From: Chthoniobacterales bacterium
Lineage (GTDB): Bacteria > Verrucomicrobiota > Verrucomicrobiia > Chthoniobacterales > UBA10450
Assembly: GCA_040004385.1 (NCBI GenBank)
Contig: JBDUAZ010000039.1
Coordinates: 1 to 36,591, forward strand
DNA: 36,591 bases
Direction of reading: 5' to 3'
In this document: positions 1-36,591 of the stretch, in pieces
How positions within the stretch are numbered: the stretch's first letter is position 1
Layout: every line of letters starts with the position of its first letter
Program-made: the position numbers and the translations under genes
The notes under the pieces: model-generated
What the model was told of the DNA's origin: nothing
The model's database searches: none
The model's input: the letters and a program-made list of their open reading frames with translations, nothing else

Positions 1-1218
1 GCCAAATGTCGCCAAGCCGAATTCCTCGTGCGTGACGCGGGCCGCACAATCGACCTCGCTCTCATGGACGACGACGGCAATTTTGATCTCGGAGGTTGAA
101 ATCAGCTGGATGTTGATTCCGGCACGCCCCAGGCAATCGAACATCCTCGACGCCACGCCTGAATGCGACCGCATCCCAATCCCAACCACACTCAGCTTCG
201 CGACTCCATTTTGCACCGAGATCCGCGACGCCCCAATTTCAGCGACTACAGGCGCTAGGAGCTTTTCGGTCTGCGGAAGTTCTGACTCGTGGATCGTAAA
301 GGAAATGTCGGTGGTGTCGCCTTCAGACACGTTTTGCACGATCATATCAACGATCACATTCGCGGCGGAAATCGCCGTAAAGACCCGCCCTGCGACCCCC
401 GGCTGATCAGGAACGCCTACAACAGTCACCTTCGCCTGCTTCCGATCAACGCTGACACCGCGGATGACGACGTCCTCCATGTTCGGCGTTTCTTCCTTCG
501 CGAGCGTTCCCGCCTTGGGGTTGAGGCTCGAGCGCACTTCAAATTCTACGCCAAACTTCTTTGCGAACTCGACCGCGCGAGATTGCATCACCTTCGCGCC
601 TGAGCCGGCCATCTCGAGCAGCTCGTCGTAGGCGATCTCATCCAGCTTGTGCGCGTCCGCGACCAGGCGTGGGTCACAGGTAAAAACGCCGTCCACGTCG
701 GTAAAAATCTGACAGACGTCTGCGCTTAAGGCGCCGGCGAGCGCGATTGCCGTCAAGTCCGAACCACCGCGGCCCAGAGTTGTCGTCTCGCCATCGGGCG
801 ACTGACCCTGAAATCCTGCGACAACCACGATGTAGTCATCGGCGAGGAGCTCGTGGATTTGCTTCGGCGTAATGTTCGCGATCTTCGCCTTTGTATGAAT
901 GCGATCGGTCAGGATCCCGGCTTGCGCGCCACTTAACGAAATAGCCTTACCGCCGAGCGCCTCGATTGCCATTGCGACCAGCGCGACGGCCGCCTGCTCT
1001 CCAGTGGCGAGTAATACATCCATCTCGCGTTCCGCCGGATGTGGTGAGGTTTCGCGCGCCAGCTTGATGAGATTATCGGTAACGCCAGCCATCGCCGAAA
1101 TGACGGCGACGACGCGCGAACCTTCGCGCTGCGTTTCGAGCAAACGTTGCGCGACGTTGCGAATCCGCTCCGGGTCAGCAACGGATGTGCCACCGTACTT
1201 TTGGACAATCAGACGCAT
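1..1218 (-). CDS. lysC: Aspartate kinase, 3' end truncated by the window edge (a few C-terminal residues missing)
   Basis: This gene is absent from the ORF track because it runs off the edge. My own translation of the minus strand from the ATG at 1218-1216 gives MRLIVQKYGGTSVADPERIRNVAQRLLETQREGSRVVAVISAMAGV, which carries the aspartokinase KYGGTS and SAM.GV motifs. A same-frame spot check at 601-660 reads ADAHKLDEIAYDELLEMAGS. The frame ends exactly at position 1 with ...RVTHEEFGLATFG. I did not check every codon for stops. Confidence 0.88.
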   Translation of the reverse strand, partial: MRLIVQKYGGTSVADPERIRNVAQRLLETQREGSRVVAVISAMAGVTDNLIKLARETSPHPAEREMDVLLATGEQAAVALVAMAIEALGGKAISLSGAQAGILTDRIHTKAKIANITPKQIHELLADDYIVVVAGFQGQSPDGETTTLGRGGSDLTAIALAGALSADVCQIFTDVDGVFTCDPRLVADAHKLDEIAYDELLEMAGSGAKVMQSRAVEFAKKFGVEFEVRSSLNPKAGTLAKEETPNMEDVVIRGVSVDRKQAKVTVVGVPDQPGVAGRVFTAISAANVIVDMIVQNVSEGDTTDISFTIHESELPQTEKLLAPVVAEIGASRISVQNGVAKLSVVGIGMRSHSGVASRMFDCLGRAGINIQLISTSEIKIAVVVHESEVDCAARVTHEEFGLATFG

Positions 1219-1301
1219 GAAAACTTAGTCGCCGGGCGGCAATCGCTCCAGCGCCATGCTTGTGCGCTATGATGCGGCGATGTCAACTTCGACCCTGTCT
1301 T

Positions 1302-2402
1302 TTATAGGCCGATCGCGCGCAACACATCACTTTCGTTCGCTGCGATCGGCTTGATGTCGGTGAGCGGAATCGATTCTGGATCTTTCAAACCGTGTCCGGT
1401 CACCGTGCAAACGATGATGCTTCCTGTGCGGACATTCATGAAAGAAAGAGCCGACTGACTGTCCGCCTCGCAGCATTTGAATAGCCCCGCGATCGAGGCC
1501 GCGCTTGCCGGCTCCACGAAAATTCCTTCATTCCGCGCCAGCCATTGTTGTGCGGCGAGGATTTCGGCATCGGTAACGATATCAATCGCTCCTCGAGACT
1601 CGTCGATCGCGCGCCGCGCTGATTTCCAACTCGCCGGATTCCCGATCCGGATTGCCGACGCGACCGTTTCCGGTGCTTCGATGATTTTGTCATGAAAGAT
1701 CGGCGCCGCGTCCGCTGCTTGAAAGCCAACCATCGCTGGCAGAAGCGATGTGATCTGCGCATCTCGATATTTCCGATAGCCTTCCCAATAGGCGGTGATA
1801 TTTCCCGCGTTGCCGACCGGGAGCAGGTGGAGGTCCGGTGCATTGCCAAGTTCATCACAAACTTCGAATGCCGCCGTGGTCTGGCCCGCTATGCGGTCCG
1901 GATTGATCGAATTAACTATCGCGAAATCCGGTCGCGTGCCGATCGCGCGCACAATCCGCAGTGCGGTATCGAAATTACCTTCGATCGCGACGACACTGGC
2001 TCCGTACGCGATCGCCTGAACCAGTTTTCCGGAGGCGATTTTGCCCGCGGGAAGAATTACCGCGCAGCGAATGCCCGCACGCGCGGCGTAGGCGGCTGCC
2101 GATGCCGAAGTGTTGCCGGTAGAGGCGCAGACGATCACGGCGATCCCCTTCTCTACCGCTTTCGAAACAGCGACCGTCATGCCGCGATCTTTAAATGAAC
2201 CGGTGGGGTTCAGGCCTTCGTATTTGATGAACACCCTGCAGTCCCGTCCCACTTTTGCGCTCAACCGCGGTGAATAAATCAACGGCGTTCCACCTTCGCC
2301 TAACGACACGACCGGCGTTGTCTCAGCGACCGGGAGAAATTGACGATACCGCTCGATCACTCCCCTGCCCCGCATTCCGATTTGGTGCACAGGCGTATCC
2401 AT
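1302..2402 (-). CDS. thrC: Threonine synthase (PLP-dependent, short form)
   Basis: ORF 1302..2501 contains GVIERYRQFLPV...VSLGEGGTPL...YEGLNPTGSFKDRGMTVAVSKA, including the PLP-lysine motif SFKDRG. I trimmed the start to the ATG at 2402 (MDTPVHQIGMRGRGVIERY) because the upstream 33 codons are Arg/Cys-rich and look non-coding. The ATG at 2375 is an alternative start. Confidence 0.9.
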   Translation of the reverse strand: MDTPVHQIGMRGRGVIERYRQFLPVAETTPVVSLGEGGTPLIYSPRLSAKVGRDCRVFIKYEGLNPTGSFKDRGMTVAVSKAVEKGIAVIVCASTGNTSASAAAYAARAGIRCAVILPAGKIASGKLVQAIAYGASVVAIEGNFDTALRIVRAIGTRPDFAIVNSINPDRIAGQTTAAFEVCDELGNAPDLHLLPVGNAGNITAYWEGYRKYRDAQITSLLPAMVGFQAADAAPIFHDKIIEAPETVASAIRIGNPASWKSARRAIDESRGAIDIVTDAEILAAQQWLARNEGIFVEPASAASIAGLFKCCEADSQSALSFMNVRTGSIIVCTVTGHGLKDPESIPLTDIKPIAANESDVLRAIGL

Positions 2403-2460
2403 CACCAAGTCTCTATACCGAATTTGGATTCGATGCATGCGTGGAACGCCCGCCTCACCA

Positions 2461-2501
2461 TTGCAAAACCTGCGCGTAACGGGGCGCGAAAGCCGTTGCA
2501 A
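2461..2501. repeat. Pair of TTGCAA palindromes (2461-2466, 2496-2501) flanking a GC-rich segment in the thrC / dehydrogenase divergent spacer
   Basis: Read directly as TTGCAAaacctgcgcgtaacggggcgcgaaagccgTTGCAA. The inner segments aacgg/ccgtt and cgcg/cgcg are also self-complementary. The function is unknown. Confidence 0.3.
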
Positions 2502-2563
2502 ATCCCATCCTCCTGTCTTCCCTTAGGAGCGCGTTCCTACGCCGACCTTGATTACGTTTCGCT

Positions 2564-5500
2564 ATGCCCGAGCTGAGCAAAAAAGATAAACTTCGCCTCC
2601 TCACTATTCTTCTGGAGAGTCGGCACGGCGATCTGCGCGAAGAGAATCTAAACCGGCAGGGCAAAGGCCATTTCCACGTCTCCGGGATGGGCCACGAAGC
2701 CCTTGCCGTCCTCGCCTTTGCGATGAACGACGGCGACTACGTCTGCCCGTATTATCGCGATCGCGGTCTCGTGCTCGGTCGCGGAGTCGCTTCGCGCGAA
2801 CTCGCGCTCGATTATTTTGCGAAGCGAAAAGGCCAAAGTCACGGGCGGCAGATGCCGTCGCATTACAGTTACGCCGAGCGCCATATCTGGAGCGTGCCGA
2901 CGCCGACCGGTTCGCAACTACTTCCGGCATGCGGCATTGCCTGGGGAATCACACTCGATAACAAGCCGAACGTTGTAGTGGCGACAATTGGCGACGCCGC
3001 AACGCGACAGGGAGATTTTTTCGAAGCCGTTTGTTTCGCGAAAGAAAAAAAACTTCCGGTGCTCTTCGTCGTTGAGGACAACAAGTACGGCATCAGCAGT
3101 CCCACGCGCAAAATCAATCCGCGTGCGCTGGATGTTTTGCAGCCTAACGACTGGCGCGAGATCGACGGCGCGGATTGCCAGCAAGTTTATGATGCGGGTG
3201 TTGAGGCATTCGACTCGATGCGCGCCGGTAACGGTCCCGCATTTTTTTGGGTAAACATGGAACGCCTCTCAAGTCACACGAGCAGTGACGATCAGAAACT
3301 TTATCGCAGCGCCGAGGAGCTTCAGGATTTGGAGAAAGGCGACCCTCTTCGCGCCTGGAGCCAGCGACTCATCGCCGAGAAAATTATTGGCACGGAAGAA
3401 TACGAGAAGCTGGATAAGGAAATAAAGGAACGAATTCGCCAGGAGTTTGTCGAAGCCGATCGCGCGGAAAATCCGACCGCGGACGAACTCGAACTGCACG
3501 TCGTCGCGGAATTTCCTCAGCTCGACGATGAGGTGTTGCCCGCGGGGAAATATCGGATTGGCGATACCGTCAACAAGACCCTGCGTCAGGGTCTCGAGAA
3601 AGATGCACGACGCATTATTTTCGGCCAGGACGTAGAGGATCCGAAAGGCGGCGTGTTCCGCCTGACGCAAAAGCTGTCGACCGAATTTCCGAAGCAGGTT
3701 TACAACTCGCCCCTCGCCGAATCGACGATCCTGGGTGTGGCCTGCGGTCTCGCTTCCTACGGAAAACGGCCCGTGTTCGAGCTGCAGTTTATTGACTTCA
3801 TCGGACCTGGTTGGAACCAGCTCGTGACGAATTTGTCCACGCTCCGCTGGCGATCGTTTGGAACCTGGACCTGCCCCGCCGTGATCTACGCGCCCTACGG
3901 CGCGTACTTGCCGGGCGGAAGCCTTTGGCACAGCCAGGCGAACGAAGCGGCGCTGGCCCACTATCCTGGAATTAATGTCGTGATCCCGAGTACGCCGGAG
4001 GACGCCGCCGGGCTCCTCTGGACCGCGATGCACTGCGAAGATCCGACGATCGTTTTGATTCCAAAGCACTTGCTTTGGGCCGAACACGAATCCGCTGAAC
4101 CCATTCGCGCGGTGCCGCTCGGAGTGGCGCGAAAAAGGAAGAGTGGCTCGGACGTTACATTGGTGGCTTGGGGCAATACCGTCGAGAAATCACTCGAAGC
4201 GGTTGAGCAAATTGGCAATGAGGTCAGCATCGATCTGATCGATCTGAGATCGATCGTGCCGTGGGATCGCACCGCGATCGAAGAATCGGTTCGGCGGACC
4301 GGACGGCTCATTGTCGTGCAAGAGGACAGCGAGAACTGCAGCGTCGGCCAGATGATTATTTCGCACATCGCGGCGATGCCGGACGTTTGGAGCGAGCTCG
4401 CCAGTCCGCCGATTCTCGTTAGCAAAAAGAATGTGATGATCGGCTACAACCCCATCTACGAATATGCGGCGCTACCGGACGTCGAGCGGATTGTCGCCGC
4501 GGTGAAGACCGCCATGTCGATGCGGGGAGAACGCGTTGCATCAGTCTCGTCGCCGGAAAGTATTGCGACTTCGATCACAAAGTCAGATGCAGAGCAAAAA
4601 CCGTCACGGACGACCCAGCAACGCGCGCAGAGCGTGACGGTGCCGATCATGGGCGAAGGAATTCGCAACGCGAAAGTCGTCGCATTGCTGAAAAACCCGG
4701 GGGACCCGATCGAGCTCGACGATCCGTTGTGCGAAGTGGAAACCGACAAGGCGGTCTACCCTATCGAGTCGTCGTTCGCCGGCGTAATGGGTGAATGGAA
4801 AACGGAAGTCGGCGCGACAGTCGACATCGGCCAGGAGATCGGCACCATTTTAAGCTCGGAGTCGTCGTGGGCCGATCAACTTGAAAGCGCGGCGGACACT
4901 TCACCAGATGGTGTAGCTGCCGCTGTCACAGCGGCAGAGGCCAACGGCGCGAAACCTGACCCAGCGCAAACTGTGGCGGCAGGCGTGTCGCCTGTAAAAC
5001 CCGGAGGCCCGCAGCCGGTACGGCTGCCACCACAACGCAAATCGCCGGCAATCGAACCAGCCCTCTCCCCTACGATCACGCGCCGTCTCGGCCGGGTCGT
5101 GCCCGCGAATCTGCAAATCGACGCGCGATGGGGTGGTATTAGAAAAGCTCGCGACGCAGCAAAAAAAACTGATGGCAAAAATGCGGCATCGCCTTCGGTA
5201 ATGATCGCGTGGGCGGTCGTGCGCGCGATGGAAAAACACGCTTCATTCCGTCGCATCATGCTCGAAGACGATTCGATCGTAGAGAACGAGGAGTTCGATC
5301 TCGGCGTTGCTGTCGCGCTGGAGGGCGATCGCCTCGCAACTGCGGTCGTCACTCACGCAAACGCGCGCGACTGGCCCGACTTCGTGCAGCGTTACAATGA
5401 GACGGTGGAAGAAACCCGCGCCGGCCGCGTGGATGCGGTAAATGCGCCGATTGTAATCAGCAGTCTCGGAGCGTTTGGAGTGCGCGCGGCCGCTCCCATT

Positions 5501-5719
5501 GTGGTGCCGCCATCGGTCGGGACCCTTTTTGTTGGCTCGGCGCATCACGAGATCTTCGGCGACGGCAACAACAGCAAGCCGGCAGAAGTGATAACGCTCT
5601 CGCTCACGTTCGACCATCGTGTTGTGAACGGCGCGGGTGCGGCGAGCTTCGTCCACGAAATTAAAGAGCAGATTGAGAATTTCAAAATCCCGAGTGCCGC
5701 CGCAGTTCGTCGTGCATAA
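2564..5719 (+). CDS. Fused 2-oxoacid dehydrogenase: E1 alpha + E1 beta + lipoyl domain + E2 acyltransferase catalytic core in one 1051-aa polypeptide
   Basis: E1alpha (about aa 1-320) has the TPP motif GDAATRQGDFFEAVCFAKEKKLPVLFVVEDNKYGIS. E1beta (about aa 330-650) has FGQDVEDPKGGVFRLT and NSPLAESTILGVACGLA. The lipoyl domain (about aa 691-763) has CEVETDKAV, with the lipoyl-lysine codon at 4748-4750. An Ala/Pro-rich linker spans aa 764-825. The E2 core (aa 826-1051) has ISSLGAFG and LTFDHRVVNGAGAASF, with the catalytic His codon at 5615-5617. Confidence 0.85.
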   Translation: MPELSKKDKLRLLTILLESRHGDLREENLNRQGKGHFHVSGMGHEALAVLAFAMNDGDYVCPYYRDRGLVLGRGVASRELALDYFAKRKGQSHGRQMPSHYSYAERHIWSVPTPTGSQLLPACGIAWGITLDNKPNVVVATIGDAATRQGDFFEAVCFAKEKKLPVLFVVEDNKYGISSPTRKINPRALDVLQPNDWREIDGADCQQVYDAGVEAFDSMRAGNGPAFFWVNMERLSSHTSSDDQKLYRSAEELQDLEKGDPLRAWSQRLIAEKIIGTEEYEKLDKEIKERIRQEFVEADRAENPTADELELHVVAEFPQLDDEVLPAGKYRIGDTVNKTLRQGLEKDARRIIFGQDVEDPKGGVFRLTQKLSTEFPKQVYNSPLAESTILGVACGLASYGKRPVFELQFIDFIGPGWNQLVTNLSTLRWRSFGTWTCPAVIYAPYGAYLPGGSLWHSQANEAALAHYPGINVVIPSTPEDAAGLLWTAMHCEDPTIVLIPKHLLWAEHESAEPIRAVPLGVARKRKSGSDVTLVAWGNTVEKSLEAVEQIGNEVSIDLIDLRSIVPWDRTAIEESVRRTGRLIVVQEDSENCSVGQMIISHIAAMPDVWSELASPPILVSKKNVMIGYNPIYEYAALPDVERIVAAVKTAMSMRGERVASVSSPESIATSITKSDAEQKPSRTTQQRAQSVTVPIMGEGIRNAKVVALLKNPGDPIELDDPLCEVETDKAVYPIESSFAGVMGEWKTEVGATVDIGQEIGTILSSESSWADQLESAADTSPDGVAAAVTAAEANGAKPDPAQTVAAGVSPVKPGGPQPVRLPPQRKSPAIEPALSPTITRRLGRVVPANLQIDARWGGIRKARDAAKKTDGKNAASPSVMIAWAVVRAMEKHASFRRIMLEDDSIVENEEFDLGVAVALEGDRLATAVVTHANARDWPDFVQRYNETVEETRAGRVDAVNAPIVISSLGAFGVRAAAPIVVPPSVGTLFVGSAHHEIFGDGNNSKPAEVITLSLTFDHRVVNGAGAASFVHEIKEQIENFKIPSAAAVRRA

Positions 5720-7772
5720 GCGCGAATACTTCACTCCCGCCGTATTTGAATCGACGCGACTGCGTGTTGCGTTCGTGGCCGTCATCACTTGCGCGGCGTC
5801 GTTGTTAAACGCTGAAACGCCACGGGCATTACAGCCCGAAGATTTCGCCGCTTTGCGGGAAGTGAATGAGCCGAATCTGTCGCCCGATGGTGATGCTGCG
5901 GTTTACATCGTTAAAACAGTCGACCTCGGCAAAGACAAGCAGGCAGCGAATTTGTGGCTCGCGAAATGGGACGGCTCGGAAAATCGCGCGCTCACCTTCG
6001 GCCTGGAAAAGCAAAGTCATCCGCGCTGGAGCCCTGACGGTAAATGGATCGGCTTTTTATCCGGCCGAACAGACGAGAACGAAAACGATCAGCTCTGGAT
6101 TCTTTCCAGCCGCGGCGGCGAAGCGGAACGGATCACGGAAATCAAAGGGAGTGTCGATGACTTCGCGTGGTCACCTGATTCGAAACGCATGGTGCTGGTG
6201 ATTCACGAACCGGATCCGCGCGAGCCGGAAGCGAAGGAGAAAGAAAAGAAGACCGTTCCGCCGCTGGTGATCGATCGACTTCATTTCAAACAGGACATCG
6301 AGGGCTACCTCACCGCCCGATACTCGCATTTGCATCTCCTCGACCTCGCTACGCGCAAGATGGAGCAGCTGACGAGCGGCGCGCACGATGATGTTCTGCC
6401 GGCATGGTCTCCGGATGGCGCCGACATCGCATTCGTAAGCAAACGTGGCGATGATCCGGACCGCTCGGAGAATTGGGACATCTATATTGCCGCTGCGCGC
6501 GCCGGCGGAAAGGAGCGCCAGCTAACCACTTCACCCGAAACGGACGCGCATCCGGATTGGCAGAGCGCTCCAGCGTGGAGTCCAGATGGCAAAACCATTG
6601 CCTACATCCACGGCGGCGATCCGAAGATGATCGAATACGCGGTGCATTCGCTCGCGACCATTCCAAGCGCGGGCGGGGAGGCGCGAATCATGACGGAGAA
6701 ACTCGATCGAAACGTTACGCAGCCCCACTGGTCCGCCGACGGCAAATCAGTTTTTGGTGTGATCGAAGATGATGGGGCACAATATCTCTCGCGCATTCCT
6801 GCAGCGGGCGGGGCACCGCAGGCGTTCGTAGGCGGACGACGAAAAGTGAACGCCTACGACGTGGCCTCGAATGGCCGCGTCATTGTGCTCGCGAGCACGC
6901 CAGAGAGGCCGCACGAGATCTTCGCTGCCGAGGGTGCGGGGTTACGTTGCCTCTCGAAACAGAATGACGCTTTTCTCGCCCAAGTTCGAATCGCGGGTGT
7001 CGAAGAAACGAAGTGCAAGAGCTTGGACGGGACAGACGTTCATGGGTTCGTCTTGCGATCGCTGGATCCACCTTCGGCGCCAACAAAGGCACCCGCGCTA
7101 CTGCGTCCGCATGGTGGCCCGCAGTCGCAATATGCGAGCGAATTTAACTTCGAAGCGCAACTCTTCGCTGCGAATGGATACGCGGTAATTTTGCCGAACC
7201 CCCGCGGCTCCACGGGTCGTGGCAACGATTACGCGATGGGCCTTTACGCGGACTGGGGACATCGCGATGTGGAAGATGACCTCGCTGCCCTCGACGACGC
7301 GATTGCGCGGGGCATTGCTGATCCCGAACGCCTCGGCGTTGGCGGGTGGAGCTACGGCGGCATCGCGACTAATTATTTGATTGCTACGACGACGCGGTTC
7401 AAAGCGGCAACGAGTGGCGCCTCTATTTCCAATGTGACTGCGGGTTTTGGAACAGATCAATACATACGCGACTACCAATATGAACTCGGACCGCCATGGA
7501 AAAATCCGGAGGCCTGGGCACGCATTTCGTATCCATTTCTCCATGCCGACCGCATCAAGACTCCGACGTTGTTCCTCTGCGGCGAGCGCGATTTCAACGT
7601 GCCACTACTTAACAGCGAACAAATGTACGCCGCCCTGCGCAGCCAGGGAATTGCAACTGAGCTCGTGATTTATCCCGGTCAGTTTCACAGTCTCAAGAAA
7701 CCGAGCTACGTGATCGACCGTTACAAACGCTATCTCGATTGGTACAGGAAATGGATCGGCGCTACGCACTAG
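5712..7772 (+). CDS. S9 family serine peptidase (prolyl oligopeptidase / acylaminoacyl-peptidase type), secreted
   Basis: Repeated beta-propeller WSPDG blades are present (WSPDGKWIGFLS, WSPDSKRMVLV, WSPDGADIAFVS, WSPDGKTIAYIH, WSADGKSVFGV). The C-terminal alpha/beta hydrolase domain has the nucleophile elbow GVGGWSYGG, plus GERDFNVP (Asp) and GQFHSL (His). A signal-peptide-like RLRVAFVAVITCAASLLNA is present. The track ORF starts at 5637 inside the previous gene; I prefer the in-frame GTG at 5712. The start is uncertain. Confidence 0.82.
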   Translation: MHKREYFTPAVFESTRLRVAFVAVITCAASLLNAETPRALQPEDFAALREVNEPNLSPDGDAAVYIVKTVDLGKDKQAANLWLAKWDGSENRALTFGLEKQSHPRWSPDGKWIGFLSGRTDENENDQLWILSSRGGEAERITEIKGSVDDFAWSPDSKRMVLVIHEPDPREPEAKEKEKKTVPPLVIDRLHFKQDIEGYLTARYSHLHLLDLATRKMEQLTSGAHDDVLPAWSPDGADIAFVSKRGDDPDRSENWDIYIAAARAGGKERQLTTSPETDAHPDWQSAPAWSPDGKTIAYIHGGDPKMIEYAVHSLATIPSAGGEARIMTEKLDRNVTQPHWSADGKSVFGVIEDDGAQYLSRIPAAGGAPQAFVGGRRKVNAYDVASNGRVIVLASTPERPHEIFAAEGAGLRCLSKQNDAFLAQVRIAGVEETKCKSLDGTDVHGFVLRSLDPPSAPTKAPALLRPHGGPQSQYASEFNFEAQLFAANGYAVILPNPRGSTGRGNDYAMGLYADWGHRDVEDDLAALDDAIARGIADPERLGVGGWSYGGIATNYLIATTTRFKAATSGASISNVTAGFGTDQYIRDYQYELGPPWKNPEAWARISYPFLHADRIKTPTLFLCGERDFNVPLLNSEQMYAALRSQGIATELVIYPGQFHSLKKPSYVIDRYKRYLDWYRKWIGATH

Positions 7773-8976
7773 CGCCCCTGGCGAAAGCATAACGCGCGGC
7801 GGCTTTGCCCGCCTGCGTTCCTGTCGAGAAGCAACCCTGTAAGAGGTAACCGCCGGTCGGCGCTTCCCAGTCGATCATCTCGCCGGCGACAAAAACGCCG
7901 GGCAATCTGCGCAACATCAAATCGTCGTCGAGTTCGCGCCAAGCGACGCCGCCGGCGGATGAAATCGCTTCGGCAATCGGCCGGGGCTGTTTTAGTGCGA
8001 GCGGGAATTTTTTGATACGAGCGATTAGCTGCTCGCGATCCGCCGCCAGATCTACGCAAAAGGTTTCAGCGAGCGCGATTGCGGCATCGTTCAGCTTCCA
8101 TGCAGCGAACCAGTCGCCTTTGTCCGTCAAATGTTCGCTCCGTTCCAACAAAACGTCCGCGGAGAGTTGCGGCTTTAAGTCGATTTCGATCCTCGGTTCC
8201 GGCATCGTCCTAAGAGTGTGGCCGAGGCGGTAGATCGCGCCCCCTTCCAAACCGTAGCGCGTGATCAGAAGCTCCCCTGAGACCGTTTCGTTTCCCGCGG
8301 TGACGGCGAGATTCTTGAGTGGCATTCCTTCCGCGCGCGCGAGGAATTCCTGCGGCCAGTCCACCTCCCATCCGCAGTTTGCTGGCGACCACGGTGTGAT
8401 CTCAATGCCGTGCGCGGCAAGAACCACCGGCCACCTGCCATCGGAACCAGTCTCGGGATAGGATGCCCCGCCAAGCGCAAGAACGACAGCAGCGGCAGTC
8501 AGCTCACGCATTCCATCGGTTGTTTCAAATCGTACACACCAGCCGACGGGCGAAGCCCTTAATTCCTGCAGGCGCTGGCCCATGCGAAACTCCACGCCGT
8601 GAGTTCGTAATCTCTCCAGCCATGCGCGAAGAAGCGCTGCCGCTTTTTGCCCACGCGGAAAAATGCGTCCGCTGGTGCCGACGTAGGTGTCAACGCCAAG
8701 CCCGTGCACCCATTCGCGCAACTCGTCCGGCGAAAACTGGCTTAACAAGTCGCGCCAGCGCTGAGGCTCATCGCAATATCGTGCAGGAAAATCCTTGAGC
8801 GGTTCGGAGTGCGTGAGATTCAATCCTCCCCGGCCTGCGATCAAAAACTTCCGGCCGGGGGAACGCTGCGTATCGCATACGATGACTTTCGTACCCGTCT
8901 CGGCCGCGACTTCGGCGGCGCGCAATCCGGCGGGACCGCCACCGATGATGAGCACAGAAACGGGATCCCCTACCAT
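7762..8976 (-). CDS. FAD-dependent flavoprotein, HI0933/BaiN-like family
   Basis: The N-terminal Rossmann motif is VLIIGGGPAGLRAAEVAAETGTKVIVCD, followed by GRKFLIAGRGGLNLTH and the C-terminal GVFVAGEMIDWEAPTGGYLLQGCFSTG typical of this family. The ATG lies at 8976-8974. Confidence 0.8.
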   Translation of the reverse strand: MVGDPVSVLIIGGGPAGLRAAEVAAETGTKVIVCDTQRSPGRKFLIAGRGGLNLTHSEPLKDFPARYCDEPQRWRDLLSQFSPDELREWVHGLGVDTYVGTSGRIFPRGQKAAALLRAWLERLRTHGVEFRMGQRLQELRASPVGWCVRFETTDGMRELTAAAVVLALGGASYPETGSDGRWPVVLAAHGIEITPWSPANCGWEVDWPQEFLARAEGMPLKNLAVTAGNETVSGELLITRYGLEGGAIYRLGHTLRTMPEPRIEIDLKPQLSADVLLERSEHLTDKGDWFAAWKLNDAAIALAETFCVDLAADREQLIARIKKFPLALKQPRPIAEAISSAGGVAWRELDDDLMLRRLPGVFVAGEMIDWEAPTGGYLLQGCFSTGTQAGKAAARYAFARGASA

Positions 8977-9058
8977 ATTTGAAACGTTAGCGCGCTTCGT
9001 TCCTGCTGGCGACGTGGCGCGAGTGGCGATCCACTCCGGTTAAGGCGAGATTCGTTCG

Positions 9059-10114
9059 ATGAAATCGGGTTCGCCACGATCGATTATCCACCTCGATATG
9101 GATTGTTTCTACGCGGCGATCGAAGTCCGTGATCGCCCTGCTTTGAGAGGCAAGCCAGTCGGGGTCGGTGGAACTCGCGACCGCCGCGGCGTGCTCACCA
9201 CGTGCAACTACGAGGCGCGCGCCTTCGGCATTCGCTCCGCCATGCCCACGTTCATGGCTCTGCAACGCTGTCCGCATCTGATCATGGTACCGACGCGGTT
9301 CGACGTTTATCGCAAAGAGTCGGCGGTGATCCGCGAAATCCTGCACAGCTTCACCGACCTGATCGAGCCGCTCTCGCTGGACGAGGCCTACCTCGACGTG
9401 ACAGCGCATCCCGGTGTACCGGGAGCATTAGCGCAGGTGATTCGTGATCTGATTTTTAGAAAAACGAAGCTGACGGCGTCCGCCGGCATTGGCCCGAACA
9501 AGCTCATCGCAAAAATCGCAAGCGACCTGAAGAAGCCGAACGGCCAGTACGAAGTGAAAGCCGCTGACGTTCCGGAATTTATCGCGCCGCTGCCGGTCAG
9601 TAAGCTATGGGGCATCGGCAATGTCACAGCGCAAAAGCTGGAACGTCGCGGAATCATGATCTGCGCGGATATGCAGCGGTTGTCGAGAATTGAGCTGCAG
9701 GAACTCTTCGGAAAGTTCGGCGTCGAACTTTACGATCTCTGCCGCGGGATTGATCACAGGCCGGTCGAGCCGAACCAGCCGCGAAAGTCGCTCAGCACCG
9801 AAGAAACATTTTCGGCCGACCTGGAAACGCTCGAACGTTGCGAAGAGAAATTACCGGAGTTGTTCGAAGAGTTAATGGCCGATCTCGCGCAAAAGGAAGG
9901 AGCCCGAACCGTCACGAAGATTTTTGTGAAGCTAAAGTTTAGCGACTTTGCTCGCACAACGGTTGAACGCGCCGGGCTTCCGCCAACACTCGACTCATTT
10001 CGCGCGCTCCTTTCGGAAGGTTTTGCTCGAACAAAGAAAAGTGTGCGTCTGATCGGTCTCGGCGTGCGTTTTGCCAGCACCGGCATTTCGGACGCTCAGC
10101 TTCCGTTGCTCTAG
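9059..10114 (+). CDS. dinB: DNA polymerase IV (Y-family translesion polymerase)
   Basis: The sequence contains IIHLDMDCFYAAIEVRDRPALRGKPVGVGG, LSLDEAYLDVT, TASAGIGPNKLIAKIASD and LPVSKLWGIGNVTAQKL. Confidence 0.93.
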   Translation: MKSGSPRSIIHLDMDCFYAAIEVRDRPALRGKPVGVGGTRDRRGVLTTCNYEARAFGIRSAMPTFMALQRCPHLIMVPTRFDVYRKESAVIREILHSFTDLIEPLSLDEAYLDVTAHPGVPGALAQVIRDLIFRKTKLTASAGIGPNKLIAKIASDLKKPNGQYEVKAADVPEFIAPLPVSKLWGIGNVTAQKLERRGIMICADMQRLSRIELQELFGKFGVELYDLCRGIDHRPVEPNQPRKSLSTEETFSADLETLERCEEKLPELFEELMADLAQKEGARTVTKIFVKLKFSDFARTTVERAGLPPTLDSFRALLSEGFARTKKSVRLIGLGVRFASTGISDAQLPLL

Positions 10115-10120
10115 TTGCGG

Positions 10121-10888
10121 CTATTGCGGTGCCCACTTCGGCGGCCGCTTCTCTAGAAACGCAGCGATGCCTTCCCGCGCCTCTTTTGATTCGCGGGCTT
10201 CCATATGGTGGCGCAACGCGGTCTCGATATCTTCCTGCACCGAAGTCGAGCAAAGCTCCTCGAGCAAACGTTTACTGCTCGCGAGCGCGCCCGGCGCCCC
10301 CTGCAGTATGGAAGCGATCAGCTTTTGCACCTCGCCGTCGAGCTCGCCAGGCGGAACGACGCGATTGACGAGCCCGATCTCTTTTGCACGATCGGCGTCG
10401 ATTAAATCTCCGGTGAAGAGAAGCTCGCGGACGTCGCGTTCGCGCAGTTGTCGGCGGAGGAATGTCAGGACCAAACCGGCGACAAGTCCGCGTTTCGCTT
10501 CCGGGTAACCAAACTTTGTCCGCTCGGCTGCGACGACGAAATCGCAGGCGGACATGATTCCGGCGCCGCCCGCAACCGCTGCCCCATGCACGGAAGCGAT
10601 CGTAATCAGCCGCGTTTGACTAATCGTCAGCAACGTCTTCGCCACCATTTCGGCGGAGCGATGCGCTTTTTCCGGTTCGCCGGCTTCCTGCAAATCGAGC
10701 CCGGTGCAGAAGGCTTTCCCTGCGCCGCGCAAAATCAGCACTCGTTGTTCGGCAACGGCGGAAACGGCATCGATCGCGTCGCAAAGTTCCGTCATCAACT
10801 CGATCGTGAGGGCGTTGCGTCGCTCCGGACGGCTCAAGGTAAGACGCGTAACTTGCGGCTGAGGCTTATCGACGAGAACGGTAGGCAT
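10121..10888 (-). CDS. Enoyl-CoA hydratase/isomerase (crotonase) family; methylglutaconyl-CoA hydratase suggested by gene context
   Basis: Crotonase fold motifs are present: LTLSRPERRNALT, ILRGAGKAFCTGLDL, VHGAAVAGGAGIMSACDF and FGYPEAKRGL. The start is trimmed to the ATG at 10888 (MPTVLVDKPQ); the 47-codon upstream extension of the track ORF would overlap the divergent lyase gene. The specific substrate is inferred from neighbours only. Confidence 0.83.
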   Translation of the reverse strand: MPTVLVDKPQPQVTRLTLSRPERRNALTIELMTELCDAIDAVSAVAEQRVLILRGAGKAFCTGLDLQEAGEPEKAHRSAEMVAKTLLTISQTRLITIASVHGAAVAGGAGIMSACDFVVAAERTKFGYPEAKRGLVAGLVLTFLRRQLRERDVRELLFTGDLIDADRAKEIGLVNRVVPPGELDGEVQKLIASILQGAPGALASSKRLLEELCSTSVQEDIETALRHHMEARESKEAREGIAAFLEKRPPKWAPQ

Positions 10889-10961
10889 GCGGGTTGAGGC
10901 CAAGGTGAAAGTGCAAGTTTCTTCGCTACCCTCAAGATAACAAGGTTCAAGGGCGCACTGA

Positions 10962-11822
10962 ATGAAAGAGGTAAAAATCATCGAGTGTCCGCGCGATGCC
11001 TGGCAGGGGCTTCCGCGCCAAATTCCCATCGAGACAAAGGTGCTGTATCTCCGCGCGCTGATCGACGCCGGCTTCCGTCACATCGATGCGGCCAGCTTCG
11101 TCTCGCCCCAAGCGGTGCCGCAAATGGCCGACAGCGAAACGGTGCTCGAGCAATTGGCGCCCCCCAATACGGTCGAGATCATCGGCATCGTCGTGAATGA
11201 AAAAGGCGCGGAACGTGCGATCGCGACCGGAGTTATCAGCACGCTTGGCTATCCATGTTCGATCTCGCCCACGTTTCTACGGCGGAATCAAAATCAATCG
11301 CCCGAAGAAAATCTTACTGTTTTGGAAAACATTCAAAAGCGGGCGCGGGAGAATGGGCTTGAAGTGGTCGCTTACGTTTCGATGGCGTTTGGAAATCCGT
11401 ATGACGATCCCTGGAGCGAGGAACGACTGATTGAGATGTCCGCGGCCATCACCGGGCTGGACATTTGCTCGATCTCGCTGGCGGATACGGTCGGCGTAGC
11501 GACACCCGAATTGATTTCCAAAACGGTGGCAGCGGTGATGCGTCAGTGCGGTAGTTATGACATCGGGGTCCACATGCACAGCGAGCGCGGCGAGGCGGAA
11601 GCGAAAGTGCTGGCCGCCTACGACGCCGGTTGCCGACGCTTCGACGCGGCTATGGGCGGGATTGGCGGTTGTCCTTTTGCGCAGGATCGACTGGTCGGAA
11701 ACATCGCGACCGAAGAAGTGCTGCAAGCGCTGACGAAACGCGGTGTGCAGTCGGCTCTGTCGCGCAAGCTGGAAAACGTCGCGATCCTCAATGCCGAGAT
11801 CAGCCGCGACTTTTCGGCGTAA
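10962..11822 (+). CDS. Hydroxymethylglutaryl-CoA lyase (HMGL-like TIM barrel)
   Basis: The sequence contains VKIIECPRDAWQG, IDAASFVSPQAVPQMAD, ISLADTVGVATP, GVHMHSERG and GGIGGCPFA. Confidence 0.85.
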   Translation: MKEVKIIECPRDAWQGLPRQIPIETKVLYLRALIDAGFRHIDAASFVSPQAVPQMADSETVLEQLAPPNTVEIIGIVVNEKGAERAIATGVISTLGYPCSISPTFLRRNQNQSPEENLTVLENIQKRARENGLEVVAYVSMAFGNPYDDPWSEERLIEMSAAITGLDICSISLADTVGVATPELISKTVAAVMRQCGSYDIGVHMHSERGEAEAKVLAAYDAGCRRFDAAMGGIGGCPFAQDRLVGNIATEEVLQALTKRGVQSALSRKLENVAILNAEISRDFSA

Positions 11823-11825
11823 CGA

Positions 11826-13454
11826 TTAGACCTGAACGACGCCAGTGTGGAAACGCGCCTTCGGCGTGGGCCGGGAAACGTAGGAGAGCAGCCTCACGAG
11901 CACCTCGCGCGTTTCGTGCGGTTGAATGATCGCATCGACCCAGCCGCGGGCCGCGCCGTAGCGGATGTCGGTTTGCTCTTCGTAAGATTTCTTTACGTTC
12001 GCGCGCAGTTCTTCCAACTCTGCCGGCGAAGATTTTTTATCTCCGCGATCTCTCGCGCGCGCGAGCACGCTGAAGACCGTGTCCGAAGCCTGCGCGGCGC
12101 CCATGACGGCGTAACGTGAGTTCGGCCACGCAACGATGAAGCGCGGATCGTAGGCCTTGCCGCAGAGCGCATAGTTGCCTGCGCCGAATGAGCCACCCAC
12201 CACGACCGTGATTTTTGGCACGGTCGAGTTGCTGACTGCATTCACAAGTTTTGCACCGCTGCGAATGATTCCGCTTTGCTCGGCGTCGCGTCCGACCATG
12301 AATCCGGTGACGTCCTGGAAGAAAATGATCGGCAAGCCGGTCTGATTGCAATCCATGATGAAGCGCGCGGCCTTGTCTGCACTATCGGCATAGATCACGC
12401 CGCCCATCTGAATGCCGTCCTTCTTCGTGCGAACTTGCATCCGTTGGCTTGCGACTATACCAACGGCGCGACCGGCGATCCGCGCGTAGGTCGTCACCAG
12501 CGTCTTGCCGTAATCGGCTTTGTACTCGTCGAGCGAACCCTTATCGATAATGGACGCGAGAAGGTCGCGCGCGTCGTAGGGCTTATGACCGTCGAGGCTG
12601 ATCAAATCATAAACTGCATCTGGTTTTTTTGCTGCAGAGCCAATCGCGTTTTTCTGCGTTTGTTTTGCATGCTCTGCTTCCGGCAGCAAACCGACGAGCG
12701 AGCGCAGACGCTTGAGGCACGAGAGATCGTCCTTCTCGTAAAAATCGACAGTACCGCTTATTTCGGAATGCATTTTCGCGCCGCCAAGCTCCTCCGCTTC
12801 GATCACCTGTCCGATCGCAGCTTTCACGAGAGAAGGCCCCGCGAGATAGAGGCCACTGCCTTCCGTCATCAGGATTTTGTCGCAAAGGACCGGCAGGTAG
12901 GCCCCGCCGGCTACGCAATTGCCCATGATCGCGGCGAACTGCGGCAGGCCGGCAGCGGAAATCACGGAGTTGTTTCGAAAGATCCGGCCAAAATCATCTT
13001 CATCGGGAAAAATCTCGTCCTGCATTGGCAGGAAAACGCCGGCTGAATCGACAAGGTAAAGAATCGGAAGCGCGTTTTCGAATGCAACGCGTTGCGCGCG
13101 GATCAATTTCTTCGCAGTTGCCGGAAAGAAAGCGCCCGCTTTTACGGTGGCGTCGTTCGCGATGACCATGCACGGAACGCCCGCGACTTCACCGATCCCC
13201 GCGACAGCGCCCGCGGCGGGAATGTTGCCCCACTGCTCGTACATTTTGTAAGCAGCCCAAAGGCCGATTTCGAAAAATGGTGAATTCTTGTCGAGGAGGC
13301 GCGCAATTCTTTCGCGCGCCGGAAGTCGTCCCATTTTTCGTTGCCGATCCTGGCCTGCCTTACCGCCACCTTCACGCAGAACCGACTCCTGTTTGGCAAT
13401 GCTCGCGCAGCGCTCGCGTAGAGTATCGGGCGACGGCGGAGCAGATGCAGACAT
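11826..13454 (-). CDS. Acyl-CoA carboxylase carboxyltransferase (beta) subunit, methylcrotonyl-CoA carboxylase beta-like
   Basis: The 542-aa product has tandem carboxyltransferase domains: ANDATVKAGAFFPATAKKLIRAQRVAFENALPILYLVDSAGVFLP, FGRIFRNNSVISAAGLPQFAAIMGNCVAGGAYLP, and the C-terminal GGSFGAGNYALCG. Substrate assignment is by similarity pattern and context only. Confidence 0.85.
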   Translation of the reverse strand: MSASAPPSPDTLRERCASIAKQESVLREGGGKAGQDRQRKMGRLPARERIARLLDKNSPFFEIGLWAAYKMYEQWGNIPAAGAVAGIGEVAGVPCMVIANDATVKAGAFFPATAKKLIRAQRVAFENALPILYLVDSAGVFLPMQDEIFPDEDDFGRIFRNNSVISAAGLPQFAAIMGNCVAGGAYLPVLCDKILMTEGSGLYLAGPSLVKAAIGQVIEAEELGGAKMHSEISGTVDFYEKDDLSCLKRLRSLVGLLPEAEHAKQTQKNAIGSAAKKPDAVYDLISLDGHKPYDARDLLASIIDKGSLDEYKADYGKTLVTTYARIAGRAVGIVASQRMQVRTKKDGIQMGGVIYADSADKAARFIMDCNQTGLPIIFFQDVTGFMVGRDAEQSGIIRSGAKLVNAVSNSTVPKITVVVGGSFGAGNYALCGKAYDPRFIVAWPNSRYAVMGAAQASDTVFSVLARARDRGDKKSSPAELEELRANVKKSYEEQTDIRYGAARGWVDAIIQPHETREVLVRLLSYVSRPTPKARFHTGVVQV

Positions 13455-13541
13455 AAACGCGAAGGACGCTTACGCTGCGCAGACGGGGGAATCAAGCCCC
13501 CGGCCGGGACGACGCCGATCGATCCGCTCGATTGTCAGCGT

Positions 13542-13844
13542 CTAGTAAACGTCGTTTTCGGACGGATATCCCGAGTCGCCGCGGATCGAGCGAAGGCGAT
13601 TGCGACTTCCGCGCTCGGATTCTGGGCGGTTGATGCGTTCGAGCGCAACTTTCACCAGCAATGGAACTGCCGCGAGCGCGCCGACCGATACCAGCGCGAT
13701 CGCCGCCGCCTGGCGAACGGGGCGCCTGATTTTATCGGCGATCAACATCCCGATACCTAATCCGAATGCGGTCCGGGTGAGCACAAGCAAACCGTCGAGA
13801 GGGATCTGCTCGGCGGTTTTTGGAATGGATATCGAGAGGGACAT
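13542..13844 (-). CDS. Hypothetical small membrane protein (100 aa, two predicted hydrophobic helices)
   Basis: The ORF fills an otherwise empty gap. It has two hydrophobic stretches (GLLVLTRTAFGLGIGMLIA and AAAIALVSVGALAAVPLLV) and a charged C-terminal tail. I recognise no family. Confidence 0.45.
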   Translation of the reverse strand: MSLSISIPKTAEQIPLDGLLVLTRTAFGLGIGMLIADKIRRPVRQAAAIALVSVGALAAVPLLVKVALERINRPESERGSRNRLRSIRGDSGYPSENDVY

Positions 13845-13859
13845 CGCATATCGTTATAC

Positions 13860-13897
13860 GTCGCGATTTAAAAAAGGAAACGGGAAATTCTCGCGAC
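13860..13897. repeat. Inverted repeat GTCGCGA-N24-TCGCGAC with an A-rich centre, in the spacer between the small membrane protein gene and manC
   Basis: Read directly: the arms at 13860-13866 and 13891-13897 are perfect reverse complements, and the spacer is tttaaaaaaggaaacgggaaattc. The function is unknown. Confidence 0.3.
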
Positions 13898-13937
13898 CCG
13901 AGCGATCGCGTTTGCTGGATCGATCCGCACCGTTAAC

Positions 13938-15011
13938 ATGCCAAATTCGATTTACACGCTCATCCTTGCCGGCGGGAGCGGGGAGCGTTTCTGGCCACTG
14001 AGCCGGCGCGCTAAGCCGAAGCAATTATTGAAGCTGGTATCCGAGCAAACGCTGCTCGAACAAACCGTGAATCGTCTTAACGGACTCGTGCAACGCGATC
14101 GCATTCTGATTCTAACGAACGTCGATCAGGAAGCCGCTGTGCGTGAATTGCTCCCTGATTTTCCTGCGACGAACATCATCGCAGAGCCGACAAAGCGCGA
14201 TACAGCAGCGGCGGTTGCGCTGGGCGTGGGCTGGGTCGCGGCGCGTGATCATTCCGCCACGATGGTCGTGCTTCCGGCCGATCACGTGATCAAGAACACG
14301 AACGCATTTCAGGAAACGGTCCGCACCGCGGCGACCGCGGCGGAAGAAACCGGCGCCCTCGTGACAATTGGCATTAAACCGACCTGGGCATGTCCCGGCT
14401 TCGGTTATATCGAAGAAGGAGCGACTGTTCGTCTGACGAGTGCAACGCCGAAAGAGGCGATTCATCAGGTGCTTCGCTTCCGCGAAAAACCAAATCCGGA
14501 TCTCGCAGAATCATTTCTGCGTAAAGGAAATTTTCGCTGGAACGCCGGTATGTTTGTCTGGTCCGTACCAAGCGTTCTCAGTGAATTCAACCGGCACACT
14601 CCGGAGCTCGCGAGGTTCATCTCGCAGCTTCGGGCGCCGGAAAATTTCGAAACGACCGTACGCGAACGTTTCAGTAAATTGCCAAAAATTTCCTTCGATT
14701 ATGCGATCATGGAAAAAGCCGACCGCGTGCTGGTGGTAGAAGCGAGCTTCGACTGGGATGATGTGGGAAGCTGGAGAGCAGTCGCCAATTATTTTAAAAA
14801 CGACCCGCATCGTAATTGCGCGAACTGTGAAATCACTGTGCTCGATGCAACAAACAACATCGTCTTCGGCGAAAATAATCTGAACGTCGCGCTCCTCGGT
14901 GTGCATGATTTGATCGTGGTGCGGACATCCGACGCCGTATTGATCTGCCATCGCCACGACGCGGAGAAGATCAAAACGCTCGTGGCCAAGCTTCCACCGC
15001 ACATGCAATGA
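13938..15011 (+). CDS. manC: Mannose-1-phosphate guanylyltransferase (no C-terminal isomerase domain)
   Basis: The N-terminal nucleotidyltransferase motif is YTLILAGGSGERFWPLSRRAKPKQLL, followed by PTKRDTAAAV, VLPADHVI and FGYIEEG. The 357-aa length fits the transferase-only form. Confidence 0.88.
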   Translation: MPNSIYTLILAGGSGERFWPLSRRAKPKQLLKLVSEQTLLEQTVNRLNGLVQRDRILILTNVDQEAAVRELLPDFPATNIIAEPTKRDTAAAVALGVGWVAARDHSATMVVLPADHVIKNTNAFQETVRTAATAAEETGALVTIGIKPTWACPGFGYIEEGATVRLTSATPKEAIHQVLRFREKPNPDLAESFLRKGNFRWNAGMFVWSVPSVLSEFNRHTPELARFISQLRAPENFETTVRERFSKLPKISFDYAIMEKADRVLVVEASFDWDDVGSWRAVANYFKNDPHRNCANCEITVLDATNNIVFGENNLNVALLGVHDLIVVRTSDAVLICHRHDAEKIKTLVAKLPPHMQ

Positions 15012-15481
15012 GCGCGTTCGTTGTTCGCAAGCGAATTCTTGGGATTGATTTCGGCCGCGCGCGCATCGGCGTTGCGGTGTCGGACGAACTTGGAATGCTC
15101 GCGCACCCGGTAGAAACGATCCCGACGAGCCGTGGCAACCCGGCGACGCGAATTTGCGAAATTGCTGCGGAAAAGAACGTCGAGCGTGTCGTCGTAGGGC
15201 TACCGCGGCACATGAGCGGTGCATTGGGCGATGCGGCGGCCGAAGCTCTCGCCTTTGTTGAGAAACTGCGCACCGCTCTTCCGTGCGAAGTAGTTACGTG
15301 GGACGAACGCTTGACGACTGTTGCCGCGAATCGCGCGTTGCGCGACAACGGGCAGAAGACGCGCAATTCGCGCGGCATTGTCGACCAGGTGGCAGCGCAG
15401 ATGATTCTGCAAGGTTATCTCGACGCCTTGCAGGACCAGCGCGATTCTGAAGCCCGGAATGATTTCCGGTCCGGCCAGTAA
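15008..15481 (+). CDS. ruvX: Putative pre-16S rRNA nuclease / Holliday junction resolvase-like protein YqgF
   Basis: The sequence contains ILGIDFGRARIGVAVSD, VVGLPRHMSG and WDERLTT. Its ATG overlaps the manC stop (ATGA at 15008-15011). Confidence 0.9.
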   Translation: MSAFVVRKRILGIDFGRARIGVAVSDELGMLAHPVETIPTSRGNPATRICEIAAEKNVERVVVGLPRHMSGALGDAAAEALAFVEKLRTALPCEVVTWDERLTTVAANRALRDNGQKTRNSRGIVDQVAAQMILQGYLDALQDQRDSEARNDFRSGQ

Positions 15482-16231
15482 ATGCCCGCGCGGCTGAAAA
15501 TCGTCATTTCCTACGACGGCGCGACCTTCGCTGGATGGCAAAGCCAGCCGCAGGGCGACACGGTTCAAGACCGACTCGAGGCGGCAGTGCAACAGATCTG
15601 TGGAATGCGCAGCGGGGTCCATGGTGCGGGTCGGACCGATGCGGGCGTGCACGCGCTTGCGCAATGTGCCCATTTTGATGCGCCCGACCGGCGTTTTTCG
15701 CCGGCGCGTTGGATCTCAGCGCTAAATGCGCTTCTTCCGCCACAGATTCGAGTAATGCGGGCCGTTTACGTTCCCAAAACTTTTCACGCTCGTTTTTCCG
15801 CTTCCGGCAAGGTCTACCGTTATCGCATTTGGACCGGACGGGTATTGCCGCCTTTCGAACTCGGACGCGCGTGGCACGTGGCAACGGAATTGGACTTGGG
15901 CAGGGTTACATCTGCCGCTCATATGTTCGCCGGCAGACATGACTTCGCTGGGTTTGCGGCGAATCGCGGCAGACGTGTGGAGAACACTGTGCGCACGCTC
16001 CGCAGCATACGCGTGCGCCGCGTGGGAAGCCTTCTCACGTTGGAGTTCGATTGCGATGGTTTTCTCTACAAAATGGCGCGGATGCTGACAGGCTCGATTA
16101 TCCGGACTGCGATTGGCAAGGAATCGATGCGCGATATTCGCGAGCGCCTCTCCCATCCAGTGCGCTCCGCGAACGGACCTCGATTCGCGGCCCCAGCCGA
16201 CGGGCTTTTTTTGGTCCGGGTGAAGTACTGA
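15482..16231 (+). CDS. truA: tRNA pseudouridine(38-40) synthase
   Basis: The sequence contains KIVISYDGATFAGWQSQP, the catalytic GAGRTDAGVHA, and YRYRI. It starts immediately after the ruvX stop. Confidence 0.93.
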   Translation: MPARLKIVISYDGATFAGWQSQPQGDTVQDRLEAAVQQICGMRSGVHGAGRTDAGVHALAQCAHFDAPDRRFSPARWISALNALLPPQIRVMRAVYVPKTFHARFSASGKVYRYRIWTGRVLPPFELGRAWHVATELDLGRVTSAAHMFAGRHDFAGFAANRGRRVENTVRTLRSIRVRRVGSLLTLEFDCDGFLYKMARMLTGSIIRTAIGKESMRDIRERLSHPVRSANGPRFAAPADGLFLVRVKY

Positions 16232-16433
16232 GGTTGCTTACTCGTTTCTACCGCCGGCAAACGCTCTGCTCAAATGGCTCCTCAATCCCCCGATCAAATA
16301 CCTCCACTTATAAAGTAATATCAATGTATAAAATGCTGTAACACAGGATATTCTCCAGAATGGCTTTGAATGAAATAAAGAAGCTAGCTGCGGTGCGCCC
16401 GATAGGCTTTCGCGGGGGCGGAAGCTGTTCGCT

Positions 16434-18314
16434 TTACGCGTCGATCTCGGTGATGCGGACGCGCGATAGCACCTTTTCCAAAATGATCGAAACGGATTCT
16501 TCGACGCTTTGGCTCTCCGTCGAAACGACGATCTCGGGATCTTGGGGCGCTTCATAAGGCGCGTCGATTCCGGTGAAGTCGAGGATCACGCCTGCGCGTG
16601 CTTTTTTGTAGAGCTGCTTCGGATCGCGTTCCTCGCATATGCGCAGAGGGGCGTCGACAAAGACCTCGATGAATTCGGCATTGCTTTCGAGCGCGACTTC
16701 ACGCGCGCGTCGTCGATCATGCCGGTAGGGCGAAATGAACGCGGTAATGACGACGCATCCCGAATCGGCCATTAATTTCGCGACTTCGCTCACGCGCCGG
16801 ATGTTTTCGAGGCGGTCTTCCGGAGAGAAGCCAAGATTTGAATTAAGGCCGTGCCGAATGTTGTCGCCATCGAGCACGTATGTGTGAATTCCGAGACGGA
16901 ATAGTTCCGCTTCAAGACCTTGTGCGATTGTTGATTTGCCCGCGCCTGACAATCCGGTTAGCCAAACGACAGCACCCCGATGTCCCTGCCGGGAAGCGCG
17001 TTGTCGAGCGGTCACTTTGCCCTCGCTCCACGAGATATTTTTGCTCTTCGCAGATGTCCGGTCGGTATAGAGGCCGTCGAAAATTATTCCACCCCCAGAG
17101 ATTCTTCCTCCGTCTAGAAGCACAAAACGCCCGAGTGATGGAACGCGATCATGGTTATCGGCCACAAGCGTTGCTCGTGTTTCCAGCGTCACGCGGCCTA
17201 CTTCATTTCGCGCAACCGCCTCCGCCTTATCGGTTATGATCTTCAGTGTCGCGCTATCCATGATGCTCTCGATCGTGGCGACGCGACACTTCATCTCCTG
17301 CGTTGCAAGACGCAACGTGTACTCTGCGCCATGATGCAGCGGTTTCACGCCTAGCCAGAAAAGGTCGGCGCGCAGGCGGTTCGTTTCAATCGGTGTATCG
17401 TGTTGGTGCGAGGCAACGTAGCCGCGTTCGACGAAAATTTGCTCTGCAAGCGTGATGCCGATTGAATCGCCGGCCACAGCGTCGTCGTCTTTCGGAGCAT
17501 TCCATCGCTCGATTGTCGTCACCACGGCGAATTTGTTCGCCGGCGAAAACACGATCGAATCCCCCACCCTCAATTCACCGCTCTCGATCCGGCCCGCGAT
17601 GATGCGGCGCTCATCGGAACGATACACATCTTGTACACAAAATCGCAGCGGCTGTCCGAGTGCGTTTGTCGGCGTCAGAAACGAATCGATGGACTCCAGA
17701 ATCGTTCGGCCTTTAAACCACGGCATGGTCGCCCGGCCGCGCTCTGCGACGTTTTCGCCCGTCTTCGCGCAAACCGGAATGTAGGTCGACGCTTCCAATC
17801 CCAGGCTTCCGAGAAACTCGCGGTATTCCGACTCGATCGCGGCAAAGATGTCGGCAGAGAAACGGACGAGATCCATCTTATTTACCGCGACGATAATTTG
17901 CCTGATTCCGAGCAAACTCAGCAGATATGCGTGCCTTCGGCTCTGCTCGCGAACGCCTTCGTTCGCTGCAATCACCAGCACCGCTGCGTCGGCCGTCGCA
18001 GCACCGGTGATCATATTTTTCAGAAATTCCTTATGCCCCGGTGCGTCGATAATTGCGTAGTCGCGCACGGCTGTTCGAAACGGAATTTGGGTCGTATCGA
18101 TGGTAATATTCTGGGCCTGTTCTTCCAGCAGCGCGTCGAGTAGAAAGGCATACTCGAATTCCACCCCTTCCAATTTGCAGACGCGTTCGATCGCCTCCAT
18201 TTTCCCTACCGGTAATGATCCTGTGTCGTGAAGAATGCGACCGATCAACGTCGACTTGCCGTGGTCCACGTGACCGACGAACACGACCTTTAGACGTTCG
18301 GCGAGGTTACTCAC
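16434..18314 (-). CDS. cysN: Bifunctional sulfate adenylyltransferase subunit 1 (GTPase) / adenylylsulfate kinase
   Basis: The N-terminal GTPase has [15 protein letters not shown] and NKMD. The C-terminal APS kinase has [16 protein letters not shown] and [11 protein letters not shown]. The GTG start overlaps the cysD stop (GTGA). Confidence 0.93.
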
Positions 18315-19126
18315 AAAAAACCTTTCGCGCGCAATTTCTGCATTGCATTACGCTCGTGTTGATCCTGCGAGCGTCCTGCACGCTCGCTCGTGTGAGTAGT
18401 TTCCAGTTCCGCTATAATCTTTTCGATGGTCGTCGCGGTGCTCGAGATCGGGTGCGTGATCGGGCTGCAGCCTAACGAGCGGTAGCGTTTGCCTTCTCGT
18501 GCGAAATACATTTGCGGAATCGGGATTTTTTCGCGCGCGATGTAGCGCCAGATATCGATCTCAGTCCAGTCAAGCAACGGTTGGACGCGAACGTGTTCGC
18601 CGGGTGCCGTTCGAGTCGCAAACTGTCCCCAAAATTCTGGAGGCTGATCTTTGTAATCCCACTCGAACTGCGCGTTACGCGGAGAAAAATATCTCTCTTT
18701 TGCTCGCGTCGGATCTTCGTCGCGGCGAATTCCCGTGATCAACGCATCCCACTTGTATTCGGTGAGCACTTGCTGCAACGCAACAGTCTTCAGCTCATGC
18801 GTGACCGTAACCGGATCGTGCGTCTCGTAGCCGATCCCTTTTGCGCGCGCATCGGTGTTGATCTTAACAATGAGATCCAATTTGTAGTGTTGTCTCGCCC
18901 ACTCGCGAAACAGCAGCATTTCGGGAAACTCGTAAGTGGTATCGATATGAAGAATCGGGAATGGAATTTTTCCGAAGAACGATTTGCAAGCGAGCCAGAT
19001 CAGGACGTTCGAGTCTTTGCCCATGGACCACGGCATCGCGATGTTTTTGAAAGAGCGAAAGGCCTCTCGAAAAATAAAAATGCTGTGGTTCTCGAGATGA
19101 TCGAGCTGTGTTCGAGGGTCAGACAT
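18311..19126 (-). CDS. cysD: Sulfate adenylyltransferase subunit 2
   Basis: The PAPS-reductase/ATP-PPase fold is indicated by [35 protein letters not shown] and SLGCSPIT. Confidence 0.92.
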
Positions 19127-19170
19127 CGGTGCGTAAGTTCCGTTTAATACATTCGCGAGTGGGCACCCGC

Positions 19171-19220
19171 AATCCCGGGGTCGCTGCGCCAGGGATTTTC
19201 CTTGCGCGTAATAGGCGCAA
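19171..19220. repeat. Two inverted repeats in the cysD / nuoB divergent spacer: AATCCC-N15-GGGATT (19171-19197) and TTGCGC-N7-GCGCAA (19202-19220)
   Basis: Both were read directly from the sequence, and the arms are perfect reverse complements. The second repeat ends 14 nt before the nuoB ATG. The function is unknown. Confidence 0.3.
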
Positions 19221-19234
19221 CTTTACTCTTTCAC

Positions 19235-19771
19235 ATGCGCGAAATTCATCCCGCGGCCTACGATTCAAAGATCGAAGGCAACGTTATTTTCACCCGTCTG
19301 GACGCGGCGATGAATTGGATGAGGAAGAATTCTCTGTGGCCGATGCCGATGGGCCTCGCCTGTTGTGCGATCGAGCTGATGGCGACGGCTTCGGCACGCT
19401 TCGATATCTCGCGATTCGGCGCTGAGGTAATGCGATTTTCGCCGCGGCAATGCGATGTGATGATCGTAGCCGGCACGGTCACGTACAAAATGGCCCTGGC
19501 AGTAAAACGTATTTACGAGCAGATGCCGGAACCAAAATGGGTCATTGCCATGGGGGCATGCGCATCGACTGGCGGGATGTATCGTTCCTACGCCGTTTTA
19601 CAAGGCATCGATCAACTGTTGCCTGTCGATGTCTACGTTTCCGGTTGTCCGCCACGGCCCGAAGCTCTGCTCGAAGGTCTGATGAAGCTGCAACAAAAAA
19701 TTACCGGCGAGCATTCATTCGTTGAGCAGAAGCGCGAGCTGCGGAATCAGGACAACGCCGTGCCGGCATGA
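19235..19771 (+). CDS. nuoB: NADH-quinone oxidoreductase subunit B
   Basis: The sequence contains [27 protein letters not shown] and [11 protein letters not shown], which supply the four Cys ligands of cluster N2. The track ORF begins at TTG 19202; I prefer the ATG at 19235. Confidence 0.9.
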
Positions 19772-20349
19772 CGGGTCAGCAACTTCTCGAATCGCTGGGC
19801 CAGTTGCTTGGCGAAAAGATTCAGGAAAAAAAGGAGTTTCGTGGCGAAACGACCTACCACATTCGCCGATCCGATTTGCAGGAAGTCGCAAGAGTTTGCA
19901 AAGAGGATTTTTCGTTCGATTACCTCCTCGATATTTCGAGCGTCGACAATTTCGGTTCAGATCCCCGCTTTGAAATTGTCTACGAACTTTACTCGATGAA
20001 GGTTGCCGTCCACCTGCGGCTGAAGGTGCAAGTCTCGGAAGACGACGCGACGGTCGCGACAGTTTCGCATATTTGGCCTACGGCAAACTGGCACGAACGC
20101 GAGGTCTACGACATGATGGGTTTGCGCTTCAACGGACACCCCGACTTACGTCGGATCCTGATGTGGGAGGGATATCCCTACTTCCCGCTGCGAAAGGAAT
20201 TTCCGCTCGAAGGCTTGCCAAGCGATATGCCGGACGTTGCATTTAGCGCGAGCGCGCCGCTCGAGGGTGGACCGTTCGTTACAGTGCCAGGCACCGCGAC
20301 TACCAAGGACCGCGAGCCTCGCGCGCGGCGGCCGGCTGCCGCTGAGTAG
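19768..20349 (+). CDS. nuoC: NADH-quinone oxidoreductase subunit C
   Basis: The sequence contains [31 protein letters not shown]. Its ATG overlaps the nuoB stop (ATGA). Confidence 0.88.
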
Positions 20350-20362
20350 TCGTTAGGCTGCC

Positions 20363-20896
20363 GTGGTTGTGATCAAGTGGCTCCTTCTCATTGTGGTATT
20401 GGTGCTCGTCGCCGTCTTCGCCGCGTTTGTCTGGACGCAGTTCAATTGGCACCCGCTCCCGCGAAGTGCGCATGCAAACCGAATTCTCGTTGAAAAGAGC
20501 GCGCGGCGCCTGGTGTTGTATGACAGCGCTGATTATGTTCTGAAAACCTATCGTGTCGCGCTCGGTCGGTCGCCGATCGGAACGAAACATGAGGAAGGCG
20601 ATTGTCGCACGCCGGAGGGAATCTATTTGATCGATGCGCGGAATGAGAAAAGCGATTTCCATCGCGCGCTCCACATCTCGTATCCTGATGCGAACGATCT
20701 TGCTTCGGCTGAGCGACGCGGCCTCTCAGCCGGGGGCGACATTATGATTCACGGATTGCCGAACGGCCGCGGCTGGCTGGGCGCATGGCACCGGCGCCGT
20801 GATTGGACGGCGGGCTGCATTGCGGTCACCGACAAGGAGATCGAAGAAATATGGCGCGTCGTCGACGATGGCACGCCGATTGAGATTCGGCCCTAA
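20363..20896 (+). CDS. L,D-transpeptidase-fold protein (YkuD domain, YafK-like), N-terminal membrane anchor
   Basis: The N-terminal hydrophobic helix is WLLLIVVLVLVAVFAAFVW. The sequence contains LGRSPIGTKHEEGDCRTPEGIY, and the catalytic motif is IMIHG...TAGCIAV. It has a GTG start. Confidence 0.8.
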   Translation: MVVIKWLLLIVVLVLVAVFAAFVWTQFNWHPLPRSAHANRILVEKSARRLVLYDSADYVLKTYRVALGRSPIGTKHEEGDCRTPEGIYLIDARNEKSDFHRALHISYPDANDLASAERRGLSAGGDIMIHGLPNGRGWLGAWHRRRDWTAGCIAVTDKEIEEIWRVVDDGTPIEIRP

Positions 20897-20900
20897 CTGA

Positions 20901-21686
20901 TCAGCCACCGTCTCTGAGCGATATCGCGCCGCGAAGCAATTCCGAAAACGTCTCCACCGCCGCTTTTCCCGTAGCCAACACGTCAATGTGACTTAACGGC
21001 TCCGCGCCCATTCCCGCTGCCCAATTTGTCAGACACGAAAACGCTGCAAGCTCGAGTCCCAATGCCCGTGCCTGGATCGCTTCCAGAACAGTCGACATGC
21101 CGATCGCGTCCGCGCCAAGATTTCTCAACATGCGCACTTCAGCCGGCGTCTCATACTGCGGCCCGAGCAGTCCGGCATAGACGCCTTCATTCAGGATGAG
21201 CTGCCGCTCAATCGCGACGCGTGCGAACGCCGATCGCCATGCCGGGGAGTAAGCATTGCTCATGTCGATAAACTCAGGGCAGGCGAGCAGCGGCGTCGTA
21301 CCCGTGAGGTTTAGGTGGTCGCTGAGCATCATCCAGGTTCCCGGTGCGAAATTTTCGTTCGCACTGCCAGCGGCGTTCGTGAGGATCACGCGTTTAACAC
21401 CCGCTTCCGCCAGCAAGCGAATCGTCGCCGTCACTTCTTGTGCTGTGCGGCCTTCGTAAAGGTGGACGCGCCCTTGTGCATAGATCACCTGCCTGCCTGA
21501 AAGCTCAGCGAGGACGAACTTGCCGCCGTGGCCTTGCACGACCGGCTTGGGCAGAACTGAAAACTCTGCGAACGAAATTGCCTGCTTCGCCGGCGCTTCG
21601 TCCGCGAGACCGTTCAACCCCGATCCAAGAACAATTGCAGTTCCCGCGCGCCAATCCCGCAGACGCTGAACCGCGGCTTCGCTCAC
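20901..21686 (-). CDS. Purine nucleoside phosphorylase (PNP/MTAP trimeric family)
   Basis: The sequence contains VQGHGGKFVLAELSG, LYEGRTAQEV, GPQYETPAEVRMLRNLGADAIGMSTVLE and FSCLTNWAAG. It has a GTG start at 21686. Confidence 0.85.
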   Translation of the reverse strand: MSEAAVQRLRDWRAGTAIVLGSGLNGLADEAPAKQAISFAEFSVLPKPVVQGHGGKFVLAELSGRQVIYAQGRVHLYEGRTAQEVTATIRLLAEAGVKRVILTNAAGSANENFAPGTWMMLSDHLNLTGTTPLLACPEFIDMSNAYSPAWRSAFARVAIERQLILNEGVYAGLLGPQYETPAEVRMLRNLGADAIGMSTVLEAIQARALGLELAAFSCLTNWAAGMGAEPLSHIDVLATGKAAVETFSELLRGAISLRDGG

Positions 21687-21692
21687 GATCGT

Positions 21693-23333
21693 TCACGCAG
21701 CCGACACGGGCGGCGCCGAAGCGGGCTTGCGTGAAGCGACCATCACATCTGGGCGAAGCGCTTCGTCGCGCGCTGAAAGCACTTTCGTCTCGTGCTTCGG
21801 ATAGGCAATCCGAGTGTGCAGCATTGTCATTAACGTAAATCTAAAACGCTCTGCGATCGTTGTCAGATCGGCGAGCGTGAGAGGGCATTCGTCGAGCTGG
21901 CGGTCGGCGATTCGCTGGGCGATTAAATCATCCACGAGCTGCTCGACCTTTTGCGGTGTCGGTTTCTCCAGACTGCGGGAAGCGCTCTCGACCATGTCAG
22001 CGAGACTGATGATGGCGCTCTCGCGACTCTGCGGCTTCGGCCCGCTGTATCGGAAGCTCTCTTCCCGCACTTCGGGAATATCGTCTTCCCGCAAGTTCAG
22101 GATCTTGCCGCCGGCGCGCGCATCGTCCTGCCGCTGCTGGGCGCGCTTGTAAAAGTAGTAAACGAGCGACGTGCCGTGGTGTTCCTGAATGACATCGATG
22201 ATTTGGCGGTTCAGTTTATGTTTCAGCGCGAGATCCACTCCTTCTTTCACATGCGCGATGATAATCAGAGCGCTCATTGTAGGCGCGAGATCGTCATGAG
22301 GATTGCGCTCGAAGTTCATGTTTTCGGTGAAGTATTCCGGTTTCACCAATTTGCCGACATCGTGAAAATAAGAACAAACACGGCATGCGGTCGCGTTCGC
22401 CCCGATCCCTTCCCCTGCGGCTTCGGCGAGATTCGCGACGACCAGGCTGTGGTGGTATGTGCCCGGCGCCTCAATCGTCATTCGCCGCAAGAGCGGGTGA
22501 TTCAAGTCTGAGGCTTCAAGCCACGATATGTCGGTCGTGATCTGGAAGAGATGCTCCAGCATCGGGAGAATTCCGCCAACAATTGTCGCGGTCAGAATTC
22601 CGTTGCCAATCGCGAACGCGCTCTCAATACCGATCATTTTCCAATCGTTCGCCATCAGCGAAAAAAGATCGATAGGGCCGATAATTCCGAATGTCAGCGA
22701 CAAGAGCCAGATGCTGATACCGACGCCGAGTCCGGCGCGAATGAGTCGACTGCGGCGGCGTACTTGGAGCGTAAGGTAAACAGCGGTGAATCCACTAATC
22801 AATCCACAGACGAGCAAGGGCGCATCGATTTTACCAAACAAAACGCTACTCCAGAGACTCACGAAGACCGCGGCATATAGCCCGTGGTTCCTACCCAGCA
22901 GAACACTGAGGATGAGAGGCGCGAAGGCATACGGTGCGATGAGGGAGCCGGTTTCCGGCCGCAGGAATGAGTAGCTGCCGCTATTACACAGGACGAGCAC
23001 CAGCTTCGTCGTCGCCAGTTGTGTAAAAATAATCCCAAAGACGAGAAGAAGCCGTGAGCTTCGGAGAAAAGTGTTCGGCTGATTGATCCAGAGTTGGGTC
23101 ACGGCAGTAACGAAAAACAAAAGCGCGATCACGAAGTTTTTCGTCGGTTCCGGCTGTTGCCCGCTAAAGATCAAGGCGGCGAGTCCCGCGACGAAGGCGG
23201 CAAAGATGAGCGCCTTGAAGTAGGGGGCATATTCAACGCTGCGCAGGAGTTCGTTCGTCGCGCGTCTCCGCCGCGTCTTGGGAGAGGCAAGGCCGCGCTT
23301 CACGAGCCGACTGCGTTTAAGAAAATCAAACAT
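21693..23333 (-). CDS. Multi-pass membrane HD-domain phosphohydrolase (7TM-HD / PgpH-like)
   Basis: About eight hydrophobic helices in the N-terminal 300 aa are followed by a cytoplasmic HD domain with HHSLVVANLAEAA, YFHDVGKLVKPEYF, IIAHVKEG and QEHHGTS. Confidence 0.85.
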   Translation of the reverse strand: MFDFLKRSRLVKRGLASPKTRRRRATNELLRSVEYAPYFKALIFAAFVAGLAALIFSGQQPEPTKNFVIALLFFVTAVTQLWINQPNTFLRSSRLLLVFGIIFTQLATTKLVLVLCNSGSYSFLRPETGSLIAPYAFAPLILSVLLGRNHGLYAAVFVSLWSSVLFGKIDAPLLVCGLISGFTAVYLTLQVRRRSRLIRAGLGVGISIWLLSLTFGIIGPIDLFSLMANDWKMIGIESAFAIGNGILTATIVGGILPMLEHLFQITTDISWLEASDLNHPLLRRMTIEAPGTYHHSLVVANLAEAAGEGIGANATACRVCSYFHDVGKLVKPEYFTENMNFERNPHDDLAPTMSALIIIAHVKEGVDLALKHKLNRQIIDVIQEHHGTSLVYYFYKRAQQRQDDARAGGKILNLREDDIPEVREESFRYSGPKPQSRESAIISLADMVESASRSLEKPTPQKVEQLVDDLIAQRIADRQLDECPLTLADLTTIAERFRFTLMTMLHTRIAYPKHETKVLSARDEALRPDVMVASRKPASAPPVSAA

Positions 23334-23339
23334 CTGAAA

Positions 23340-24323
23340 TTACTTGCGTTGGGCAGCCGCAACATTCGCGGGCGAGCGATGCTGCTGGTAGGCGTTAATA
23401 ATCGCACGAACAAGGTCATGCCGCACAACGTCGCGCTCGTTAAAATAAGTGATCGAAATGCCCGGCACAGATTTCAATGCCTGCAGCGCTTCCACCAACC
23501 CTGAGCGCTTGTTCGAAGGCAAATCGATCTGAGTGACGTCGCCCGTCACTACGCATTTCGAGTTCTGACCGATTCGCGTCAGCAACATAAACATCTGCTC
23601 TGTGGTGGTGTTTTGCGCTTCGTCGAGAATAACAAACGAATTCGCGAGCGTACGGCCTCGCATGTAGGCGAGTGGCGCGACCTCGATCGTTTGCCGCGCG
23701 ACCCAGCGCTCAATCTCTTCCGGCTCGAGCATGTCGCGCAATGCATCGTAGAGAGGCCGAAGATATGGCGTGATTTTTTCCTGCAAATCCCCCGGTAAAA
23801 ACCCCAGCGCTTCACCCGCTTCCACAGCCGGCCGCGTTAAGACGATGCGGCTCACCTGTTCCTTCTTCAGGGCGGCGACAGCCATCGCAACAGCGAGATA
23901 CGTCTTGCCAGTGCCGGCGGGGCCAATTCCGAAGACGATGTCGTGCTTCTGGATCGCCTCCACGTAGTTTCGCTGGCCTAGCGTCCGAGCGACGATCGGA
24001 GGCTTCCGCGAGGAGGTCGTAATCTTTACGTCGACAACGTCGTTGAGGTTGTCCGCCCGCGCCTCGGTTACTGAGTTCAATGCGTAACTAAATTCGTGCT
24101 TGTGTATATCGACGCCCTTTTGTCGCGCTTGCTCGAGCTGGTCGAACACGCGCTCTGCGCGATCCAGTTGACCCCGTTCTCCTTCGAGCCGTACCCAGCC
24201 TTCGCGCGTCGTGACCTTGACGCCGAGCGAATCTTCGAGCGTTTTCAGAAGTTTTAGATCGTTCGCGTAAAGAGACTGCAGCGCACGAGCGCTTTCAAAT
24301 TCCAGCGTGCGTGTTTCGGTCAT
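23340..24323 (-). CDS. phoH: PhoH family ATPase
   Basis: The Walker A motif is GIGPAGTGKTYLAVAMAV, followed by FVILDEAQNTT and VVTGDVTQIDLP. Confidence 0.93.
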   Translation of the reverse strand: MTETRTLEFESARALQSLYANDLKLLKTLEDSLGVKVTTREGWVRLEGERGQLDRAERVFDQLEQARQKGVDIHKHEFSYALNSVTEARADNLNDVVDVKITTSSRKPPIVARTLGQRNYVEAIQKHDIVFGIGPAGTGKTYLAVAMAVAALKKEQVSRIVLTRPAVEAGEALGFLPGDLQEKITPYLRPLYDALRDMLEPEEIERWVARQTIEVAPLAYMRGRTLANSFVILDEAQNTTTEQMFMLLTRIGQNSKCVVTGDVTQIDLPSNKRSGLVEALQALKSVPGISITYFNERDVVRHDLVRAIINAYQQHRSPANVAAAQRK

Positions 24324-24411
24324 CGCGCGGCGAACCTAAGGGCCGCCAGTGTTATGGTGCGTCGGCCCAAAGCGGCAATCGGCGAAGCGGATGAAATGCG
24401 CGATAAAGCAC

Positions 24412-24861
24412 TTAACGGAAGCCGTAGACAAGCGCCCAGTGAGTACGCTCTTCTGAAGATTCTTCGATCTCGACGATGATAAAATAGCTGCTCGTGGTTT
24501 TCGGCACGACGTGAGCTCCGGCGAAGTGTCCTTTCTGCCAGCCATCCGATTGCTCGGCGAGTTTTCCCTCCGCATCGTAAACATGAACAGAGACTTTCGC
24601 TTTCTCAATTTCGGTGCCTAGCCAGAACCAGTACTCGTTTCCTTTGAACAACTGCTGGCGGACAGCTTTCTTTTCGCCGGCAGCCAGGTCGCCACCCCAA
24701 TAATCTTCACGCACCTGGAAGCCTTCCTTTATATAAGGTTCGGCGGCTTGGAGAGCGAAGGACTGCGCATCGTCAACCGACGCACGAACACCGGCAATTA
24801 GGACGACCGAGAAGGCAAGAAAACAGCCGGCCCGCAACATCGACTTTATAGAGGCGCCCAT
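24412..24861 (-). CDS. Hypothetical secreted protein (149 aa)
   Basis: The signal-peptide-like N-terminus is MLRAGCFLAFSVVLIAGVRA. The remainder looks beta-rich (YWFWLGTEIEKAKVSVHVYD, SSYFIIVEIE). I recognise no family. It lies 6 nt downstream of the preceding ORF. Confidence 0.6.
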   Translation of the reverse strand: MGASIKSMLRAGCFLAFSVVLIAGVRASVDDAQSFALQAAEPYIKEGFQVREDYWGGDLAAGEKKAVRQQLFKGNEYWFWLGTEIEKAKVSVHVYDAEGKLAEQSDGWQKGHFAGAHVVPKTTSSYFIIVEIEESSEERTHWALVYGFR

Positions 24862-24867
24862 CAGAAC

Positions 24868-25674
24868 TTATTGGGTCCGGGTGACGATCGCGTCGTCCAA
24901 TTTCGATGTGATCTCGTTGATTCGCTTCACGGCCGCCGGGGAGATGTGCGTATCGCCTCCGACGTCTATGAGCGGACGCACCTCGACGAGAGCGGCGTGA
25001 ATGTCATGGAGGAGCTTAAGGTTAAATTCCGGCATCGATTGCAAGCGTGTTTCGAAGTAGCTCAATAAATCAGGCTGATGCAATAATTCCGCGCCGTCGG
25101 CGGAAAACCGTTTGTTTACAACCGCTGTTAGCACTTCCGTCCCACGCAGCCACCCACCGAGGCTGACCAATTGGGAAAGCTTTTCGTCATGCACCTCATT
25201 CATCGCCTGCTGCACGCTGTTTTGGGTGCGATCCAGCTCCTGCCGGACACTGCTCCAGTTTCGCTTGTCCGCCGCTTCTGTGATCGCTTTTGCATGCGGA
25301 GTGATGGAGTTGCCCACGCCGATGCCTTTGGCAAGGCCGAGGACGCGCTGGCCGATTTCCTTTACCGTTGGCGCATCTTCCGCTTGCACGGCGATGAATC
25401 CATCCGCAATCACCGCGCCGAGAAGCAATGCTATTCTGGGACGTTCGGTGAAGTTGCTCCCTTTTTCGTTACGGACGTATTCACGCCAGTTGACGCCCCC
25501 CAGCTTGTTCAGCGCACCGAATACTTCGTTGGGTAACGGGACGACGACATCTTCCACCTTTTTTGAGAGCTGTTTGACGTCGATGTGTTTTGGAGCTTCC
25601 GCTGCATGAACGCAGAGGCTCGAAGCCGCAATTACCGCGACCGTGAATTTGGAAAACTTAGCGAATGAGATCAT
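24868..25674 (-). CDS. Hypothetical secreted protein (268 aa, predicted mostly helical)
   Basis: Trimmed to the ATG at 25674, the product begins with the signal-peptide-like MISFAKFSKFTVAVIAASSLCVHAAEA. I recognise no family. The longer track ORF (to 25812) adds an unlikely N-terminal extension. Confidence 0.6.
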   Translation of the reverse strand: MISFAKFSKFTVAVIAASSLCVHAAEAPKHIDVKQLSKKVEDVVVPLPNEVFGALNKLGGVNWREYVRNEKGSNFTERPRIALLLGAVIADGFIAVQAEDAPTVKEIGQRVLGLAKGIGVGNSITPHAKAITEAADKRNWSSVRQELDRTQNSVQQAMNEVHDEKLSQLVSLGGWLRGTEVLTAVVNKRFSADGAELLHQPDLLSYFETRLQSMPEFNLKLLHDIHAALVEVRPLIDVGGDTHISPAAVKRINEITSKLDDAIVTRTQ

Positions 25675-25850
25675 CGGCAAGCTTCGACTGTTGATTTCGC
25701 ATTCGTATTCAGGATTAATGGGGAGTCTAAGCAGAACTTTACTGCGCACAAATTTCGGCTGCTCAAGATTTTGACTCTCCTGAATCGCACGAACTTCGCA
25801 CGGCGGCGGCATCTCGCGCGATTTCTTTTCCTCCGGGTCCCGACACCACG

Positions 25851-26858
25851 ATGACGCCTAAGAGACTCAGTGAGATTCTCTCACACGCGTCCAGCAAGCG
25901 CATTCTCGTCGTGGGCGATCTGATGCTAGACGAGTTTGTCTGGGGAACAGTCGGACGAATTTCACCCGAGGCGCCGGTGCCGGTGGTCGAGGTAACGGGG
26001 GAAAGTTTCTACCCGGGCGGGGCCGCGAATGTCGCGCGAAACCTCCGCCAATTTATTGAAACGGTGGCGGTCGTCGGCCTGATAGGCAATGACCGCGGCG
26101 GCCGACAACTTCAGGAACTTCTGCAGGCGGAACGAATCGAGGCCGACGCGATCGGCGACGCCGATTTTCAAACGATCGTAAAAACCCGCATCATCGCAAG
26201 GCAACAACAGGTGGTGCGCGTGGATCGAGAGCAGGTTCGAGCGCCGTCGCCCGCGCAGATCAAACACGCCACAACGCAGGTTCGCGATCGTTTGCCAAAC
26301 ATCGACGCGATTATCTTTGAAGATTACGGCAAAGGCTTTTTGACAGCCGAATTTGTGCGACAGATTTGCGACGACGCTGCAACGGCTGGAAAAATCGTCA
26401 CCGCCGATCCAAATCCGCGCCATCCGCTCGAGTGGCGCAATGTCACTGCCGTGAAGCCGAATCGGAATGAAGCGTTTCTCGCCGCTGGAATACCATGGGA
26501 GGCGGCCATCGAGCCCGCTGCAAACGACAAGACCTTGATGGCCGTCGGTGCGGCACTGCTCGAAAAATGGGACACTAAATTTCTGCTCATCACATTGGGC
26601 GAACAAGGGATGATGCTTTTCCAGGCCGGCGAGCCGCCCCATCACATACCCACAAAAGCGCGGCAGGTATTTGACGTCTCAGGCGCCGGAGACACTGCGA
26701 TCGCGCTCTTCACGCTCGCGCTCTGTTCCGATGCGTCGCCGATCGAAGCCGCAGAAATCGCCAATCACGGGAGCGCGGTGGTAGTCGGAAAGCTGGGAAC
26801 GGCGACCGTCACGCGCGATGAGCTAATCGCGAATTTCCATGACGACGGTCAGGCCTAA
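25851..26858 (+). CDS. hldA: D-glycero-beta-D-manno-heptose-7-phosphate kinase (RfaE domain I type, kinase only)
   Basis: The sequence contains ILVVGDLMLDEFVWGTVGRISPEAPVPVVEV, GGAANVARN and the PfkB motif DVSGAGDTAIA. The 335-aa length leaves no room for an adenylyltransferase domain. Confidence 0.88.
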   Translation: MTPKRLSEILSHASSKRILVVGDLMLDEFVWGTVGRISPEAPVPVVEVTGESFYPGGAANVARNLRQFIETVAVVGLIGNDRGGRQLQELLQAERIEADAIGDADFQTIVKTRIIARQQQVVRVDREQVRAPSPAQIKHATTQVRDRLPNIDAIIFEDYGKGFLTAEFVRQICDDAATAGKIVTADPNPRHPLEWRNVTAVKPNRNEAFLAAGIPWEAAIEPAANDKTLMAVGAALLEKWDTKFLLITLGEQGMMLFQAGEPPHHIPTKARQVFDVSGAGDTAIALFTLALCSDASPIEAAEIANHGSAVVVGKLGTATVTRDELIANFHDDGQA

Positions 26859-27382
26859 CGAGAAGTCTCCTGCCGTTTTCCTCGATCGCGACGGAACGAT
26901 AATGGAAGACGTAGGGTATTGCGGCAGGCCCGAGCAGGTGAAGATTTTTGCAGGTGCGGCGGATGCCCTGCAAAGGTTAAGGAAGCACGGGTTCAAGCTA
27001 TTTATTATTACAAATCAAAGCGCGGTCGGACGCGGGTATTTTACCGAGGCGCAATATCGTGTCGTGGAAGCGGAATTTCTTCGCCAGGTTGGCGCTCGAT
27101 TGATCGACGGGACTTATTTTTGCCCTGACAAACCGGATACTTCCTCACGGCGTCGAAAACCAGCGCCGGAGATGGTGTTTGAGGCTCAGCGCGAGCATAA
27201 CCTCGATCTTTCGCGTTCGTTTTTCATCGGCGATAAAGACATCGATATTGAATGCGGCCGAAGCGCGGGCGTCCGCACCATTCTCGTCCAAACCGGTTAT
27301 GGCAAGGATACTGCCGATTGCGGCGCGGATTGGATCGCTCGTGATCTGACACAGGCGACTGAAATCATCCTCAATAACGCGA

Positions 27383-27390
<8 letters not shown>
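26839..27390 (+). CDS. gmhB: D-glycero-D-manno-heptose 1,7-bisphosphate phosphatase (HAD-IIIA)
   Basis: The sequence contains AVFLDRDGTI, IITNQSAVGRGYF, RKPAPEM and FIGDKDIDIECG. It overlaps the upstream kinase gene by 20 nt. Confidence 0.88.
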
Positions 27391-30754
<3,364 letters not shown>

Positions 30755-30758
<4 letters not shown>

Positions 30759-31900
30759 GTCGCGCTGGATGTGAGAGAGTTTCGCGCCTGCAAAACGGCG
30801 CTGATTGCCTCGCCGGCGGTTGAGCCGAGCGCAGTCAGATGGCCCATTTTACGACGCGGCCGTGGCTCTTTTTTGCCGTAAAGGTGCAAGTGCACATCCG
30901 CGACATTCAGCGCGGCGATCCAATCAGGTTCCCCAGTCTGCCAAAGGTCTCCCAGCAAATTTGCCATCGCAGATGGCCTAACGACTTCTGTCGATCCGAG
31001 CGGCAGGCCGCAAACCGCACGAAGATGTTGCTCGAACTGACTCGTGACACAGCCCTCGATCGTGCCGTGGCCGGAGTTATGAGGCCGTGGCGCGAGCTCG
31101 TTGACAAGTATTTTACCGTCCGGTTCCAGAAACATCTCGACCGCCAGTATTCCGATAAGGTCGAGCTTTTCGGCGATGGTAGAAGCCAGATCCGCCGCGG
31201 TCTGCTGAATCCGCTCGTCAACTCTCGCCGGAATAATCGTCACATCCAGAATGTGATCTCGATGGACATTTTCGCAGAGGGGGAAAGTCTCTACTGCACC
31301 ATCAGCTCCTCGCACGACAATCACTGAAATCTCTTTTTCGAAACTGACGGCGCGTTCGAGTATCAGCTCATCAGCAGGCCGCGCCTCCCACAGCTGGCGC
31401 ACGTCCCCCGCCCCGGCGATCAGTTGTTGTCCCTTACCGTCATACCCGAACGCAGCGCTCTTCAAAATCGCAGGGCGACCGATCTGCTCGAGGGCCCGAG
31501 ACAGCTCGTCCGCCTTCGCGATTTTTCGATAGGCAGCGACGGGAATTTCCGCTTCTACGAGGAAGTCCTTTTCCCGCCAGCGATTTTGCGCGGTATGGAG
31601 AACGGCGCCGGACGGCCGCACATCGCACTCTTCGGAACACCATTCGATCGTCCTTCCTGGAATGTTTTCGAACTCAAAAGTGAGAAGATCGATTTCTCGC
31701 GCAAAACCGCGGACCGCGGATTCATCGCTGTAATCCGCGACCGTTGCACGATCCGCGAACTGGGCCGTCGGACTGTTTTTTTCCGGTGTGAAAACGTGAA
31801 CGCGATAGCCCATCCGGCGCGCGGCGATGGCAAACATCCGGCCAAGCTGGCCTCCGCCCATGATGCCAATTGTTGAGCCGGGAAGGTACGTGCGCGTCAT
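30755..31900 (-). CDS. purK: 5-(carboxyamino)imidazole ribonucleotide synthase
   Basis: The sequence contains [22 protein letters not shown]. The ATP-grasp region has YDGKGQ and [12 protein letters not shown]. Confidence 0.92.
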
Positions 31901-32409
31901 GGCACGCGCTGCGCGAGCACGGAATCGGTCTGTGATTTCCGGAATGCCTGCACTTTCGCTCGCACCTTTTCATCGCGGAGTCCGACAATACTCGCAGCTA
32001 AGAGCGCTGCATTCGTTGCGCCGGCCACGCCAATCGCGAGCGTCCCAACGGGCACACCCGCCGGCATCTGCGCGATGGAGAGCAGCGAATCGATGCCATT
32101 CAGCGCCTTCGATTGAATCGGAACACCGAGCACAGGTAACCAGGTATGCGCTGCGATCATTCCCGGTAAATGCGCCGCACCGCCGGCCCCCGCAATGATC
32201 ACGCGCAGACCACGATCAGCCGCGGTGCGCGCGAATTCCGCCATCAACTCTGGCGTGCGATGCGCCGAGACAATGCGGTGTTCGTGTGCGACGCCGAGTT
32301 TACCAAGGAGCTCGACACAATGACGCATCGTCTCCCAATCGGAGGCGCTTCCCATGACAACAGCCACAAGCGCAGCTGGCGATTTCGACTCGGCCATGTA
32401 TCGCTTCAT
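31897..32409 (-). CDS. purE: 5-(carboxyamino)imidazole ribonucleotide mutase
   Basis: The sequence contains [32 protein letters not shown] and PVLGVP. The track ORF starts at GTG 32412; the ATG at 32409 is one codon in. Confidence 0.94.
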
Positions 32410-32431
32410 CACTTGCCTACAACCGGGCGGG

Positions 32432-32484
32432 TTGCAAAGGTCTTTTTATAACGAGCCGCCTTGCGCACGCCGTGACCGTTGCAA
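32432..32484. repeat. Pair of TTGCAA palindromes (32432-32437, 32479-32484) in the purE / aroK divergent spacer
   Basis: Read directly as gggTTGCAAagg ... ccgTTGCAAccg. The function is unknown. Confidence 0.3.
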
Positions 32485-32511
32485 CCGAGAGAGCGCGCCT
32501 GATACTGACGA

Positions 32512-33060
32512 ATGACCGCGCGCGGCCCGGCGATTTCTCTCATCGGCTTCATGGGCACTGGCAAATCGTCGACTGGACGCGAGCTGGCGCGGCGCACTGG
32601 GCGACGGTGTTTCGAGACGGATGCGATCGTCGTTGCGCAACTAGGGATGACGATTAATGAAATTTTCTCGAATCTCGGTGAAGAGACATTCCGCGATGCG
32701 GAAGCGGCGGCGTTGCGAACAATTCCGTACGACGATAATTGCATCGTGGTCACGGGCGGAGGTATCGTTCTGCGCCCGGCGAACCGCGAACTAATCCGCG
32801 AGCTGGGTCGCGTCGTGAACCTGACCGCGGATGAAGAAACGATTTATGAGCGAATCTCGCGACGTGCGGACCGGCCCCTTCTCAGGACCGACGATCCACG
32901 CGCTACGATTGCGCGACTGATGGCTGAGCGGCAGCAGCTCTACGCGAGCGCCGCGGACATAACGCTGGATACATCGGGCCTGACGCCCGCGCAGATCACG
33001 GTTGAAATCCTTTCGCTAATCGAGCGGGGCGATGCTGCGAGCATAGAAGGCAAAACATGA
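32512..33060 (+). CDS. aroK: Shikimate kinase
   Basis: The Walker A motif is ISLIGFMGTGKSSTGRELA, followed by FRDAEAAAL and VVTGGGIV. Confidence 0.9.
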   Translation: MTARGPAISLIGFMGTGKSSTGRELARRTGRRCFETDAIVVAQLGMTINEIFSNLGEETFRDAEAAALRTIPYDDNCIVVTGGGIVLRPANRELIRELGRVVNLTADEETIYERISRRADRPLLRTDDPRATIARLMAERQQLYASAADITLDTSGLTPAQITVEILSLIERGDAASIEGKT

Positions 33061-34175
33061 GCGCGCCCCCGCTATCACCGCCAAAACCGACCTTTAGCCC
33101 CGCTCAAATCAAACGCGAGGTCATCGCGTGCGCACAGGCGGTCGGTTTCGATTCGTGTCGCGTCACCGGTTGCAACGCACCGCAACATGCATCCGAATTT
33201 CGCGATTGGCTCGCTGCCGGAGCAGCGGGAGAAATGGAATGGCTCTCGCGTGGCGAAGAGAAGCGTTCCGACCCGCAGAAGATCCTCGCCGGAGCGCGCT
33301 CCGTCATCGTGGTGGCCCTGAACTATTGGCAGGGTCCCGAGCGTGCCGAGTCTTCGTCTGCACCGAGCGGGCGAATTGCGCGATACGCCTGGGGCGATGA
33401 TTACCACGAGCTAATGCTGCGCAAGATGGAACAGCTCGCGGTAATCCTCCATCGGCATGGCGGCGGGCAAAAATGCTACGTCGACACCGGCCCACTGCTC
33501 GAGCGCGATCATGCCGCGGAGGCGGGCGTTGGCTGGCACGGGAAAAGCACCATGTTGATCGATCGGAAGCTCGGAACCTGGTTTTTACTCGGCGAAATTT
33601 TAACGACGCTGGAGCTGCCGCGGGACGATCTTCAGCCAGCGCGTTGCGGCAGTTGCTCACGCTGCATCAAAGCCTGCCCGACCGGTGCAATCACCAGCCC
33701 CCATCATCTCGATGCCCGGCGTTGCATCTCCTACCTCACGATTGAATCGAAAGGTGCGATTCCAATCGAACTCCGCCCCCTCATCGGTGACCGGATTTAT
33801 GGGTGCGACGATTGCCTGGACGCCTGCCCGTGGAACAAGTTTGCCGCCGTTTCGCGAGAGAGCGCTTTTATGGCCCGCGCGGGGACGGAGCAGATGGTGC
33901 TGCGCGATTATCTCCTACTGGATGACGACCAATTCCGCGCGCTTTTCCGAGGCTCGCCAATCAAACGGGTGAAACGCCGCGGATTTCTGCGCAACGTTTG
34001 CGTAGCGCTCGGTAACGTCGGCGGGCCGTCCGATCTACCCGCACTGGAAAAGGCCCGCGCGGATTGCGAACCGCTAATTTCTGAGCACGCCGCCTGGGCA
34101 ATCGACCAGATCAGTGCACGCAGTCGACGGCCCATGGTGGAGAGAAGCGCGCTCTTCGCTGTTCAAAAAGCTTGA
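33057..34175 (+). CDS. queG: tRNA epoxyqueuosine(34) reductase
   Basis: The sequence contains ARYAWGDDYH, YVDTGPLLER, the ferredoxin motifs CGSCSRCIKACPTGAI and CISYLTIE, and CDDCLDACPWNKF. Confidence 0.92.
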   Translation: MSAPPLSPPKPTFSPAQIKREVIACAQAVGFDSCRVTGCNAPQHASEFRDWLAAGAAGEMEWLSRGEEKRSDPQKILAGARSVIVVALNYWQGPERAESSSAPSGRIARYAWGDDYHELMLRKMEQLAVILHRHGGGQKCYVDTGPLLERDHAAEAGVGWHGKSTMLIDRKLGTWFLLGEILTTLELPRDDLQPARCGSCSRCIKACPTGAITSPHHLDARRCISYLTIESKGAIPIELRPLIGDRIYGCDDCLDACPWNKFAAVSRESAFMARAGTEQMVLRDYLLLDDDQFRALFRGSPIKRVKRRGFLRNVCVALGNVGGPSDLPALEKARADCEPLISEHAAWAIDQISARSRRPMVERSALFAVQKA

Positions 34176-34287
34176 ATCCGAGCCGCGGCTCTCGCGCATC
34201 TCACGGTTACTTGCGTGAACGAGATTTACTTCCCGAGTGTCTAAGCACGCCATATCTCTCTCGGTTTCAACGCCCTTACGCCCCAAA

Positions 34288-35646
34288 ATGCACCAGACAA
34301 TGACGACCTCTTCTACGGTGGCGCCTTCTAAACAAAGACGTTCCCGCCGCCGGCGTTACATCATCTTCGGCGCGCTTGCGCTGCTTTTGCTCTGGATTAT
34401 CACGTCGGTAATTCTTGGTAAACGCGAGAAACCGATTCCTGTAACTACTGAGAAAGCGATTCGGACGACGATAATCCAGACAGTTTCGGCAACGGGCAAA
34501 GTTGTTCCAGAAGTCGAAGTGAGGATTTCACCCGAGGTGGCCGGTGAAATCGTCGAATTGCCGGTGCACGACGGCAGCGCGGTGAAAAAAGGGGATCTGC
34601 TCATGCGCATCAAGCCCGACTCCTACAAGGCGTTATTGGAGCAACAGGAAGCGTCCATCAGCGCGGCCAAGGCCTTTAATCTGCAACAGCAGGCGGCGAC
34701 TGCCAAAACCGAACGCGACCTGAAGCGCGCCCAGGATCTCTACGCGAAGAAGATGATTTCGGAATCCGAATTCAACGCGGCACAGACAGCGTACGACGTC
34801 GCAAAATCGACCTTTGAATCGTCGCTCCACGAAATCGAGCGCGCACAGGCCGGGAGCAGTCAGGCCCGGGATCAACTTTCGAAGACAACGATCACCTCCG
34901 CAATTGACGGAATGGTGACGCTCTTAAACAGCAAGCTCGGTGACCGGGTGGTAGCGACGAATCAATTCGCCGGCACAGACGTTATGCGGGTTTCCGATCT
35001 TTCGCGCATGAATGCGCAGGTCGCGGTCAATGAAAATGATGTCGTCAATGTAAAGATCGGGGATAAGGCAGACGTCACGATTGACGCTTACGGCGATCGT
35101 AAATTCAAAGGAAGTGTTTCGGAAATTGCGAACACTGGGACCACCACCGGGACCGGTACGCAGGAGGAAGTCACGAATTTCGTGGTGAAAGTGCGAATCA
35201 ATGCCGACGGAGTCGTCCTTCGCCCCGGCTTGAGCTGCACCACGGATATTCAGACAAGCGTCGTGAACGATGTCGTGGCGGTGCCGATGCAAAGCGTCAC
35301 CATTCGCACTGGAGACACGAACCTGAGTCCCGAGGAAATCGAAAAGCGGAAACAAAAACGCGCTGAGCAGGAGCAGGGCGACAACAGTGCCGACCTCACA
35401 AATGGACGACAGGAAAAGCAGAATCAGAAAGAGGCGCGCGAAAAACTTTCTAAAGTCGTCTTCCTCAAGCACGACGGCAAAGCGCAAATGGTGAAGGTTA
35501 CGACCGGGATCACGGACGATACGCACATCGAGATCAAGAGTGGAATCAAGGTCGGTGACGAAGTGATCTCCGGCAGCTACAGCGCCATCAGCCGCAAGCT
35601 GAAGGATGGAGCAAAAGTCACAATCGAAAAGGAAGTGACGAAGTAG
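34288..35646 (+). CDS. Efflux transporter periplasmic adaptor subunit (HlyD/MacA-like membrane fusion protein)
   Basis: An N-terminal anchor ([19 protein letters not shown]) is followed by the lipoyl-like [44 protein letters not shown] coiled-coil hairpin follows, then ITSAIDGMV. The track ORF starts at GTG 34237; I prefer the ATG at 34288. The start is uncertain. Confidence 0.84.
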
Positions 35647-35693
35647 CAGTCACGCGCGGCAGCAGACGCAAGTATCGCGCTCTCTGGTTTGAT

Positions 35694-36440
35694 ATGATCT
35701 CCACCGATACGGTTCGCCCAGCCGGCCCAATCGTGATCGACATAGAAAACATCACGAAGCACTACGTCATGGGGGAAGAGACGGTGCACGCACTTCGTGG
35801 CGTGACTCTTCAAATTCATCGCAACGAATATCTGGCGATCATGGGCCCAAGCGGCAGCGGTAAATCCACGCTCATGAACATGCTCGGTTGTCTCGATACT
35901 CCGAGTTCCGGACGCTACGAATTCAATGGCCGAAACGTCGCCGAAATGGACGGCGACGAGCTCGCAGCGATCCGGAATCGCGAGATCGGTTTCGTTTTCC
36001 AAACCTTCAATCTCCTTCCCCGCTCTACCAGTCTGCGCAACGTCGAACTGCCGCTGATCTACGCCGGAATCGATCCGGAGACACGGGAAGAGCGTGCCGC
36101 GAACGTGCTCCGCGATGTTGGCCTCGGAGATCGGCTACAACACAAGCCCAACGAGCTGTCGGGCGGGCAGCGACAACGGGTTGCGATCGCGCGTGCTCTC
36201 GTCAATAACCCATCCATTATTCTCGCCGACGAACCGACGGGAAATCTCGATTCTAAAACCGGCGAAGAGATTATGGCCCTGCTCGAAAACCTGTATCAAC
36301 GAGGCAACACGATCATCCTCGTGACTCACGAATCAGACATCGCCAAGCATGCGCGGCGAAGCGTCCATTTGCGCGATGGAGTAATTGAAAGCGATCACGC
36401 CCGCTCGCCGAGCGAGCCGGCCCTGATCGCGACAAACTGA
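35694..36440 (+). CDS. ABC transporter ATP-binding protein (MacB/LolD-type)
   Basis: The Walker A motif is [12 protein letters not shown], the signature is [15 protein letters not shown], and the Walker B motif is [11 protein letters not shown]. Confidence 0.93.
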
Positions 36441-36457
36441 ATCTCCGATCGCACGAA

Positions 36458-36591
36458 ATGAAACGCTTTATCTACGAGCTGACAGAAAGCTGGAAAATCG
36501 CTGCGTCGCAAATGCGGGCGAACAAGACGCGCTCGATGCTGACGGCTCTCGGCGTCATCATCGGAATTGTCGCGGTCACTCTCATGGGTAC
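36458..36591 (+). CDS. ABC transporter permease (MacB/FtsX-like), 5' fragment running off the window
   Basis: My translation from the ATG at 36458 gives MKRFIYELTESWKIAASQMRANKTRSMLTALGVIIGIVAVTLMG. This is the typical MacB-family N-terminus (R.NK.RS.LT.LG..IG). It is not in the ORF track because no stop lies within the window. Confidence 0.75.
   Translation, partial: MKRFIYELTESWKIAASQMRANKTRSMLTALGVIIGIVAVTLMG

Follow-up and report, generated by a model that had tools for sequence, protein, structure and literature searches.

A putative single-chain 2-oxoacid dehydrogenase uniting E1alpha, E1beta, lipoyl and E2 modules without a subunit-binding domain in Verrucomicrobiota and Planctomycetota

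[quoted passage not shown] In G. stearothermophilus, the free C-terminus of E1beta contributes to PSBD binding, and the C-terminus of canonical E2 proteins forms a hydrophobic ...LLL knob or 3-10 helix that gives rise to 24- or 60-meric cores. All known family members form their E1 sites across a dimer and their E2 sites across a trimer. In starter-unit systems of the QncN/QncL type, which depend on ThDP and lipoyl groups and belong to natural-product biosynthesis, a lipoyl arm is charged by an enzyme resembling E1, and a domain resembling E2 then delivers the unit to an ACP within biosynthetic clusters. A PSBD is absent in the actinobacterial OdhA/Kgd, where an E2 domain is followed by a homodimeric E1 of the E1o (SucA) class and which borrows the lipoyl domain of E2p in place of its own, forming an 800-kDa hexamer in which two E2 trimers are combined with three E1 dimers (PMC10415282). 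In the eukaryotic 2-oxoglutarate dehydrogenase complex, E2o is likewise reported to lack a PSBD, with E3 being held by the adaptor MRPS36/KGD4 (PMC9974300).

The protein described in this study is encoded on contig JBDUAZ010000039.1 of assembly GCA_040004385.1 from a Chthoniobacterales bacterium (UBA10450), whose 36,591-nt stretch, analysed as a whole, is referred to as the window. It combines E1 alpha and beta, a lipoyl arm and an E2 core on one chain without a PSBD (Table 1), as had been proposed in an initial sequence-only reading of this DNA. Five Pfam domains follow each other in a single frame that is not interrupted by a stop, each exceeding its gathering cut-off: E1_dh (residues 24-305, E=2e-51, 175 bits vs a cut-off of 22), Transket_pyr (334-504, E=2e-26, 93 bits vs 27), Transketolase_C (521-643, E=9e-23, 81 bits vs 26), Biotin_lipoyl (690-762, E=3e-15, 56 bits) and 2-oxoacid_dh (862-1040, E=1e-32, 114 bits). 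These are the five domain types that had been predicted, and the E3-binding domain, whose absence was equally expected, was not found by the profile search. The motifs quoted in the earlier reading are also found where it had placed them, with GDAAT...EDNKYGIS at residues 143-178, NSPLAESTILG at 381-391, ISSLGAFG at 965-972, DHRVVNG at 1017-1023 and EVETDKAV containing the lipoyl-lysine K729 (codon at 4748-4750) as part of a DKA motif (D728-K729-A730).

Table 1. Coordinates of the fusion gene, its modules and selected neighbours within the window
Feature	Position (nt)	Strand	Residues	Description
Threonine synthase	1302..2501	-		TIGR00260 thrC, 311 bits, above cut-off; divergent from fusion gene
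Fusion gene	2564..5719	+		ATG start, 1051 codons and stop; E1alpha-E1beta-lipoyl-E2core in one frame
E1alpha module	2564..3523	+	1-320	Pfam E1_dh; best PDB relative 1um9_A
Alpha-beta junction	3524..3562	+	321-333	In frame, moderate conservation
E1beta module	3563..4519	+	334-652	Pyrimidine-binding (Transket_pyr) and Transketolase_C
Linker 1	4520..4624	+	653-687	Hypervariable, disordered
Single lipoyl domain	4625..4852	+	688-763	Pfam Biotin_lipoyl
Linker 2	4853..5053	+	764-830	Ala/Glu/Ser/Pro-rich, without PSBD
E2 acyltransferase catalytic core	5054..5692	+	831-1043	Pfam 2-oxoacid_dh
Variable C-terminal tail	5693..5719	+	1044-1051 and stop	Missing from Opitutales homologues
Enoyl-CoA hydratase (ECH)	10121-11029	-		Pfam and NCBIfam; leucine-catabolic neighbour
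HMG-CoA lyase (HMGL)	10962-11822	+		Pfam and NCBIfam; leucine-catabolic neighbour
Acyl-CoA carboxylase carboxyltransferase (MCCB)	11826-13454	-		Pfam and NCBIfam; leucine-catabolic neighbour

The catalytic residues of all modules are strongly conserved. In an alignment of 150 sequences with identities down to 42%, G143, N173, H238, D242, D243, H456, D728, K729, A730, D1017, H1018, R1019, N1022 and G1023 are invariant, as are Y247, R248, S457 and Q458, and conservation reaches at least 90% at S966 and S967. These positions belong to the ThDP/Mg motif of E1alpha (G143-D144-A145...N173, nt 2990-3082), which was matched to the class pattern GDG-x(25-30)-N and whose D144 is replaced by Glu in Opitutales, His238 of its HTSSDD loop (nt 3275-3277), His456 of E1beta (nt 3929-3931) and the E2 site with Ser966/967 (nt 5459-5464), His1018 (5615-5617) and Asn1022 (5627-5629). 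An AlphaFold2 monomer model based on a 150-sequence alignment (mean pLDDT 79, pTM 0.70) shows four folded modules. The folds of its E1alpha, E1beta, lipoyl and E2 parts are those of canonical complexes, and so are its catalytic residues, namely the His of alpha and of beta, the ThDP motif, DKA, and Ser with DHRxxNG; its chemistry is presumably the same. On these grounds we consider it probable that the protein works as a single-chain 2-oxoacid dehydrogenase, composed of a heterotetramer-class E1, a lipoyl domain, a CAT-fold E2 core and two disordered linkers.

The initial reading had reckoned with separate E1 and E2 genes merged by an error of assembly, and an annotation artefact, a frameshift or a pseudogene would create a similar picture. 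Frameshifts are indeed found in three of 80 related loci, one of them within linker 2 (L078), but they are located at unrelated, non-homologous positions and are not followed by a start codon, whereas the other 77 loci are intact. Moreover, a single frame is retained in more than 350 independent database clusters, originating from many assemblers and including cultured isolates, and linker lengths differ among relatives by whole codons. With one frame conserved to this extent, an artefact was rejected and its probability appears negligible. A relative of the fusion is encoded in 131 species-representative genomes, and the 80 of these that were listed all belong to Chthoniobacterales or related Verrucomicrobiota. 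Full-length relatives with 76-83% identity comprise more than 120 database clusters, and the same architecture is shared by Planctomycetota and by Opitutales, among them the cultured Coraliomargarita and Lentimonas. In Chthoniobacterales it is the norm, and the thousands of database clusters carry generic names only. The presumed novelty of the fusion therefore holds in one respect, as full-text literature searches for it have found no characterisation of the four-module protein, but not in another, since the architecture itself is common in Verrucomicrobiota and Planctomycetota.

The nearest relative of E1 in the PDB is the branched-chain E1b alpha of T. thermophilus, and the beta module superimposes on the corresponding chain 1um9_B with a TM of 0.89 at 36% identity (Foldseek). 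The separate alpha and beta chains that characterize the heterotetramer class are here one chain, and in structure comparisons the fused E1 also resembles the single-chain folds of transketolase and SucA. At the junction, strands are predicted for residues 323-331 with a pLDDT of around 88-93. In E1beta, the segments 441-460 and 621-640 are highly conserved (0.97-0.99) and contain regions of low pLDDT in the monomer (447-460 and 625-633), which may, in one reading of the model, become ordered only within the dimer. An E1alpha-E1beta chain is also found in fused proteins of about 650-690 residues, one of which (P0128) shares 52% identity over residues 8-651 and many others 42-44%, but these end after the transketolase-C domain and contain neither a lipoyl domain nor an E2 core. 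In the one genomic context of a fused E1 that was inspected (P0481), no adjacent E2 gene was recognisable. In their sources, such proteins are named '2-oxoisovalerate dehydrogenase E1 component'.

Both linkers are hypervariable and predicted to be disordered. Linker 1, with a mean column conservation of 0.34 and indels, has a pLDDT below 50 at residues 656-685, and the stretch aligned to residues 652-690 spans 35-58 residues in relatives. The following lipoyl domain is predicted as a beta-sandwich (block-mean pLDDT 78-94 over 691-760). Linker 2, which ranges from 27 to 70 residues among Chthoniobacterales and whose pLDDT is below 50 across 773-837, includes the 62-residue segment (nt 4853-5038, residues 764-825) in which the earlier reading had noted the missing PSBD. 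This absence is borne out by several searches. The Pfam domain PF02817 has no match in the window protein even at E<=1, and it is found in none of roughly 360 precomputed domain lists. A custom HMM built from seven PSBD sequences did not match the window protein, 70 relatives or 150 aligned sequences, whereas in a positive control the PSBD omitted from each leave-one-out model was recovered after insertion into the linker, with E-values of 3e-7 to 2e-21. In Opitutales, just 25-28 residues correspond to positions 763-833 as a whole, and a PSBD would thus not fit.

The start of linker 2 might instead harbour a docking element of a different kind, which would mediate contacts to E3 or between chains. 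A semi-conserved acidic helix is located at about residues 766-780, with conservation of 0.59 at 761-780 compared to 0.11-0.19 in the remaining linker; AlphaFold2 predicts a helix at 766-776, and (D/S)SFADQFE.AAE.S is a recurrent motif of this region in Chthoniobacterales. However, the motif is absent from the short linker of Opitutales, and the helix, whose pLDDT is modest, may just cap the lipoyl domain at its C-terminus. We thus regard such an element as unlikely.

The E2 core aligns to those of E. coli and A. vinelandii E2p (4n72 and 1eaa), with matching ISSLG and DHRV(I/V)NG motifs, the Asn of DHRVVNG finding its counterpart in the A. vinelandii variant DHRVINGA. It is nevertheless divergent, as reflected in its score of 114 bits and in the leading 43 positions of the Pfam profile that remain unmatched. 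Its block-mean pLDDT is 73-96 over residues 851-1040, but 51 at 971-980. Near its end, E1038 and F1040 are conserved as part of an E-x-F-x-(L/I)-(P/V) sequence, which reads E-N-F-K-I-P in the window protein and is followed by a variable end, whereas Opitutales homologues terminate with ...GIERFDLV. Since this C-terminus is atypical compared to the canonical ...LLL knob, a normal 24- or 60-meric core should not be assumed.

The closest characterised analogue of the window protein is OdhA/Kgd, with which it shares the presence of E1 and E2 catalytic domains in one polypeptide without a PSBD, although the two fusions are independent. In contrast to OdhA, the window protein has the order E1alpha-E1beta-lipoyl-E2, long flexible linkers, an E1 of the alpha/beta class and its own lipoyl domain. 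The similarity is weak, with 32 bits to the E2 part and a TM of 0.43, and membership in the OdhA/Kgd type was rejected for the reversed order, the class of E1 and the own lipoyl domain. Compared to canonical complexes, the three chains have become one, the stoichiometry of E1:lipoyl:E2 is locked at 1:1:1 and the C-terminus of E1beta is no longer free. With E1 sites formed by dimers and E2 sites by trimers, the chain would have to assemble at least into a hexamer. It might either resemble OdhA, with two E2 trimers held together by three E1 dimers, or form a 24- or 60-meric core bearing 12 or 30 E1 dimers. The puzzle raised by the sequence-only reading, of how a dimeric E1 could be accommodated on a trimeric E2, thus has a solved precedent in the OdhA hexamer (PMC10415282).

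In the proposed mechanism, the E1 module would decarboxylate a 2-oxoacid using ThDP and reductively acylate K729 in the same chain or in an adjacent one, whereupon the lipoyl domain would swing to the E2 active site (His1018 and Ser967) for transfer of the acyl group to what we infer to be CoA. Finally, the arm would be re-oxidised by E3 (dihydrolipoamide dehydrogenase), probably supplied in trans from a gene located elsewhere. As noted earlier, no lpd is found among the scanned ORFs of at least 150 residues in the window, and no lpd-like ORF is present within 10 kb in the 80 related loci and six further contigs (86 loci). Since E1 is covalently tethered via the swinging arm, no PSBD is needed to hold it, and tethering may reasonably be assumed to have made this domain dispensable for E1. 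Conversely, as a consequence of its absence, E3 would act untethered or dock through a different contact. The eukaryotic 2-oxoglutarate dehydrogenase complex, whose E2o lacks a PSBD, provides a precedent for the recruitment of E3 by another route, although it has separate E1o and E2o chains and an adaptor (PMC9974300), for which no candidate was identified in the case of the window protein.

The E1ab-lipoyl-E2core cassette is also found in other contexts. One protein (P0131) joins it to a PP-binding domain and another (P0221) to ACP-KS-MT-C-A modules, and a sister family contains a KAS III in place of the E2 core. Resembling in this respect the QncN/QncL-type systems, the E2-like core could thus pass the acyl group to a carrier protein instead of CoA and thereby generate biosynthetic starter units. 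Yet the window protein and its relatives in Verrucomicrobiota and Planctomycetota stop directly after the core, carrier-protein or synthase genes are absent from all neighbourhoods inspected, and a single-copy core-genome gene that is kept across an order fits primary metabolism, which makes a non-CoA acceptor for this protein very improbable. As a wider and tentative proposal, a 'three-in-one' 2-oxoacid dehydrogenase with a non-textbook quaternary structure might have arisen independently in bacteria of the PVC group, in which E2 would perhaps form trimers only, owing to its short atypical C-terminus, with E1 dimers linking the chains into a hexamer like that of OdhA or a different closed particle and E3 acting without a docking domain. 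The E1ab-lipoyl cassette would then be a portable module that is plugged into E2 cores, KAS III and PKS/NRPS loading modules, which, if true, implies a lipoyl-mediated delivery of acyl groups that bypasses free acyl-CoA.

The branched-chain substrate suggested in the earlier reading finds partial support in the neighbourhood of this stand-alone gene. Genes for ECH and HMG-CoA lyase are located within 10 kb in 28 of the 51 Chthoniobacterales loci whose downstream sequence extends for 9 kb or more, MCCB in 21 of the same 51, and in eight Chthoniobacterales loci an ECH gene lies within 1 kb of the fusion gene. Since leucine-catabolic genes are often nearby, branched-chain 2-oxoacids are possibly the substrates in Chthoniobacterales, with 2-oxoisocaproate from leucine as leading candidate. 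'Ca. Udaeobacter' is described as a branched-chain amino acid auxotroph rich in peptide uptake systems and proteases (bioRxiv 10.1101/053942). The neighbourhood evidence is contextual, and it is weak because the liu-type linkage is missing in the Opitutales and Planctomycetota contigs inspected, where the gene is solitary, and the liu genes lie on other strands amid housekeeping genes. The same machine could therefore be the organism's pyruvate dehydrogenase or an enzyme of broad specificity, in line with the highest NCBIfam scores, which were obtained with the models for PDH E1 alpha, PDH E1 beta and AceF-type E2p, and with the E2p cores as nearest relatives of its E2. However, these scores are all far below the equivalog cut-offs, none of which is reached (PDH_E1_alph_x, 198 vs a cut-off of 411), E1 has its best solved relative in the branched-chain enzyme of T. 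thermophilus and liu genes recur near the fusion gene in Chthoniobacterales, rendering this assignment possible but doubtful. On its upstream side, the transcription unit of the fusion gene is limited by the threonine synthase gene, which occupies this position in 45 of the 64 loci having at least 2 kb of upstream sequence.

The open reading frame at 2564-5719 on the forward strand runs without a stop from its ATG through 1051 codons, and the protein that it encodes is best described as a widespread, uncharacterised version of a 2-oxoacid dehydrogenase complex. A sequence-only reading had proposed that E1alpha, E1beta, a lipoyl domain and an E2 core are fused in this single frame, which is borne out by Pfam, where the five expected domains are found in order (table). 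The motifs that it had named are also correctly placed (GDAAT...EDNKYGIS at residues 143-178, NSPLAESTILG at 381-391, ISSLGAFG at 965-972 and DHRVVNG at 1017-1023), as is the lipoylation motif EVETDKAV, whose lysine, K729, is encoded by nucleotides 4748-4750. All matches to NCBIfam models stay well under the equivalog cut-offs, with PDH-type E1alpha and E1beta and AceF-type E2 at the top. [quoted passage not shown]

Pfam domains of the fusion protein
Domain	Residues	Location	Pfam score
E1_dh	24-305	fusion protein, + strand	175 bits
Transket_pyr	334-504	fusion protein, + strand	93 bits
Transketolase_C	521-643	fusion protein, + strand	81 bits
Biotin_lipoyl	690-762	fusion protein, + strand	56 bits
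2-oxoacid_dh	862-1040	fusion protein, + strand	114 bits

The four modules are strongly conserved in an alignment of 70 sequences, and invariance was scored on 150 sequences of 42-83% identity. The latter retain without exception Gly143 and Asn173 of the ThDP motif, His238, Asp242, Asp243, Tyr247 and Arg248 of the E1alpha loop, His456, Ser457 and Gln458 of E1beta, Asp728, Lys729 and Ala730 of the lipoylation motif, and Asp1017, His1018, Arg1019, Asn1022 and Gly1023 of the E2 motif, with Ser966 and Ser967 conserved to at least 90%. Since catalytic and lipoylation residues are either invariant or conserved to this extent, the E1, lipoyl and E2 activities all appear, as judged from sequence, to be under purifying selection. 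The E2 core aligns to the solved core of A. vinelandii E2p, whose motif has the same Asn variant as DHRVVNG (DHRVINGA). At the column of Asp144 (nucleotides 2993-2995), Opitutales homologues in the consensus of the 150-sequence alignment read GEA versus the expected GDG or GDA, with Glu in place of the Mg-binding Asp.

The possibility that separate genes had been merged by an assembly or frameshift artefact is dispelled by the relatives of the protein. The frame is continuous in 77 of 80 loci, and a search space of 5.8 billion protein clusters contains more than 120 full-length clusters at 76-83% identity (1018-1058 residues), all with the same five domains, which derive from metagenome-assembled genomes of Chthoniobacterales and other Verrucomicrobiota from many projects and assemblers. 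When one genome per species was scanned, 131 genomes proved to encode a relative, and the 80 loci retained from these belong to Chthoniobacterales, 'Spartobacteria' or Candidatus Udaeobacter (67-81% identity), together with one verrucomicrobial metagenome-assembled genome (55%). Single frameshifts are found in three loci at unrelated positions, two in E1alpha (L070, L073) and one in the linker between the lipoyl domain and the E2 core (L078). A natural split gene was considered for the latter and rejected, because no start codon follows any of the three frameshifts and the other two lie elsewhere; they are sequencing errors or sporadic pseudogenes and not a split-gene state.

The distribution of the fusion extends beyond Chthoniobacterales. 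A HMMER pass over 1.84 billion representatives (50% identity) placed the architecture in at least 12 clusters among the best 150, which were inspected. With a profile built from distant members, 120 more clusters were recovered; their proteins measure about 1010 residues, come mostly from Opitutales and include those of Coraliomargarita algicola, C. sinensis, C. parva, Coraliomargarita sp. W4R53 and Lentimonas spp., all in culture. A third search added about 45 Planctomycetota clusters. Matches of about 400 residues (P0141, P0201, P0243 and P0230) were considered as free-standing E2 and rejected, as all start inside the C-terminus of E1beta and are thus fragments of fusions; next to an unfused E1alpha-E1beta protein (P0481), the adjoining 243-residue ORF is not an E2. 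One four-module copy of 1204 residues (P0474) bears the annotation of a eukaryote, the anaerobic protist Anaeramoeba ignava, and is 47% identical to a Planctomycetota member, which could reflect lateral transfer or contamination. The architecture is common in the PVC group but apparently uncharacterised, full-text literature searches having found no paper on an E1-lipoyl-E2 fusion. In the source records the protein goes by generic or partial names, each covering only part of it, such as 'thiamine pyrophosphate-dependent enzyme', '2-oxoisovalerate dehydrogenase E1 component' or '2-oxo acid dehydrogenase subunit E2'.

The absence of a PSBD between the lipoyl domain and the E2 core, already noted in the sequence-only reading, is upheld by profile searches. 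Pfam E3_binding (PF02817) does not match the fusion protein even at E<=1 and is found in none of about 360 precomputed Pfam lists of relatives, and a profile HMM that we built from seven PSBD sequences has no match in the protein, in 70 relatives or in the 150 aligned sequences. In a positive control, leave-one-out versions of this HMM recovered the held-out PSBD spliced into the window linker with E = 3e-7 to 2e-21. Both linkers are hypervariable and contain indels, with a mean column conservation of 0.34 at residues 661-680 in linker 1, between E1beta and the lipoyl domain, and of 0.11-0.19 at 781-820 in linker 2, between the lipoyl domain and the E2 core (70-sequence alignment). Conservation returns at about residue 831 (EPALSPTITRRL), at the start of the catalytic domain. 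We considered LSPTITRRL (834-842) as a remnant of PSBD helix 1 and rejected it, as it constitutes this conserved start and is matched by neither Pfam E3_binding nor our HMM. In Chthoniobacterales, linker 1, measured over alignment positions 652-690, has 35-58 residues and linker 2 has 27-70, and in Opitutales the entire stretch aligned to residues 763-833 comprises just 25-28 residues and is therefore too short for a PSBD of about 35-40 residues.

These properties are reflected in the predicted structure. A first AlphaFold2 run with a 50-sequence alignment (77-83% identity) gave a mean pLDDT of 57 with the lipoyl domain unfolded and was discarded, and a second with 150 sequences including Opitutales reached a mean pLDDT of 79 and a pTM of 0.70, with the E1alpha, E1beta, lipoyl and E2 core modules each folded. 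Block-mean pLDDT is 78-94 in the lipoyl domain (691-760) and 73-96 in the E2 core (851-1040), except for 971-980 (51). Values below 50 are found at 656-685 and 773-837, and the model therefore contains no folded element at the expected place of the PSBD. In Foldseek, the E1beta part matches the branched-chain E1 of T. thermophilus (1um9_B, TM 0.89, 36% identity), which by sequence is also the closest solved relative of both E1 halves, and the alpha-beta fusion as a whole superposes on transketolase and SucA, both single-chain folds (TM 0.56-0.67). Residues 441-460 and 621-640 of E1beta are very highly conserved, yet 447-460 and 625-633 belong to the small number of regions modelled with low confidence in the monomer; in one reading, these loops would become ordered only across the E1 dimer interface.

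The polypeptide combines an E1 and an E2 core, both complete, with one swinging arm, connected by flexible linkers and without a PSBD. In general, 2-oxoacid dehydrogenase complexes are non-covalent multienzyme assemblies on an E2 core, whose PSBD recruits E1 and E3. In these families, ThDP is bound where two E1 protomers meet, and the active sites of E2 lie between the subunits of CAT-like trimers; the chain would therefore have to combine two-fold (E1) with three-fold (E2) contacts. Among fusions of this kind, a structure has been solved only for actinobacterial OdhA, in which E1 and E2 likewise share a chain. The fusion protein is independent of OdhA, and it is no homologue of OdhA/Kgd in architecture, as its domain order is reversed, its E1 belongs to a different class and it has its own lipoyl domain. 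OdhA forms an 800-kDa hexamer, in which three E1 dimers are capped by two E2 trimers (PMC10415282). A comparable hexamer could reconcile E1 dimers with E2 trimers; alternatively, a conventional 24- or 60-mer core might form, with the tethered E1 modules pairing. In canonical cores, a hydrophobic C-terminal 3-10 helix provides the 'knob' between trimers. The C-terminus of the fusion family is short and atypical, with Glu1038 invariant and Phe1040 at least 90% conserved in 150 sequences, Opitutales proteins ending in ...GIERFDLV and Chthoniobacterales adding a variable tail. In actinobacterial E2p, a Phe-containing insertion folds the helix back on itself, leaving trimers only (bioRxiv 10.1101/2020.07.24.212647). 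The atypical C-terminus may bear on the choice between a hexamer and a 24- or 60-mer.

With E1 covalently held via the lipoyl arm, the E1-recruiting role of the PSBD would become redundant, and E3 would either be a partner that diffuses freely, like the L-protein acting on the H-protein of the glycine cleavage system, or bind elsewhere. A weak candidate for such a docking site is an acidic amphipathic stretch directly following the lipoyl domain (residues 766-780, nucleotides 4859-4903), of which 766-776 is predicted to be helical and which is semi-conserved in Chthoniobacterales as (D/S)S(F/W)ADQ(F/L)E.AAE.S but absent in Opitutales. The window was also said to contain no lpd gene, and indeed neither Pfam scans of all its large ORFs nor a similarity search of all ORFs in the window and 80 loci, for which an E. 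coli Lpd query was used without a positive control, detected one; in six further contigs, no Lpd-like ORF was found either. A chain uniting E1 and E2 without a PSBD offers a natural test of whether the PSBD and the giant core serve active-site coupling, control of stoichiometry or E3 recruitment, and experimental study is possible since cultured Coraliomargarita and Lentimonas strains carry the fusion.

The substrate hint drawn from leucine-catabolic neighbours holds in part. Downstream sequence of 9 kb or more is available for 51 Chthoniobacterales loci; of these, 28 have the enoyl-CoA hydratase gene, 28 the HMG-CoA lyase gene and 21 the carboxyltransferase gene, and in eight relatives an opposite-strand enoyl-CoA hydratase gene begins less than 1 kb from the fusion stop, several at 30-56 bp. 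In the window, the fusion gene is divergent from a threonine synthase gene, and S9 prolyl-oligopeptidase-family, TIGR03862 flavoprotein and dinB genes (5637-10114) separate it from the leucine-catabolic genes; of the loci compared, only the window was found to have the peptidase gene here. The linkage is lost, with the fusion gene alone, in the Opitutales and Planctomycetota contigs inspected (Coraliomargarita, Lentimonas, two Planctomycetota contigs) and in one metagenome contig. Because of this loss outside Chthoniobacterales, and because the neighbours lie on other strands amid conserved housekeeping genes (aspartate kinase, thrC, ruvX, truA), the context favours a role in leucine catabolism only weakly, although branched-chain 2-oxoacids are a plausible substrate in Chthoniobacterales. 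This order includes Candidatus Udaeobacter, described as a ubiquitous and abundant soil bacterium and reported to be auxotrophic for branched-chain amino acids and rich in peptide uptake systems and proteases (bioRxiv 10.1101/053942), and since Chthoniobacterales carry this form of the enzyme, its substrate matters for the question of how these peptide scavengers burn amino acids. A promoter and terminator scan around the fusion gene gave signals at or below shuffle expectation. Elsewhere in the window, NuoB-like and NuoC-like genes stand together at 19202-20349, followed by an L,D-transpeptidase gene, with no match to further complex I subunits among the other ORFs scanned. In both Coraliomargarita and Lentimonas, the fusion gene is flanked by PAS-domain sensor kinases and a BLUF gene, and in C. 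algicola (CP138858.1, L081 1-5997) a full thiamine-biosynthesis cluster (thiC, thiS, thiE-like, thiG, thiH-like, thiF, thiD) lies about 4 kb upstream, with two sensor-kinase genes in between.

Related cassettes are found in synthases. A sister architecture of about 1100 residues, E1alpha-E1beta-lipoyl-KAS III (FabH), makes up 39 of the 150 top-ranking representatives at the 50% identity level (P0151, P0158, P0184 and 36 more), including WP_218080544.1 of the cyanobacterium Anthocerotibacter panamensis and a member in a Spirochaetaceae metagenome-assembled genome, and P0184 has KR and carrier domains in addition. Our literature search found nothing relevant on a characterised E1-lipoyl-KAS III fusion; the architecture suggests that lipoyl-borne acyl units might directly prime fatty-acid or polyketide synthesis. 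In two of the 12 or more clusters with the E1alpha-E1beta-lipoyl-E2 core architecture, this cassette has further domains: it is joined to a PP-binding (carrier-protein) domain in P0131 (1227 residues) and stands at the N-terminus of a hybrid PKS/NRPS megasynthase in P0221 (2895 residues), in the order E2core-ACP-KS-MT-C-A.
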